The notes below the pieces were generated by a model. It saw only the letters and a program-made list of their open reading frames with translations. It did not search any database and had not been told where the DNA came from. This document shows positions 1 to 64,000 of a stretch of DNA of 64,000 bases, piece after piece (position 1 is the first letter of the stretch; each line of letters opens with the position of its first letter). A program made the translations under genes and the position numbers. Location of the stretch: NCBI GenBank assembly GCA_963664875.1, contig OY761611.1, forward strand, positions 320,001-384,000, written 5' to 3'. Origin of the DNA: Candidatus Kapaibacterium sp. (lineage in GTDB: Bacteria; Bacteroidota; Ignavibacteria; Kapaibacteriales; UBA2268).

Positions 1-453
1 ATGATAAATACTGCTCACCATATAAGAGATAATGATTCTGCTTCATTTTTATCTGATAAAAACCAATTTCGAGTAATGGTAGCTTATTTTTATAGAGAGA
101 CTGATGTTGAAGCACTTCCTGATAGTTTAGCTGATAAAATACACAGGCAAAAACCAAGTTCTAAGGGAAGAGAATATAGAATTGATTATGTTAAAAACGG
201 ATATATTTATACTGACATTTCAAGAGATTTGCCCGATATCAAATACCCAAAAGACTCTTTATTTGCGTCTCAATTGTTTATTCCCAAAAAGGGATATTCT
301 GCTAAAGAAATCTTTAATTCGAACCTGAGAAGAAATAAATCCTATCTCTATGGAGATAGTAAAAACTCTACTGACACAAACAAAACTATACCAAATAAAC
401 GAGATACAAGTAATATTCCGGAGATAAAAGATGATAATCGATCTAAGAAGTGA
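1..453 (+). CDS. hypothetical protein, probably 5'-truncated by the window edge
   Basis: Open frame from base 1, stop overlaps the next gene; no recognisable motif. Confidence 0.5.
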   Translation: MINTAHHIRDNDSASFLSDKNQFRVMVAYFYRETDVEALPDSLADKIHRQKPSSKGREYRIDYVKNGYIYTDISRDLPDIKYPKDSLFASQLFIPKKGYSAKEIFNSNLRRNKSYLYGDSKNSTDTNKTIPNKRDTSNIPEIKDDNRSKK

Positions 454-1468
454 TACCGTAACTAAACCAAGTGAAGAAATGAAAAAAGCTATGATGATGG
501 CAGAGCTTGGTGACGATGTGTATGGCGAAGATCCTACTGTTAATGAATTACAGGAATATACTGCAGATTTATTAGGAAAGGAAGCTGCTTTATTTGTTCC
601 TTCCGGAACAATGAGCAATCAAATTGGAATAAAAATAAACACAAATGATGGTGATGAAATAATTGCCGAATCAGAATCTCATATTTATTATTATGAAACT
701 GCAGCACCGTCTCTCATCTCTCGTGTTCAGTTTCGTCTGATTGAGTCTGAAAGAGGAGAAATGAACCCTGAGAAAGTAAGAGCTGCAATTAGACCAGATG
801 TATATTATTTTCCAAGGACTTCTATGCTCTGTGTTGAAAATACACACAATAGGCATGGTGGCTCAGTCATTTCTCTTGAAAATATAAAGCAGCTCAAAAT
901 GATTGCCATTGAAAATAATTTGGCTTTCCATCTTGACGGTGCAAGACTGTGGAATGCGTCAGCAGCTACAGGGATTTCGGAAGCTGATTACGTTAAGGAT
1001 TTTGACACTGTTTCTGTGTGTCTCTCTAAAGGATTGGGTGCTCCTGTCGGTTCTGTGCTTGTAGGCACTAAAGAAAAGATTACTAGAGCCTTAAAATGGA
1101 GAAAAATCTTAGGTGGAGGGATGAGACAAGCCGGTATGCTTGCTGCAGCAGGTCTTTATGCTTTGAAAGAAAACCGTAAGCTCCTTGTTCAAGACCATAT
1201 TAATGCTAAAGCTTTTGCAAATATAATTGTGCAATGCGAACATTTAAAAATTGATATGAACAGAGTAAAAACAAACATGGTGATATTTAATTTCCCAAAA
1301 TCACTCAATGCGAGTATATTTACTGAAAACCTTGCTTCGAACGGAGTATTGGTTTCTGCTGTTTCTCCAAATAGTATTAGAGCAGTTATGCACTTCCAAA
1401 TATCTGAAACAGAAGCAATTATAGCTGCAAATATTATAGTTGATACTGCTAATAAACTTTTGAGTTGA
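431..1468 (+). CDS. ltaE: low-specificity L-threonine aldolase (PLP-dependent)
   Basis: DLRSDTVT, GDDVYGEDPT, HLDGAR, CLSKGLGAPVGS (PLP lysine) motifs. Confidence 0.93.
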   Translation: MIIDLRSDTVTKPSEEMKKAMMMAELGDDVYGEDPTVNELQEYTADLLGKEAALFVPSGTMSNQIGIKINTNDGDEIIAESESHIYYYETAAPSLISRVQFRLIESERGEMNPEKVRAAIRPDVYYFPRTSMLCVENTHNRHGGSVISLENIKQLKMIAIENNLAFHLDGARLWNASAATGISEADYVKDFDTVSVCLSKGLGAPVGSVLVGTKEKITRALKWRKILGGGMRQAGMLAAAGLYALKENRKLLVQDHINAKAFANIIVQCEHLKIDMNRVKTNMVIFNFPKSLNASIFTENLASNGVLVSAVSPNSIRAVMHFQISETEAIIAANIIVDTANKLLS

Positions 1469-1471
1469 TTT

Positions 1472-1945
1472 ATGAAGTTAATATTATCATCCTTGATTTT
1501 TGTTATACTTATGACTCACGTTTTGCTGTCGTCTGAGAATAAGGAAACTCAAGCTTTTAAAGAAGCCAACTTGTATCGCTTGTCGGGAAGTTTGATATCA
1601 TCAAATATATATTTGACCTATTTATCTATTGATATGCTGTTTACAAATGCAAATAATTACTCTAATGAAGAAAAACAAGTGATACGCGAATCAATTAAGC
1701 TTGGATTTGAAAAAACGAAAAAAGATTTTTTTGAAGTAAACAGCTATATAGAATTCCCTGAGAAAAAGACATTTGAGAAGCAAATCAGTGAGATTTGTAG
1801 TTTAATTGTTAAAGATTTAGAATTGCTGAAAGATTATCTTGAGTCAAACGAAGACAGTAAAAGACAGCTGTTTTTGGAGAATCATAAACGTCTGTGGAAT
1901 CAATTATCTAAAAATACTGAAAGTAATGAATATGAAAAAGATTGA
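1472..1945 (+). CDS. hypothetical exported helical protein
   Basis: N-terminal hydrophobic signal-like stretch; tightly coupled to neighbours. Confidence 0.65.
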   Translation: MKLILSSLIFVILMTHVLLSSENKETQAFKEANLYRLSGSLISSNIYLTYLSIDMLFTNANNYSNEEKQVIRESIKLGFEKTKKDFFEVNSYIEFPEKKTFEKQISEICSLIVKDLELLKDYLESNEDSKRQLFLENHKRLWNQLSKNTESNEYEKD

Positions 1946-2414
1946 TAAAAGAGAACTGATAAAAGAAGTTCCTCTATATAAGCACATGATGACAGGAAAA
2001 GTCCGTTTCGATGAAGTTGATTCTTTTGGAGTGGTGCATAATATTAAATATTTATACTATTTAGAGTGGGCAAGGACTGAATACCTAAAAGCTATAGGCA
2101 TGCCTGTAAATCATAGAACATTTACATTAGAGTTGCCATTGATGGTAGTTCATTCAGAAATTGATTATATAAATTCCTTGCTTTTTAGCAGCAAATATGA
2201 AGTCCTGAGTCGCATTTCTTCCGTCAAGAAGTCGAGTCTCGTTTTCGAAAATCTGATAAGAAATGAAGATGGTGATTTGATAGTAAAAGCTTCAGCGGTA
2301 ATGGTCTATCTCAATCCGGATGATTATACACCAAGCTTATTACCAAGAGAGCTCAGTGACAAAATTAGAATGTTTGAGGGGGATAATGTGAAATTTATTT
2401 CGGACGGTAAATAA
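1926..2414 (+). CDS. acyl-CoA thioesterase, YbgC/FadM (4HBT) hotdog family
   Basis: VRFDEVDSFGVVHNIKYLYYLEWAR motif; start moved to ATG 1926 (or 1932) rather than TTG 1839. Confidence 0.88.
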   Translation: MNMKKIDKRELIKEVPLYKHMMTGKVRFDEVDSFGVVHNIKYLYYLEWARTEYLKAIGMPVNHRTFTLELPLMVVHSEIDYINSLLFSSKYEVLSRISSVKKSSLVFENLIRNEDGDLIVKASAVMVYLNPDDYTPSLLPRELSDKIRMFEGDNVKFISDGK

Positions 2415-3964
2415 TGGGATTGACAGACTCTTGGACTATCGACAGACTGGTTGCTCAGTGCGTTTTTCCTCGGTTGGATATATATGATTATTATGAAAAA
2501 TCTGAGTATAACAGATATATAAAAAAATTAGTAGAATTTGGTGTTGGTGGATTTTGTGTCTTCGGTGGCAATCTGGAATCAGTTTCTAATGCCTTGTCAG
2601 AACTACAGAGTTATGCACAGATACCACTTCTTTTCTGTGCTGATTTCGAGTATGGACTGGCTATGCGTTTGGAAGAGGGAACTGGTTTCCCGCATGCCAT
2701 GGCGTTAGGAAAAGTAGATGATTTAGAAGCAACCGAAGAAACTGCTAACTGCATCGCAAAAGAAGCAAAAGAGTTAGGCATATATTGGAACTTGGCTCCT
2801 GTCGCAGATATAAATTCCAATCCTGATAATCCAGTAATAAATATTAGAGCCTTTGGAAACAATAAAGAACTTGTAGCACAACATTCAGTAGCTTACTCGC
2901 TGGGAACTCAGAAAGCAAAAGTATTGGCTTGTGCAAAACATTTTCCAGGTCATGGCGATACAGACTCCGATACACATAATGGGAGAGTAGCGATATATTT
3001 AACTCAAGAAGATCTAAATAACAGAGAATTAGAACCATTCAGACAATGTATTGCGAATGGAGTCAAATCTATTATGGTTGCACATATAGATTTGCCCAAT
3101 ATTGATACAGATTATCCTGCATCTTTATCAAAAAAAATTGTTTCAGGCATACTAAGAAATGAATTTAACTATCAGGGAATAATTATCACTGATGCTTTGG
3201 ATATGAAAGCTATATCTGAATCTTTCCCTGATGGGAAAGCAGCTGTACTCGCTTTGGAAGCCGGCAATGATATTGCTCTTATGCCCGATGATGCTATAGC
3301 AGCTATCAGCAGTTTGATAGAAAAAGCAGATAAAGATTCCGCATTCTATGAAAAAATTAAATTGTCTGTAGAGAAAATATACAAAGAAAAGCGTTGGGTG
3401 GGGTTAATACCTCAATTTGCAAAACCTGATTTGAATCAAAAACTTTTTGCAGATCACATGAAAACCGCTTTAAAAACTGCATATAGAGCGATTGAAATCA
3501 AAGGAGATAAAAATCTTCTGCCTATAAATGACGAACTCTCATTTGCTGGTTTTTCAATTTTACAACGAGATATAGATCTCAGAGCAGGCTCAAGGTTTTT
3601 TACAATGGCTGCCCAAGCGTTGGAAAGCGATTGTGATTTTGGTTTTTTAGATATGAATGTAACAGAAGAACAGGCATTAGAACTTCGCAATAGCTTGAAT
3701 AATCCTGATTTTTTACTTTTTGCATTTTTTGTTAAAGGTGGTGGAAGCGTCGGCAAAATTAGATTGCCGGAAAATGTCAAAAAAAGCCTAAAGATAATTG
3801 CCGGAAATAAGCCAATTATTGCTCTTATTTTTGGTAATCCTGATTTAGAGTATGATATTGAAGCCGATTTATATATTAAGACTTATTCTGATTCTTTAGC
3901 ATCTATCGCGGCAGCAATTGCAGAATTAACAGGCAGAGACGTTGAAAAATATACGCAGTTATAA
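2414..3964 (+). CDS. glycoside hydrolase family 3, beta-N-acetylhexosaminidase (NagZ-like)
   Basis: APVADIN, KHFPGHGDTDSDTH (NagZ D-x-H dyad), IITDALDM nucleophile. Confidence 0.88.
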   Translation: MGLTDSWTIDRLVAQCVFPRLDIYDYYEKSEYNRYIKKLVEFGVGGFCVFGGNLESVSNALSELQSYAQIPLLFCADFEYGLAMRLEEGTGFPHAMALGKVDDLEATEETANCIAKEAKELGIYWNLAPVADINSNPDNPVINIRAFGNNKELVAQHSVAYSLGTQKAKVLACAKHFPGHGDTDSDTHNGRVAIYLTQEDLNNRELEPFRQCIANGVKSIMVAHIDLPNIDTDYPASLSKKIVSGILRNEFNYQGIIITDALDMKAISESFPDGKAAVLALEAGNDIALMPDDAIAAISSLIEKADKDSAFYEKIKLSVEKIYKEKRWVGLIPQFAKPDLNQKLFADHMKTALKTAYRAIEIKGDKNLLPINDELSFAGFSILQRDIDLRAGSRFFTMAAQALESDCDFGFLDMNVTEEQALELRNSLNNPDFLLFAFFVKGGGSVGKIRLPENVKKSLKIIAGNKPIIALIFGNPDLEYDIEADLYIKTYSDSLASIAAAIAELTGRDVEKYTQL

Positions 3965-4030
3965 AATTTTGGAAAAAGCTCAACTTATCAGTAATTTTAC
4001 AGTTTCCAATAAATAACAGGTATCTAAATA

Positions 4031-5041
4031 GTGAAGACTATATTGGTAACAGGCGGTGCCGGATTCATCGGATCAAATTTTATCAGATTTATCATAGATA
4101 AAGATTTCAGAATAATAAATTTAGACAAATTGACTTATGCAGGTAACCTGAGCAATCTTTCAGATATCCAAGGGAAAAGCAATTACAAGTTTATTTGTGG
4201 TGATATCTGTAATAAAGATTTGGTCTCATTTGTATTGAATGAATACAAAGTTGATTATATAGTCAATTTTGCAGCCGAATCTCACGTAGATAGATCTATT
4301 TTAGATTCTTCACCTTTTTACCAAACTAATTTATTTGGTACTCTTAATCTTATGGACTGTGCTCGCGAAAATGGTAAAATCGAAAAATATCTTCAGATTT
4401 CTACTGATGAAGTATATGGTTCATTGACTATGGAAGGCAAATTTACAGAGACTACACCTATATCACCAAATTCACCATATTCTGCTTCTAAAGCTGCTGC
4501 TGACCAAGCTGTAATGGCTTACCATCATACTTTTAATTTTCCGGTACTTATTACAAGATGTTCCAATAACTATGGTCCTTACCAATTCCCGGAAAAACTT
4601 ATACCGCTCGTAATCAACAATGCTCTTGTTGATAAAACAATTCCTGTTTATGGAACCGGCGAAAATATAAGAGATTGGATTTTTGTGGAAGATCATTGCA
4701 GAGGTATTTATTCGGTTCTTTTGAACGGAAACATAGGTGAGGTTTATAATATTGGTGGCGAGAGCGAGGTTACAAATATTGATTTGGTCAGATTGATATT
4801 AAAAGGTCTCAACAAACCCGAATCACTTATCACGTTTGTAAAAGACAGACCAGGGCATGATCTGAGATACGCTATTGATATTAACAAAATAAACCGCGAG
4901 TTGAAATGGTCTCCAGTAGTTGAATTTCAAAATGGTTTAGAAAGAACTATAGCTTGGTATCTTGATAACCAAACTTGGTTAGAACAAATAATTAGTGGCG
5001 ATTATAAAGAATATTATAAACAGCAATATAGCAATAGATAA
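4031..5041 (+). CDS. rfbB: dTDP-glucose 4,6-dehydratase
   Basis: TGGAGFIG, LDKLTYAGN, AAESHVDRSI, STDEVYG, YSASK, DRPGHD. Confidence 0.95.
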   Translation: MKTILVTGGAGFIGSNFIRFIIDKDFRIINLDKLTYAGNLSNLSDIQGKSNYKFICGDICNKDLVSFVLNEYKVDYIVNFAAESHVDRSILDSSPFYQTNLFGTLNLMDCARENGKIEKYLQISTDEVYGSLTMEGKFTETTPISPNSPYSASKAAADQAVMAYHHTFNFPVLITRCSNNYGPYQFPEKLIPLVINNALVDKTIPVYGTGENIRDWIFVEDHCRGIYSVLLNGNIGEVYNIGGESEVTNIDLVRLILKGLNKPESLITFVKDRPGHDLRYAIDINKINRELKWSPVVEFQNGLERTIAWYLDNQTWLEQIISGDYKEYYKQQYSNR

Positions 5042-6379
5042 ATGAAAACTTCAAATTATAAAGAAACAATATTTTCCAAGATCAATGACAAAACTCTAAA
5101 AATCGGGGTCATTGGTTTAGGATATGTAGGTTTACCTTTAGCAATTGAATTTGCAAAAAAAGATTATTACACAATTGGATTCGATGTTGACAAATCTAAA
5201 GTTGATACATTAAATTCCGGTGGTAATTACATTCAGGATATAAATGATGCTTGGATTTCTGAAACTATAGCTTCAGGATTTTTGAAAGCAACAACTGATT
5301 TTTCTCAACTTAAAGAATGTGACGCAATATTTATTTGTGTTCCTACTCCTTTTACTGTTAATAAAGATCCGGACATAACTTATGTGCTAAGTGCTGCCAA
5401 ATCAATCAGGGATAACCTGAATGATGGTCAGGTGATAATACTCAAAAGCACTACATTCCCGGGCACTACAGAAAAATATGTTATGCCTATTATCGAAGAA
5501 ACTGGCAAAAAAGCCGGGGAAGATTTTTATTTGGCTTTTTCGCCTGAAAGAATCGATCCTGGAAATAAAAAATGGAATACTGCAAATACTCCTATAGTCG
5601 TTGGAGGTATTAACGAAATTTCTACTGAAGTATGTGCTAAAGTGCACAACGTAGTAGTAGATATGGTTGTACCTGTTTCTACTCCATCAATAGCTGAGAT
5701 GGAAAAACTTTTGGAAAATATTTTCAGAAGTGTCAATATTGCTTTAGTAAACGAATTAGCTAAGCTTTGTGACAGGATTGGAGTAAATGTCTGGGAAGTT
5801 GTAGATGCAGCAGCTACAAAACCTTTTGGCTTTATGCCGTTTTATCCGGGACCGGGAATTGGTGGGCATTGCATCCTTATCGATCCATATTATTTAGAAT
5901 GGATGGCAAGAGAATACGACTTCGTAACAAAATTTATTACTCTTGCTGCAGAAATAAATGAAGATATGCCGTTTTATGTAAGGTCTATGGTTATCAAAGA
6001 GATAGCAAAACTACCTGTGCGAATGACAGATGCAAAAATACTCATTTTAGGTATGGCTTTCAAAAAGGATGTTGATGATTTGCGTCATTCACCGGCTCTC
6101 AGAGTTGCCGAATTGCTTGAAGAAGAAGGTATTAACAATATAGAATATTTTGACCCTTATATTCCTGAAATAGATTTACATGGTAAAATATTGAAATCTA
6201 TTGACAAAATAGACGAAGGTATCCTTAAAAGCCATGATATTATAGTTATTACTACTGATCATTCCTGTTTTGATTTGAACTTGATAGCTGAGTATTCAAA
6301 TATTATTATTGATACAAGAAATGCTATGAAAGACTACAAAGGAAGAGCTAATATAGTACTTCTCGGAGATGGTAAATGA
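5042..6379 (+). CDS. nucleotide-sugar (UDP-GlcNAc/ManNAc-type) 6-dehydrogenase
   Basis: GLGYVGLP, CVPTP, FSPERIDPG, PGPGIGGHC catalytic Cys. Confidence 0.9.
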   Translation: MKTSNYKETIFSKINDKTLKIGVIGLGYVGLPLAIEFAKKDYYTIGFDVDKSKVDTLNSGGNYIQDINDAWISETIASGFLKATTDFSQLKECDAIFICVPTPFTVNKDPDITYVLSAAKSIRDNLNDGQVIILKSTTFPGTTEKYVMPIIEETGKKAGEDFYLAFSPERIDPGNKKWNTANTPIVVGGINEISTEVCAKVHNVVVDMVVPVSTPSIAEMEKLLENIFRSVNIALVNELAKLCDRIGVNVWEVVDAAATKPFGFMPFYPGPGIGGHCILIDPYYLEWMAREYDFVTKFITLAAEINEDMPFYVRSMVIKEIAKLPVRMTDAKILILGMAFKKDVDDLRHSPALRVAELLEEEGINNIEYFDPYIPEIDLHGKILKSIDKIDEGILKSHDIIVITTDHSCFDLNLIAEYSNIIIDTRNAMKDYKGRANIVLLGDGK

Positions 6380-7479
6380 TTAAAGTAATTTCCGTTGTTG
6401 GAGCAAGACCCAACTTTATGAAAGTTGCTCCAATTAGCAGAGCATTCAAAAAATATGAAGATAGAGTTCAACATTATATAGTCCATACCGGTCAGCATTA
6501 TGATGTAAATATGTCAGATGCTTTTTTTGATGATTTGCAAATGCCACAACCCGATTATTTTTTGGGAGTCGGCTCAGGTTCTCATGCAGTACAGACTGCT
6601 AAAGTAATGGTGGAATTTGAGAAAATATGCAACGAATTGCAGCCCGACTTAGTCATTGTAGTTGGAGATGTAAATTCTACAGTTGCCTGCACATTAACTG
6701 CTGTCAAACTTGGAATCAAAGTAGCTCATGTGGAAGGTGGGCTTCGTTCTTTTGATAGAGCTATGCCGGAAGAGATTAACAGAATGGTTACAGACTCTAT
6801 TTGTGATTATTGTTTTACCACAGAAAGTAGTGCTAACCAAAATCTTGAAAAACAAAATTTCCCTTCAGAAAATGTTTATTTTGTTGGAAACACTATGATA
6901 GATTCTCAGTTTTTTGCTTTACCTTTAGCAGACAAAACTGATATAATCAACGAATTAGGTCTCGAAGCTAACAAATATGTGCTTGCTACGCTCCACAGAC
7001 CAAGTAATGTGGATAATGAACAGCAGTTATCTGACTTGATAGATGTTATAGAATATATTAGTTCGCAGGGTATACAGGTTGTCTTGCCTTTGCATCCAAG
7101 GACACTTAAAAATATTGAGACATTTGGCTTAGCTGAAAAGCTACATAATGTTTCAAATTTAAAGATTACTGAACCGAAAGGGTACATAGATTTTTTAGCT
7201 CTTATGAAAAATTGTTTTTTTGTGATGACTGATTCCGGTGGAATTCAAGAGGAAACTACTGCACTTTTGAAACTTTGCATTACTCTAAGGACAACAACAG
7301 AGAGACCAAGTACGATAGAAATCGGTACAAATATTTTAGTTGAACCTCAAAAAGATAAAATTATCGCAGAAGTATCGAAAATCCTTGCCGGTGATTATAA
7401 GAAAGGAAGAATCCCTGAATTTTGGGATGGCAAGGCTGCTGAAAGAATTGCTGACATAATAGTAAATAAATTATTTTAG
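6376..7479 (+). CDS. wecB: non-hydrolysing UDP-N-acetylglucosamine 2-epimerase
   Basis: GARPNFMK, HTGQHYD, HVEGGLRS, MPEEINR, TDSGGIQEE. Confidence 0.92.
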   Translation: MIKVISVVGARPNFMKVAPISRAFKKYEDRVQHYIVHTGQHYDVNMSDAFFDDLQMPQPDYFLGVGSGSHAVQTAKVMVEFEKICNELQPDLVIVVGDVNSTVACTLTAVKLGIKVAHVEGGLRSFDRAMPEEINRMVTDSICDYCFTTESSANQNLEKQNFPSENVYFVGNTMIDSQFFALPLADKTDIINELGLEANKYVLATLHRPSNVDNEQQLSDLIDVIEYISSQGIQVVLPLHPRTLKNIETFGLAEKLHNVSNLKITEPKGYIDFLALMKNCFFVMTDSGGIQEETTALLKLCITLRTTTERPSTIEIGTNILVEPQKDKIIAEVSKILAGDYKKGRIPEFWDGKAAERIADIIVNKLF

Positions 7480-7489
7480 AATAGGATAC

Positions 7490-9214
7490 ATGAAAGCTAT
7501 ATTTGGATTATTGTTTATTTTAATGCTTAACTACATTGCATATTCTCAGCAAAAAGCAGTTGCAGGATTTGATCCTACTGAAATGCTGGAAATGCAAAAA
7601 CAAAACTCTGCTGCTGCTTCTACAATAATGAATGAGAACAGCAAATTTCCTGTTACTACAAGCATTAATGCAGAAAAGTATTTTGTAGGACCAAACGATG
7701 TTTTAAGTATTACAGTAAGCCCAATTTTACCAACAGAAAATATGTTTGTAATTTCGGCGGATATGACTGTAATTATTCCTGAAATTGGAGAACTTGACTT
7801 ACGAGATAAGACCCTTGCAGAAGTTAAAGAATATCTTTCAGAAACTATCAAACAAAAAGTTCCGAATGCAGAAGTTTGGGTAAGTTTGAAACAAACAAGT
7901 GTATGTATGGTGCATGTACGAGGTGATGTTGAAAATCAGGGGATATTCAGTGTTCCTGCTACATATAGAGTCTCCGATGTTATTGCTATGGCAAACAAAA
8001 CAAATCTTCAAGAATCCTCAATGCAGGCACTTTATAAAAAAGAAATGTTCAAAATCAGAGACAGATACATAAAAGACAATGATTTCAATGATAATTTTGT
8101 TGAAAAGGTTTATTCCGAGAGAAATATTAGCCTGATTAGAGAAAACGGCAAAAGCCAGATTGTTGACATCATAAAAGCTCAAGCAACAGGAAACGTTGAC
8201 TATAACCCTTATGTAAGAGCAGGTGATGTTATAAATGTTCCTTTTCTTAAAGAATCGTTCCCGTCTGTTTCGATTAATGGGGAATTTCTTCGTTCAGTCC
8301 AAATAGTCTATAAATCAGGAGATAGAGTATCAGATGTCTTGCAATATGTAGGTGGTCTGACTGACGAAGCAGATGTTAATGAAGTTTATTTGTTGCTTCC
8401 CGGAAATAAAAACAAGATATATCTGAATATAGACGAAGAATTGAATCTTTCAGGTACAAATCCAGAACTACTTCCCGGTGCTGTAATCTATGCAGCAAAA
8501 AAAGAGTTTGCTGATTCTGAATATGGTTCTGTAATTATCAAAGGTGAAGTTAGATCTCCCGGAGTTTTTCTGATTGAAAAGGGCAAAACAAGAATTAAAG
8601 ATGTTATCGGTCAAGCAGGTGGGTTTACCGAAAAAGCTTACCTTCCACTTGCATATATAATGAGAAAAAACGGCACTGCCACAAACGGGTACGATGTCGA
8701 ATTAGAAAAAATGAAACTGTTTCAATATAGCGATTTATTACTATTAGATACAGTAAGGTTTACCAATGATATTTTGCTTAGAAAGCCTATTGTTTCTTGC
8801 AATCTTCAAAAACTATTCGACAATAATGACGAAACACAAAATGTAACTTTGAAAGATGGAGATGAGATATTAATCCCTCAAAGTCCAGGTCAGATATATA
8901 TGTTTGGGCAGATAAATTCACCCGGCTTTATCCCTTTTGAAGAGAACAAAACTTTAGCATGGTATATCGAAAGAGCAGGTGGATATGCACAAGGTGCAGA
9001 CGAAGAGAGAGCAAGAGTAATCAGAGGCAAAAATAACGTATGGGTTCAGGGCGAAGATGATGAGATTTATATTCTTGATGGCGACAAAATTTATGTACCT
9101 CGCGAACCTGACTTTCCGCCTGGAACTGAGTTCCAAAAATATGGTTTAATAGCCGGTATTATCGGCTCTTTAGGCGGTCTCTTATCATTTATTATTACAG
9201 TATTTAGAAACTAA
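7490..9214 (+). CDS. polysaccharide export protein with multiple SLBB domains (Wza/KpsD-like)
   Basis: Signal peptide, YFVGPNDVL Poly_export motif, repeated V..GEV..PG / AGG SLBB units, C-terminal amphipathic helix. Confidence 0.82.
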   Translation: MKAIFGLLFILMLNYIAYSQQKAVAGFDPTEMLEMQKQNSAAASTIMNENSKFPVTTSINAEKYFVGPNDVLSITVSPILPTENMFVISADMTVIIPEIGELDLRDKTLAEVKEYLSETIKQKVPNAEVWVSLKQTSVCMVHVRGDVENQGIFSVPATYRVSDVIAMANKTNLQESSMQALYKKEMFKIRDRYIKDNDFNDNFVEKVYSERNISLIRENGKSQIVDIIKAQATGNVDYNPYVRAGDVINVPFLKESFPSVSINGEFLRSVQIVYKSGDRVSDVLQYVGGLTDEADVNEVYLLLPGNKNKIYLNIDEELNLSGTNPELLPGAVIYAAKKEFADSEYGSVIIKGEVRSPGVFLIEKGKTRIKDVIGQAGGFTEKAYLPLAYIMRKNGTATNGYDVELEKMKLFQYSDLLLLDTVRFTNDILLRKPIVSCNLQKLFDNNDETQNVTLKDGDEILIPQSPGQIYMFGQINSPGFIPFEENKTLAWYIERAGGYAQGADEERARVIRGKNNVWVQGEDDEIYILDGDKIYVPREPDFPPGTEFQKYGLIAGIIGSLGGLLSFIITVFRN

Positions 9215-9216
9215 AA

Positions 9217-10839
9217 ATGAAGTTAAAAATTGTCATATTATTGATTTTGATAAGTACATCAATAAAAGCACAAGTTGAGCATATACCGGCATACCATCCC
9301 GTATATGCTTTTCTACTTAGAGCCGAAACCAAAGGATTTCTGCCAAATACATCCTTGTCTGAGTTGCCTTGGAGCAAAGGAGATATTCAAAAAGCACTTA
9401 GAATGATTAAAAATCATAAGCTTTCTGAAACTGAAAATGAGGTGTTGAATCAATATTTACAAGAGTTTGATTTGGAGAATAATCTTTATTCTGCAAACTT
9501 ATTTACTAGTGAAACTGATACTACTGCTCTTTTGTTCGATCAGGTTTTTTCTGAGAGAGAAAAATATATTTACAAATATGCTGATAGTAGTAATAAAGTA
9601 TATTTTAAACCATTAGTCTCAATCGAATACTGGCAAGGCGCTACTCCTAAGAAAGAAAATGTTGTTTTGGGCAATCTTGGTTTTAATTTGTCAGGTTCTC
9701 TGGGGAGTCATGTGGGATATTCTCTGCAGGTTACTAACGGAGTTGTGTTTTCCGGAGAGAAAGAACTTGCAATGCATGATTCCAAGCTAAGTAAAAATGT
9801 TAAATTTGCAGATTTGAACAGCGATTTTGATTTTACGCAGTCTCATGTAGCATTTGAATATAATTGGTTTAGAGCTTCAATTGGGCGAGAAACAAGACTA
9901 TCAGGTTCAGGTATATATCAAAGGTTATTTATTTCAGATAATTCTCCGGATTTTGATGCTATTACACTTGGAGCAAAATTTTCAAATTTTGAATATAGAT
10001 TTTTGCACGGTTCTCTCTTAGGATTAGGTAAAAATTCTGTAGATGCAGGTTTTAATGCCGAAATACCTCAAAAGTACGTAGCTCAGCATAAATTTTCCTT
10101 TAAACCTTCTTGGGGGGAAATATCATTCTGGGAAAATATAACATATTCGGACAGACCGACAGATCTTGCTTATTTTAATCCGCTCAGTTTTTATAAGTCA
10201 TTAGAGCATGCACTTAGAGACCGAGACAACTCAATAATGGGTTTAGATTTCACTCTTCGTCCTTTTGATGGTCTTCAGCTAAAAGCGTCTTACTTGCTCG
10301 ATGACATAATTATTAGTAAAATTGGTACAGGATATTGGTCTAATAAGAGTGCATGGAATATTGCTGCTATATCTTCGGCATTGCCGGATATTGATTTGGG
10401 TATAGAATATTCAAGAGTTGAGCCTTACACATATACTCATTTTAATAAAGAAAATTCTTACACCAATGACGGTCTAATGTACGGCTCAATTTTATTGCCA
10501 AATTCTGACTCGTGGAGTGCTCTTCTTAGATTATGGTGGACAAAAAGATATCCACTTGATTTGAAGATAAGTTATAATAGGCACGGAGCGAATGTATATG
10601 ATGAAAATGGTGAGCTGCTTAAAAATGTAGGTGGTGATCCTTTACAAACAAGAAGACCGGAAGATTCAGAAACAGTAGAATTTTTAGATGGAGACAAGAC
10701 TGAGTATTTGTCTTTTAGCCTTTCCGCCGGATATGAAATAACAAGAGCTCTTAATGTAAATATAGAATATTCTTATATGCCTAAAGGCTACGATTATGAG
10801 CATCTAATCAAACTAATTTTGAGGTTGTACGAATTTTAA
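9217..10839 (+). CDS. outer-membrane beta-barrel, capsule assembly Wzi-like
   Basis: Signal peptide, barrel-like alternation, YFNPLSF and RVEPYTYTH motifs, terminal aromatic F. Confidence 0.68.
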   Translation: MKLKIVILLILISTSIKAQVEHIPAYHPVYAFLLRAETKGFLPNTSLSELPWSKGDIQKALRMIKNHKLSETENEVLNQYLQEFDLENNLYSANLFTSETDTTALLFDQVFSEREKYIYKYADSSNKVYFKPLVSIEYWQGATPKKENVVLGNLGFNLSGSLGSHVGYSLQVTNGVVFSGEKELAMHDSKLSKNVKFADLNSDFDFTQSHVAFEYNWFRASIGRETRLSGSGIYQRLFISDNSPDFDAITLGAKFSNFEYRFLHGSLLGLGKNSVDAGFNAEIPQKYVAQHKFSFKPSWGEISFWENITYSDRPTDLAYFNPLSFYKSLEHALRDRDNSIMGLDFTLRPFDGLQLKASYLLDDIIISKIGTGYWSNKSAWNIAAISSALPDIDLGIEYSRVEPYTYTHFNKENSYTNDGLMYGSILLPNSDSWSALLRLWWTKRYPLDLKISYNRHGANVYDENGELLKNVGGDPLQTRRPEDSETVEFLDGDKTEYLSFSLSAGYEITRALNVNIEYSYMPKGYDYEHLIKLILRLYEF

Positions 10840-12029
10840 TGTCATTTGAGACCAAAATAATATTGATTGCAATTTTCTTGTATCCTGTTTTGCATACCTA
10901 TTTTTTATATCCTTTTTACTTATTGATACTGAAATTGATATACAAAAAAGGTGTGAAAAAAGACTATGCTTATAAACCATCAGTCTCAATAATTATTTCT
11001 GCATACAACGAAGAACGATTGATAAAAGATTGTGTGCAATCTCTACTTGATTTAGATTATCCTAAAGATAAAATCGAGATTATAGTAGGTTCTGATGGTT
11101 CTAATGACAAAACTTCTGAAATAGTCAGCTCTTTAGCGAAAATGGATAATAGAGTTATTTTGATAGATTACCCTCGCTCCGGCAAAAACAAAGTGTTAAA
11201 TAATACAGTACCTAAAGCAAGAAATGAACTAATTTGTTTTATGGATGCTGATTGTCGGCTGATGTCAAACGGATTATCCGAGCTGACTGCAAATTTTGCA
11301 GATGCAAGTGTTGGTGCTGCGATATGCAGAATGGATTCAATTGGTGAAGATACTGAAAACTCCGGTGGCAAAGGGGAGAAGTTATATCAGGAATATGAGA
11401 TATTCCTTAGAAGTTCTGAGTCAGAAATATATTCAACTGTAAACAGCCTAGGGGCATTCTATGCCATAAGGAAGGAGTATTATAAGCCGCTTCCAAATAC
11501 ACAGGTATGCGATGATTATATGCCGATTTTAGACACTATGGTTGCGGGTAAACGGGTGATATTCGATAAAGATGCGATTGTTAATGAAGTTAGGGAAAAA
11601 TCTTTAGATGACGAATTTGGAAGGAGAGTCCGGGTCTCTGCCGGAGGCTTGGCAACCGTCAAAGAAGCAGCAGTTTTACTCAATCCTTTAGCACAACCTG
11701 TGTCTTTTTTCTTATGGTCACATAAGGTGCTTCGTTGGTTTTCGCCTGTTTTTTTATTGCTTGTTTTAGCTACTACTTTCAGTTTAGATTTTGATAATCC
11801 GTCAACAAAATATATATTATATCCTCAACTATTCCTATATTTGTTAGCACTATTGGGATGGTTTGCAGAAAAAATAAAAATAAATTCCCTGTTTTTAAAA
11901 GTTCCTTTGTTTTTTGTTTCAATGAATATAGGTTTTTTGTTAGCTATATTCAAATTCTTGACAAAAAAGCACGAGGCGCTATGGAGTAGAGATAATCAAC
12001 AAAAGAAATTGAGAAATGAGCAGAGTTAA
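10839..12029 (+). CDS. glycosyltransferase family 2, membrane-bound
   Basis: IISAYNEE, SDGSND, FMDAD, RRVR (QxxRW-like), TM helices. Confidence 0.9.
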   Translation: MSFETKIILIAIFLYPVLHTYFLYPFYLLILKLIYKKGVKKDYAYKPSVSIIISAYNEERLIKDCVQSLLDLDYPKDKIEIIVGSDGSNDKTSEIVSSLAKMDNRVILIDYPRSGKNKVLNNTVPKARNELICFMDADCRLMSNGLSELTANFADASVGAAICRMDSIGEDTENSGGKGEKLYQEYEIFLRSSESEIYSTVNSLGAFYAIRKEYYKPLPNTQVCDDYMPILDTMVAGKRVIFDKDAIVNEVREKSLDDEFGRRVRVSAGGLATVKEAAVLLNPLAQPVSFFLWSHKVLRWFSPVFLLLVLATTFSLDFDNPSTKYILYPQLFLYLLALLGWFAEKIKINSLFLKVPLFFVSMNIGFLLAIFKFLTKKHEALWSRDNQQKKLRNEQS

Positions 12030-13452
12030 AAATTTAATAAAATCTAAAATCTTTCCTTTCCTATTACAGCTTTCATTAGATGTAATAGGTATTGTAATAT
12101 GGTTTATATTATGCTTCTCTTATTATCTCAATTTTAAAATTGAGCAAAGAGGAAGTGAGTTTTATATACCAATAGAATATGTTTTGATAACTTCTGTAGC
12201 ACTTATTGTTTATTGGCTGAGTGTTTTTTTCTTTACGGGTCAATATCGAAACTGGTACGAGAAATCCCCTTTTGATGAGCTATACTCCTTGATCAGAGTA
12301 TCATTTTTTGGTTTTCTGTTTTTAGTATTTCTTATACTTTTAGATGCAGGAAGTACTCCAAAATTACATTTAATTGTTTACTATAGCTTCTTTCTGATAG
12401 CAGTTTATCCCGGAAGAATTATTTCAAGGTATCTCCAGAAAAAGTTTAGAATAATGGAACTAATTTCTATACCAACCGTTATAATTGGGACTTACAAAAA
12501 AGCATCTGAATTTTATTTAAAAACAAAAAGTGCCAAATCATGGGGGTATAGAGCAATAGGGATTGTCCTAACTTCAGATAATGAGATGGATATTTGGAAA
12601 CAATCAAAAAGAGACGATATGCCAATGCTTGGCATGGTAGATGATTTACAAAATATACTTGATATTTATAAACCTTCAGAAGTTATTATTTCCACAGAAA
12701 AACCTAAACATAGTTTGTTAGTTGAGATTGTTTCTAAGTGTGCAGATAATAATTTGAAAGTCAATATAGAACCTGATTTATATGACATATTCACAGGTCA
12801 GACCCGAGCTCAGAATTTGTACGGAATTCCACTTATTGAAGTTAGCACACAGTTACTAAAGCCTTGGCAGGAGATAATAAAACGCATTTTTGATATATTA
12901 TTTAGTCTTGGTGTTTTGATAATTGGTTTACCTATTTGGCTTTTAGTTGCAATAATAATAAAATTAGAATCTTCAGGACCTGTCTTTTACACGCAACCGA
13001 GAGTTGGTAAAGACGGTAGAGTCTTCAAGATTTACAAGTTCAGATCTATGGTTACCAATGCAGATAAACAAAAGCAACAGTGGACCTCTGTAAATGATCC
13101 TCGTGTTACAAAATTCGGTTGGTTCACCAGAAAAACACACTTAGACGAAGTGCCGCAATTTCTGAATGTACTGATTGGTGATATGAGTGTAGTAGGCCCT
13201 CGCCCTGAACAGCCTAAATATGTAGAAGAGTTTTCGAAAGAAGTTAGCTACTACAAAAGAAGATTAAAAGTAAGACCCGGAATTACCGGATGGTGGCAGG
13301 TAAAATATACTGCTCATGAGTTGAACGTAGAAGAAATAAAAAATAGATTGAAAGATGATTTTTATTATATAGAAAATATGTCTCTGAAATTGGATATAGA
13401 GATAATTATCAGAACTGTTTTTATCATGTTCAAATTGCACGGACAAGCATAG
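12016..13452 (+). CDS. undecaprenyl-phosphate sugar phosphotransferase (WcaJ/WbaP-like priming transferase)
   Basis: KRIFDI, YKFRSM, DPRVT, LDEVPQF, MSVVGPRP, RPGITG. Confidence 0.92.
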   Translation: MSRVKNLIKSKIFPFLLQLSLDVIGIVIWFILCFSYYLNFKIEQRGSEFYIPIEYVLITSVALIVYWLSVFFFTGQYRNWYEKSPFDELYSLIRVSFFGFLFLVFLILLDAGSTPKLHLIVYYSFFLIAVYPGRIISRYLQKKFRIMELISIPTVIIGTYKKASEFYLKTKSAKSWGYRAIGIVLTSDNEMDIWKQSKRDDMPMLGMVDDLQNILDIYKPSEVIISTEKPKHSLLVEIVSKCADNNLKVNIEPDLYDIFTGQTRAQNLYGIPLIEVSTQLLKPWQEIIKRIFDILFSLGVLIIGLPIWLLVAIIIKLESSGPVFYTQPRVGKDGRVFKIYKFRSMVTNADKQKQQWTSVNDPRVTKFGWFTRKTHLDEVPQFLNVLIGDMSVVGPRPEQPKYVEEFSKEVSYYKRRLKVRPGITGWWQVKYTAHELNVEEIKNRLKDDFYYIENMSLKLDIEIIIRTVFIMFKLHGQA

Positions 13453-13460
13453 GATTTGAA

Positions 13461-14186
13461 ATGAAAGCGATAGTAGTAATTCCAACTTATAATGAAGTTG
13501 AAAACGTAGAAAACATTGTAAACGCAGTACTTAGTACTGTTCAAGATATAAGTGTATTGGTTGTTGATGATAATTCTCCGGACGGCACTGCAGATGTTGT
13601 TCGTAAGATGATGCAGAGCAATAACAATATACATTTGAAAGTCAGAGCCGGAAAACTCGGCTTAGGCACTGCCTATTGTGAAGGCTTCAAATACTGCCTC
13701 GAAAATGGATTTGAAGCAATATTTGAAATGGATGCTGATTTTTCTCACAATCCCAAAGATGTACCGAGATTACTTGAAGAACTCGAATCAAACAATCTTG
13801 ATTTGGTAATTGGTTCTCGCTATATTAAGGGGTTTAACGTTGAAAATTGGCCTCTTAGCCGTCTTGTTTTAAGTTACGGTGCAAGTGTTTATACAAGAAT
13901 GATAACCGGCATGCCAATTATGGACGCTACCGGAGGTTTCAAATGCTTCAGAGCGTCTGCACTCAAAAATATTGACTTGGATTCAATTCATTCTAACGGT
14001 TACAGTTTCCAGATTGAAATGAATTACAGAATGTGGATCAATAAATTCAAGATAAAAGAAATTTCTATTGTGTTTACTGATAGGCTAAACGGCATCTCCA
14101 AAATGAACAAAAGTATCATTTACGAAGCCATATTTATGGTATGGAAGCTGAGATGGCAGAAGAAAAGTTTTCTTATAAAAAAGTAG
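13461..14186 (+). CDS. polyprenol-phosphate mannose synthase-like GT2 (DPM1/Ppm1 family)
   Basis: IPTYNE, VDDNSPDGT, MDADFSH, GSRY, DATGGFKCFR, GYSFQIE. Confidence 0.9.
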   Translation: MKAIVVIPTYNEVENVENIVNAVLSTVQDISVLVVDDNSPDGTADVVRKMMQSNNNIHLKVRAGKLGLGTAYCEGFKYCLENGFEAIFEMDADFSHNPKDVPRLLEELESNNLDLVIGSRYIKGFNVENWPLSRLVLSYGASVYTRMITGMPIMDATGGFKCFRASALKNIDLDSIHSNGYSFQIEMNYRMWINKFKIKEISIVFTDRLNGISKMNKSIIYEAIFMVWKLRWQKKSFLIKK

Positions 14187-14205
14187 CCGGGAATTATATT
14201 ATATC

Positions 14206-16146
14206 TTGAATTACCTATACGATATATCAATTGTTATTGTCAATTACAATGTCAAAGATTTTTTAAAGCAATGCCTTGATTCTATCAGAGAATCTTCAAA
14301 TAATTTAAAAGTAGAGACAATTGTCGTTGATAATGATTCGCAAGATGGCTCTGTAGAGCTATTAGAACCTCTATACCCGGAAGTTAATTTCATTGCCTCA
14401 AAAGAAAATTTAGGGTTTGGTAGAGCGAATAATTTAGGGTTTGATATATCAAGAGGAAAATACATTCTAATCCTGAACCCTGATACGATACTTAATGAAG
14501 ATACATTAGAAATAATGTACGATTACATGGAGAATAATCCCCACGTAGGGATTTCCGGATGTAAAGTACTCAATTCTGATGGCTCTTTCCAATTAGCTTG
14601 CCGCAGAGGTTTTCCTACTCCATGGGCAGCCTTTTCAAAACTATTTGGCCTTCAAAAAGTATTTCCCAATTCTAAATTGTTTGCACAGTACAATCAGACA
14701 TTTAGATCTGTTGATGAAACTTACTATATAGATGCTGTTATCGGTGCTTTTATGTTTTCGAGAGCCGATGTAATTAAAAGTGTCAATGGATTTGACCCTG
14801 AGTTTTTTATGTACGGAGAAGATTTAGATTTATGTTTTAGAGTGCAGCAAGCCGGTTACAAAATTGCATATAATCATACAACTTCTATTATTCACTATAA
14901 AGGTGAAAGCACTAAGAGAAGCTCAATAAACGAAGTTAAACACTTCTATGAAGCAATGGAGATATTTGCCCGTAAACACTTCGGGAAATCTGCGGTTTTA
15001 CTCAAATTTCTTAGATTAGGAATATATCTCAGAGCCGGTGCAGCTTATTTGAACAAATATAAACATGATCTGTTTTACATTTTAGCAGATTTGTTTTCAA
15101 TAAACTTTGCTTTGTTGCTTGCCACAAAAATTCGTACAGGTGCTTTTCTTGGTTTGTTGGAGATAACTTATCCATTTATCTTCATTCTATTCGGCTTAGT
15201 CGTTTTTGCTTCAATATTTTCAGTCGGTGGCTATTTCGAAAGGAAATACGGCATTGCAAAAGCATTTTACGGATTGATGGTAAGTTTCTTTGTCCTTAGC
15301 TCACTTACATATCTCTTTAAGGAATTTGATTACACAAGTCGTGGAATATTACTTCTTACAGTTAGTTTTGCATCTATTTTTACAACTGCCAGCCGAATTG
15401 TAGGGCTGACTATAAAACGCGTTTTTGCAAAAAAATCTCTTCGCAGGGTGGCTTTTGTAGGTCAAAACGAACATACGGAAAGTTTGATTGCAGAACTCCA
15501 AAAGTCTAATCCCGAACAACTTGTATTAGAAGGAATAATAGTCACAGAAACTGCTGAAAACCTTACGCCTAAATATAATTATCTTGGAAGATTTGATGAT
15601 ATTGAAAAAATTATTGGCGAAAGCAATCTGAACGAAATCATAATCACAGATAAAAGTATTTCAAGAAGTAGTATTATGAACATCCTTTCCAAAATATCAC
15701 ACCTGAATGTGCGTTTTCATATTGCACATGAGTATGAGGATTTGATATTTTCGAGATTGGTGAGTGAGATAACTGGAGCAGGTCCTGATGTACCTCAAAA
15801 TAAATTGGCTATCCCAAGATACAGATTTTTCAAAAGAGGCTTTGATTTACTTTTTTCTTTTGCATTTCTGACAATTTTATCTCCTTTGTTTCTTTCTAAA
15901 TTCGGTCTCAAAAAATACAAAAACTTATTATCTGTAGTGAGTGGTAGAAAGTCTTTAATCGGAACTGCAAAATCAAATCAAAGTGTTGATAAATCCAGAA
16001 AAGAAGGTATATTTTCGCTTTTAGACTTATCTGCCAATGTTATTGAGTCAGAGCAAACAAGCAACAATCTCAATAATTATTATTTGCAAAACTACAATTT
16101 TTACTTAGATTTAGAAATATTATTCAAAATACTATTTAGAAGATAA
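14206..16146 (+). CDS. GT2 glycosyltransferase fused to TM helices, a Rossmann-like domain and a degenerate phosphoglycosyltransferase tail
   Basis: [28 protein letters not shown]; C-terminal FKRGFDL...SLIG...YLDLEIL; TTG start. Confidence 0.82.
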
Positions 16147-17099
16147 TGGCAAAAATTATATTAGAGTTCGAAAAACCAATAGTAGAACTCGAAAAGAAAA
16201 TCGAAGAAATGAAAGCTCTTAGTGAAGAGTTGGATATAAGCGATGAAATAGTAAAGTTGGAAGCGAAAGTCGAAGAGCTTCGTGCAGATATTTACAAAAA
16301 CTTAACTCGTTGGCAAAGAGTTCAATTAGCACGACATCCAGAAAGACCCATAACTTCAGACTATATTAGTAATATGTTTTCTGATTTTATGGAACTACAT
16401 GGCGACAGGAAATTTAAAGATGACCCTGCTATTATAGGCGGCATGGCATACTTAGGCGACCAACCTGTGATGGTAGTAGGTCACCAAAAAGGACGAGATA
16501 CAAAATCGAATCTTTACAGAAATTTTGGTATGTCTAATCCGGAAGGTTATAGAAAAGCAGCCAGACTTTTTGCCATGGCTGAAAAATTTAACCGACCAAT
16601 TATTACTATTTTGGATACACCCGGTGCTTTCCCCGGTCTGGAAGCAGAAGAAAGAGGTCAAGCTGAAGCAATAGCTGCAAATCTATTGCAAATGAGCTCT
16701 TTAAAAGTACCCATAATTGTTGTTGTTATTGGAGAGGGTGCTTCAGGAGGTGCTATTGGCATCGGAGTCGGTGATAGAATTCTTATGCTTGAAAATGCAT
16801 GGTACTCAGTTATTTCCCCTGAGTCATGTTCTTCTATTCTTTGGAGAAGCTGGGACTATAAAGAACAAGCAGCTGAAGCATTAAAATTAACTGCAATAGA
16901 CTTACTCGAGCAGAAAATTATTGACAGAATTATTGAAGAGCCTATAGGAGGAGCCCACAGGAATCCTTCAGCAATTTTCGAAAATCTTAAGACTGTTTTG
17001 ATTGAAGAACTTGAAGAACTCAAATCAAAAAATACGAATTTATTAGTTTCTAATCGCAGACAAAAATTCTACGAAATGGGTGTTTGGGAAAATAAATAG
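16146..17099 (+). CDS. accA: acetyl-CoA carboxylase carboxyltransferase alpha subunit
   Basis: [43 protein letters not shown]. Confidence 0.97.
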
Positions 17100-17160
17100 A
17101 ACTTTAGATTAACAATATTAAGTTGAATGGTAAGAGATAACAAAAAGAAAGGATATTAGA

Positions 17161-17763
17161 TTGAAATTGTTAGTAAATTGGTTACGAAAAGCAAAGGAAT
17201 GGACTGAAAGTTTTGCTGAAAAAAAATATGCCATGTTAGCTATATTTCTGCTTGCTTTTGCAGAATCATCATTTTTCCTGATTCCGCCTGACGTTTTATT
17301 GATTGCCATCGCTGTATCAATGCCGAAAAAATCATATAAAGCTGCTTTTTGGTGTACTATAGGATCTGTTTTAGGAGGTATTTTTGGCTATTACATAGGC
17401 TATTCTCTAATGGATTCTATCGGGATGCCTATAGTAGAATTCTACCATGCACAAGAAACGTGGGCAATGCTTCAAGAAAAATTTCAAGGTGATGTTGGAA
17501 TTGGATTTTTGGCAGCTGCAGCTTTTTCACCCATACCCTATAAAATAGCAACAATTTCAGCGGGAGCAACCCACATGGACTTAGCTTATTTTATAGGCAT
17601 ATCTTCGATTGGCAGAGCTGCAAGATTCTTTATTGTTGCGTCTCTGTTTTGGTTTGCCGGTCCTAAAATAAAGGATTATATAGAAAAATACTTTGATAAA
17701 CTTTCTCTTGCTTTTGTGATACTTTTGGTGCTCGGATTTGTTGCAGTGAAATTGGTATTTTAA
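17161..17763 (+). CDS. YqaA/DedA (VTT) family membrane protein
   Basis: AESSFFLIPPDVLL, FSPIPYK, GRAARFF motifs. Confidence 0.88.
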   Translation: MKLLVNWLRKAKEWTESFAEKKYAMLAIFLLAFAESSFFLIPPDVLLIAIAVSMPKKSYKAAFWCTIGSVLGGIFGYYIGYSLMDSIGMPIVEFYHAQETWAMLQEKFQGDVGIGFLAAAAFSPIPYKIATISAGATHMDLAYFIGISSIGRAARFFIVASLFWFAGPKIKDYIEKYFDKLSLAFVILLVLGFVAVKLVF

Positions 17764-18921
17764 TTGAAAAAAATATTATACGTTTGGGATAAACACTACC
17801 CTTGGGATGTAAGAACCGAAAAAATTACAGAAAGTCTTGCTTTAGCAGGATACGATGTCCACGTCCTTGCCAGATGGAAGGGAGAAGAAAAAGAAAACGA
17901 GCAGTTTGCTAATGTCAAAATAAGAAGAGTTGGTTATAAAAGTCCTGCAATCTTAACATTACCCATATATGGGAATCTTTTTTGGAATTCGGCAATAAGA
18001 AAAGCAGTTAAAGAACTTAAGCCGGATTTGATAATAGTACGAGAAATAATTTTAGGAATTCAAACCGGAAAAATTGCGAAATCTTTCAATATTCCGATAA
18101 TTATGGATATGGCAGAAAATTATCCGGCAGCTATGAGAGATTGGAAAGAGTATAACCAAAATGCAGTTCTTCGTTTTCTTGTCCATTCTCTAAAGATACC
18201 TGATTGGATAGAGAAGAAAAGCGTCAAACTGATGTCTGGTATAATTACAGTATGCAAGGAACAAAACAGCAGATTATCAGATTCTTATAGCTACCCATTG
18301 CAAAATTGCGTTGTTGTACATAATACTCCACTGAAAGGAAGTATTACAAGCAATCCATTAACTCAGAATCAAATAATTACCTTTTGTCATCACGGTCATT
18401 TGACATCAGAAAAAGACGTATCGAAGTTTGTAAAAGCATTTATTGCTGCTTGTGATAAAAAGAATAATTTATATCTGAAATTGGCAGGAGGCGGGCATTG
18501 CTTAGACGATTTGAAGCAGATAGTCTCTGCATCCAAGCATGAGAATAAAATCGATTTCTTAGGTAAATACGATTATAAAGACTTATCAAAAATCCTTGCT
18601 TCATGTAACATCGGAGTAATTCCATATCAAATAAGCGACTTTAATCAATACACTATACACAATAAAATCTTTGACTATTTTGCAGCCGGCAGACCTGTCT
18701 TAGTTTCCGAAAATAATCCCCAAAAAAGGGTAATCGAAGAAACAAATGCCGGATGGATAGCTGACTGTGAAAATATTGAAGAACTGACAAAAGTTATTCT
18801 TTCAATTGCTGATACAGATTTACAACCATTTTCTAAAAATGCCATTGAAGCATCTAATAAGTATTGCTGGGAAAATGATTTTAAATCACTTCTTGACTTT
18901 GTCAATAAATTTATAAAGTGA
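17764..18921 (+). CDS. glycosyltransferase family 4
   Basis: YPWDVR N-terminus, HNKIFDYFAAGRPV GT-B motif. Confidence 0.85.
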   Translation: MKKILYVWDKHYPWDVRTEKITESLALAGYDVHVLARWKGEEKENEQFANVKIRRVGYKSPAILTLPIYGNLFWNSAIRKAVKELKPDLIIVREIILGIQTGKIAKSFNIPIIMDMAENYPAAMRDWKEYNQNAVLRFLVHSLKIPDWIEKKSVKLMSGIITVCKEQNSRLSDSYSYPLQNCVVVHNTPLKGSITSNPLTQNQIITFCHHGHLTSEKDVSKFVKAFIAACDKKNNLYLKLAGGGHCLDDLKQIVSASKHENKIDFLGKYDYKDLSKILASCNIGVIPYQISDFNQYTIHNKIFDYFAAGRPVLVSENNPQKRVIEETNAGWIADCENIEELTKVILSIADTDLQPFSKNAIEASNKYCWENDFKSLLDFVNKFIK

Positions 18922-18922
18922 T

Positions 18923-21739
18923 TCACGCAATAGAATGTACACTCGGTAGTGAAAATTTGAAACTGCTACCTTGCCCTTCAACACTCTCTACCCAAATTTT
19001 GCCGTTGTTTTTTTCGACAAACTCCTTACAAAGAATAAGGCCCAAACCGGTACCTTCTTCTTTTTGAACACCTATTGTAGTATGATGCACATCTATTCTA
19101 AAAAGTTTACTAATATCTTCTTGAGAAATACCAATGCCATCGTCTTTGACTTCGAATGCAACAATATTTTCCTGTTCAAACGCATTTATTTCAATATTGC
19201 CGCCCTCGGGAGTAAATTTTAGAGCATTAGACACAAGATTTCTTATTACAGTTTCTACCATATTGCTATCGCAATAACATACTAAATCCTCATCAATGTT
19301 ATTTGCTAAATTGATATGTTTCTTCATAGCTTTTGTGCTTAGCAGTTTTGAGACTTTGTTTGCTAAGTAATGCATATCTATATAGTCAGGATTGAAATTA
19401 ATCGTTCCGCTTTGGCTTCTTGACCATTGTAATAGATTTTGCAGTAGTTCGGTCACATGAGTAACACTACTGTGGATTTGTTTGATATTGTCATCAAGAT
19501 TTTTACTGTCGCCTCTTTGATTATTTTTAATAACCATGTGAGATGCTAACAAAATTTCCTGAAGTGGATTTTTTAAATCATGAGCAATGATAGAAAAGAA
19601 TTTATCTTTTGCAGCATTAGCTTCTTTGAGTTTCTGCTCAGATACTTTGAGTTTTTTCTCGGCTTTACGAATGTCAGTAATATCATTTAATACACCGATT
19701 ATGCCTCCGACAGACATATCATTGTTATAGAATGTTGCCTTGTTCACTATACAGATTCGTTCGTAATTGTGTAAGTTTAGCACAGTTTCAATTGATTTTA
19801 TACCCGGATTCGTTTGGAGTTCGGTATCAAGTTTGTGGAACATATCAGCTTCTTCCTGAGGCAACAAATCATGGACTGTTTTCCCAATTATGTCTGATTT
19901 TTCTAAATTAAAGAATTTTTGATAGTGTTTGTTGCAACCTAAGTAAATACCATTTGTGTCTTTATAATATAAAGGATTTGGTATGTCTTCTACTAATGTT
20001 TCTAAAAATTTGTTTTTATTTTGTATGTCCTCCTGGTGCCTTTTGCGTGCAGTGATATTGATAATTACTGCTATTACTGCTTCCGCTTTACCATCATTGT
20101 CCTTAAGAACTGAAGCAGAGACGTCACCCCAGAAAACATTACCATTTTTATCTATATACCTATTCTCTATATGGTAGTTTTTTTGCTTGCCATCAACCAA
20201 ACTTTTGAAAAGATAGTCTGTTTTGAAAACATCTTCAGGATTTACAACATCTTTATAAGTTAGCTTTAGAGCCTCATCTGCTGAATATTTATACATATCA
20301 GACCATGCTCTATTGATAAATTTGATGTTGCCGTTAGTATCAAAAATGCAAATAGCGACAATTGCATTGTTAAATATAGCAGTTAGCTTGTTCTTATTAG
20401 AACTGAGTTCCAGATTTATAGTTTCTAATTCTGCCTTTTGAGCAAGTATTTCTTTGTTTTTGATTTCCATCAAATTGTTTTCATGTTGATTTTTTTGATA
20501 CCTGCGGAAAAGCAAAAATGCAAGAATCATACTAAGAATAGCTATTACTATCAAAAAAGTTTCAACCTGACGTTTTGTAGATGCTTCATTTTGCGAAACA
20601 GCTATGTTTTTTTCTGTGTCGTGCAATTCGCTAAGAAGACTCAATTTCTTAATTGACTCTGTCTGGATAGCTTGATGGAGTGAATCTCGTAATGTACATT
20701 TTTCAAGTAAAACACCATCAGCCAATTCAAATTTCTTCTGTGCTTTTAGAAGCTCATACTTAGTATCTAAAATCAACATCTTTAAATCAGGTGTGTTTTC
20801 AGCTTCAGTTAATGCGGTGGCCAAAGAAAAATAGTGCTCAGCAGAATCAATCTGCTGTTTAAAAGAATATATTTTGCTAAAGCGCAACAATGTATTTATC
20901 TGCAGATGATTATCATTAGACACAATTACATCATCTAAGCAATCGAAAAGATAATCAATAGATGTTTCAAAATCTTTCTTTTTGAAATACATATCTGCAA
21001 GATTAAACTTGGTGCGTGCAATCTGTCCAATATTATTAGTAGTTTTAAATTGAGCAATGGTTTTAACAAAATATACTTTTGCAGAATCATATTGTTCCAT
21101 ATCTGCAAATATCAAAGCCTTATTATTAGATGCAAAAGCAAGGAGTTTAAAATTTTGTAGTTCTATGGCAAGACTGTAAGCATTGTTTATATATTCTATA
21201 GCTTTGGAATGTTGTTTAGTATTCCAATAAACTTTTGCAAGTGTAAAATAGAATTTTAGTTCTAATTCTTTATCTACAATATTTTTTGCTTTTTCTAATC
21301 CTTTGAAAGCATATTTGAAGCTATTATCAAAAGATTCTAAATTGATAAATAAATTACTTAACTGATAATCTGCAATCGCATCTTTGTCAATCATCTCAAG
21401 TTCTTCAAAGACAGCTTGTGACTTTTTCAAATTTGTAAAAGCAGGTAAGTAATTGCCCATTTTGTTTTGAAATATTGCATATTCTAAATCAATTAGAGCA
21501 ATAAGTGATTTTTCCTGTGACTTACTAATCTCGCTGTAAGCTTCTTTGTAAAGGATGTAAGCTTCCTCTGCATTATTTCCGGGTAAGCTTTTCAAAAGAG
21601 AAATGTATAACTCTGTTTTTTCGTTATACGTTTTACTTTTTCTGAGTGCATCGTATAAACTATCAATTTTGTTATTTGCAAAACTAATGCTTATATTTAA
21701 TGTTGCTATAAACAGCAGAACGATATATATATTTTTCAT
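18923..21739 (-). CDS. membrane sensor histidine kinase: periplasmic TPR, TM, two PAS, HisKA, HATPase
   Basis: Signal peptide from ATG 21739 (MKNIYIV), TPR helices, KDKFFSIIAHDLKNP, NLVSNALKF, DDGIG, GTGLGL. Confidence 0.9.
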   Translation of the reverse strand: MKNIYIVLLFIATLNISISFANNKIDSLYDALRKSKTYNEKTELYISLLKSLPGNNAEEAYILYKEAYSEISKSQEKSLIALIDLEYAIFQNKMGNYLPAFTNLKKSQAVFEELEMIDKDAIADYQLSNLFINLESFDNSFKYAFKGLEKAKNIVDKELELKFYFTLAKVYWNTKQHSKAIEYINNAYSLAIELQNFKLLAFASNNKALIFADMEQYDSAKVYFVKTIAQFKTTNNIGQIARTKFNLADMYFKKKDFETSIDYLFDCLDDVIVSNDNHLQINTLLRFSKIYSFKQQIDSAEHYFSLATALTEAENTPDLKMLILDTKYELLKAQKKFELADGVLLEKCTLRDSLHQAIQTESIKKLSLLSELHDTEKNIAVSQNEASTKRQVETFLIVIAILSMILAFLLFRRYQKNQHENNLMEIKNKEILAQKAELETINLELSSNKNKLTAIFNNAIVAICIFDTNGNIKFINRAWSDMYKYSADEALKLTYKDVVNPEDVFKTDYLFKSLVDGKQKNYHIENRYIDKNGNVFWGDVSASVLKDNDGKAEAVIAVIINITARKRHQEDIQNKNKFLETLVEDIPNPLYYKDTNGIYLGCNKHYQKFFNLEKSDIIGKTVHDLLPQEEADMFHKLDTELQTNPGIKSIETVLNLHNYERICIVNKATFYNNDMSVGGIIGVLNDITDIRKAEKKLKVSEQKLKEANAAKDKFFSIIAHDLKNPLQEILLASHMVIKNNQRGDSKNLDDNIKQIHSSVTHVTELLQNLLQWSRSQSGTINFNPDYIDMHYLANKVSKLLSTKAMKKHINLANNIDEDLVCYCDSNMVETVIRNLVSNALKFTPEGGNIEINAFEQENIVAFEVKDDGIGISQEDISKLFRIDVHHTTIGVQKEEGTGLGLILCKEFVEKNNGKIWVESVEGQGSSFKFSLPSVHSIA

Positions 21740-21853
21740 TATCTCACTTGCTGAGTAAAAAAGTATGCTTTGATTTTTGTAGTAGATGACAAATATATAT
21801 AGATAATTGTTTGTCAATCTGCTTAAAATATAAACTAATAAAAACTTAACACA

Positions 21854-22324
21854 ATGCCAAAAATCATATCAAATACAATACAATTTCACATAGCTAAATA
21901 TAATGATTCTGCTAATAGATTCGAACATCTTCTGCTCAAAAGAGCAAGTAATGCAAAACTATATCCCAATGTATGGCAGGTAGTTACAGGCACAATAGAA
22001 TCAGGAGAAACAGCACTTGCCACGGCAAAAAGAGAATTAGAAGAAGAGACAAAATTATCAACATTAAAAATATGGACTTTGCCTTATATAACGCAATATT
22101 TTGATGTAAAAAATGATGCAATTGGATTAGCTCCTTGCTTTGCGGCGTTAGTCGGAAAAGATAGTCGAGTTATATTATCAAAAGAACACAGTGAATATAA
22201 ATGGTGTGTACTGGAAGAAGCAGTAGATATATTGCCTTTACCATCGCATAAAGAGGCTGCTGAGGTTTTCGAAAAATGTATTTTAGAGAATCATCTTCAA
22301 AAAATGTTTGAAATAACAATATAA
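21854..22324 (+). CDS. NUDIX hydrolase (NudB-like)
   Basis: WQVVTGTIESGETALATAKRELEEET Nudix box; EHSEYKW. Confidence 0.88.
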   Translation: MPKIISNTIQFHIAKYNDSANRFEHLLLKRASNAKLYPNVWQVVTGTIESGETALATAKRELEEETKLSTLKIWTLPYITQYFDVKNDAIGLAPCFAALVGKDSRVILSKEHSEYKWCVLEEAVDILPLPSHKEAAEVFEKCILENHLQKMFEITI

Positions 22325-22329
22325 AAGGT

Positions 22330-23196
22330 TTGCCCGAAATGGAGAAAACGGTTGCGGTCGTCCTGATAACATACAACAGATTAGAATTGCTAAAAGAAGT
22401 TTTGGCAGGAATTAAAGCTCAAACTTTCCCAATAGATTCCATAATTGTTGTTAATAATGGTTCAACTGACGGCACTAAGGAATGGTTAGAAAGTCTGGAT
22501 TATATTACACTTATCACACAAGATAATGTTGGATCTTCAGGTGGTCAATATACAGGAATAAAAGCAGCTGCAGCAACAGGTGCCGAATGGATATGGACGA
22601 TGGATGATGATGTAGTACCTGCACCGGATTGTTTAAAACAACTGATGTCAATAGAAGGCGATGAGCTTGTTAGAGCTCCGCTTAGATACTCTGTAGATGG
22701 GGATGTATTCTATAATGATGTTTTAAATCTGAATCTTTCTAATCCTTTTTCAAGTATTTGGGATGGCATTTTATCCCAAAAAGACTTAAAAGATAATATT
22801 ATTCCGGCTGAAGGAATTACTTTCGAAGGACCTGTGTTCAAAGCAAGCTATGTGGCGGCAGTAGGACTCCCTGAGAAGAAATTCTTTATTTATGCAGATG
22901 ATACTGATTATATGATTAGACTGACTAAAGCAGGTGCAAAATGTGTAATAGTCAGAGATGCTAAATTGCAGCGAAAACTACCTGTACCCAAAATTGATAT
23001 TGCTTTAAATTGGAAGTCATATTATATGGTTAGAAATATAATAGCCATAGACAGGTTGCATGGAGATTTGTTTGTAAGTCTTTTGAGGCCTTTTGCCTAT
23101 CTATTAAGTTGGTCAATGAAATGTAAATCAGTTAAAGAACTTAAAACTGTCTTTAAGGCATTTGTTGACGGATATTTATATAAGTCAGATAATTAG
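22330..23196 (+). CDS. glycosyltransferase family 2
   Basis: ITYNR, NNGSTDGT, WTMDDD, FFIYADDTDY; true start may be ATG 22339. Confidence 0.87.
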   Translation: MPEMEKTVAVVLITYNRLELLKEVLAGIKAQTFPIDSIIVVNNGSTDGTKEWLESLDYITLITQDNVGSSGGQYTGIKAAAATGAEWIWTMDDDVVPAPDCLKQLMSIEGDELVRAPLRYSVDGDVFYNDVLNLNLSNPFSSIWDGILSQKDLKDNIIPAEGITFEGPVFKASYVAAVGLPEKKFFIYADDTDYMIRLTKAGAKCVIVRDAKLQRKLPVPKIDIALNWKSYYMVRNIIAIDRLHGDLFVSLLRPFAYLLSWSMKCKSVKELKTVFKAFVDGYLYKSDN

Positions 23197-23203
23197 AAAT
23201 AAT

Positions 23204-23234
23204 AAAGGCAAAGATTATTACGATCTTTGCCTTT
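23204..23234. terminator. probable bidirectional terminator hairpin
   Basis: AAAGGCAAAGAT / ATCTTTGCCTTT perfect inverted repeat between convergent genes. Confidence 0.75.
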
Positions 23235-23242
23235 GATAAATT

Positions 23243-25075
23243 TTATTCGACTGTAACACTTTTTGCTAAATTACGAGGCTGATCAACATTACATTCCAAT
23301 TCAACAGCTATATAGTAAGCCAATAACTGCAAAGGAATCACTGACAAAATAGGAGTGAGGATTGGCAAAGTTTCAGGTATATAAATCACATGATTAGCAA
23401 ATCGTTTGATATTTTCATCACCTTCAGTTGCTACTGCAATTATTTTACCTTCTCGAGCTTTAACTACCTCAATGTTATTGATTATTTTATCGTAAATTTC
23501 ATCTTTCGTCGCAATAAAGACAACCGGCATATTTTTATCAATCAAAGCGATTGGTCCATGCTTCATTTCAGCAGCAGGGTAACCTTCAGCATGGATATAT
23601 GAAATTTCCTTTAGCTTTAAAGCACCTTCCAATGCTACAGGATAATTAACACCTCTGCCGAGATACAAGAAATTTTTAGCTTGAGCATATTGCTTTGCTA
23701 TTTCTCTTATTTTATCAGATTGATCCAATATGTGTTGAATTTTTTCAGGCAAAAGCACAATTTCTTCAGCAATTCGTTTACCTTCACTAAAAGAAAGATT
23801 TTTCATTCTACCAAGATACAAACCAAACAGAGTCAAAGTCGCAATTTGTGAAGTAAATGCTTTTGTAGAAGCTACTCCAATCTCAGGACCGGCATGAATG
23901 TAAATACCGGCTTCTGTTTCTCTTGCAATTTGGCTGCCGACTGCATTTACAATCCCAAGAGTCATTGCACCTTTACGTTTTGCTTCGACTACTGCAGCTA
24001 AAGTATCAGCAGTTTCTCCGCTTTGAGAAATTGCAAAAAGTACGTCATCTTCTGAAATTACAGGATTTCTATATCTGAATTCAGAAGCATACTCGACCTC
24101 TACCGGCACCTGAGCTAATTGCTCTATAATGTACTCAGCTACTAATCCGGCATGCCACGATGTGCCACAAGCCGTAATGATAATTCTTTTTGCTGATCTA
24201 ATCTTTTCAAAAACAGGTCTTAAACCACCTAATTTCACGTTTCCTTCTTCGAGAAGTAATCTACCTCTAAAAGCATCTTGTATTGTATCAGGTTGTTCAA
24301 ATATTTCTTTTAACATGAAATGTGAAAAACCACCTTTTTCGATTTGTGATAAATCGAAATCAATTTCATGTATGCTGCTTTTGGTTGCTTTATTGTCAAT
24401 AGTTTTAGTGCTGATACCAGTACCGTTTACTATTGCCATTTCGTTATCAGCCAAATATATCACATTTTTAGTATATTGGATTATTGCAGCTGCATCAGAA
24501 GCAACTATATATTCTTCGTCCCCAACTCCAATTACAACCGGAGACCCTCTTCGTGCAGTTATTAGCTTATCCGGGCACTCTTTGCACATAACTATTATAC
24601 CAAATGTACCATTTACTTCTGAGAGTGCTAAACGAACTGCTTCTTCCAAATTATTGACTTTTGAGTAAAGCATACCAATAAATGCTGCCAACACTTCAGA
24701 ATCAGTTTCAGATTTGAAGGTATATCCGTCTTTTAAAAGTTTTTGTTTCAGTATGTTATAGTTCTCAATAATTCCATTATGTACAATGGAAATATCTCCA
24801 CTGTTATCAGAATGAGGATGAGCATTTATATCATTTGGGAAACCATGCGTAGCCCATCTTGTGTGAGCTATGCCTATAGTAGCATTATAAGAAGAAGGAT
24901 CAAAAGCTTTTTCAAGTTCAGAAACTTTTCCTCTTTTTTTTGTTGTCAAAATTGAGCCGTTTTCTAAAATAGCAACACCTGCTGAATCATAACCTCTGTA
25001 TTCCATTCTTTTTAAGCCTGCCAAAAGCACATTGGCAGCTTCTCGTTTACCTATATATCCAACTATTCCACACAT
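23243..25075 (-). CDS. glmS: glutamine--fructose-6-phosphate aminotransferase
   Basis: MCGIVG, EYRGYDSAG, HTRWATHG, SQSGETADT, PRNLAKSVTVE. Confidence 0.98.
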   Translation of the reverse strand: MCGIVGYIGKREAANVLLAGLKRMEYRGYDSAGVAILENGSILTTKKRGKVSELEKAFDPSSYNATIGIAHTRWATHGFPNDINAHPHSDNSGDISIVHNGIIENYNILKQKLLKDGYTFKSETDSEVLAAFIGMLYSKVNNLEEAVRLALSEVNGTFGIIVMCKECPDKLITARRGSPVVIGVGDEEYIVASDAAAIIQYTKNVIYLADNEMAIVNGTGISTKTIDNKATKSSIHEIDFDLSQIEKGGFSHFMLKEIFEQPDTIQDAFRGRLLLEEGNVKLGGLRPVFEKIRSAKRIIITACGTSWHAGLVAEYIIEQLAQVPVEVEYASEFRYRNPVISEDDVLFAISQSGETADTLAAVVEAKRKGAMTLGIVNAVGSQIARETEAGIYIHAGPEIGVASTKAFTSQIATLTLFGLYLGRMKNLSFSEGKRIAEEIVLLPEKIQHILDQSDKIREIAKQYAQAKNFLYLGRGVNYPVALEGALKLKEISYIHAEGYPAAEMKHGPIALIDKNMPVVFIATKDEIYDKIINNIEVVKAREGKIIAVATEGDENIKRFANHVIYIPETLPILTPILSVIPLQLLAYYIAVELECNVDQPRNLAKSVTVE

Positions 25076-25106
25076 ATTTTCAATCTCAATAGTTAATTAC
25101 GAACAA

Positions 25107-25114
25107 CAAAGATA
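25107..25114 (-). promoter_or_regulatory. Bacteroidota-type -7 promoter element (TATCTTTG) upstream of glmS
   Basis: CAAAGATA on + strand, about 30 nt before the glmS start. Confidence 0.55.
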
Positions 25115-25263
25115 ATAAAAATTGAGCATATTAAATACTCGATAATTATATTACCCTTTAGCAAATAATTGGTTCTAAAAATATAGGGTAAATTGCTCTT
25201 GTATTTATCTTGAAAGTTTGTTAATTTAGGTTTTTTGAAAATAATTATAAAAAGTATATTATT

Positions 25264-26388
25264 ATGACTGAAAATACCCCATTAATTTTAATAGTAGATG
25301 ATGTGCCTAAAAACATTCAGGTTGTTGGCAACATCCTGAGAGAAGAAGGCTACAGAATTGCTTATGCTCTAAATGGGCAAACTGCACTTGAACTTGTAAA
25401 CAGTAATAGTTTTGATTTGATTTTGTTAGATGTGATGATGCCTGAAATGGATGGTTTTACTCTTTGTAGCAAAATAAAAGAAATTGAATCATATAAAAAT
25501 GTTCCAATCATATTTTTGACTGCAAAAAACGACCATGCCAGTCTATTGAAAGGATTCGAACTTGGGGGCGTCGATTACGTAACAAAACCTTTCAGAGCCA
25601 GAGAACTTATTGTTAGAGTAAATACTCATGTACGTCAGAAAACAGAAAATCAGACACTACTTCAATCTGTATCAGATTTTCAGGATTTAAGCGAGAAAAA
25701 AGATAAATTTTTCTCTATCATTGCTCATGATATGCGCAATCCGCTTGCCGCATTCAAATCTATAGCAGAACTTCTTGACAAATCTTTTGATGAAATGACA
25801 AGAGAAGATATAAGAAGTTACATTGCAACTATAAGAGATAGTGCGGACAGATTATATGATTTATTCCAAAATTTGATGAGTTGGTCTCGTTCCAAAACTA
25901 ATTCTATTCTTTATAGCCCTCAAACTATTAGTATAGATTTTGTAATATCTAATGTGATTGATTTAATTCGGATAAGTGCAGACAAAAAAGATATAGAAAT
26001 CTATACAAATTACGATCAGCTTTCAGAAATATATGCTGATGTTAATATGCTATCAACAATCCTTCGCAATCTTATAAGCAATGCCATCAAATTTAGTAAT
26101 CCGGGTGGCTTGATAGAAATTGATGTAATAGACGATGAAGAAAAAGTGCTTTTTACTGTAACAGATAGCGGGACAGGTATCCCTAAAGAAAGACTAACAA
26201 AATTATTTGATTACCACGAAACTAAATCTACGATTGGTACTGCAGGCGAAAAAGGAACAGGACTCGGTTTACTGCTATGTGAAGAGTTTGTATCTAAACA
26301 CGGTGGAAAAATATGGGCTGAAAGTGATTTAGGCAAAGGAACTAAATTCAATTTTACTATACCAAAATCAAATGAAGAGGGCGAATGA
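25264..26388 (+). CDS. cytoplasmic hybrid REC-HisKA-HATPase kinase
   Basis: IVDD, LLDVMMP, DYVTKPF; IIAHDMRNP, NAIKF, DSGTG, GTGLGL. Confidence 0.92.
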   Translation: MTENTPLILIVDDVPKNIQVVGNILREEGYRIAYALNGQTALELVNSNSFDLILLDVMMPEMDGFTLCSKIKEIESYKNVPIIFLTAKNDHASLLKGFELGGVDYVTKPFRARELIVRVNTHVRQKTENQTLLQSVSDFQDLSEKKDKFFSIIAHDMRNPLAAFKSIAELLDKSFDEMTREDIRSYIATIRDSADRLYDLFQNLMSWSRSKTNSILYSPQTISIDFVISNVIDLIRISADKKDIEIYTNYDQLSEIYADVNMLSTILRNLISNAIKFSNPGGLIEIDVIDDEEKVLFTVTDSGTGIPKERLTKLFDYHETKSTIGTAGEKGTGLGLLLCEEFVSKHGGKIWAESDLGKGTKFNFTIPKSNEEGE

Positions 26389-27863
26389 AACTGTTAAAGT
26401 CAGTACCTTTGCATGTTAAAATTCTGATTGCCTTGGTTTTAGGGGCAATCTGGGGTTCTGTTTTTTCAGTTCAATCCGATGTTTTTATTGCCAATTATGA
26501 GAATAACTCCAATCAATCTGAATCTATAATTGCGGACTGGGACAAAATAGAGATACAAAATTCTGATGTTTCTTATTCGAGAAGTGAAGCAAATAAGTTT
26601 TTCAATTATGTAGGTAAAAATAAACCGATAAATGTTGTAATCTATCAGCAAAACAAAGCAGAGATTTTACTCACAATCGAATCAATAAAGAAAAAAGAAA
26701 CTTTTGCTACATATTTGAGACCAATAGGTACTCTTTTTATAAAACTTTTAAGTTTTCTGGCAATACCTCTTGTAATCGCCTCATTGATAGTAGGAGCAGC
26801 TAGTCTTGATAACATTAAGAAATTGGGGAGAATAGGAGGTAGAACCTTTTTATTTTATTTAGCTACTACTACTATAGCTATTGGCATAGGTTTGTCGCTT
26901 GCAAATTTGATAGCTCCCGGCAAACAAATACCAGATAGTATTAAGTCTGAAATGCTCAGTTCTGCTGATAATAATATAGATGCTGACATAAGCTCAAAAA
27001 TGGAAATTGATTTGTTAGAGTTTGTAGTTGATATAGTACCTAAAAATCCGTTTAAAGCTATGAGTAGCGGCAATATGCTGCAAATTGTGTTCTTTTCTGT
27101 AATGTTTGGGATAACACTAACTTTTATTGAGAAAGAAAAAAGTAGCGTTGTAATATCATTTTTTTCAGGCGTATCTGATACTATGATTAAAATGGTAGAT
27201 TTTATTATGTATTTGGCACCTTATGGTGTTTTTGCTTTGATAGCAGCCACAATAGCAGATTTCGGGTACGAGATAATATCGACTCTTGTGTGGTATATTT
27301 TAACTGTAATTCTTGGACTATTTTTGCAAAACTTTTTAGTTTATAATTCTGTCGTAAAATTATTTGGTAGAATTTCTATCAAAAAGTTTTTAAGCGAAAT
27401 ACGAAATGCACAAGCAATAGGCTTTAGTACAAGCTCCTCTGCAGCTACTTTACCTGTTACATTCGAGTGTGTTGAGAAAATGGGAGTACCTAAGCAGGTA
27501 TCCGGGTTTGTGTTGCCGCTTGGTGCCACTATAAATATGGATGGAACCGCCCTTTACCAAGGAGTTGCTACAGTTTTCATTGCACAGATTTATGGAATGG
27601 ACTTAGGTCTAACCGAACAGCTTACTGTAGTTCTGACTGCTGTTTTAGCTTCTATAGGTACTGCTCCTGTGCCGGGAGTAGGCATTATCATGCTGGTTAT
27701 GATTTTGCAATCTGTCAATATTCCACCTGAAGGAATTGCACTGATTATGGGAGTTGATAGATTGCTGGACATGATGCGAACAATTACAAACGTAAGTGGT
27801 GATGCAGCAGTAGCTGTGGCGATTGACGGTATAGAAAGTAAAGGTAAGCAAGCTTTGATATAG
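26385..27863 (+). CDS. dicarboxylate/amino acid:cation symporter (GltP/DAACS family)
   Basis: FSTSSSAATLP, LGATINMDG, DRLLDMMRT, NVSGD motifs. Confidence 0.92.
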   Translation: MKLLKSVPLHVKILIALVLGAIWGSVFSVQSDVFIANYENNSNQSESIIADWDKIEIQNSDVSYSRSEANKFFNYVGKNKPINVVIYQQNKAEILLTIESIKKKETFATYLRPIGTLFIKLLSFLAIPLVIASLIVGAASLDNIKKLGRIGGRTFLFYLATTTIAIGIGLSLANLIAPGKQIPDSIKSEMLSSADNNIDADISSKMEIDLLEFVVDIVPKNPFKAMSSGNMLQIVFFSVMFGITLTFIEKEKSSVVISFFSGVSDTMIKMVDFIMYLAPYGVFALIAATIADFGYEIISTLVWYILTVILGLFLQNFLVYNSVVKLFGRISIKKFLSEIRNAQAIGFSTSSSAATLPVTFECVEKMGVPKQVSGFVLPLGATINMDGTALYQGVATVFIAQIYGMDLGLTEQLTVVLTAVLASIGTAPVPGVGIIMLVMILQSVNIPPEGIALIMGVDRLLDMMRTITNVSGDAAVAVAIDGIESKGKQALI

Positions 27864-27904
27864 ATAAATGCCACAATTGATTTGAATGGCTCTAAAAGAA
27901 TATA

Positions 27905-27946
27905 AAAAAATCGAACAAAAGAAATTGCTCTATTGTTCGATTTTTT
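27905..27946. terminator. probable bidirectional terminator
   Basis: AAAAAATCGAACAA / TTGTTCGATTTTTT inverted repeat between convergent genes. Confidence 0.7.
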
Positions 27947-27958
27947 CATATTTCAAAG

Positions 27959-28837
27959 TTAGAAGTTACCTTCATGCAAACCTGAAGGTACTTGAATGAC
28001 TGCATTGTCTATTAGGCGCGTTTTTCCTAAGTACACAGCTAAGAGCAGCACAATTTTATCTCCCGGAAGAAATTCGTCAGGTTCATCGAAGTTATCTGCA
28101 TTGGCTGCAGCAACATAATCTACTTGAAAAAGATTTTTTTCTCTTATCGTTTTAAGCATAATTGAGTTTATTATCTTTCTTCGTTTTTCACCTTTGCCAA
28201 TTTCTAATTTTGCTTCTTCAAGAGCCTGAAATAATGTAGGTGCAACTTCTCTTTCTATTTTAGAAAGATAAGTATTACGAGATGACATAGCCAATCCGTC
28301 TGCTTCTCTTATTGTAGGTGAGATGATTATTTCGATTGGGAAATTCAAATCACGAACTAATTTCTTGATGACAAGAGTTTGCTGATAATCTTTCTGACCG
28401 AATACTGCAATATCAGGGAGTGTGCAGTTGAAAAGTTTTGCTACCACTGTTGCTACACCTGAGAAGTGAGTAGGTCGTTTGATACCTTCAAATTTATCTG
28501 TAACTCCTTTTATGTCTATCGAAGAATTGAAACCTATAGGATACATTTCTAATTCATTAGGATAAAAAAGTATATCAGCTCCTGCACTTTCTGATTTTTG
28601 ACAATCGCTTTCAAAATCTCTTGGATATTTTGCTAAATCTTCGTGTGGTGCAAACTGAGTTGGATTTACAAATAAAGTAGTGATAACAATATCACTGCGT
28701 TTCTTTGCTTCTTCGATTAGGCTTAAATGACCATTATGCAGATAACCCATTGTTGGCACAACAGCTATTTTTTTGCCTTGTACTTTCTGAGCTATTGAAA
28801 AAGCCTGCATTTCAGCAACAGTATTTATAATTTTCAT
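27959..28837 (-). CDS. panC: pantoate--beta-alanine ligase
   Basis: PTMGYLHNGH, FVNPTQF, FGQKDYQQ, GLAMSSRN, RLIDN. Confidence 0.97.
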   Translation of the reverse strand: MKIINTVAEMQAFSIAQKVQGKKIAVVPTMGYLHNGHLSLIEEAKKRSDIVITTLFVNPTQFAPHEDLAKYPRDFESDCQKSESAGADILFYPNELEMYPIGFNSSIDIKGVTDKFEGIKRPTHFSGVATVVAKLFNCTLPDIAVFGQKDYQQTLVIKKLVRDLNFPIEIIISPTIREADGLAMSSRNTYLSKIEREVAPTLFQALEEAKLEIGKGEKRRKIINSIMLKTIREKNLFQVDYVAAANADNFDEPDEFLPGDKIVLLLAVYLGKTRLIDNAVIQVPSGLHEGNF

Positions 28838-29496
28838 TTTAAATCTCTGGAATATATAGTTTCGATATTATTCTGAATTTGAGTACCGGCTCTACCGGCA
28901 GTTTTGTCTGTTATTAGAGCTGGGAAGTTTTTAAAATTTGAAATAGGCAGTTTTGCCAAAAATTCAACAGAATCAGTATAATGATCTTCAAATATAACAG
29001 AATTTTCTTCTACCAATTTTTTGCATATTGATAAATCCTCATAGCCGCAAAAAACTTTAATTGGTTTGATTTTGAAAACCTGTTGTGTAGGACATGTTTC
29101 TAATACTTCTTCAGCGGTGCCGCCATAAGCTCTGGCAAGGCCGCCAACTCCTAATTTTGTACCGCCAAAATATCTTGTTACCACGACCGCAATGTCAGAT
29201 AAGTTGAATTTATTGATGGAAAACAGTATTGGTTTTCCTGCCGATCCTGAAGGCTCTCCATCGTCAGAAGATCTAAATTCTAACCCGTCAGCCCCAATTT
29301 TGTAGGCAAAGCAGTTATGTGTAGCATCATAAAACTCTGCTCTTACAGTATCTAAAAAAGCCTCAGCTTCATCTTTACTACGTACATGTTGTACGGTAGC
29401 TATAAATTTAGAACCTTTGATTTTAGTTTCATATCGCTTTGTTTCATAAATGCTTAAATAGAAGTCTTCAGCTTTCAAAATATCAGTATTTATCAT
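28834..29496 (-). CDS. YigZ/IMPACT family protein
   Basis: KGSKF, ATHNCFAY, DDGEPSGSAG, RYFGGTKLGVGGL. Confidence 0.92.
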   Translation of the reverse strand: MINTDILKAEDFYLSIYETKRYETKIKGSKFIATVQHVRSKDEAEAFLDTVRAEFYDATHNCFAYKIGADGLEFRSSDDGEPSGSAGKPILFSINKFNLSDIAVVVTRYFGGTKLGVGGLARAYGGTAEEVLETCPTQQVFKIKPIKVFCGYEDLSICKKLVEENSVIFEDHYTDSVEFLAKLPISNFKNFPALITDKTAGRAGTQIQNNIETIYSRDLK

Positions 29497-29526
29497 ATCA
29501 ATTTTAAGTTCTTATTATTTAGTGCT

Positions 29527-30642
29527 TTATTTTTGAGATTTTTCAATTATATCGTTGCAGTATTGAATCATCAATTCAGCCGAATCATCCCATGAAAATG
29601 ATTTTGCCCACTGAACGGCTCCTTCCGACAAAGAATCATAGAGTTCTTTGTTTTTTAAGATTTGTATGAGTTTATCTGCTAAATCAGAGATATTACCGTA
29701 CTCATATAACATTCCGGAAAGACCAGGCTTAACAGAATCTCTTAATCCGGGTACATTCGCAGAAACTGAAGGAGTGCCGCAGGCGTTAGCTTCTATATTT
29801 GTGATACCCCAACCTTCTTTCATAGATGTATTTACAACAATATGAGATTTCGAGAGCAATTCTACTTTTTGATCTTCAGTAACAAATCCCCAAAATGTAG
29901 TATCTTCGCTTATATTTAACTTTTCAGATAGAGCTTTTAGCGAGTCGAGAAAGTCTCCTTTGCCAATTATTTCGAGTTTAGCATTTGGAATATGAGACTT
30001 TACTATAGAAAACGCTTCCAATAAGTGATCCACACTTTTGTATTTCTTTAATCTTCCAAAATAGCAAATAGTGGGAACATTGTTTTTGTGAGCTACAGCC
30101 ATTGGGAATTGTTTATGCTCTATCGCATTTGGAACTATGCGGAAATTGGCTTCATCAAATCCTCTTTCGATGAACTCCGATAAAGTGCTTTTTGATACAA
30201 CTACAAACGGAGTATTCTTATATGAGACATCAACAAGTTTTTCAGAAAGTAACACGTAAGAAGCTGTCAGAAAATTAGCTTCTCTGTAAATACTTTTCCC
30301 AAAAAAATGATGGCTTATAGCTAAAAGAGGCTCTTTAACAAATAATGGAGTGTAAAATGGAATTTTATTTATATCATCTATTACTATATCGTACTTGTTT
30401 GATTTTCTAAGCTTAAGATATTCTTTTCTTACTATATAATTGAAGAGAGAGCGACTTCCGCGTCTTATTACTTTGATGCCGTCAATAGTTTCCTCATCGG
30501 GGAAACCTGGAACCCGGCAGGCTAAAAGAGTAACTTCATGACCTTTTTGAACTACCCTTCGGAAGATTTCGTGCATGTGAACTTCTGCACCACCTCCAAA
30601 TGGATTTTTTATATCCTGCCAGTTGATTAGTAAAATTCTCAT
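29527..30642 (-). CDS. glycosyltransferase family 4
   Basis: GGAEVH, YFGRLKKYK, EGWGITNIEANACG (Ex7E). Confidence 0.92.
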   Translation of the reverse strand: MRILLINWQDIKNPFGGGAEVHMHEIFRRVVQKGHEVTLLACRVPGFPDEETIDGIKVIRRGSRSLFNYIVRKEYLKLRKSNKYDIVIDDINKIPFYTPLFVKEPLLAISHHFFGKSIYREANFLTASYVLLSEKLVDVSYKNTPFVVVSKSTLSEFIERGFDEANFRIVPNAIEHKQFPMAVAHKNNVPTICYFGRLKKYKSVDHLLEAFSIVKSHIPNAKLEIIGKGDFLDSLKALSEKLNISEDTTFWGFVTEDQKVELLSKSHIVVNTSMKEGWGITNIEANACGTPSVSANVPGLRDSVKPGLSGMLYEYGNISDLADKLIQILKNKELYDSLSEGAVQWAKSFSWDDSAELMIQYCNDIIEKSQK

Positions 30643-30671
30643 CAGTAAAGTGTTTCAATATCTATAAAAAA

Positions 30672-30679
30672 CAAATATA
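30672..30679 (-). promoter_or_regulatory. Bacteroidota-type -7 element (TATATTTG) for the GT4-yigZ-panC operon
   Basis: CAAATATA on + strand, 30 nt before the GT4 start. Confidence 0.45.
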
Positions 30680-30699
30680 AGAAAAAATGGTATCTATTG

Positions 30700-30715
30700 T
30701 GGCATAGCTATTGCA
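30700..30715 (+). promoter_or_regulatory. sigma-54 -24/-12 promoter
   Basis: TGGCATAGCTATTGCA matches TGGCAC-N5-TTGCW with exact GG-N10-GC spacing, about 50 nt upstream of the ATG. Confidence 0.65.
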
Positions 30716-30764
30716 AACTTAAACAATAAAACGGAACAAATGATGCTTTGATGGGGGATAAGCT

Positions 30765-31814
30765 ATGAATATTGATATAAAACATAAAATTATAAATTAC
30801 CGGTGGTGGTTAAAATTATCAAGATTACCACTATTAGCCACTTTTTTAGTTGCTGTTGTTTTATTAGGTGCATGTGCGCCAATGACAAGCGTACGAAATG
30901 GATTAGAACTTCAATCTAAATTGAGGGATGAAGTAGTTAATGGCAAAACAGCAGAACTTGCTGATGACCAAAATACACAAATTGAGAGTGAAGATTCAAA
31001 AAATGATAAAATAGCAGAAATTGAAGAATTCGAAAAACTCCTTCAAGAAGCTAAAGTAAATAAAGTCGAGAAACTCAATGCACAAAAGCCAATCAATATA
31101 GCAGAAACTTCGAAAGAACCGGTATTAACTGAAGAATTGGCAGTTGCAGGTGTGCCGTCTCGTGATGATGTTCAAGATGAAACTTTAGAGGCACATCAAA
31201 GGCGTCTTTTAACCTTCAAGGAACAGTTTGATTCTTTTGAAAACAGACATGACAAACTAAAAATGAAAGTAGAGCAAATTGAAGAAGAACTCAAATTTCT
31301 TCGCGGTCAGGTGATTGCTTTAAACAGCAGAAAAGAAACATTTATTGCAGAAACAAAACCTTCTAATAAAGAATCAACAAAAATTATACAGTCTGATGAA
31401 AAACTAAATGCTTCAGCAGACATTCAACAATCAATTGAATCTAAAGATGATACAAAAGAAAAAATGATTCTTGCTGAGCAATTCTATGATAAAGGTAAAT
31501 ATAGAGATGCAATAGGGGAATACTCAAACCTACTTAAAACTGCTAAAGATGTTAAATCTAAATCAGAAGCAAATTATAAAATTGCTATGTGTCATTATCA
31601 TTTAAAAGAATACGAAAAATCCATTCAGTATTATAATGCTGTCTGTGCTATCTCTGGAGACTTATACAAAGACGATGCGAAGATTCATATTGCAGAAGCA
31701 AATATGAAATTAGGAAAGATAGACGAAGCCAAAAAGGCATATCAAAATGTATTAGCTGAATATCCAAGAAGCAAGCATATACCAAAAGCAAGAAAAATGC
31801 TTCAACAGTTATAA
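30765..31814 (+). CDS. lipoprotein with coiled coil and C-terminal TPRs (CpoB/YbgF/BamD-like architecture)
   Basis: VVLLGAC lipobox, heptad region, TPRs ending YPRSKHIPKA. Confidence 0.75.
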   Translation: MNIDIKHKIINYRWWLKLSRLPLLATFLVAVVLLGACAPMTSVRNGLELQSKLRDEVVNGKTAELADDQNTQIESEDSKNDKIAEIEEFEKLLQEAKVNKVEKLNAQKPINIAETSKEPVLTEELAVAGVPSRDDVQDETLEAHQRRLLTFKEQFDSFENRHDKLKMKVEQIEEELKFLRGQVIALNSRKETFIAETKPSNKESTKIIQSDEKLNASADIQQSIESKDDTKEKMILAEQFYDKGKYRDAIGEYSNLLKTAKDVKSKSEANYKIAMCHYHLKEYEKSIQYYNAVCAISGDLYKDDAKIHIAEANMKLGKIDEAKKAYQNVLAEYPRSKHIPKARKMLQQL

Positions 31815-31817
31815 AAA

Positions 31818-31840
31818 AAAGCCGTGATTGACACGGCTTT
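31818..31840. terminator. terminator hairpin between convergent genes
   Basis: AAAGCCGTG / CACGGCTTT preceded by an A-run (U-tail on minus strand). Confidence 0.7.
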
Positions 31841-31844
31841 AAAT

Positions 31845-32645
31845 TTATTTACCACTGAGTAAAACTTTGACGTTATCACCTATTTTTGCATTGAAAATTT
31901 GCTCGGCGTTTGCATTGCGAACAGCAATTTCTAAAAAGCTGTTTGAACCAGTATAAACAAGAGCTTCTTTTTCTGCTACATCGGCAAACTTTTCTTTCAA
32001 TCCAATAATTTCAGTCTCTCCGACTGTAAACACTATTTCGTTTAAATCAGCTTCAGTAATCATATTGTCTTTTAAGTTAGTAATTAGATTACCAAATCTG
32101 TCGATATGTACAATTTCGCCGGTTAGCGAATTATCATCCATGAAAAGCTTTGGCTTTGGAAGAGTATATAGCTTATTGATTTCAAGATGTGAACCTACCT
32201 GATGAAGCTCTTTGCCTGAAGCAATGTGAGCTGAGGTAGGAGCAAATATATCTCTACCGTGAAATGTTTTACTTACTATTTCCAAAAAGTATTCTTTTTT
32301 GTCTAAAGAAACAGATTCTTCGACAAAATGCTCATTAATCACGTAGCTTAATACACCATTGTTAGGAGCAACAAAATACCTATTTGCTGCTTTGATGGCA
32401 ATTGGTTGTCTTTCGGAACCAACGCCCGGATCAACTACGGTTACAAATACTGTACCTTCGGGAAAGAATTTGATTGAGTTGGCTAAAATATAAGCTGCTT
32501 GTTTGATGTTATGAGGTTCGATTGTATGAGTCATATCAATCAATTTTGCCTCATTACAAATATTGAGAATAACCCCTTTCATCATCGCAACATAAGGGTC
32601 AAATAAGCCAAAATCAGTAGTCAATACTATAGTTGGTGATTGCAT
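31845..32645 (-). CDS. SAM hydroxide adenosyltransferase (DUF62, chlorinase/fluorinase superfamily)
   Basis: LTTDFG, VVDPGVGSER, TFHGRDIF, IDRFGNLITN; start at ATG 32645. Confidence 0.9.
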   Translation of the reverse strand: MQSPTIVLTTDFGLFDPYVAMMKGVILNICNEAKLIDMTHTIEPHNIKQAAYILANSIKFFPEGTVFVTVVDPGVGSERQPIAIKAANRYFVAPNNGVLSYVINEHFVEESVSLDKKEYFLEIVSKTFHGRDIFAPTSAHIASGKELHQVGSHLEINKLYTLPKPKLFMDDNSLTGEIVHIDRFGNLITNLKDNMITEADLNEIVFTVGETEIIGLKEKFADVAEKEALVYTGSNSFLEIAVRNANAEQIFNAKIGDNVKVLLSGK

Positions 32646-32721
32646 TAAACTGTTCTCTAAACAATAGTTGATAAAAACTACAATTATAATCAAAAAATAG
32701 TAGATGGCAAGGCAGAAAAAT

Positions 32722-33771
32722 CTACTTTTTGATAATATTCATAATTAAATTTTGGAATATTACTCTGCCATCGCCGGCTGATGTTTTTAATGCTTCATCT
32801 GCTTTTGTTAGTTGAATGAGAGCATTAGCTATTTCCTGATGTTTATATATACGTATAGCTTTTTGATATTGTTGTAAGAAATATGCGTTAACTTTTATTC
32901 GTGAGGCTATCTCGTAATTATTTAGCCCTTTCGAAGCTAACTCGACCAGTTTCCAGGCTGCTATAAAGAAATTGGTCAAATAAGGAATTATTTTACTGTC
33001 TTTGTCATTTACAGAAAGTAACCTATCCAGAATAAAGAGTGACTGGTTCAAATTTCTGTCTCCGACAGCATTTTGCAAATCTGCAGCTGTGTAATTTTTG
33101 GTAGCACCTAAGAGGAAATTTACATCATCTTTTGTGATATTTTGCTTATCAGGATAAGATATCACTATCTTATCAACTTCATTGGCAAGATGACGAAGTG
33201 ATTCGCCACTTTGAGCGAGCACCATTTGCAAAGCTTCCTGATCTATATTTTTCCCATATTTTTTAAATCTTTGGTAAAGCCAATCAGGAAATTCGTTATC
33301 ATATTTTTTAGGGAATTCTATGAAAGCATGATTTTCAAGTAGAAATGGGAAAGGGTATTTAATGCCCTTTGGTGCTTGCGCTTTCATTTTTTTTGAGACG
33401 CCAAAAAGTTTATCGTATCTTGTTTTAAGTATCAAAATTGTATGAGGAGATGGATTCTTGAGATAATTTGAAAGAGCGTTTGTTTCCTGCTTCTTTGATT
33501 TTCCTGTAAACAGTTTATCTATATTTTTTAGTACAACTACTCTTTTGTCTGACATCATTGGAAAAGATGAACAAATTGATGCAATTTGATCCTGAGTATT
33601 TTCTTCTCCGTCAAGAATGTCGAAATTAAACTTATCATTTTCTGTTTTGACAAGTGAAGAAATCAAGCTGTCGTAGGCTTCATCCAATAAAAATTCTTCC
33701 TGCCCGAAAAGCAGAATAATTGGCGGAAATTGTTTTGAAGACAAAATATTTTGCAAACTAACAATCGGCAT
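32722..33771 (-). CDS. holA: DNA polymerase III delta subunit
   Basis: LLFGQEEFLL, FPMMSDKRVVV, NEVDK and collar-domain helices. Confidence 0.87.
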   Translation of the reverse strand: MPIVSLQNILSSKQFPPIILLFGQEEFLLDEAYDSLISSLVKTENDKFNFDILDGEENTQDQIASICSSFPMMSDKRVVVLKNIDKLFTGKSKKQETNALSNYLKNPSPHTILILKTRYDKLFGVSKKMKAQAPKGIKYPFPFLLENHAFIEFPKKYDNEFPDWLYQRFKKYGKNIDQEALQMVLAQSGESLRHLANEVDKIVISYPDKQNITKDDVNFLLGATKNYTAADLQNAVGDRNLNQSLFILDRLLSVNDKDSKIIPYLTNFFIAAWKLVELASKGLNNYEIASRIKVNAYFLQQYQKAIRIYKHQEIANALIQLTKADEALKTSAGDGRVIFQNLIMNIIKK

Positions 33772-34190
33772 TATTTTTTTCTCTTTGATATTTCGTTAAG
33801 TGCTTTGTGGAATTTTCCGCTGATAATTTTAGCATTTGAAGGTTTTACAATGTAGTCCGCAATTTTAAGTTTTGCTAAACTTATAAATAAATCGCCATAG
33901 CTAAGAGCTGTGCAGGCAATCACCGGTAAATTACGGGTTGCCTCGTTTGAACGTAAAAATTTTAAAGCTGTCAGACCATCCATTACAGGCATTTGCATAT
34001 CCAGAACAAGCAAATCAGGTAGGTTATCCTTCATAAGCCCGAAAGCTTCTTGTGGATTAGATGATTCGACAATATTTGCTTGAAAATGTTTTTTTAATAT
34101 CGAACTAAGTATTTTGCGATAAGCAGGATCATCATCTACCAGCATAACTGTAAGATGTGAGTAATCGAAATTAGGAATTTCCAGACTCAT
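33771..34190 (-). CDS. single-domain response regulator
   Basis: LVDDD, VLDMQMPVMDG, CTA, YIVKP. Confidence 0.9.
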   Translation of the reverse strand: MSLEIPNFDYSHLTVMLVDDDPAYRKILSSILKKHFQANIVESSNPQEAFGLMKDNLPDLLVLDMQMPVMDGLTALKFLRSNEATRNLPVIACTALSYGDLFISLAKLKIADYIVKPSNAKIISGKFHKALNEISKRKK

Positions 34191-34200
34191 AGTAGCCTCG

Positions 34201-35085
34201 TTATTTCATAACTAAAATTCTCGTCGGTATCTCACCGGCTTCAGCAAATCTAATAAGTGCTTTTATCATTTCCGGTTTAGTGGTTTCGCCTTTTGCAGCA
34301 ATCAACATACCGTGTTTAGTAAAGTAATCTTCTGCGAAAATCATTCCGGGGACTACCTGATTTACCGGCACTCTCATTACTGATTTTTTACCAAAAGATG
34401 TTCGTTCTAATTCCATCATACGGATAAATGCTTCAACTACTTTTTTATCAAATAAAATGCCTCGCTTTTTGTAGAGATAATTCATAGTATTTGCATATTT
34501 ATCCTTAGTGGATTCTAAAAAAGCAGCTGTGCTTGTGTATGGTGCATTAGATGCGTTATTGAAAGTGCGGTCTCTTTGTCTTTTGTAGATAGCATTATGG
34601 AAAGTATCTACTACCAAAATGATTCTGGCACCTGGATGTATTTCATTTCCCTGAATGTGATTTGGGAAACCACTTCCGTCAAGTTTTTCGTGGTGCTGGC
34701 CGATTATTTCGCAAATTGAATCGAATCCTTTGTAAGGTTCGAGAATTTTAACACTAAGCCCCGGGTGCATAGTATATCTTTTGTATTCAGCCGAACTCAT
34801 CTCAGATGGATATTTGTAAAGTGAAGAATCCATGTAACCAATTTTTCCGATATCGTGTAGCAATCCTGCTATTCTGATTTCAGTAACCATATCTTCGCCC
34901 AAACCGAGTTCCTCAGCAAGCATAGCAGACTTTTCAGATACAAATCTTGAGTGACTGCCTTCGTAGAAGTTTTCTGTGAAAGTTGCAATATTTGATAAAA
35001 TCTGAATAGTTTGGAACATTCCTGAAGCTAACTCATCACTAAGCTCTTCTACTAAACTCTCTAATTCTTGTATTCTTTCTTCCAT
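34201..35085 (-). CDS. HD-GYP-type phosphohydrolase (cyclic dinucleotide phosphodiesterase-like)
   Basis: HSRFV, LLHDIGK, HHEKLDGSGFP, IILVVD. Confidence 0.85.
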   Translation of the reverse strand: MEERIQELESLVEELSDELASGMFQTIQILSNIATFTENFYEGSHSRFVSEKSAMLAEELGLGEDMVTEIRIAGLLHDIGKIGYMDSSLYKYPSEMSSAEYKRYTMHPGLSVKILEPYKGFDSICEIIGQHHEKLDGSGFPNHIQGNEIHPGARIILVVDTFHNAIYKRQRDRTFNNASNAPYTSTAAFLESTKDKYANTMNYLYKKRGILFDKKVVEAFIRMMELERTSFGKKSVMRVPVNQVVPGMIFAEDYFTKHGMLIAAKGETTKPEMIKALIRFAEAGEIPTRILVMK

Positions 35086-35226
35086 GATTTATCATTCGCG
35101 GCTTTTGTTCTTTCAAATTTCTATAATATAAGAATAAACGTAAAAAATCTAAATATAAGTTATCCAATTTTTTTAGATTTGTACTTTAATATGTTTAAAA
35201 CACTCAAGATACAAACAGGGGAAATA

Positions 35227-36435
35227 ATGTCTGAGATTAAAAAAATTGGTATCATCACCAGCGGTGGCGATTGTGGCGGACTTAATGCTGTTATAAACGG
35301 TGCTTCTCGTATGGCTCATAGCTTAGGTATAGAAGTCGTACTTATTCCCAATGGTTATGCAGGATTATACAATTTAGAAAATATCGAGCCTGTAGTTATT
35401 GATTTTGCTCGTGCTGATAGAATTCATTCCGGTGTTGCCGGCTCTGAAGCGGGTCACTCAAGAGTAAAAATCAGCAAAATTCAGAATCCTGAAAAATATA
35501 ACATCATCAGAAAAGGTTTGGAAAAACATAATATTGATGCACTTGTTATCGCCGGGGGCGATGATACTGGTTCTGTAGTGGTAGATCTTATCAAAAATGG
35601 AATCAGATGTATTCATGTTCCTAAAACTATGGATTTAGATTTGCAGACTTACTCTGTAGGTGGTGATTCTACAATAAACAGAATCTCAAAATTTACTGAA
35701 GACTTGAGGACTACAGGGCTTACTCATAACCGTACTCTCATAATTGAAGTTTTTGGCAGATATGCAGGGCACACAGCTTTTAGAGGTGGTATCGGAGCTG
35801 ATGCAGACGCTGTTCTAATTCCTGAAATCCCTGTTGATTATGGATATTTATATCAGCATTTCAAAAAAACATACATGAACAGACTTCTTGCTTCTGATGT
35901 TAAAGGATCAACCTATATTATCGTTGCTGCTGAAGGCTTGAGGGACAAAGAAGGCAATTTATTTACAGATGTTTCCATCACTGATTCGTTCGGACATCAA
36001 AAACTATCCGGTATCGGGAGGTATGTTCGTAACCAACTTGAAGCACACATGAAACAAGATCCTGAATGGCAGGAAATGCTTAAAAAGGAAGGTATTTACG
36101 TGGAAGATATATATGAATATCCTGAAATTAGAGAAGTAACATTAGGACACTTAGTCCGTGCAGGTCAAACGAGTTCCTACGATGTGACTTTTGGTAAACA
36201 GTGTGGCGGAGGTGCAGTTTTACTACTAACTAAAGGCATTGCCGGAGTTACTGTTGTTGGTATAGAAGGAAAAGAAGTATCATATATACCTACCGAAGAA
36301 GCTATAAAACAACGATTCGTAGATTTAGAAGATGTTGCTTTCCACGAAAAACTTGGTGTTTGCTTTGGTAGAGAACCTGAAGCATACGAACCTGAAATCA
36401 AACAATACTCCGGCAAAATACACAGATATATGTAA
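35227..36435 (+). CDS. 6-phosphofructokinase, probably pyrophosphate-dependent
   Basis: TSGGDCGGLN, GGDDT (Asp rather than Gly), PKTMDLD, EVFGRYAG; start at ATG 35227. Confidence 0.87.
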   Translation: MSEIKKIGIITSGGDCGGLNAVINGASRMAHSLGIEVVLIPNGYAGLYNLENIEPVVIDFARADRIHSGVAGSEAGHSRVKISKIQNPEKYNIIRKGLEKHNIDALVIAGGDDTGSVVVDLIKNGIRCIHVPKTMDLDLQTYSVGGDSTINRISKFTEDLRTTGLTHNRTLIIEVFGRYAGHTAFRGGIGADADAVLIPEIPVDYGYLYQHFKKTYMNRLLASDVKGSTYIIVAAEGLRDKEGNLFTDVSITDSFGHQKLSGIGRYVRNQLEAHMKQDPEWQEMLKKEGIYVEDIYEYPEIREVTLGHLVRAGQTSSYDVTFGKQCGGGAVLLLTKGIAGVTVVGIEGKEVSYIPTEEAIKQRFVDLEDVAFHEKLGVCFGREPEAYEPEIKQYSGKIHRYM

Positions 36436-36586
36436 CATCTGATATTGCCAAATAGAATTCTTGTTTTTAAAATAAAAACAGTATTTTTGTGTTATAAATA
36501 ATAGGCTAATTGATTTCTTGGAAATTATTTAGCCTATTTGTTTTCGCTTTGTTGTTAATTATTACAGATTGAATGGGTTGGCAGAT

Positions 36587-37519
36587 ATGGATTTTAAAGA
36601 TTATTATTCTATACTCGGGGTAAACAAGAACGCAACGGATGACGACATAAAAAAAGCATACAGAAAGTTAGCTCAAAAATTTCACCCCGATAAAAACAAA
36701 GGCGACAAAACTGCCGAAGAAAAATTTAAAGATATAAGCGAAGCCTACGAGGTGCTCAAAGATGCTGATAAGCGTAGGAAATACGACAACTTAGGCAGCT
36801 CATGGAACAGATATCGTTCGACAGGTTCTAACACAGGATTCAACTGGGCAGATTGGGAAGCCCAAAACAGTAGCGAAAGAAAGAAGAAAACCTCATTTGG
36901 TGATATGTTTGACCAAGGTGGAGGTGGTTTCTATTCGGATTTTTTCGAAAAGATATTCGGCTCAGGTTTTGGCAAAAGTCGTGGCTTCAATCCTACTCCT
37001 AAACAAGGAGAAGACTTTAAAACAGAAGTTGATATCAGCCTCGAAGAAGCATACAAAGGTACTTCCAGAATAATAAAAGTCAATAAAGAAAAGATAGAAT
37101 TAAAACTCAAACAGGGAATTACTGACGGTACAGTACTAAAAATTTCAGGCAAAGGAACTACCGGTAGAAATGGGGGAGCCAACGGTAATTTGCTGATTCA
37201 GGTCAATGTAAAACCGCATCCTGATGTTGAGCAAAAAGAACTTGATTTGTACCAGAACATAATGGTTGATCTCTATACCGCACTTTTAGGTGGAAATATT
37301 AAAGTCAAAACTTTTACAGGGACGGTGCAGATAAATATTAGTCCTGAAACCCAAACAGGAAAACTATTGAAACTGAAAGGACTTGGGATGCCTGATTATG
37401 TATCTGACAATAAAGGAGATTTGTATTTAAAAGTTCAGATTCAGTTGCCAGAAAATCTATCTTTAGAAGAAAAGAAACTTTTTGAACAATTAAGAAAAAT
37501 CAGACAAAAAATATCATAG
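36587..37519 (+). CDS. J-domain co-chaperone without zinc finger (CbpA-like, class II DnaJ)
   Basis: KDYY, HPD motif, G/F-rich linker, DnaJ_C, no CxxCxGxG; start at ATG 36587. Confidence 0.9.
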
Positions 37520-37520
37520 A

Positions 37521-37548
37521 AAAGGACTGAATATAACATCAGTCCTTT
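37521..37548. terminator. probable bidirectional terminator
   Basis: AAAGGACTGA / TCAGTCCTTT inverted repeat between convergent genes. Confidence 0.72.
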
Positions 37549-37562
37549 ACCTTGATAAATGT

Positions 37563-38234
37563 TTAGAAATAAACGCCTACGCCTAATTGCACAAAGGACT
37601 TTTTGTCTTCGTCGTCAGCTTTGCCGATAAAATTAGCATAGTTATATTTACCTTCTACATTCAATGTTACAAGTTTGAGATTTACATCAACACCCAGACC
37701 TAAACCAAATCCAATTCTATTATAAGAAGGAGAATTTGAAAAATCAACGGAAACTATTCCAACAGGAATATCCACGGAACTGTTGATATAATTGTAACCA
37801 ACTTCACCCAACCCGTAAACTCCAATCAAAGATTTGAATAAATAAAGCTGAATGCCCGCATTGATAGGTATGACGTTTGTGCTTTGTTTTAACTTTGCGG
37901 TAAACTTGTCATCGATAAAGATGTCAATTTCTTTTTCCGGAAATTTGTTCCAAGATAAACTCCCATAAAAATCTGCGTAGTCAGAAAGAGCTACTTTTAG
38001 CCGCATACCCACAAAATATCCTGCACTCATACCATTATCTTTCAAGCTGGCAAAATTGTCTTCTGCGTCTTTCGTAATAGAAATACCGTTTTGTTTGTTA
38101 TAAACATCAGCTAATTTGTCGCTTGGAGTTGATAAGCCTACACGAAAACCAAATTGTACTCCGTCAGAGGCAGATAATTGGTTATATTGGAAAAGTAGCA
38201 TAAACATAAAAATAAATGCAACTAGCCTACTCAT
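37563..38234 (-). CDS. outer-membrane beta-barrel protein (8-stranded OMP-like)
   Basis: Signal peptide, amphipathic strands, C-terminal QLGVGVYF BAM signal. Confidence 0.8.
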   Translation of the reverse strand: MSRLVAFIFMFMLLFQYNQLSASDGVQFGFRVGLSTPSDKLADVYNKQNGISITKDAEDNFASLKDNGMSAGYFVGMRLKVALSDYADFYGSLSWNKFPEKEIDIFIDDKFTAKLKQSTNVIPINAGIQLYLFKSLIGVYGLGEVGYNYINSSVDIPVGIVSVDFSNSPSYNRIGFGLGLGVDVNLKLVTLNVEGKYNYANFIGKADDEDKKSFVQLGVGVYF

Positions 38235-38352
38235 ATTTCCTTATTCTCCTAAAAGTTGTAATTTTGTTTAAACAAAAGTGTACGAAAATCGTAGCTATTT
38301 AGTAAGTTTGTTCGCAATTTTTGCAAATATGTTTCAAAAATAGAAGAAAAAC

Positions 38353-40311
38353 ATGAAAATTACTAAAATTATATCAGTATTGTCAGCATTTATGCTTGTT
38401 AGTTTAGGTGCTGTAACTCTTCATTCTGAAGAAAACGAAGTAAAGTTTGGTATATTTGGCGGCATTAATTTTAATATGCACAGTCCTGATTTCACGATGC
38501 CTTATAATACAAATGGTATAAGCAATGTGTTTAATGAAAACAAAACAAGTATAGGTTTGCATTTAGGAGGTCTTATTGACTATGAACTCTCGCAAGGCTA
38601 TGTTTTGTCAGGAAGATTAGGCTTCCATTCTGCTAGTGTATTATTTAAAGATAATAGATTGCTTACTTCTGAAATTGGAGCACCCGATACAAGTTTGGCA
38701 GGAGAATTAGATGCTTCGATTTATTACCTCGAAATATCTCCTATGTTGAAATTCACAGAATTATTGCCTGTCGAAAATCTGTACTTATTGGGCGGAATCG
38801 AACTCGGTATCCCGATTTCAGCAAAATATGATTTGACTAATAGTGTGAGCACTACAGCGGACGATTTGACTACATACTCCCAAACAAATCAAGATATCGA
38901 TGGTAAATCTATGAGATTGGCAATTGCTCTTGGTGCCGGATATGATTTTGAAATAGGTGATGGTGTTGAGTTGTCTCCTGAAGTATCATTTAGATTACCG
39001 CTAACGAAAGTGTCTTCAAATAATAATTTTGATTCTTGGTCTGTACCTCAGGTAAGAGTAGGCGTATCGCTTACTTTTGGAGGTAAATCCACGAAAGAAC
39101 CAAATAAACCTGAGGCCGGTGAACTAAGTGTTGGATTCAACGACGTATCATATTACGATAAAGACGGAAACAAAAAGAAATTAAACGACATTTCTGTTGA
39201 AGAAACTGAATATCAAGAGCTTTATCCTGTACTTCCTTATGTATTTTGCAGTGAAAATGAATCAATACCGGATAAAAGATACCAAACTATGGCTTCTCAG
39301 TCTGCTTCCGGAGAGTTTAGTTTCTCAGCATTAGAAGCTGACGCGATGACTATAAATATCAATACCTTAGATATTATCGGCAAAAGGATGCAGAATAACA
39401 AACAGGCAAGAGTTAGAATAAATGGTACTCTAGACGGTAAAAATGAAGTTGATTTAGAAGTAGCTAAGCAGAGAGCTGATTTTGCCAAAAACTATATTGT
39501 TGTGAATTATGGTATCAATCCGGATAGAATAGATGTAACATCGAGCAAAAAACCTGAAAAATTGTCTGCATTAAGCAATCCTGACGGAGTTCAGGAAAAC
39601 AGAAGAATTGAATTTTTCAGTTCAAATTCTGAGTTGTTAGAACCAATTATGCTTAGTAAAGATAAAAAACGTGTTGCTTTCCCGCAGCTTATCGAGTTTA
39701 ACCCTGCTGTAGTCAGCAGTGCAGGTATCAAAAACTGGGAGTTAAGGGTAATGCAGGCAGGACGGATTGTTAAACAATTTGCAGGTACAGGTGTTCCTCA
39801 GCCAATCCAATGGAATATAATGCCAAATGATTTGACAGATGCACAAGTGCCTCTTGATTATACTTTGGAAGTAATTGCAAACGATGGCATGGTAAAAACT
39901 TCATCTGGGACTATTCCTGTTGAATACTATTCGTTTACAAGGAAAAGAACAGAAGATATGCCTGATAAAACAATTTCTAAATATAGTTTAGTTGTTTTTG
40001 ACTTTGATTCTCCAAATATCTCAGAAGCAGATAAAAAAATCTTAGAAGATAAAGTTGTTCCTGCAATTACATATAATTCTACCGTACAGATTTACGGATA
40101 TACTGACAAACTTGGAAATGATTCATATAATAAGAAGTTAGCTTTAGAAAGAGCAAACAATGTCAAGAATTTCTTAGAAAGCAAAGTAAAAAATGTTAAA
40201 TTTGAAGTCTATGGAGTTGGAGAATCAGTTGAACTATTCAATAACAATTCTCCAATAGGAAGACAGCTGTCTCGAACAGTGCAAGTTTACGTTGTTACAC
40301 CCAAAAAATAA
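38353..40311 (+). CDS. OmpA-family outer-membrane protein (N-terminal barrel plus two OmpA-like domains)
   Basis: Signal peptide, barrel strands, NRRIEF, GYTD...YNKKLALERA, GRQLSRTV. Confidence 0.83.
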   Translation: MKITKIISVLSAFMLVSLGAVTLHSEENEVKFGIFGGINFNMHSPDFTMPYNTNGISNVFNENKTSIGLHLGGLIDYELSQGYVLSGRLGFHSASVLFKDNRLLTSEIGAPDTSLAGELDASIYYLEISPMLKFTELLPVENLYLLGGIELGIPISAKYDLTNSVSTTADDLTTYSQTNQDIDGKSMRLAIALGAGYDFEIGDGVELSPEVSFRLPLTKVSSNNNFDSWSVPQVRVGVSLTFGGKSTKEPNKPEAGELSVGFNDVSYYDKDGNKKKLNDISVEETEYQELYPVLPYVFCSENESIPDKRYQTMASQSASGEFSFSALEADAMTININTLDIIGKRMQNNKQARVRINGTLDGKNEVDLEVAKQRADFAKNYIVVNYGINPDRIDVTSSKKPEKLSALSNPDGVQENRRIEFFSSNSELLEPIMLSKDKKRVAFPQLIEFNPAVVSSAGIKNWELRVMQAGRIVKQFAGTGVPQPIQWNIMPNDLTDAQVPLDYTLEVIANDGMVKTSSGTIPVEYYSFTRKRTEDMPDKTISKYSLVVFDFDSPNISEADKKILEDKVVPAITYNSTVQIYGYTDKLGNDSYNKKLALERANNVKNFLESKVKNVKFEVYGVGESVELFNNNSPIGRQLSRTVQVYVVTPKK

Positions 40312-40328
40312 AAATTAGGGCGAAATGA

Positions 40329-42242
40329 ATGACTCAAGAAATATCAAAATATAAATATCTGAACAATATAGATTCTCCAAAAGATTTAAGAAAACTTCCG
40401 GTAGATGCTCTACCGGAAGTTTGTTCTGAAGTAAGAGACTTCATGATTGATATAATTACCAAAACCGGCGGACATTTTGGTGCAGGTTTAGGAGTTGTTG
40501 AGCTGACTGTAGCTTTGCATTATATTTTTAATACACCTGAAGATAAGATCATTTTTGATGTGGGACATCAAGGTTATCCACATAAAATAATCACCGGTAG
40601 GAGAGATCATCTTCATACTATACGTCAAAAAGGTGGGCTTTCAGGTTTTTTAAAAAGAAGCGAAAGCGAATACGATTGCTTTGGTGCCGGCCATGCTTCG
40701 ACGAGTATATCAGCTGGCTTAGGTCTTGCAGCTGCAAGAGACATCCTTAAAAAAGATTATAAAGTAGTCTCTGTAATTGGTGATGGTGCAATGACCGGTG
40801 GCCTCGCTTTCGAAGCTATGAATAATTGCGGTGTTCAAAAGCGAGATATGCTTGTTATAATGAATGACAACAATATGTCAATCGATCCAAATGTATCTGC
40901 CTTTTCCAATTATTTCAATCAACTGTTTGCTTCTTCTACATTCCAATCATTCCGAGATAATGTTTGGAAACTCACAGGTAAAATGGACGAACTTGGTGAT
41001 AGACTCCGCAAATATGCTGCAAGATTTGAAGATGGTGTCAAAGCTATCATCACTCCGGGAGTTTTATTTGAAGCATTAGGGTTCAAATATTTTGGTCCTG
41101 TCAACGGGCACAATATCGTTAAACTTGTAAGATTGCTTAAACAAATTAGAGATGTGAAAGGGCCTGTATTTTTGCATGTTATAACACAAAAAGGCAAAGG
41201 TTATGCACCTGCAGAAAAAGACACTCATTATTTACATGCAATTGGAAAAATTGATCGCGAAACAGGTATTTCTTTAAAGAAAAAAGACGAAAAGAAGCAG
41301 CTTAGCTATTCTGATGTTTTTGGAAATGCCATGGTTGAACTTTGCAAAATGAATCCCAAAGTTACTGCAGTCTCTGCGGCAATGATAGAAGGTACAGGGC
41401 TTAATATTCTCTGTGAAGAAGATCCTAAAAAAGTAATAGATGTAGGCATTGCCGAAGGTCATGCGGTTACTTTTGCAGCAGGAATGGCAGCAGAAGGGAT
41501 GATTCCTGTTGTTGCTATTTATTCCACATTTCTCCAAAGAGCCTATGATCATATAATTCATGATTGTGCTATACAAAAAATGCACGTAGTCTTTGCATTA
41601 GATAGAGGTGGAGTAGTCGGAGCTGATGGTCCGACTCATCATGGCACATTTGACTTAGCTTACCTAAGACATATTCCAAATATGGTAGTAGCTGCTCCTA
41701 AAGACGAACAGGAACTTAGAGATTTACTATATTCTGCAGTTTTCAATTATACCAACGGACCTGTTGCTATTCGTTATCCGAGGGGCACAGGAATGGGTGT
41801 CAAGTTAAGTCCTATGAAGTTTATCGAGCTTGGTACTTGGGAAGTCATAGAAAAAGGCTCTGATATAGCAATTCTGGCTGTAGGCAAAACCTTTGCAGAA
41901 TCAGTAAAAGCCTTAGATATTTTAAAAGAAAAAGGAATAAGCCCTACACTAATCAATGCAAGATTTATCAAACCTCTTGATAAACTGATGCTAAATGAAG
42001 TTGCAAAAAATTATAAATATATTCTGACCGTAGAAGATGGCCAAGTGCAAGGTGGCTTTGGTTCTGCTGTAGCAGAGCATTTATTCGAAGAAAATCTAAA
42101 AGATACGACATTGATTATTCATGGCATTCCTGATAAATTTGTAGAGCATGCAACTCAAGAACAGCTATATAATAGCTTAGGTTTAGATGCACTCGGAATA
42201 GCAGAAAAGGTTCAAAATATAATTAATTCAGATAAAATCTAA
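40329..42242 (+). CDS. dxs: 1-deoxy-D-xylulose-5-phosphate synthase
   Basis: DVGHQGY, GAGHASTSIS, GDGAMTGG, GIAEGHA, DRGGVVGADGPTH, IRYPRG. Confidence 0.97.
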   Translation: MTQEISKYKYLNNIDSPKDLRKLPVDALPEVCSEVRDFMIDIITKTGGHFGAGLGVVELTVALHYIFNTPEDKIIFDVGHQGYPHKIITGRRDHLHTIRQKGGLSGFLKRSESEYDCFGAGHASTSISAGLGLAAARDILKKDYKVVSVIGDGAMTGGLAFEAMNNCGVQKRDMLVIMNDNNMSIDPNVSAFSNYFNQLFASSTFQSFRDNVWKLTGKMDELGDRLRKYAARFEDGVKAIITPGVLFEALGFKYFGPVNGHNIVKLVRLLKQIRDVKGPVFLHVITQKGKGYAPAEKDTHYLHAIGKIDRETGISLKKKDEKKQLSYSDVFGNAMVELCKMNPKVTAVSAAMIEGTGLNILCEEDPKKVIDVGIAEGHAVTFAAGMAAEGMIPVVAIYSTFLQRAYDHIIHDCAIQKMHVVFALDRGGVVGADGPTHHGTFDLAYLRHIPNMVVAAPKDEQELRDLLYSAVFNYTNGPVAIRYPRGTGMGVKLSPMKFIELGTWEVIEKGSDIAILAVGKTFAESVKALDILKEKGISPTLINARFIKPLDKLMLNEVAKNYKYILTVEDGQVQGGFGSAVAEHLFEENLKDTTLIIHGIPDKFVEHATQEQLYNSLGLDALGIAEKVQNIINSDKI

Positions 42243-42249
42243 TATTTTG

Positions 42250-42281
42250 TTTGGAATTTATGAAGATTATCCGTAATTTTG
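42250..42281 (+). promoter_or_regulatory. Bacteroidota-type housekeeping promoter for the tRNA operon
   Basis: TTTG-N20-TAATTTTG, 20 nt upstream of the first tRNA. Confidence 0.7.
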
Positions 42282-42301
42282 AATTCTACTGTTGAGGCAA
42301 T

Positions 42302-42374
42302 GATCCCGTAGCTCAGCCGGTAGAGCATTTGACTTTTAATCAAAGGGCCACAGGTTCAAGTCCTGTCGGGATCA
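42302..42374 (+). tRNA. tRNA-Lys (anticodon TTT), copy 1
   Basis: Full cloverleaf: GATCCCG/CGGGATC acceptor stem, TTTGA-CTTTTAA-TCAAA anticodon arm, GGTTCAAGTCC T arm; CCA not encoded. Confidence 0.96.
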
Positions 42375-42431
42375 CAGTTCTTTAAAATAGAATATTATAT
42401 AACAGCATAATATCAACAATCACTGAATAAT

Positions 42432-42504
42432 GATCCCGTAGCTCAGCCGGTAGAGCATTTGACTTTTAATCAAAGGGCCACAGGTTCAAGTCCTGTCGGG
42501 ATCA
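42432..42504 (+). tRNA. tRNA-Lys (anticodon TTT), copy 2
   Basis: Identical to copy 1. Confidence 0.96.
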
Positions 42505-42546
42505 CAAAGTCGATTTTTGTTTTTGATGTATATATAATATTCTTAC

Positions 42547-42619
42547 GATCCCGTAGCTCAGCCGGTAGAGCATTTGACTTTTAATCAAAGGGCCACAGGT
42601 TCAAGTCCTGTCGGGATCA
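42547..42619 (+). tRNA. tRNA-Lys (anticodon TTT), copy 3
   Basis: Identical to copy 1. Confidence 0.96.
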
Positions 42620-42620
42620 C

Positions 42621-42653
42621 AAAGCTTAAGATATATTCTTAAGCTTTTTTTTT
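42621..42653 (+). terminator. rho-independent terminator of the tRNA operon
   Basis: AAAGCTTAAGA-TATAT-TCTTAAGCTTT followed by a T-run. Confidence 0.85.
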
Positions 42654-42684
42654 ACCTATCTGTGCTTAAAGAGAGAGGTATTCT

Positions 42685-43293
42685 ATGAAAATTGGTATAT
42701 ATGGGGGAAGTTTTAATCCCATTCATAATGCACATATTCAAATGGCAAAATGTTTTTCAGAGCAAATGAAGCTCGACAAATGCATTTTTGTTCCTAATCG
42801 AATTTCTCCATTCAAAACAGAAGAAAATGTCATAGAATCGATATTTCGCCTTGAAATGGTAAATATTGCAGTAGAAGGATTTGATAAGTTTGAAGTCTCA
42901 GATTTTGAACTAACCAATTCGCAGGAAATATCATATACATACTTGACTCTTGAACATTATAGAAATATTTTCCCGAATGATGAGCTGTTTTTGCTAATCG
43001 GATTAGATAATGCTGTTAATTTTGACAAATGGAAAAATTGGGAGCTTATACTCAATTATGTTTCTCTTTGTATAGTTGATAGACCGGAGATAGCAGACAA
43101 GGAAGGGAAAGAGAAAATAATAAAGGCTCTCTCAAATAAATCGAAAGAGCCTCATTGGGTCAGTGCACCACTAATGGAGATTTCATCATCTATAATACGC
43201 TCTAAAGTTGCAAAAGGTTTCAAAATAAATGAGCTTGTTCCAAAAAAAGTTGAAGAATATATTTACAAGCATAATTTATATTCTAATATTTAG
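42685..43293 (+). CDS. nadD: nicotinate-nucleotide adenylyltransferase
   Basis: GGSFNPIHNAH, SPFK, SYTYLTL, ISSSIIR. Confidence 0.94.
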   Translation: MKIGIYGGSFNPIHNAHIQMAKCFSEQMKLDKCIFVPNRISPFKTEENVIESIFRLEMVNIAVEGFDKFEVSDFELTNSQEISYTYLTLEHYRNIFPNDELFLLIGLDNAVNFDKWKNWELILNYVSLCIVDRPEIADKEGKEKIIKALSNKSKEPHWVSAPLMEISSSIIRSKVAKGFKINELVPKKVEEYIYKHNLYSNI

Positions 43294-44197
43294 AAACATT
43301 GTAGTCCGCAAGACCGCCTTCAATATTGATAATTATTACAGCCGTGCCGGAATTATCAGATTTGGAGTAGTAATAATTACCTTTATCTTCAAACCCGTCA
43401 AAATTGAAAGAACTCAATGCAGAATTTGTAAATATTTTACAATTTGATTCTTTTGGAATGCTAATATTTATATCTGAGACTCCGCTTTTGATATTTACTG
43501 TACAAGAATCAGACTGATTACCTAACACCAAATCAAAATCAGAAGCTCCCATGTTTAGGTTTAATGTTTTGACTGGAATATTTTTCAAATCAAAATCAGC
43601 ATCACTTGCACCAATGTTAAAATGCAAATCCCATTCTGTTTTATTATCCAACAAAATTTTGGCTTCGTTCGTAAAATTCAAATCTTTTAACTCTGTAACC
43701 TGGTCATAAGAAAAGTCAATAACCAGAGCAGAATCACTATTCACTGAGCTATTGCATTTAGAAGATTCAGTATAGGTTTTTGCTTTGAAGTACTTATTTT
43801 CAGAATCGAAATCTGTTATTTCAAATGAGCCTGCTCCACCATTAAAGTTGAGTATTGCTTTCGAAATATCGGAATGCTTTTCAACAGAATAATAACTCTC
43901 AGTATTTACAGAAGATAATTTGTGTTCGACTTTTTCGGAAATTTCCTCGACAGCAGAAACACCTGAAGAGAAAATACGCATTACTATGAGTGCAAGGAAA
44001 ACAGCAGAAAATGATGCTAAAATTCTTTTCCACATCTCAGAGATGCTAAGCATAGAAATGCCAAATATTATCAAAAGTGCCGGCCAAAATAAGTTTGAGG
44101 ATATATTAGAAAAATCTACAAATCCAAAATTTGATAAAAGGACTGAGATGCCTAAACTAATAAAAAATACACCCCAAAAAAGAGAAGAGGTTTTCAT
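43283..44197 (-). CDS. LiaF/DUF5668-like membrane anchor with beta-repeat (toast-rack-like) extracytoplasmic domain
   Basis: FWGVFFISLG..LL, WPALLIIFG TM motif; repeated GASDxD beta units; downstream of pspC. Confidence 0.68.
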   Translation of the reverse strand: MKTSSLFWGVFFISLGISVLLSNFGFVDFSNISSNLFWPALLIIFGISMLSISEMWKRILASFSAVFLALIVMRIFSSGVSAVEEISEKVEHKLSSVNTESYYSVEKHSDISKAILNFNGGAGSFEITDFDSENKYFKAKTYTESSKCNSSVNSDSALVIDFSYDQVTELKDLNFTNEAKILLDNKTEWDLHFNIGASDADFDLKNIPVKTLNLNMGASDFDLVLGNQSDSCTVNIKSGVSDINISIPKESNCKIFTNSALSSFNFDGFEDKGNYYYSKSDNSGTAVIIINIEGGLADYNVSKY

Positions 44198-44589
44198 ATA
44201 TTTCGTTCCCCAATTTGATTTTCAGATTTGATGTTCTTATACAGTAGAGCTGTTCCCAGACCAAGAAGGATTAGTGCAAAATAAATTTGTGAATCGATAT
44301 CAGGAATTATATAGTCCAACAAAAACAAAACTCCTAAAGAAATGAGAATATACGCTAAAACATTTCTTGAATTGCGTGGAGTGCCTGAAATAACTTCTCT
44401 TCTGACTACAACTCCGTAATCAGCTACAATCCATAACAAAATATATGCAATTATGCCTAAACCACCTGTAAATACTGCAAGAATGAACACTATTCTCACG
44501 AGGACTACATCAATATTGAAATAGTCGGACAATCCGGAACAGACACCGGCAATCATTCTTTTCGGTCTGTTTCTAAAAAAACGTTCCAT
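44194..44589 (-). CDS. pspC: PspC domain membrane protein
   Basis: RMIAGVCSGLSDYFNID..LVR, AYILLWI. Confidence 0.85.
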   Translation of the reverse strand: MERFFRNRPKRMIAGVCSGLSDYFNIDVVLVRIVFILAVFTGGLGIIAYILLWIVADYGVVVRREVISGTPRNSRNVLAYILISLGVLFLLDYIIPDIDSQIYFALILLGLGTALLYKNIKSENQIGERNI

Positions 44590-44623
44590 TTTTTTGCCTC
44601 CAATAAGTAAGTTTAATAGTATA

Positions 44624-44648
44624 TACGGTATTATTGGAGTGGGGTTAC
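44624..44648 (-). promoter_or_regulatory. ECF sigma-factor promoter upstream of pspC
   Basis: Minus strand GTAAC-N16-CGTA, the typical AAC/CGT ECF layout. Confidence 0.55.
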
Positions 44649-44652
44649 TGAC

Positions 44653-47600
44653 TTATTTCAAAAATTTTACCATTGCACCATAATTTTTATCAACCTTAAA
44701 CCCAATTTTTTTAAGGAAATCTTGAATTTCGAAGTGCGTTTTTACAACTTCTATATCTTTTTGTTTCAGTCTCTCAAAAAATACTTCAAGCATACTGCTT
44801 CCAAGTCCTAAACCTTTTAGTTCCTGTACTATAACAGTACCGTCAAGAAATACAGTGTTTTTATCTATCTCTTTGAAGCTCAAACCACCAACTAATCTAT
44901 CATACTTGTCTTGCATCACATAGTATCTGTATCCTTCTCCGTATTTCATCGTGTAGTTTTCTTTATGGAATAATCTATAAAGTAAACCTATTTCAGAAGG
45001 TTTGAAAGTTTCATAAATGAAGTAATTATTCTTACCTGCATCTACAATTTTTGTCTTTATAGTATTGCCAAATATATTATCAGTATAGTCATAAGCTAAC
45101 TGTTTTGGTATCAATTGATAAGGAAATACCATTTTACTAAATACTAATTTGTCGTTTTTGTTAGTAAGATTAAATTGTAAGTCTGATAATTCATTTAGCT
45201 CTGTGACATCTGTATAATCTCTTAAGTCTATAATTTTCAACAGCCTGTCAAAGGCATTTCTTATTTCGATAGAATGATTTCGAAAATATGTGTGCCTGAA
45301 GAAGTAGTATCTATTGTAATCAGAAACCTGATTAAGTTCATATTTGTCAAAAAATGTAAAAATAGTATCTATAGTTGCTTCAGGGGTAGCTGCATCATTA
45401 AGGAATTGCCAGTTAATAAAATTGTCAATTGCATTTGATAATATCATTGGAATAAAGCACTTAGGATAATCTTTAAGATACTTTTTCAATTCGTAGAGTA
45501 ACTGATTTCTGCCATCAACAAAATCATATTTTTGAAAATCTGATTCAAGTTCTTTTAAGAAGTTAAGTCCCTCTTTTTCGCCTAATACTTCCATAATGGA
45601 ATCAAAAATCCAATTCAAATCGAGGTGACCGGAAATCCAAGAATAATGAGATATAGTCTTTTTATAGAAATTTTTATAAAATGGCAAAATCAGAGAAATA
45701 GGAGAAGAGTAATAGACCCAGCCGTTTAGCGATAGCAGTCTGCCGGCATCCATATAGTCTTTATTGGGTAATATTACATTAGACATTGAAATGAACCCCG
45801 GAATTATTTTTTTTCCGCTATTTCTCCAGCCCATCAAAATAGATTTCATTGAGTACACAAATATTTTTTGTAATTGTGATAAATCCGCCTTCTTGTCAGC
45901 AGATAAAATCTCATTAGACAAAATTCTGATATGTCCCCAAGCTGTCAACTCATCATGGTAAATAACTGATCTTATACTCAATTCAGGGCGGGCACAACCT
46001 AATTTTGGCAAGACTTTAGAACCATAAGGATAAGACGAGATTATCATCAGCCAAAAAACTGTTTCCAGATTCCTACGCGATTTTAAATTTTCGTTGATAA
46101 CTAATTGAAAATCAAAACGTTCTCCATTTTTAGTATTGACACACATCCTAAAAATATTATTCTCGTGTGTGTGTGTTATATTTGAAATCCATATACCATA
46201 CTCAGTTAAATCATCAAGACAAAATTCATGCTTATCAAAAGCAAGCATTACTGATTGCTTCAAAAAAGTCGTAGTTGTCAAAATAGAAAACAGCTGAGAT
46301 TTTGCTTTTTCGGGAACTCCATCGTCAAATGTAATTTTCTTTTTCCACTCATTTTTATCTTCTACTCGGAAAGCATTTTGGATTTTTTTCTCATAGTATT
46401 CCGAAACTTCAATAAAGTACTTATGAGCTATTTCAGATATTTTCTCATCGTCATCATGCATCATCCAATTTACCAATTCACTTCTGACCGGTTCGTAATA
46501 GTGTCCATATTTTTTTACAAATTGCACAAGCAACCTGAAAATATTCTCAAACTGTTTCACTAAAAGTCTATTTACCGGCCATTTGAGTTGAGTTCGATAA
46601 ATAAATAGCCTTTGTCTTAGGGTTTCTAATCTCCTTTTTTCAAATTTATGAGAGGTAATTTTAGCAATATATTCTTCATTGAGGAATGAAAAACCGGATT
46701 CCAAAAACGTGAAATACCCCGATGAGTGAAATGCGAAAGCATCATGAGTTAACAAAATCATATATGCTCGACACCTTATGTTTTCAATAGGGTGATACGC
46801 AAGTGATTCTAACCTAAGCTTGATGAGTTCTATTAAGTTAGAGTCTGTATTGCTTATTAGTAGCTCAATATTAGTAAGAGCAGTCTGATTGTCATTAGAT
46901 TTATCTGCAACAATCAAAGAATAATTTGCAATCAGCTCAGCAAGACCGGGAGATTTGAAGTTTTCGCTACTTGACTTACTGCTGTTTGATATAAGAGGTA
47001 GTTTTACTCTTTTATGGAAATATTTTAAATCAACTTCCCAAATTTCTTTGACAGGAGAAAAGTCTCGAAAAGGCTGATTCCCAGCCCAAAGCAATGGTTG
47101 TTTAGCAAGTATATCAAAATCTAAATTATTTGTTTCATGCGTGTAAATCAGATTTCCGATTTGATAACAATTTTCATCTGTTTTTCTGCAAATCAGCTCT
47201 CTGTTATTTACTCTGTCGTATATTGAGTTTTGACGTATGAGTATATCACTTTCTAAAATTCCGAGATCTCTGTAAAACCATCTTGGTATTCTTATATAAA
47301 AGCCCTGCATCTTAAGATCAACAAAGTTTCGTTCATAACATGAATCTATAAGTGATTGATAATTCTTTAGAATAAGCTTTCTATTTAAAGTCTGCTTGGC
47401 AGTAATTTCTCCATTCTTTGCGTTAAAATCTTGTTCAAGTATTTTGAAATTGACTATTCGCTCATATTTTGCAAGTGATTTATTAGCTACCATAATCAAC
47501 TTATGACAGTAGTCATGCAAATCTGATTTGGAGAGTCCGATTATTAGCTCGTCTTTAAAATCAGGAACAATAAAAAGAATATTATAAGGTTTTCCGTCGC

Positions 47601-49194
47601 CTACGAGAAACACTCTTTTGATGCCGGGCACACCTTCGAACTTGCTTTCTACATTTCTCGGAGCAACAGTTTGTCCTTTGTTGTTTTTATAAATATCTTT
47701 TACTCTGTCGATAATTTGGAAATGTCCTAATTTATCCTTGACAAAGATGTCACCAGTAGCAATATGGTAGTCATTTTCATTATTTTGAGGATACTCTATG
47801 ACAGATTCAGGAGGAGCATCTTCCAAATATTTCGCCACATAATGTCCGGATATTGACATTTCGCCATTATCTGCAAGTTTCGGATAAATACCGGGAAGAG
47901 CTATTCCTGTAGAGTTTGCTACGTATTCGCCGGGAGGAGTCATTGTAATTCCACCCGTGGCTTCGGTCATTCCAAATCCGCTGGATAGTTTAATATTATA
48001 TTTATTGAAAAACTTAAATACTTTTGGATCTAAATACCCGGCTGCAGATAGTCCCCATTTCAATTTTTTTCCAAGTACATTGCTTATTGCTTCTTCCGGA
48101 GCAATTCTATGTTTGTCCATCATTAACATTATGTTGTCATAAGCTTGCTGCCAACGCAAAGGAATACTTATGAATATTGTCGGGTTTACAGTTGGGAATA
48201 ATTTGAATAGAGTAGAGCCTGAAGGCGAACCTGTAAATGTATAAGTACCATTCCAATAGATGGTTCCCAAAAGTTCCAAATATCTGCCGAAAGTATGGAA
48301 TAACGGCAAGTATGAGAGCATCACTTCTTTATCACCGATAAAGGGAACAGAAGCACCTCTGGCAAATCTTTTAGAGACAAGGGAATAATTGCTGAAAGAG
48401 ATACCTTTGGGCTGACCGGTTGAGCCGGAAGTGAACATAACTGTTGACACTTCATTTGTATTGATAGATTCATATTTACTTATGCATTCTTCTATTTCAT
48501 CAAGTGTAAGTTCTGAAGTAGCAACAGATAAATTGAGACAATTAAATAGTTCAACGTTGGAAAAAACTTTTGTAGTAAATATTTCAAGATTATTATTAAT
48601 ATCTTTTCTCAACTCATCAAGTAGTTTCAGTCTTTCTAATTTGTCAGTTACGGCTATATCAATTTGAAGCGTTTTAAAGATAGAGAGCAATTCGGATTTT
48701 GACGAATTTATATTGATGGGAGTAACAAAGATTCCATGCATCAGGCAACTTAGATCAGTTAGGGCAGAGTACACACCATTATCACAAAATATTGCTACTC
48801 GTGGTCTTTTGCTTTTTTGTAAAAGTGCAGCGGCTATAGATCTGGTTAAATCATAAACTCTTTCATAAGAAAATTTTTGAGAAGGAGTAGCCCCCATATC
48901 CCTAAACAGAATAGCATCCTTATTTCTATATAAACGTTGCTTAAACATATCAAGCAACGAATAATTAGATTTTTGTATTAGTTCGAAAGCACGTTCAGCC
49001 AATAAATATCTATCTTCTATATTTTGAACGTATTTAAGAAATGTTACACGAAATACTAAATCGAGCAATTCAAAGATTATATCAGCATCTTTGCCATGAT
49101 ATTCGAAATAGAATCGTTTTATAGTTTCGAAATGTTTTTTTAAATAACCATCGTAGTTTTTTGCTTCTTTCAAAATATCTCTAATGTCAGGCAT
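44653..49194 (-). CDS. 1513-aa multidomain protein: AMP-forming long-chain acyl-CoA-synthetase-like domain, helical region, kinase-like fold, C-terminal GNAT
   Basis: FTSGSTGQPKG, YLPLFH, GFGMTE, TGD, IIDRVKD; C-terminal V..ELKGLGLGS..L and FLKKIGF GNAT motifs. Confidence 0.85.
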   Translation of the reverse strand: MPDIRDILKEAKNYDGYLKKHFETIKRFYFEYHGKDADIIFELLDLVFRVTFLKYVQNIEDRYLLAERAFELIQKSNYSLLDMFKQRLYRNKDAILFRDMGATPSQKFSYERVYDLTRSIAAALLQKSKRPRVAIFCDNGVYSALTDLSCLMHGIFVTPININSSKSELLSIFKTLQIDIAVTDKLERLKLLDELRKDINNNLEIFTTKVFSNVELFNCLNLSVATSELTLDEIEECISKYESINTNEVSTVMFTSGSTGQPKGISFSNYSLVSKRFARGASVPFIGDKEVMLSYLPLFHTFGRYLELLGTIYWNGTYTFTGSPSGSTLFKLFPTVNPTIFISIPLRWQQAYDNIMLMMDKHRIAPEEAISNVLGKKLKWGLSAAGYLDPKVFKFFNKYNIKLSSGFGMTEATGGITMTPPGEYVANSTGIALPGIYPKLADNGEMSISGHYVAKYLEDAPPESVIEYPQNNENDYHIATGDIFVKDKLGHFQIIDRVKDIYKNNKGQTVAPRNVESKFEGVPGIKRVFLVGDGKPYNILFIVPDFKDELIIGLSKSDLHDYCHKLIMVANKSLAKYERIVNFKILEQDFNAKNGEITAKQTLNRKLILKNYQSLIDSCYERNFVDLKMQGFYIRIPRWFYRDLGILESDILIRQNSIYDRVNNRELICRKTDENCYQIGNLIYTHETNNLDFDILAKQPLLWAGNQPFRDFSPVKEIWEVDLKYFHKRVKLPLISNSSKSSSENFKSPGLAELIANYSLIVADKSNDNQTALTNIELLISNTDSNLIELIKLRLESLAYHPIENIRCRAYMILLTHDAFAFHSSGYFTFLESGFSFLNEEYIAKITSHKFEKRRLETLRQRLFIYRTQLKWPVNRLLVKQFENIFRLLVQFVKKYGHYYEPVRSELVNWMMHDDDEKISEIAHKYFIEVSEYYEKKIQNAFRVEDKNEWKKKITFDDGVPEKAKSQLFSILTTTTFLKQSVMLAFDKHEFCLDDLTEYGIWISNITHTHENNIFRMCVNTKNGERFDFQLVINENLKSRRNLETVFWLMIISSYPYGSKVLPKLGCARPELSIRSVIYHDELTAWGHIRILSNEILSADKKADLSQLQKIFVYSMKSILMGWRNSGKKIIPGFISMSNVILPNKDYMDAGRLLSLNGWVYYSSPISLILPFYKNFYKKTISHYSWISGHLDLNWIFDSIMEVLGEKEGLNFLKELESDFQKYDFVDGRNQLLYELKKYLKDYPKCFIPMILSNAIDNFINWQFLNDAATPEATIDTIFTFFDKYELNQVSDYNRYYFFRHTYFRNHSIEIRNAFDRLLKIIDLRDYTDVTELNELSDLQFNLTNKNDKLVFSKMVFPYQLIPKQLAYDYTDNIFGNTIKTKIVDAGKNNYFIYETFKPSEIGLLYRLFHKENYTMKYGEGYRYYVMQDKYDRLVGGLSFKEIDKNTVFLDGTVIVQELKGLGLGSSMLEVFFERLKQKDIEVVKTHFEIQDFLKKIGFKVDKNYGAMVKFLK

Positions 49195-49343
49195 AAAAAA
49201 TTCCTATGGTAGTTAGGAAATAAATACTTAGATTATAATCGAGAAAAATGTCTCGATATAATTTACTAAGCAGTGTAAACTCTTATTGTAGATACTTATT
49301 TAGCCAGATAATATTGCTAAACAGTTTTACGATTGCAATATAA

Positions 49344-49351
49344 CAAAGCTA
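49344..49351 (-). promoter_or_regulatory. possible Bacteroidota-type -7 element (TAGCTTTG) for the 1513-aa gene
   Basis: CAAAGCTA on + strand, about 150 nt upstream of the ATG. Confidence 0.4.
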
Positions 49352-49461
49352 TTAAATATCATAAATAATAAAATAAAGACTTTTCTAATATCTCGCAAAC
49401 ACAGAAATTAAAAATGTCCTTATGGGCAATAAATAAAAATCATAAAAATAAAGGTAATGTT

Positions 49462-50724
49462 ATGCAAATTTCCGGATTGAGATACGGCTCTCGTTTGCTA
49501 AATCTGGTTGAATTTCCATACGCAGATTTTCTTACCGGTAGTTCTACTAAAGAAGAAATTCAATCTATGCTCGACAAAAACGGTAAGGTTGTTATCAAAC
49601 CTCAGTTTTCAGGTGGAGTAGGCAAAAAAGGTAAAGCCGGTCTTGTAAAAATAGTTGATAACATTCATGATGCTTTCAGAGCAAAAGAGCAACTTTACTT
49701 TGCTGAACATACACACGGAAATAAAACTATAAGAGCAAATGGCGTAACTTTCGAAGAGTTTATCCCTTCGGAAGTTGAGTTATATTTTTCAATAACTAAT
49801 TCCACTATAGAGAGAAAGCCAATTTTCACAATCACACCGAATGGTGGTGTTGATATAGAAGATTTGCCGGCAGAAAAGAAAAACGTTACTTGGATAGATC
49901 CTCTTATTGGTATCAAATCTTTTGATATTACAAATGCTCTAAATGATTTGAACTGTCCTTTGGAATTTATTTCTCCTTTGGTACAATATCTACCAAAATT
50001 ATGGGATTTGTACAGCAATTATGGTGTATCTACACTTGAAATAAATCCTATAAGAATGAAAAGGGTCGGATCCTCATATGTTCCTGTTGCGTGCGACCTC
50101 AAAGTTGCATTCGATCAAGATAGCCCTGATTGGAAACGCGTCGAACTTCCAATGTCAATTTTTCAATCAGAAACTACTGAATTCGAATCTGAAATCAATA
50201 AATTGAGAACATATCAAGGGCAGAGCGACGTTGTTGAGCTTAATGCCAATGGTTCTATTATTCCGTTTATGTTTGGTGGTGGTGCTAACTCCGCTGCTAC
50301 TGAAACTTTAGGCAGCCGTGCAATTTTCGCTTCAGATTTTGGTGGCAACCCACCTTATGAAAAAATGTATGAAATATCTAAAATCGTCTTCAAGCACTGG
50401 TTAGACAAAGCTAACACACTTTTGCTAATCGGAGGGAAGGCAAACAACACTGATATTTATGTAACATTCAAAGGCATTTTTGATGCACTCAGAGACCATA
50501 TTGCAGAGCATGGCAATAAGCCAATTTACACTGTAATTGGAAGAGGTGGTCCAAACCTTATACAAGGTATGTATTACGGTAAAGATATTTTAGATACTAT
50601 GAAATTGCCTTATAAAATGTTCGGGTTTGATTCTTCTATGATACAGACTTTAGAATATGCCAAACGTATTGACGAATGGTGGGGCAAAGAAGGCAAGGCA
50701 GATTACATAAAAAAACATATGTAA
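49462..50724 (+). CDS. aclB: ATP-citrate lyase beta subunit-like (ATP-grasp plus citrate-binding domain)
   Basis: VVIKP..GGVGKKGKAGLV, GGVDIE, LEINP, FGGGANS, FGGNPP, GGKANNT, GRGGPN; start at ATG 49462. Confidence 0.78.
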   Translation: MQISGLRYGSRLLNLVEFPYADFLTGSSTKEEIQSMLDKNGKVVIKPQFSGGVGKKGKAGLVKIVDNIHDAFRAKEQLYFAEHTHGNKTIRANGVTFEEFIPSEVELYFSITNSTIERKPIFTITPNGGVDIEDLPAEKKNVTWIDPLIGIKSFDITNALNDLNCPLEFISPLVQYLPKLWDLYSNYGVSTLEINPIRMKRVGSSYVPVACDLKVAFDQDSPDWKRVELPMSIFQSETTEFESEINKLRTYQGQSDVVELNANGSIIPFMFGGGANSAATETLGSRAIFASDFGGNPPYEKMYEISKIVFKHWLDKANTLLLIGGKANNTDIYVTFKGIFDALRDHIAEHGNKPIYTVIGRGGPNLIQGMYYGKDILDTMKLPYKMFGFDSSMIQTLEYAKRIDEWWGKEGKADYIKKHM

Positions 50725-50766
50725 TCTATAATTTTTAGTATTAGAAATTAAATAACGGAATAAACC

Positions 50767-53490
50767 ATGACTCAATTGCAAACCAAACCCTTTCCATATT
50801 ATGTAGGGGTTTACTCTCTCGAAGAATTAGTCAATAAAGACTCAAGAGTGTGTGTCATAAATATATTAGGCGGCGAAAGCCGAAAAGTTACTCCTGTTTC
50901 TCATGAATATAGCAATGGCAATGTAGTTGCCGGTGTTCAATATGGCAGAAGAGGTGAATTAGAAACAAAAAAAGGTAATATACCTGTTTTCCGCTCTATC
51001 AGAGATGTAATGGATAACGGAATTACATTTGATGTTGGTGTTATCTATTTACCTCCAAGTGCTGTAAGCCAAGCAGTAGCTGAATTAGTAAATTTCAATC
51101 CTGACTTGAAACGCATAGTAATTGTTACAGAAAAAGTGTCTTCTTATGATTCTATGGCAATTCGTGTTATTTGCCAGGAAGCCGGTGTTGATGTGATTGG
51201 CTGTAACTGTTTGGGTGTTGCAAACGTTTGGGACCATGTTCGTGTTGGTGGAGCTCTTGGTGGTGACAAGCCGGAAGAAACATTGCGTCCGGGTTCTGTT
51301 GCAATTCACTCCAACTCAGGTAACTTCACAACTACCATATCAGAATATCTAAGAACTGCCGGATTTGGTATTTCAACTGCAGTTTCATCAGGTAAAGATG
51401 TATATATACATTTTGCACTTCCTGAATTTTTGTTTGCCGCTCAGAATGATCCGCGTACTAAAGCAATAGCTCTGTATGTAGAGCCGGGTGGATATTATGA
51501 AAAACAAGCTTTGGATTGGATAGAAGAAAGAAGATTTGCTTTCAATAAACCTATTGTTGTTTGCGTAACCGGAAGATGGAAAAAAGATTTGCAAAGATCT
51601 TGCGGACACGCTGGAGCTCTCGCAGGTGGCGGTGACGATGCAATAAGTAAAGAGCAATGGTTTGATGATTACTTTGGCGTGGGTGTCTTTGATCCTGAAA
51701 ATCCTGTAGTAAGCAAACGTGGTGTTCGTATTGCTTCTATTCAAGATTTTCCTAAGGCAATGCACGCAGTGTATGCTAAGATTGATGAAAAACCTGACTT
51801 CGATGCAACAGGTGACTTGTCTTTGAAATTATGGATAAGTGACAACGTAGTAAAAGTTCCAAAAGAATTAGATTTACAAGTTGTTCAGGCAATTGAACCA
51901 TATAACAAACAGATTCTTGAACAGAACAAACAAATAGGTGCGAATTATCTAAGACAGAGCATGGCTGATAAATCAGGTGCTTCCCGTATGGATAAGAAAA
52001 CTCAGGTAGCACATCTACATGGAAAATCTATATTAGATTTGTCTAAATATTCTATAGAAGAGAATTTGTACTTCTCGTTGGCTAAAATTTTGCCTGATCA
52101 AGATGATGTTAATTCAATAAATATTCTCTTAAATCTCTTTTTGCAGGTAGAATCACATCAAATAGCTAATCTACAATATGCAAAAGGAAATGATTGTACG
52201 CCAAATGCATTTATGGCTTCTCAGTTAGCTGCTATTAGTAATAAACCACTACTTGCAAATATTGCTAATTATAGCGCTATGCTAATAGATGTAATAAGAG
52301 AAAACGGTATAGATACTAATACTAAAGATTTAGGTTCTTTGCTCAATAACTTTATAGAAGAAAAGATACTTACAGATGATGCTTTAGAAAATGAAGCTGC
52401 TGATATTTTAGAAAAAGAGATTTTGAAATCTAAAAAGCAATGTATTTCCCTCAATGTCATTCAGCATATATTGAAATATGCAGCAGATAAAAAGAAAAAT
52501 ATCAGAAACAAGTACGAGTTTTTATTATCTGGCATGTCGCTATGTATCTTCTGGAAGCCTATGTTAGAAAAACGTATTACCAGAGATGTAGCTGAAAATG
52601 CACTCAGTTATTTTTATAGTGTTGCACAATTAGTTGCTTTTTCGGTTACTGATGCCGACAGCAATAAAATGTGGAAAGAACTGACTGCCGGCAAAATCAA
52701 AAATATTACTAATAGTTTCACAGATAATGTATTTAAGATACTTTTCAACAGAGTACCAAAACCTGAAGAGTTGACCGAATTGAAATATCTTGTTGGACTC
52801 ACTTTGACAAATGGTCCGGGTACTATCTCTGCAAAGGGAGCAAAAGAAACAGTATCTGCAAGAAACTATATTCCAACTGCTTACGTAGGATTTTTAGTTA
52901 ATACAGGTCTTGCTCATGGTGGTAATGGTTTCGAAGCTGTAGAGTTTTTGTTAAACAATTTCAAAGATTCTGATCTTAAGAATCCGGGCGATAAAAACCA
53001 TGAAATTGATTTAGCTACTATAGCAAAAAATGCTGCTAAAGAATACAGAAAATTCAAAAAACTCGAAAAAGAAAGTGGAAAAATGAACTACGCAAAAATC
53101 CCTTGCGTTAATCATCCTGTTTTCAAAGGTAATGATGTAAATATTGATCCTCGCGAAGATTTCGTAAGAAAAGAACTCGAACAATCAAATATTTATAACA
53201 TTTTCTTGGATTTCTACCACAAACTTGTTGTTGAGTTATTCAATGAAGGTGCAACTAAAAACGTATTCTGTGTCAATGTTGATGCAGTTATTTCAGTCAT
53301 TGCACTCAAACTTGTTTGGAATGATTTACAAAAAGGAACACTTTCCAAAAAACAAGTCCAGGATCTTGTATTTATTTTATTCCTAATTGGTAGAGCTGTG
53401 GGTGTATCTGCGGAAATAGCAGACCACAGGGATCGTGGTCAGGATATGGACTGTAGAACTCCACAATCAGCACTGGGATTTGTACTGTAA
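50767..53490 (+). CDS. aclA: ATP-citrate lyase alpha subunit-like, enlarged (CoA-binding, ligase and citrate-synthase-like domains)
   Basis: IVTEK, IGCNCLG, SNSGN, YVEPGG, GHAGA phospho-His, NGPG, HGG, NHP, DPR, NVD. Confidence 0.78.
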   Translation: MTQLQTKPFPYYVGVYSLEELVNKDSRVCVINILGGESRKVTPVSHEYSNGNVVAGVQYGRRGELETKKGNIPVFRSIRDVMDNGITFDVGVIYLPPSAVSQAVAELVNFNPDLKRIVIVTEKVSSYDSMAIRVICQEAGVDVIGCNCLGVANVWDHVRVGGALGGDKPEETLRPGSVAIHSNSGNFTTTISEYLRTAGFGISTAVSSGKDVYIHFALPEFLFAAQNDPRTKAIALYVEPGGYYEKQALDWIEERRFAFNKPIVVCVTGRWKKDLQRSCGHAGALAGGGDDAISKEQWFDDYFGVGVFDPENPVVSKRGVRIASIQDFPKAMHAVYAKIDEKPDFDATGDLSLKLWISDNVVKVPKELDLQVVQAIEPYNKQILEQNKQIGANYLRQSMADKSGASRMDKKTQVAHLHGKSILDLSKYSIEENLYFSLAKILPDQDDVNSINILLNLFLQVESHQIANLQYAKGNDCTPNAFMASQLAAISNKPLLANIANYSAMLIDVIRENGIDTNTKDLGSLLNNFIEEKILTDDALENEAADILEKEILKSKKQCISLNVIQHILKYAADKKKNIRNKYEFLLSGMSLCIFWKPMLEKRITRDVAENALSYFYSVAQLVAFSVTDADSNKMWKELTAGKIKNITNSFTDNVFKILFNRVPKPEELTELKYLVGLTLTNGPGTISAKGAKETVSARNYIPTAYVGFLVNTGLAHGGNGFEAVEFLLNNFKDSDLKNPGDKNHEIDLATIAKNAAKEYRKFKKLEKESGKMNYAKIPCVNHPVFKGNDVNIDPREDFVRKELEQSNIYNIFLDFYHKLVVELFNEGATKNVFCVNVDAVISVIALKLVWNDLQKGTLSKKQVQDLVFILFLIGRAVGVSAEIADHRDRGQDMDCRTPQSALGFVL

Positions 53491-53516
53491 ATTCCTTAAT
53501 CTGAATTGTTAAATTT

Positions 53517-53555
53517 AAAAGGCTGCATATTTCCAATAAGAAAATGCAGCCTTTT
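53517..53555. terminator. probable bidirectional terminator
   Basis: AAAAGGCTGCAT / ATGCAGCCTTTT inverted repeat between convergent genes. Confidence 0.78.
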
Positions 53556-53581
53556 CTTTAAGGCAGATACTTTAAAATGTT

Positions 53582-54895
53582 TTATCTTTTTATTCTGATT
53601 GCTTTTACCGGCCAATCTACATTCTCATCTGTAACTTCATATATTTCAATGACTCCTTTGTCTTTCAAAATATTTACAAGAGCATAAGTTGGACCTGTTG
53701 CATAACCTTTGTTAGCCAAAATTCTGGTAACAAATGATCTGAGACCAAGATATTGGAAATTATCACTATTAGCTGTAATAGTTTCAGACTTATCCAATTC
53801 TTTTAACAATTGTTCTTCAGTGATAATCCTGTCGCCTTCGTTGCTGTCGTCGTTCATAGACTGATTAAGATTGATTTTGCCTAATACTTTCAATCCTATA
53901 CGAGATTCTGTATTCAATTCACCTAATTTAAAATCAGAACCTTCGAAAGCCTCTATCGTTGCTTCTCGTATAGCTTCCTGTTCTGTTATGCTAAATCTAA
54001 ATTCGTCGATTCCTGACTCAGCATTGCTGATAATCAGCATTAAATCATGGTGGAGTTCTTCTGCAGTTCTTAGTTCGTCAATAGAAAAATAGATATTATG
54101 AGCAACTTTATTTCTAATAGAGAATAATTCCCGCCATTTTTTTTCAAATTGCTTATCCTGAAATGCTGTTTTGAAAAACTTATTATAGTTTGTTTGCAAA
54201 TCATTTTTCAATTTGAATAAGTCTTCCGGGGAGGAAGCAAGCATTATTTTATTTACTATGCTCTCTTGCTTATTAAATCCTGCTACATGTTTGTAAATAA
54301 CTTCTCCTAAGTCATTAAAATCTATGAGAGAAACATCTAAATCAACAAATCCGGAAAAGAGATTTTCGTTTTCTTTTCTAACTTTAATTTTATCAATGAG
54401 TTGCTTAGGAAAGTTAGTGTTCCACCAATTAACTCCGATTTTGAGGGTAAAAAATTTGACTATATATCTTCTCAGAGCATTTTCAACTTCATTTACAAGT
54501 GGGTAAATATCAACGGCAATTTTTGCAGAAACATCGTCTTTTAAAATTTTCAAATTAGAGAAAGATAGTTTTGCTTTTAAATGTTTTATTAGCTTAAATC
54601 TAAATTTTTCCAATTGCTCAAAGTTTGAGCTCCAAACATTTAGTAAAAAAGCTGAGTCAATCAAATCATTTAATGTATTGCTTGTATCAACGGATTGTAT
54701 AATCACATCAATTCCGGTCCCTTTGTCGTGAATTCTAAACTGTTTTTTTGCATAATTAGATTGATCTTCGGGTGTTTCCCATAAAGATTCCATAAATAAA
54801 AGACCGTGTACCATGGAGCTCTCAGTTGAAATTTCAGCATTACCATATTTATCAATTGCCAGAATTTCAAAGTTTAAAGGGATGTCGTTATTCAT
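53582..54895 (-). CDS. HEPN-domain protein (Swt1/Abi2-like), putative RNase
   Basis: YPLVNEVENALRRYI helix, NWW, IDFNDLGEVI, RNKVAH (Rx4H). Confidence 0.72.
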   Translation of the reverse strand: MNNDIPLNFEILAIDKYGNAEISTESSMVHGLLFMESLWETPEDQSNYAKKQFRIHDKGTGIDVIIQSVDTSNTLNDLIDSAFLLNVWSSNFEQLEKFRFKLIKHLKAKLSFSNLKILKDDVSAKIAVDIYPLVNEVENALRRYIVKFFTLKIGVNWWNTNFPKQLIDKIKVRKENENLFSGFVDLDVSLIDFNDLGEVIYKHVAGFNKQESIVNKIMLASSPEDLFKLKNDLQTNYNKFFKTAFQDKQFEKKWRELFSIRNKVAHNIYFSIDELRTAEELHHDLMLIISNAESGIDEFRFSITEQEAIREATIEAFEGSDFKLGELNTESRIGLKVLGKINLNQSMNDDSNEGDRIITEEQLLKELDKSETITANSDNFQYLGLRSFVTRILANKGYATGPTYALVNILKDKGVIEIYEVTDENVDWPVKAIRIKR

Positions 54896-55087
54896 ATTAC
54901 CTCTGTAGTATATAATAAATAAAGTAAATATACAAAATATTAGCTACATAAATGAAAACATGTGAACAATTATTCGCTCTATCCGTATTGTATTAAAGTC
55001 AAATATTGGTATTTAATCTCAACTGTTTTGATTATATTGGCTATCCGTCAGATTTGTTCGATACTTCTAAATAAACGATAAATATTT

Positions 55088-58000
55088 ATGCGCAATAGAT
55101 ACTTTATATCACTTTTGTTATTTTTTCTAAGCAGTATATATGCATACAGTAAAGAAGCAGATACATTATCCGGTAGTCAGAGCAAAGAAATAATTGAAGA
55201 GCACATTATATCTAACCCCAAAAGTATTATTCAGGAAGTATTGCGAAATACTGAATCAGTAGAATCATTATCTCTGCAAAAAAAAATTATTCTTGCAAAA
55301 GCCTTTTATTATAACAATCAAAACTCACAATCCAAAAGACTTTTAAAAAACATCTTAGATTCCAGTAGTGTTGGTAATCCTGTAAATTTAGAAGCTAAAC
55401 ACTTCCTAGCAAGTGTATTTTATCGAGAAAATGATCTAAAAAATGCTCTCAAGTTTGCTTTAGAGTCAAAGGATAAAATAACCAATGAGAATATGAAAGC
55501 AGAGTCAAATAATACTCTCGGTTGTATCTATTATCAGCTTAAAGACTATAATTCGGCATTAGAATATTTTAAAGCAGCAGCTCTTATTCAAAAGCAGAAA
55601 AATGATTTCAAAGGTTTGTCTATCACTTACAATAATATGGGTTCTTTGTATTATGAAATAGAGAACTACTCAAAAGCGATTGAATTCTTAGACTATGCTT
55701 ATTTACTAAAAACTAAATATGCAAATTTAGAAGATTTGATATCTACTGTCAATAATCTGATTGTGGTTTATAGAGATGCCGGCTTGTCTGAAAAAGCCTT
55801 CGAGTATCAAAATAAACTTATAGATTTGAAAGACTCTCTTTTTACTCAAAGACAGTCCAAAAAAAAAGAGATGATGCAGTCAGTCATAGACAGCACCACA
55901 ACTTTGATATCCGAAGCTATGCAACAAATGCAAAAATTGGAATCGGAAAAAAAAGAATCTCTTCAGCAGGCTCTTAAACACAAAGAAAAGTCTGAAATCA
56001 ACGAATCCGCTTTAGAAGATTTAGAATTAGACTATATACTAAATCTTCAGCAGATGAAAGACAAAGAAATTGAGCTCCTCAAACAAGATAATCAAATCAA
56101 GGAATTAGCTTTAACTCAGCAACAAGATTCAATATTGCTACAATCAAAAGCTAATCGATTATTGATGATGGAAAATCAGAAAAAGCAATTGGAGCTGATG
56201 AATCAAAAAAATATTATAACTTTAGCAGATAAAGAAAGAAAACTGATGGAACAGCAGAAGGCAGCTAAAGAAAGATATATGCTATTGCTTATTTTAGGTC
56301 TATTATCATTCGGATTGATTGCTTTGGTTCTTTACACAAAGTTTAAACACAATCAGAAGATAAACAAACTTCTTGGTGAAAAGAACTACGAATTATCTGA
56401 AACGAATAAAAAGCTAAAAGAATCGCAATATTTTTTGAAAGAAAGCAATACAAGGTTTTCAACCATTTTTCACAGTAGCCCAATACCTTCAACTCTAACA
56501 GTATTTCCTTCAGGATTGTTTCTTGACGCAAATCAAGCATTTTTAAACCTGTTTTCTATAGATAGATCTGATTTGGAAGGAGTATCTCTTAAAGACGTTC
56601 CTCTTTGGGAAAATCCATTACAAAGAGAAGAGCTTATTGCTACATTGAGCAACCGAAAGAAAGTAGAAGGCGTTGAAATGGATTTGAAGGATTTGAAAGG
56701 GAATGTATTACATACTCTTGTTTTTTCAGAAGTTATTGAAATAAACAATGCTCCTCGAATTCTTACTGTTATCCAAAACATAACTGATAGAAAAAAAGCT
56801 GAACACGCTTTGCAATCTGCAAAAGAAGCTGCAGACTCGGCAAACAGACTGAAGTCAGAATTTTTAGCAAATATGTCACACGAAATCAGAACCCCTATGA
56901 ATTCGATTCTTGGGTTTAGTGATTTGTTGAAAAACAGAATTACTACTCCGCAAGAAAAGGAATATGCTGAAGCTATCATCTCTTCCGGGAAAAATTTATT
57001 GGTATTGATAAATGATATACTTGATTTGTCAAAAATTGAAGCAGGACGCTTAGAACTCATATATGATTCTACAAACTTAAAAGAACTTGGCAACGAAATT
57101 AAACAGTTGTTTTCTATAAAATGCCTTCAAAAAGACATTGATTTCAGTTACAATTATAACTCAGAACTTCCTGAAAGTTTCATACTTGACGAAACTCGTG
57201 TAAGACAGGTTTTAGTAAATTTGGTTGGCAATGCTGTTAAATTTACTTCCACAGGCGGCGTGTATTTGAATATTTCAGGAGAATATGCTATACAGAAAGG
57301 CAGAATGAATTTAATTGTTTCTGTGAAAGATACAGGAATAGGCATTCCTAAAGAACAGCAAAATCAAGTTTTTGAAGCATTTCATCAACAAAAAGGTCAG
57401 TCCAACAGAATATTTGGTGGTACGGGACTTGGCTTGTCGATTTCTAAAAAACTTATTGAAATGATGGGTGGGAAAATATCGTTGATTTCGGAAGAGCAGT
57501 CCGGATCAGAGTTTATTTTTACGATTCCAAATGTAGAAATATCAAAAGTAGTCCAAAGAAAATCTAATTCTTTTGAAGACTTTCCTTTTGCTAATTATCA
57601 ATTTGAAGATCAATCAATATTGGTCGTTGATGATAATGAACTAAACCGAATTCTACTCAAAGAGTATGTTCGAGATACCGGCTTGATTGTATATGAAGCT
57701 GGGAATGGTGATGATGCAATCAAAATGACTGCTAAAATGAATCCAAATTTAGTGCTCATGGATTTGAAAATGCCAATAATTGACGGTTTCGATGCCACGA
57801 AAACAATCAAAAGAGATGAAAATATTAAGCATATTCCAATAGTGGCTCTTACAGCTTCGGCAATGAAAAGTGATGAGATGAAGATTTCTGAAACAGGATT
57901 TGATGATTATCTGCGTAAACCTGTGAATAAAAATGACTTATATAAAGTGCTTTTAGCATTTCTTAAGTACAAAGAGCTCGAATCTGACAACACTAATGAA

Positions 58001-58309
58001 TTTGAAGTAGAAAATGTTCAAAATCTCGAAGAAATTGGCAATGATGCTTTAAGTGGATTGATTAACGAACTGGAACTAAAGCATTTAGCTAATGCAGAAA
58101 GGTTAAGTAAAGTGCTGAAGATAGGTGCTGTTCAAGAATTTGCAGATGAACTAAGTCAATTAGCTGAAAAATATCAGGCACAGTTTTTAAATATTTTTGC
58201 TGAAGATTTGAAACATAGGGCAAATACACTTGATCTATTGGGCATTAGAGAAAAGTTAGCAGAGTTGCCAGAAATTAGCGGTAAACTGAAAGAGCAAATA
58301 TCAGGCTAA
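55088..58309 (+). CDS. hybrid sensor kinase: TPR, coiled coil, TM, PAS, HisKA, HATPase, REC, HPt-like tail
   Basis: FLANMSHEIRTP, NAVKFT, DTGIG, GGTGLGL, VVDD, LMDLKMP, LRKP. Confidence 0.92.
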   Translation: MRNRYFISLLLFFLSSIYAYSKEADTLSGSQSKEIIEEHIISNPKSIIQEVLRNTESVESLSLQKKIILAKAFYYNNQNSQSKRLLKNILDSSSVGNPVNLEAKHFLASVFYRENDLKNALKFALESKDKITNENMKAESNNTLGCIYYQLKDYNSALEYFKAAALIQKQKNDFKGLSITYNNMGSLYYEIENYSKAIEFLDYAYLLKTKYANLEDLISTVNNLIVVYRDAGLSEKAFEYQNKLIDLKDSLFTQRQSKKKEMMQSVIDSTTTLISEAMQQMQKLESEKKESLQQALKHKEKSEINESALEDLELDYILNLQQMKDKEIELLKQDNQIKELALTQQQDSILLQSKANRLLMMENQKKQLELMNQKNIITLADKERKLMEQQKAAKERYMLLLILGLLSFGLIALVLYTKFKHNQKINKLLGEKNYELSETNKKLKESQYFLKESNTRFSTIFHSSPIPSTLTVFPSGLFLDANQAFLNLFSIDRSDLEGVSLKDVPLWENPLQREELIATLSNRKKVEGVEMDLKDLKGNVLHTLVFSEVIEINNAPRILTVIQNITDRKKAEHALQSAKEAADSANRLKSEFLANMSHEIRTPMNSILGFSDLLKNRITTPQEKEYAEAIISSGKNLLVLINDILDLSKIEAGRLELIYDSTNLKELGNEIKQLFSIKCLQKDIDFSYNYNSELPESFILDETRVRQVLVNLVGNAVKFTSTGGVYLNISGEYAIQKGRMNLIVSVKDTGIGIPKEQQNQVFEAFHQQKGQSNRIFGGTGLGLSISKKLIEMMGGKISLISEEQSGSEFIFTIPNVEISKVVQRKSNSFEDFPFANYQFEDQSILVVDDNELNRILLKEYVRDTGLIVYEAGNGDDAIKMTAKMNPNLVLMDLKMPIIDGFDATKTIKRDENIKHIPIVALTASAMKSDEMKISETGFDDYLRKPVNKNDLYKVLLAFLKYKELESDNTNEFEVENVQNLEEIGNDALSGLINELELKHLANAERLSKVLKIGAVQEFADELSQLAEKYQAQFLNIFAEDLKHRANTLDLLGIREKLAELPEISGKLKEQISG

Positions 58310-60106
58310 TTTTTTAAAAGATATTATCTTTAAAAGTTTTACAAGTTCTTCCTCAAATTCCTTATTATTACCAGGCAAAGGGTTTATCAGAGTAACCGAA
58401 CCGCTTTTATTATACCAAATATCAAATACTAATTCTAAACTGCTTTTACCAAAGGTGTATCTTTCGCATGCAGGAAGATGTTTTATTTTGTGAACTGAGT
58501 AGTCTTGGGTTATGCAGTGTTTTACTGCATAGTATATATTTATCAATGCGTTATCTGATTCTTCTAAATCTTTGTGCAGATCTTCAGTTTCGCTATAATC
58601 AAGAAAAGACTCTTTTATTTGATAGTTTGTTTCTTTCTGCACTCCATATTCTAATTGTGTACCCGGCAGTAGCGTAGGAGCATTGAAAGCAAATAGAGTC
58701 GAAGATGCTCTCGTTATAGCTGTATAAACCCATCTAAAATATGCCTCATGACTATATCCGTTAACTGATGTAAAATCGACAAAGACATTTTGCCATTCAC
58801 CGCCCTGAGCCTTATGACAGGTAATTGCATAAGCGTACTTGACTCGCAGGCAGTTGAAATAGGGATCAACTTTAATGAAATCTATAAACTTTTTGCTTCC
58901 GGGTTTTAGCTGAGGAAATCTGGATTTAAAATCGTAGTATAAAGCTAACTTTTCCTCATAGCTCATATCTCGTTCCAATGAATCTAAAATTGGTTCGTAA
59001 ATTTTACATTCTAATATCTTTTCTCTTCCGTTTTCATCAGTAAATTCAAGTAATACATCTCGAAATATAAGATTGACTTTTTTTACACCGCTGTAGGTAT
59101 AGATTGGAATTGACTTAGATTCAGTATAAAGTGAAACCTTCAAGACTTTTCCAATTTCTCCATTCATCAAATCTATATCTCCATAGTAAACGTTATTTAA
59201 AACGATAACTCTGTCATCTTCTCCTATGGTATTCCTATTCGGAAAGAAGTGGTTTCTTATTCGATTATTATACTCTTTAACCATTTTATTGGAGTAAGCT
59301 ATAATCATTACATCGTCAGATATTTCGTGCTGGGAAACTTCAAGATAAGTACCAAGGAATGTCTCTTTTGTAAGGACACGTATGTCTTTTCTGTTGTCCA
59401 ATATTTCTAACTTATCGAAATCTTTATTTATTATGGCATTCCTTACGGAAGTTGCAGTTTCAAGCAGCGCAGAGTCTTCTTTTTGTCTTACCACATCTGT
59501 TAATTCTGAGGTATTTGCTTCTAAGAAGAAATGTTCTTTTAAGTAATCTGAATTTAATGCAGGAGATAAAAGATTTTTGACAGGAGGGAGCTGTGCCGGA
59601 TCACCAACAAAAATAATTTTATTGCTATATCCTATATACTGCAACAAATCATTCAAAAGCGACCCCGAACCAAAGGACATAAGCTCATTACCAAGTGAAA
59701 TGTCAGGTATCATTGAGGCTTCATCAATTATGTATAAAGCTTCTCTTGTGATATTTCGTCTTATTTCAAAATAATATCGCAAAGAATCTAATGAATCAGT
59801 TCCGGCAGATGATTCTTTAACAAAACCAACTTGATAAATACTTCTGTGTATTGTGGAAGCTTTATAGCCTGTCTTTTCACTAATCACTCTTGCAGCTTTT
59901 CCTGTAGGTGCCATAAAAATAGTCTCTATTCCTAGAGCATCTAAGTAATCGGCAATACCTTTCAGTAGAAAAGTTTTGCCTGTGCCGGCATAACCTCTCA
60001 GAATAAAAACTTGTTTTGGACTTTCCAAAAAATTGGTAATTTCTTCTACCGCAGCAGATTGGGAAGGAGTAAGCTTAAATTTATATGTTTCTTGTAGTGT
60101 TAGCAT
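58301..60106 (-). CDS. SF1B helicase, RecD/Dda-like
   Basis: GYAGTGKT, APTGKAA, TIHR, IIDEASM, GDPAQLPPV, YAITCHKAQGGEW, YTAITRA; start at ATG 60106. Confidence 0.9.
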   Translation of the reverse strand: MLTLQETYKFKLTPSQSAAVEEITNFLESPKQVFILRGYAGTGKTFLLKGIADYLDALGIETIFMAPTGKAARVISEKTGYKASTIHRSIYQVGFVKESSAGTDSLDSLRYYFEIRRNITREALYIIDEASMIPDISLGNELMSFGSGSLLNDLLQYIGYSNKIIFVGDPAQLPPVKNLLSPALNSDYLKEHFFLEANTSELTDVVRQKEDSALLETATSVRNAIINKDFDKLEILDNRKDIRVLTKETFLGTYLEVSQHEISDDVMIIAYSNKMVKEYNNRIRNHFFPNRNTIGEDDRVIVLNNVYYGDIDLMNGEIGKVLKVSLYTESKSIPIYTYSGVKKVNLIFRDVLLEFTDENGREKILECKIYEPILDSLERDMSYEEKLALYYDFKSRFPQLKPGSKKFIDFIKVDPYFNCLRVKYAYAITCHKAQGGEWQNVFVDFTSVNGYSHEAYFRWVYTAITRASSTLFAFNAPTLLPGTQLEYGVQKETNYQIKESFLDYSETEDLHKDLEESDNALINIYYAVKHCITQDYSVHKIKHLPACERYTFGKSSLELVFDIWYNKSGSVTLINPLPGNNKEFEEELVKLLKIISFKKLA

Positions 60107-60294
60107 AGGTCTTACTAAAATAGACAAAATTATTGAGTGTCTCAAAGAAAAGTAGTCATAGTTATATAATAGGTATTTTTATGGATTGTAAGAGTCATAT
60201 ATGAATATAATAGCAAAATGTTATAATAAATATTTATTATTATCGTATGGAACTATAGAAGATATTTTTATTCTCCAAGAGCAGGGAGTTAATC

Positions 60295-60732
60295 ATGAAT
60301 AACGCAAAACCAAAATTTATAGTCGGGAAACACATTTTTCGCATGAGAGATATTGTCGTTCTCGAAAAACTAGCTGATGGTTCTATAAAGCTTTTTATTA
60401 AACATGTAGGCAATGAAAAAATCACTGTAGAGCAGGGTGCTGACAAAATATGGCACTATTACAAGGAACAATGCAAAAGTATAAAGTCAGACACTGATTT
60501 TTCTGATGTAGAATTTATAAAAGTTGGTAATAAAATTATTCAACTAAGGAATGTGGCAGCATTTTGTTTCAGAGATCCGAGCGTTTTCGAAATTATAACA
60601 AAATTGGGAGCAGGTTTATCTGAATCATTACCTATTGAAATCAATTTGATTGAACCGGAATACAGAGAGAAATTTAAAGAGTTTGTGAGAGATAATACTC
60701 TTAATTCCGAATTCGGAGCATGTGAAGAATAA
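60295..60732 (+). CDS. hypothetical protein with an internal duplication
   Basis: AGGGAG RBS, downstream terminator, two similar halves. Confidence 0.7.
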   Translation: MNNAKPKFIVGKHIFRMRDIVVLEKLADGSIKLFIKHVGNEKITVEQGADKIWHYYKEQCKSIKSDTDFSDVEFIKVGNKIIQLRNVAAFCFRDPSVFEIITKLGAGLSESLPIEINLIEPEYREKFKEFVRDNTLNSEFGACEE

Positions 60733-60736
60733 GAAA

Positions 60737-60757
60737 AGGGGCTTTTGATAAGCCCCT
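60737..60757. terminator. probable bidirectional terminator
   Basis: AGGGGCTT / AAGCCCCT inverted repeat between convergent genes. Confidence 0.68.
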
Positions 60758-60778
60758 CTTTGATTTTATATCTTATTT

Positions 60779-61279
60779 TTATTCTTCGTCAAATAAATCT
60801 TCTTCTGTATAAGGAGCACTTATACAAAGGTCAACTAAAGCATCTTCCGCAAACCAGAAAGTCAATCCAATATCATCAAATGAATACTGTTCTGTGTTAG
60901 CTATTTCGTCATCATCGCCATCAATTACTTCAGTCTCTAACAATGGTTCTAAAGCTTCTTCTTCTGAAATTTCGCTGTATTTAGATACTAATTCAAATAT
61001 CTCTTCTCTATTTAAATCGAAAAGATTTTTGCCATCTAAAATAGCTTTATCAGGATAGATACTCAAACCTAAAAAGTTGTTGTTGAAATGTTCGAAAATA
61101 AAAGAAACAGCCTCTTCTTCATAAGTATATTCAACTGTTGTCAAAAGGGCATTTTCTTCCATTTCAGTTTTGTCTTCCCAAACTTCAGAAGGTTTGCCAA
61201 ATTTTTCTTCGATTTGGTCTTTATCCCAATCAAAGCTAATTCCGGAAAAAGATTCTCCGATTTTCAAAATATAATCCAT
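60779..61279 (-). CDS. highly acidic hypothetical protein
   Basis: ORF from ATG 61279 (MDYILK) with AGGTG RBS and upstream TATCTTTG element (61328-61335). Confidence 0.7.
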   Translation of the reverse strand: MDYILKIGESFSGISFDWDKDQIEEKFGKPSEVWEDKTEMEENALLTTVEYTYEEEAVSFIFEHFNNNFLGLSIYPDKAILDGKNLFDLNREEIFELVSKYSEISEEEALEPLLETEVIDGDDDEIANTEQYSFDDIGLTFWFAEDALVDLCISAPYTEEDLFDEE

Positions 61280-61559
61280 AGTACACCTACAGTGATTGTT
61301 CGCAAAATGCTTACTTATTCTTATTAACAAAGATAATAATATTATTCAAATCAAAACAAAAAATATGTTTCTACAGTAAATAGTCCAAAATATCCAATAT
61401 GCTTAAAAATATGGAAGAGTGTGATAATAATAGGGGGTAAGAATATAAAATGGTATAAAAACTAATATATAAGTATTAAAGAAAAGGGGGTATGCAATAA
61501 AATAAAATATAAATACAATCTTTTCGTAAATTGTATTTTTTACAAGCAGAGAAAATAAA

Positions 61560-63752
61560 ATGGCAATTTTAAGATTTAAAGCCTTAGATATGGCTTGGAA
61601 TAGAACTGCAAAAGATATAGTAGCACCAAAAAATCTTACATCTGAGTATTTTGGTATCAATGTGTTTGATAAAAAAAAGATGGAAAAATATCTTTCGAGA
61701 GAAGCTTACAACCATGTTATTGATTCTATAGAAAACGGTACACCGATTGACAGAAAAATGGCTGATTTGATTGCGGTGGGTATGAAAGCGTGGGCTTTAG
61801 ACAGAGGAGTTACGCATTTTACTCACTGGTTCCAACCTTTGACAGGGGGTACTGCTGAAAAACACGATGCTTTTATAGATAGAGCTAACGATGGCTCTGT
61901 TGTTGAAATGTTTTCCGGAGAATCTTTAGCACAGCAAGAACCGGATGCATCTTCTTTTCCTCATGGTGGGATTAGAAATACTTTCGAAGCGAGGGGCTAT
62001 ACTGCATGGGATCCCTCATCTCCGGCATTTATAATAGGAAACACTCTAAGCATACCAACTATATTTATCTCCTACACAGGCGAATCATTAGATCATAAAA
62101 CACCACTGCTAAAATCTTTGCAGGCAATAGATAAAGCTGCTTCGGAGGTTGCAAGGTTTTTTGATAGAGATGTCAAAAAAGTTCAGGCTAATCTTGGGTG
62201 GGAGCAAGAGTATTTTCTGGTTGACGAAGCACTTTATCAAGCCAGACCGGATTTGGCACTTACAGGAAGAACTTTGATGGGGCATTCTTCTGCAAAAGAC
62301 CAACAGTTGGATGACCATTATTTTGGTTCTATTCCGGAAAGAGTAAAATCTTTTATGGTTGAACTCGAAATAGAGTCTTACAAATTAGGGATTCCTCTTA
62401 AAACTCGCCACAACGAGGTAGCACCTAACCAGTACGAGGCTGCTCCATACTATGAAGAATGTAATCTTGCAGTAGATCATAATGCATTATTTATGGATTT
62501 AATGCAAAAATTATCAAGAAGACACAATTTTAAAGTTCTATTTCACGAGAAGCCATTTAAAGGTATCAATGGTAGTGGCAAACACAATAACTGGTCACTT
62601 ACGACAGATACAGGCATCATTTTGCACAAACCCGGTAAAACTCCAAAAGGAAATATGCAATTTTTGACTTTTCTGGTGAATACAATTAAGGCAGTCCACG
62701 ATAATCAGGATTTATTGAGAGCAAGTATATCTTCTGTATCAAATGCTCATAGATTAGGAGCAAATGAAGCCCCACCGGCAATAATGTCATGCTTTTTAGG
62801 AGATGAAGTATGTAAAATGTTGGAGCAAATAGAATCTCAGGTTAGTGATAAAAAAATGACTCCCGATGAGAAAACTGCACTAAAATTAGATGTAGGTAAG
62901 ATTCCGGAGATACTTCTCGATAACACAGACAGAAACAGAACTTCTCCTTTCGCATTTACCGGAAACAGATTTGAATTTCGTGCTGTAGGTAGTTATGCTA
63001 ATTGTGCTTCTCCCATGGTTGTTCTAAATACTGCTGTTGCAGCACAACTAACTAAATTTAAAAATGAAGTAGATGCTCTTGTTGAAAAAGGTGTAAAAAA
63101 AGACGAAGCATTATTCCAGATGATAAGGAAAACATATCTTGAGTCTAAACGAATCGTCTTTGAAGGTGACGGATACAGTGAAAAATGGGTAGAAGAAGCT
63201 GAGAGAAGAGGATTGTCAAACATTACCAATGTACCTGAAGCTTTGAAGTATTATGCTTCGAGCGAAGCTAAAGAGCTGTTTACAAAAATGAATATTTTTA
63301 CTGAAAGAGAAGTCGAAAGTAGATTAGACGTAATGCTCGAAGATTACACTATGAAAGTACAAATCGAATCGAGAGTCTTGGGTGATTTGGCTCTAAATCA
63401 TATCGTACCGATTGCAGTGCTCTATCAAAACAGATTGTTGGAAAATATCCATTATTTAAAAAATATTACAGACTCTTACAATGACTTCCAGTCACTTGCA
63501 GGTAATCGTATGAATCTAATCAGAGAGATATCCGCACATATTATCGAAATCAAGAAGGGTGTAAACGAGATGATTGAGGCGAGGAAACTTGCAAATGTTA
63601 TCCAAGATGCTTATGAAAAAGCTTCTGCTTACTCAAAAGAAGTTTTCCCTTTCCTTGATGCAATAAGATACCATATAGACAAATTAGAACTGATTGTGGA
63701 CGATGAGATTTGGCCTTTGCCAAAATATAGAGAACTTCTATTTATAAGCTAA
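61560..63752 (+). CDS. glnA: glutamine synthetase type III
   Basis: 730 aa; HWFQPLTG..AEKHD, EPDASSFP, TFEARGYTAWD, HNEVAP, NGSGKHNNWS, DRNRTSPFAFTGNRFEFR. Confidence 0.96.
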   Translation: MAILRFKALDMAWNRTAKDIVAPKNLTSEYFGINVFDKKKMEKYLSREAYNHVIDSIENGTPIDRKMADLIAVGMKAWALDRGVTHFTHWFQPLTGGTAEKHDAFIDRANDGSVVEMFSGESLAQQEPDASSFPHGGIRNTFEARGYTAWDPSSPAFIIGNTLSIPTIFISYTGESLDHKTPLLKSLQAIDKAASEVARFFDRDVKKVQANLGWEQEYFLVDEALYQARPDLALTGRTLMGHSSAKDQQLDDHYFGSIPERVKSFMVELEIESYKLGIPLKTRHNEVAPNQYEAAPYYEECNLAVDHNALFMDLMQKLSRRHNFKVLFHEKPFKGINGSGKHNNWSLTTDTGIILHKPGKTPKGNMQFLTFLVNTIKAVHDNQDLLRASISSVSNAHRLGANEAPPAIMSCFLGDEVCKMLEQIESQVSDKKMTPDEKTALKLDVGKIPEILLDNTDRNRTSPFAFTGNRFEFRAVGSYANCASPMVVLNTAVAAQLTKFKNEVDALVEKGVKKDEALFQMIRKTYLESKRIVFEGDGYSEKWVEEAERRGLSNITNVPEALKYYASSEAKELFTKMNIFTEREVESRLDVMLEDYTMKVQIESRVLGDLALNHIVPIAVLYQNRLLENIHYLKNITDSYNDFQSLAGNRMNLIREISAHIIEIKKGVNEMIEARKLANVIQDAYEKASAYSKEVFPFLDAIRYHIDKLELIVDDEIWPLPKYRELLFIS

Positions 63753-63793
63753 AAATAAGATCAGCTTATGTAATGTGTAACCTATTTATATAT

Positions 63794-63835
63794 AAGCAGA
63801 ATGGTATATTATAAAAGCTACCATTCTGCTTTTTT
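63794..63835. terminator. rho-independent terminator after glnA
   Basis: AAGCAGAATGGTA / TACCATTCTGCTT followed by a T-run. Confidence 0.8.
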
Positions 63836-63838
63836 ATT

Positions 63839-64000
63839 CTAATCTTTTTTGAGTCTTATTCTTATCGAACGGTTCAAAAATCTCCCAACAGGTGATGAAT
63901 TTGAAAATCTTGAAGAATCAACTGTTTCTTCGAATTTTAAAATCTTTGGATATGATATACTTTCCATATATCTCTTAGCATTAGATGCTCGCATTTTGGT
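63839..64000 (-). CDS. 3' end of a gene entering from beyond the window, OmpA-like C-terminal domain
   Basis: Own translation TKMRASNAKRYM...FSNSSPVGRFLNRSIRIRLKKD* resembles the end of the OmpA protein at 38353 (ERANNVK...FNNNSPIGRQLSRTV); absent from the ORF track. Confidence 0.6.
   Translation of the reverse strand, partial: TKMRASNAKRYMESISYPKILKFEETVDSSRFSNSSPVGRFLNRSIRIRLKKD

Follow-up and report, generated by a model that had tools for sequence, protein, structure and literature searches.

Pat, PatZ/YfiQ and S. lividans PatA are single-chain protein lysine acetyltransferases of bacterial types I and II in which a GNAT is joined to a large acyl-CoA-synthetase-related domain, of the NDP-forming type and catalytically inactive, and their targets are enzymes of central metabolism, as the available text of PMC8556138 describes. 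The acetylation of AMP-forming synthetases by GNATs is likewise established (available portions of PMC11255334 and PMC8556138), and in the AcsA-AcuA and Pat-Acs pairs the mutually acting partners, an AMP-forming synthetase and a GNAT, are two separate proteins, with an acetate-specific synthetase and no scaffold.

A 1513-codon gene in the window, by which is meant the whole 64,000-nucleotide stretch of Candidatus Kapaibacterium sp. DNA analysed here, resembles the Pat enzymes, as the available text presents them, in encoding a large single chain with a GNAT fused to a synthetase-related domain. In contrast to Pat, the large domain is AMP-forming and keeps all of its catalytic motifs, and there are kinase-like and helical-repeat modules, which Pat enzymes lack; no NDP-forming acyl-CoA-synthetase-like domain is present among its Pfam matches at E-values up to 1. 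It differs from the AcsA-AcuA and Pat-Acs pairs in being one chain and in having an adenylation domain of another subfamily. An earlier note on this DNA knew of no characterised protein with such an architecture, and none, relative or family, turned up in literature searches, the available text of PMC8556138 on acetyltransferase types included. The account we prefer, plausible if held a little short of probable, is of a Rex-controlled enzyme that would make an acyl-CoA and acylate a protein at the acetyl-CoA/citrate node.

The fusion gene and its family

The gene is present as a single copy in the 3.83-Mb genome, begins with ATG and is translated without internal stops. All the motifs quoted in the earlier note lie in this one frame, with FTSGSTGQPKG at residue 254, GFGMTE at 406, TGD at 480, IIDRVKD at 494, WFYRDLG at 639, LWAGN at 702, RLESLAYHP at 794, LKGLGLGS at 1459 and FLKKIGF at 1493. 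Pfam agrees with its assignment of an adenylation and a GNAT domain (AMP-binding, AMP-binding_C_3 and Acetyltransf_1) and with its view that about 750 residues in between are without annotation, since residues 623-1418 draw zero matches in a search with the full 1513-aa protein. That this is not an NRPS also holds, the strings G.DS and HH...DG being absent and no carrier or condensation family being matched in Pfam. The observation made from the letters is in these respects confirmed, and its interpretation as a whole, of a self-contained acylation machine or of an adenylation domain sensing fatty acid or AMP to gate the GNAT, is partly supported.

Table 1. Features of the fusion gene and its surroundings (window positions; residues are those of the 1513-aa protein unless stated otherwise)
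Feature	Position	Strand	Evidence
Downstream same-strand genes: PspC-domain 44194-44589, LiaF/DUF4097-like 43283-44197	43283..44589	-	
Whole gene, 1513 codons + stop	44653..49194	-	ORF listing, translation
GNAT acyltransferase domain, residues ~1381-1513	44656..45054	-	Pfam, fold search, alignment
Low-confidence linker, residues ~1360-1377	45064..45117	-	pLDDT <50 at model residues 741-758
Helical extension of kinase-like domain, residues ~1249-1359	45118..45450	-	structure model; fold matches span model residues 7-264 only
Protein-kinase-like fold, residues ~991-1248	45451..46224	-	fold searches, alignment
Alpha-helical repeat domain, residues ~749-989	46228..46950	-	helices in structure model
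Beta-rich domain with invariant PRWF(Y/F)RDLG block, residues ~624-731	47002..47325	-	structure model, alignment
AMP-forming adenylation (ANL) domain, residues 87-622	47329..48936	-	Pfam, NCBIfam, alignment, PDB sequence search
N-terminal extension, moderately conserved, without family match, residues 1-86	48937..49194	-	Pfam, alignment
20-bp palindrome, 7-bp arms, A/T-rich centre; candidate Rex operator	49238..49257	.	genome site search
ATP-citrate-lyase-like pair, divergent neighbours	49414..53490	+	domain matches; conserved beside gene in L001, L002
AclB-like: ATP-grasp + citrate-binding domain	49414-50724	+	
AclA-like: CoA-ligase part + citryl-CoA-lyase-like end	50767-53490	+	

The fusion is not an assembly chimera. 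Positions 43283-50724 are found whole and with zero differences in single contigs of two DNA runs from two studies, either of which may be the source of the assembly itself. Homologues existing only as separate synthetase and GNAT genes, which the earlier note had considered, are not what is seen; at least 120 full-length homologues are listed, and an open reading frame of at least 1500 codons is present in 71 of the 80 fetched loci. A relative is encoded in 497 of 598 candidate stretches from species genomes, and a profile of the kinase-like domain found 300 representatives among 1.84 billion. Among the 150 of these 300 that were listed, all those of at least about 1300 aa have the kinase-like domain near the C-terminal end, and in none does it sit in a clearly different architecture. 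The distribution is patchy: within the phylum 14 of 301 genomes have the fusion, the six others from the same taxonomic family all lack it, and it cannot belong to the core of the citrate cycle.

Adenylation and GNAT ends and the middle between them

The N-terminal domain belongs to the ANL superfamily, with AMP-binding (PF00501) at residues 87-446 (E 3e-43, 148.4 bits against a gathering score of 29.9) and a C-terminal subdomain, AMP-binding_C_3 (PF23562), at 506-622 (E 3e-12, 47.3 bits against 20.8). By family and PDB sequence matches, residues 80-622 are closest to long-chain-type ligases (FadD11/ACSL-like) and the adenylation domains of carboxylic acid reductases, a likeness that includes the AMP-binding_C_3 end. 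However the scores lie far under curated cut-offs, every NCBIfam equivalog for FadD11 and the named long-chain ligases being missed by far (116.7 bits against 950 for the FadD11 model NF038343, 115.3 against 476 for NF004837), and PDB sequence matches reach E 5e-17 at best. The motifs TSGSTGxPKG (the phosphate loop), GFGMTE (the GxGxTE-type motif), TGD and DRxKD (the hinge) have the same core residues in all 71 of the 71 sequences aligned, and in the last adenylation motif region the lysines K600 (71/71) and K606 (68/71) are retained. Because the catalytic motifs are fully kept, the domain most likely converts a carboxylic acid, ATP and CoA to acyl-CoA, judging from its sequence.

At the other end of the chain Acetyltransf_1 (PF00583) is matched at 1419-1499 with 23.3 bits against a cut-off of 20.7. 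The closest fold found by VIA is E. coli YhbS (4rs2_B; Z 16.5, rmsd 1.9, 132 aligned), together with the catalytic core of Gcn5/PCAF (Z 16.1-16.4, 1qst at 16.4; rmsd 1.8-1.9, 123-124 aligned), a likeness in fold only, with a sequence identity of 14%, and the window protein has no bromodomain or partner modules. The acyl-CoA pyrophosphate loop, R/Q-x-x-G-x-G/A in GNATs according to the available text of PMC8556138, is kept, as G-R-G-I-G-S-A in the family consensus and as K-G-L-G-L-G at 1460-1465 in the window. Most likely this Gcn5-like GNAT, on its flexible linker, uses acyl-CoA to N-acylate a target, and a hand-over of acyl-CoA to the chain's own GNAT would fit the invariant adenylation motifs. 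A Gcn5-like pocket usually accepts short acyl groups and the adenylation domain is nearest to long-chain-type ligases, and therefore the hand-over is not obviously matched.

The two ends could instead serve regulation, the GNAT acetylating a lysine of its own adenylation domain, or acid or AMP sensing there gating the GNAT in a Pat-like manner. Precedent exists in Pat and AcuA acting on acetyl-CoA synthetase (available text of PMC11255334 and PMC8556138), the S. lividans PAT GNAT/acetyl-CoA synthetase domain complex 4u5y is among the GNAT fold matches (Z 13.7), and the conserved K600 and K606 and the tethering of the GNAT by a flexible linker in the structure model would suit such an arrangement. 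A pure sensor fits less well, however, because it would not need all its catalytic motifs to stay unvaried across 71 of 71 sequences, and self-regulation alone leaves both the 750-residue scaffold and the recurrent citrate-node placement unexplained; we regard this route as unlikely.

In structure models a beta domain, a helical repeat and a protein-kinase-like fold make up the middle, and the PRWF(Y/F)RDLG block, which covers one of the motifs put forward in the earlier note for a conservation check, proves invariant in the alignment of family sequences. The name pseudokinase given in the earlier note is borne out by the fold searches and not by sequence alone, Pfam and PDB sequence searches giving no match to any kinase family. 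The domain has a two-lobed kinase fold. Each of the 50 matches listed by VIA is a kinase-like protein, and Bud32 (4ww5_A; Z 13.8, rmsd 3.9, 206 aligned) heads them; in Foldseek Bud32 reaches TM 0.68-0.69 on the target. This fold is shared, over about 180-206 aligned residues (Z 11.6-13.8), with Bud32, RIO1/2, aminoglycoside and homoserine kinases and YihE, whereas the window domain is without a sequence-family match and without the usual lysine or catalytic aspartate, and adds about 110 residues of helices. With an 894-aa model Foldseek gives a weak likeness to the helical and kinase parts of Vps34/PI3K (E 9e-5 to 1e-3, TM 0.17-0.32, rmsd 14-17), and Vps34/PI3K is absent among the matches listed by VIA and Foldseek when the kinase part is searched alone.

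Active kinases carry a VAIK lysine, a GxGxxG loop and an HRD aspartate, and their metal-binding residues are the catalytic-loop Asn and the DFG Asp. By secondary-structure register the window domain has no glycine-rich loop between strands 1 and 2, no lysine in strand 3 (domain residues 42-49) and no aspartate at catalytic-loop position 150, where the alignment has A27/S11/F6 instead. In the same register N1139 (domain N155; 70/71) fits the position of the catalytic-loop Asn, and D1146 (domain D162; 69/71) sits in the strand 7-8 loop and not after strand 8; R1016 is nearly invariant (70/71), and the length of the domain is fixed at 380-387 aa across 71 loci. Such conservation, with Bud32 and RIO-type proteins as the best fold matches, might indicate a third active site, hydrolysing ATP as in Bud32/RIO or transferring an adenylyl or other group as in atypical kinase folds, but the lack of glycine loop, strand-3 lysine and catalytic-loop aspartate and the zero sequence matches to kinase families make this improbable. 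The beta domain, helical repeat and kinase-shaped domain are probably a scaffold, a substrate dock or a nucleotide sensor.

Citrate-node neighbours and a candidate Rex site

ATP-citrate lyase is the divergent neighbour in the window and in its two relatives, and the downstream pairing with PspC-domain and LiaF/DUF4097-like genes is kept only in two close relatives. Blind clustering of 595 neighbour ORFs from 80 loci gave isocitrate dehydrogenase (21 loci), aconitase (17) and citrate synthase (17) as the three largest clusters, with at least one of the three in 27 loci. In at least four further clades one or other of them adjoins the gene, the differing arrangements falling in separate well-supported clades, and when ATP-citrate lyase is counted a citrate-node gene adjoins it in at least five. 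In 10 of the 12 loci of a second subfamily (28% identity) the gene is preceded on its own strand by a citrate synthase homologue. The largest of the citrate-cycle arrangements is a single clade of 21 rows and therefore counts as one event. Counting against the citrate-node reading, in 53 of the 80 loci the flanks examined are without a citrate-cycle gene, and 20 same-strand neighbours sampled from such loci are heterogeneous.

A small amine could also be the acceptor, in which case the adenylation domain would activate an acid and the GNAT would move it from CoA to the amine, yielding an N-acyl compound; glutamate and aspartate are examples of cycle-derived amino acids that might be so used. 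Citrate synthase, aconitase and isocitrate dehydrogenase jointly make 2-oxoglutarate, the glutamate precursor. Such a biosynthetic enzyme would agree with this, with adjoining transporters in some loci (a DASS/citrate-type carrier in L014, MFS carriers in L009 and L016), with the intact look of both catalytic ends and with the matches to N-acetylglutamate synthases in the GNAT fold search (5yge Z 15.1, 2r8v Z 14.5). It seems doubtful nonetheless, for the protein acetyltransferases Gcn5, PCAF, NatD and Naa80 score equally or higher in that search, machines that bind proteins more typically have a large scaffold of helical and kinase-shaped parts, and no conserved pathway partner gene was found by neighbour clustering of the 80 loci or among the 20 sampled neighbours.

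The palindrome lies 44 nt upstream of the ATG of the fusion gene and about 157 nt upstream of aclB, and its sole other exact copy in the 3.83-Mb genome is 106 nt upstream of monomeric isocitrate dehydrogenase, a pairing repeated in two relatives. At 0-1 mismatch it occurs in the genome only upstream of these two genes. By count there is no enrichment, with 0/15/93 sites at 1-3 mismatches against 2/25/204 in a reversed control, and what stands out is limited to the two exact copies and where they lie. Upstream of rex, three of the 15 two-mismatch sites are stacked with a three-mismatch site between two of them, and this array of degenerate palindromes is also present in two relatives. With the published Rex operator, as given in the available text of PMC6018154, the palindrome has in common the 7-4-7 geometry and 5/7 half-site letters. 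A Rex-type candidate operator is common to the promoter regions of the gene, of monomeric isocitrate dehydrogenase and of rex itself, and from these sites the gene and monomeric isocitrate dehydrogenase appear to be under the NADH-sensing repressor Rex in the window organism. Against such control, other lineages show no Rex-like site before the gene, the one of 70 loci that has it being the close relative L002. Neither the genomic link to the citrate node nor the shared Rex-type site figured in the earlier note.

All of this might be chance, the protein being a fatty-acid ligase in an accessory role, with a tail that is an acetyltransferase unrelated to it and without any connection to citrate metabolism. 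The 53 loci without a citrate-cycle neighbour, the patchy distribution in the phylum and a palindrome count not above its reversed control point that way, but coincidence would have to produce differently arranged placements beside citrate synthase, aconitase, isocitrate dehydrogenase or ATP-citrate lyase in at least five clades, and to place the one other exact palindrome before isocitrate dehydrogenase, repeated in two relatives, and we think it very unlikely.

A proposed function

In the preferred account of an acyl-CoA-making, protein-acylating enzyme, one cytoplasmic chain would carry a working catalytic domain at either end, with a non-catalytic scaffold holding the two. The adenylation domain would turn a free carboxylic acid, ATP and CoA into acyl-CoA, and the linker-tethered GNAT would spend acyl-CoA, probably the adenylation domain's own product, in N-acylating a target, most plausibly a citrate-node protein such as citrate synthase, ATP-citrate lyase, aconitase or isocitrate dehydrogenase. 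Scaffolding, substrate docking or nucleotide sensing would fall to the beta domain, helical repeat and kinase-shaped domain, and Rex would control the gene together with monomeric isocitrate dehydrogenase. What the analysis shows is which domains the protein has, how they are conserved, which genes lie around it and that the palindrome is shared; each catalytic step, the acyl group, its target and the binding of Rex are what we infer here.

A more specific form of this account, which we offer as a tentative idea and with distinctly less confidence, is of a writer working with acyl-CoA made on site from a free acid and spent at once, which would acylate citrate synthase, ATP-citrate lyase or isocitrate dehydrogenase, with the kinase-shaped domain reading the adenylate or substrate state and the whole being switched by Rex. 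If true, such a writer would set the flow of carbon entering the citrate cycle, and would be a prokaryotic counterpart of the coupling of acetyl-CoA-making enzymes to histone acetyltransferases in eukaryotic nuclei.

One chain of five conserved parts, both catalytic ends apparently intact

The giant gene is present as a single copy in the complete one-contig 3.83-Mb genome, and the stretch 43283-50724 is found in single contigs with zero differences in two DNA runs from two studies, either of which may be the assembly's own source. Its product has a fixed architecture of adenylation, beta-rich, helical-repeat, kinase-like and GNAT parts, and both catalytic ends look intact. All the motifs quoted in the earlier note are at their places in the translation, and the absence of a carrier or condensation signature is likewise borne out.

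Coordinates of features in the window, in the giant protein (residues) and in fetched loci
Feature	Location	Basis or description
Giant gene	44653..49194 (-)	1513 aa, ATG start, translation without internal stops
AMP-binding	residues 87-446	Pfam, E 3e-43
AMP-binding_C_3	residues 506-622	Pfam, E 3e-12
Beta-rich domain	residues about 624-731	894-residue model
Helical repeat	residues about 749-989	894-residue model
Mixed alpha/beta domain, then helices	residues about 996-1359	894-residue model
Low-confidence linker ahead of GNAT		894-residue model; 18 residues
Acetyltransf_1	residues 1419-1499	Pfam, 23.3 bits against a cut-off of 20.7
Promoter-like site	44664-44693 (-)	10/12 matches, extended TG
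Conserved palindrome	49238-49257	20 bp, 7-bp arms
AclA-like protein	50767-53490 (+)	907 aa; CoA-ligase part 21-301, citryl-CoA-lyase-like end 650-897
Swt1-like HEPN-domain protein	53582-54895 (-)	437 aa
Hybrid histidine kinase	55088-58309 (+)	1073 aa; TPR, PAS and receiver domains
rex array, window's own genome	G000:C1:934383-934678 (L098:384-678)	three palindromes overlap, exact 14-bp spacing
Two-mismatch palindrome, window's own genome	G000:C1:3783860-3783879 (L099)	27 nt upstream of a sodium:neurotransmitter-symporter-family gene
DASS/citrate-transporter-type carrier, Zixibacteria	L014:4514-6028 (+)	107 bp upstream of giant gene, same strand
Separate small GNAT gene, Draconibacterium-labelled	L062:5547-6035 (+)	64 bp upstream of giant gene, same strand
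Squalene/phytoene-synthase genes (two) and amine-oxidase-type flavoprotein, second subfamily	L085:2555-5541; L082:985-3887	precede citrate synthase

A word-indexed protein search scored 8000 candidates, of which 1292 reach E <= 0.001. Of the 120 matches listed, 119 have a length of 1505-1575 aa and a query coverage of 96-100%; the other one is the giant protein itself with its start called later (1362 aa, 100% identity). The listed homologues share 40-43% identity with it, apart from two relatives at 75%. A scan of one genome per species gave 598 candidate stretches, 497 of them encoding a relative, and the best 80 of these 497 form the locus set used here. The fusion described in the earlier note is conserved at full length, 71/80 loci having an uninterrupted frame (stop to stop) of 1500 codons or more; eight of the other nine are cut by a contig end and the ninth, L066, has 1190 codons despite ample flank. 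The kinase-like part measures 380-387 aa in 71/71 loci, and its profile finds 300 matches at E <= 0.001 (151 at <= 1e-30) among 1.84 billion representative proteins. In every listed match of at least about 1300 aa the domain lies near the C-terminal end, with a GNAT-length tail behind it wherever a tail is present. Shorter matches were rejected as split forms, 20/20 of those inspected starting within conserved regions of the full-length protein and 7/20 missing a start methionine, and they are read as probable contig-cut fragments.

By record title the carriers include Kapabacteria, Ignavibacteria, Zixibacteria, Bacteroidales (including Draconibacterium and Prolixibacteraceae), Fibrobacteraceae, Gemmatimonadota, Calditrichota, Acidobacteriota, Krumholzibacteriia and a few proteobacterial labels. 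The family is patchy, occurring in 14/301 phylum genomes (at least 90% complete) and 13/144 genera, and is absent from 6/6 other genomes of the window's own taxonomic family. An Alphaproteobacteria-titled record encodes a protein almost identical to that of a Bacteroidales record, with the same neighbours (the locus pair L022 and L028, end branches 0.008 and 0.012), and the label or binning of that contig is doubtful.

In an alignment of 71 sequences (that of the window and those of 70 loci, without L044) the phosphate-loop residues T, S, G, S, G and K are identical in 71/71, as are TGD and DRxKD; GFGMTE is equally so except for its M (70/71), and K600, R605 and K606 are kept in 71/71, 71/71 and 68/71. 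Such invariance favours a functional enzyme over a degenerate sensor. Self-acetylation of the synthetase part, or its use as a sensor, is regarded as unlikely. By NCBIfam the models closest to the N-terminal part are those of long-chain-type ligases and of the adenylation domains of carboxylic acid reductases, every score being far below its curated cut-off (FadD11: 116.7 against 950), and its best sequence matches in the PDB (luciferases, carboxylic acid reductases and MenE) reach only E 5e-17 to 2e-15. At the other end the acyl-CoA loop is kept, and the fold matches YhbS (Z 16.5, rmsd 1.9, 132 aligned) and Gcn5/PCAF cores (Z 16.1-16.4, rmsd 1.8-1.9, 123-124 aligned). N-acylation of a small molecule by these two ends together is a lesser possibility, to which a low probability is given.

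The kinase-like centre

Residues 623-1418 have no Pfam match, and none of the sequence methods tried (phmmer, Pfam, profile against the PDB, hhalign) links the kinase-like domain to a family. With residues 620-1513 phmmer found only small GNATs in the PDB, no family came up consistently when Pfam was run over the 71 kinase-region sequences, and the kinase-region profile had only chance-level matches in the PDB. A protein atlas held no usable match to residues 620-990. Its DUF6206 lead for residues 985-1366 (atlas score 0.95) was dropped, the DUF6206 model having no match in the window's genome and the domain alignment reaching a probability of 0.1% by hhalign against a single DUF6206 protein.

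A model of residues 620-1513 built on a 63-row alignment (pLDDT 85.2, pTM 0.75) gave weak Foldseek matches to the helical and kinase parts of Vps34/PI3K, and also to RNase L, AMPK, RIO kinases and GNATs; in further fold searches with it GNAT matches filled the lists, which were uninformative on the beta and helical domains. Residues 985-1366 were also modelled alone from 71 sequences (that of the window and those of 70 loci, L044 being excluded for its odd coordinates), reaching pLDDT 90.9 and pTM 0.87. In a fold search independent of Foldseek 50/50 matches listed for this model are protein-kinase-like folds, with Bud32 first (4ww5_A, Z 13.8, rmsd 3.9, 206 aligned; 8k20_B, Z 13.5), and including an aminoglycoside kinase (4pdy, Z 11.8), homoserine kinase (2ppq, Z 11.8), YihE (1zyl, Z 11.8), a lanthipeptide-synthetase kinase domain (7wj6, Z 11.7), Rio1 (1zp9, Z 11.6) and WaaP (6dfl, Z 11.1). 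Foldseek agrees, with Bud32 at TM 0.68-0.69 on target.

The centre is thus kinase-shaped and a sequence orphan, and it is without the usual catalytic residues. Read by secondary-structure register, the conservation table has a strand 1-2 loop that is not glycine-rich, a strand 3 without lysine, and A, S or F five residues ahead of the invariant asparagine, a position which we take to be the catalytic aspartate site of kinases. Nearly invariant are R1016 (70/71), N1139 (70/71) and D1146 (69/71), and the P-G pair 1132-1133 is kept in 71/71. A pseudokinase assignment is well supported but not proven, the positions having been set by secondary-structure register. An unusual activity of the kinase-like fold is considered very unlikely.

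Recurrent placement at the citrate node

In the window a PspC-domain gene and a LiaF/DUF4097-like gene follow on the same strand, and upstream lies a divergent ATP-citrate-lyase-like pair, the first of which (aclB) has an ATP-grasp and a citrate-binding domain and the second a CoA-ligase part and a citryl-CoA-lyase-like end. The roughly 350 residues between these two parts of the AclA-like protein have no family match, and at 907 aa it seems to exceed the usual length of ATP-citrate lyase alpha subunits by far. The promoter-like site lies inside the giant gene, in its final codons and shortly ahead of the PspC-domain gene, and the downstream pair may have its own promoter. Further along, the HEPN-domain protein adjoins the hybrid histidine kinase. 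One wastewater metatranscriptome contains a small share of this region, in five contigs (95-99% alike) that fall on the PspC and LiaF-like genes and aclB, with 0/5 on the giant gene; neither its expression nor its silence can be read from them. This neighbour set is kept in 2/80 loci only, those of the two 75%-identical relatives, and the PspC, LiaF-like, DXS, cytidylyltransferase and OmpA-like neighbours were set aside as partners on that count.

A blind clustering of 595 neighbour ORFs from the 80 loci, with the biggest clusters named by Pfam afterwards, placed isocitrate dehydrogenase (21 loci), aconitase (17) and citrate synthase (17) on top, and at least one of the three is present in 27/80 loci. 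Isocitrate dehydrogenase is directly downstream on the same strand in 18/21 (gaps 25-204 bp), and aconitase directly upstream and divergent in 16/17 (gaps 69-182 bp). In a FastTree tree of 72 full-length rows, the support values of which are local only and where L044 sits on a very long branch, the block of citrate synthase-aconitase, divergent from giant gene-isocitrate dehydrogenase, takes up a single clade (21 rows of Bacteroidales type), and it therefore counts as a single event. Citrate synthase is directly upstream and divergent in loci L005 and L015, upstream on the same strand in L041, and downstream and convergent in L059 and L060; L005/L015 and L041/L059 belong to two other clades (local support 99-100), and L060 lies outside the tree. 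In a second, more distant subfamily (about 28% identity, from 12 genomes) a citrate synthase homologue precedes the giant gene on the same strand in 10/12 loci, confirmed by Pfam in the 2 loci checked (E 1e-97, 8e-99), with a gap of 125 bp in L085. In L085 and L082, both of this subfamily, the genes preceding citrate synthase look like a squalene-synthesis set.

With the ATP-citrate lyase of the window's clade included, at least five clades in as many arrangements adjoin enzymes that make or split citrate or act on the next product, and the giant gene is thus recurrently placed at the citrate node. Coincidental context is held to be very unlikely. Against the link to the citrate node stand 53/80 loci that have no isocitrate dehydrogenase, aconitase or citrate synthase within the flanks examined. 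Twenty same-strand neighbours sampled from those 53 loci are mixed, including a DASS/citrate-type carrier, a lipoate-protein ligase, MFS carriers, a small GNAT and a histidine kinase; the carrier of L014 and the small GNAT of L062 are placed in the table.

Predicted Rex control and a proposed role

Alignment of the divergent intergenic region (219 bp) with its counterparts in two relatives revealed the conserved palindrome. It precedes the giant gene ATG by 44 nt and is separated from aclB by about 157 nt. Exact copies number only two in the 3.83-Mb genome, which has no single-mismatch site; about 0.01 exact copies are expected by chance (an estimate from base composition). The other copy is 106 nt upstream of a monomeric NADP-isocitrate dehydrogenase gene (PF03971, E 0; TIGR00178, 1199 bits against 950). 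In G302, the genome of a close relative, sites with no more than one mismatch occur just twice, ahead of the giant gene and ahead of isocitrate dehydrogenase. In G301, that of the other, there is a single such site, ahead of isocitrate dehydrogenase, and the giant gene's own site has two mismatches. Of the 15 two-mismatch sites of the window's genome, three fall in the 300 bp ahead of rex (NF003994, 275 bits against 130), a fourth with three mismatches lies between two of these, and the four-site array recurs in both relatives. Its three overlapping palindromes lie just before the start codon.

A published Rex operator, TTGTGAAWWWWTTCACAA, has a 7-4-7 layout, which the window palindrome shares together with 5/7 half-site letters (PMC6018154). 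A Rex-type site is thus common to the giant gene and isocitrate dehydrogenase in the window's clade and, from the shared palindrome, the rex array and the operator likeness, the giant gene is predicted to belong with isocitrate dehydrogenase and rex to a small candidate Rex regulon, possibly together with aclBA. The comparison is one of three genomes that are close kin, and the palindrome at 1, 2 and 3 mismatches is not commoner than a reversed control under the same prefilter (0/15/93 against 2/25/204). Among 70 further loci searched for a Rex-like site upstream of the giant gene, only L002, one of the two close relatives, has one, and the other lineages have none. The symporter-family gene preceded by a two-mismatch palindrome could be a further Rex target.

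Our tentative proposal, to which we give somewhat less than an even chance, is that the giant chain would make an acyl-CoA and spend an acyl-CoA on an amine, most plausibly a lysine or the N-terminus of a citrate-node enzyme, with the kinase-shaped centre serving as a dock or sensor. Its working mode would be closest to that of a Pat-type enzyme, although the giant protein fails the defining domain test of the Pat family, and we would class it as a variant of the large multidomain GNAT acyltransferases. According to the available part of a review, only a handful of acetyltransferase types are known to acylate proteins enzymatically in bacteria, and none of the five GNAT types set out there has an AMP-forming domain, let alone a working synthetase, or a kinase-like module (PMC8556138). 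No paper on the architecture was found in the full-text literature, supplements and subscription journals being outside its coverage.

If the proposal is true, a conserved 1500-residue machine pairing acyl-CoA synthesis with acyl transfer would constitute a new layer of central-carbon control in Bacteroidota-related and other poorly studied phyla. The protein would also add a new sequence-orphan pseudokinase family, and the predicted Rex site gives a concrete handle on when the giant gene is used.
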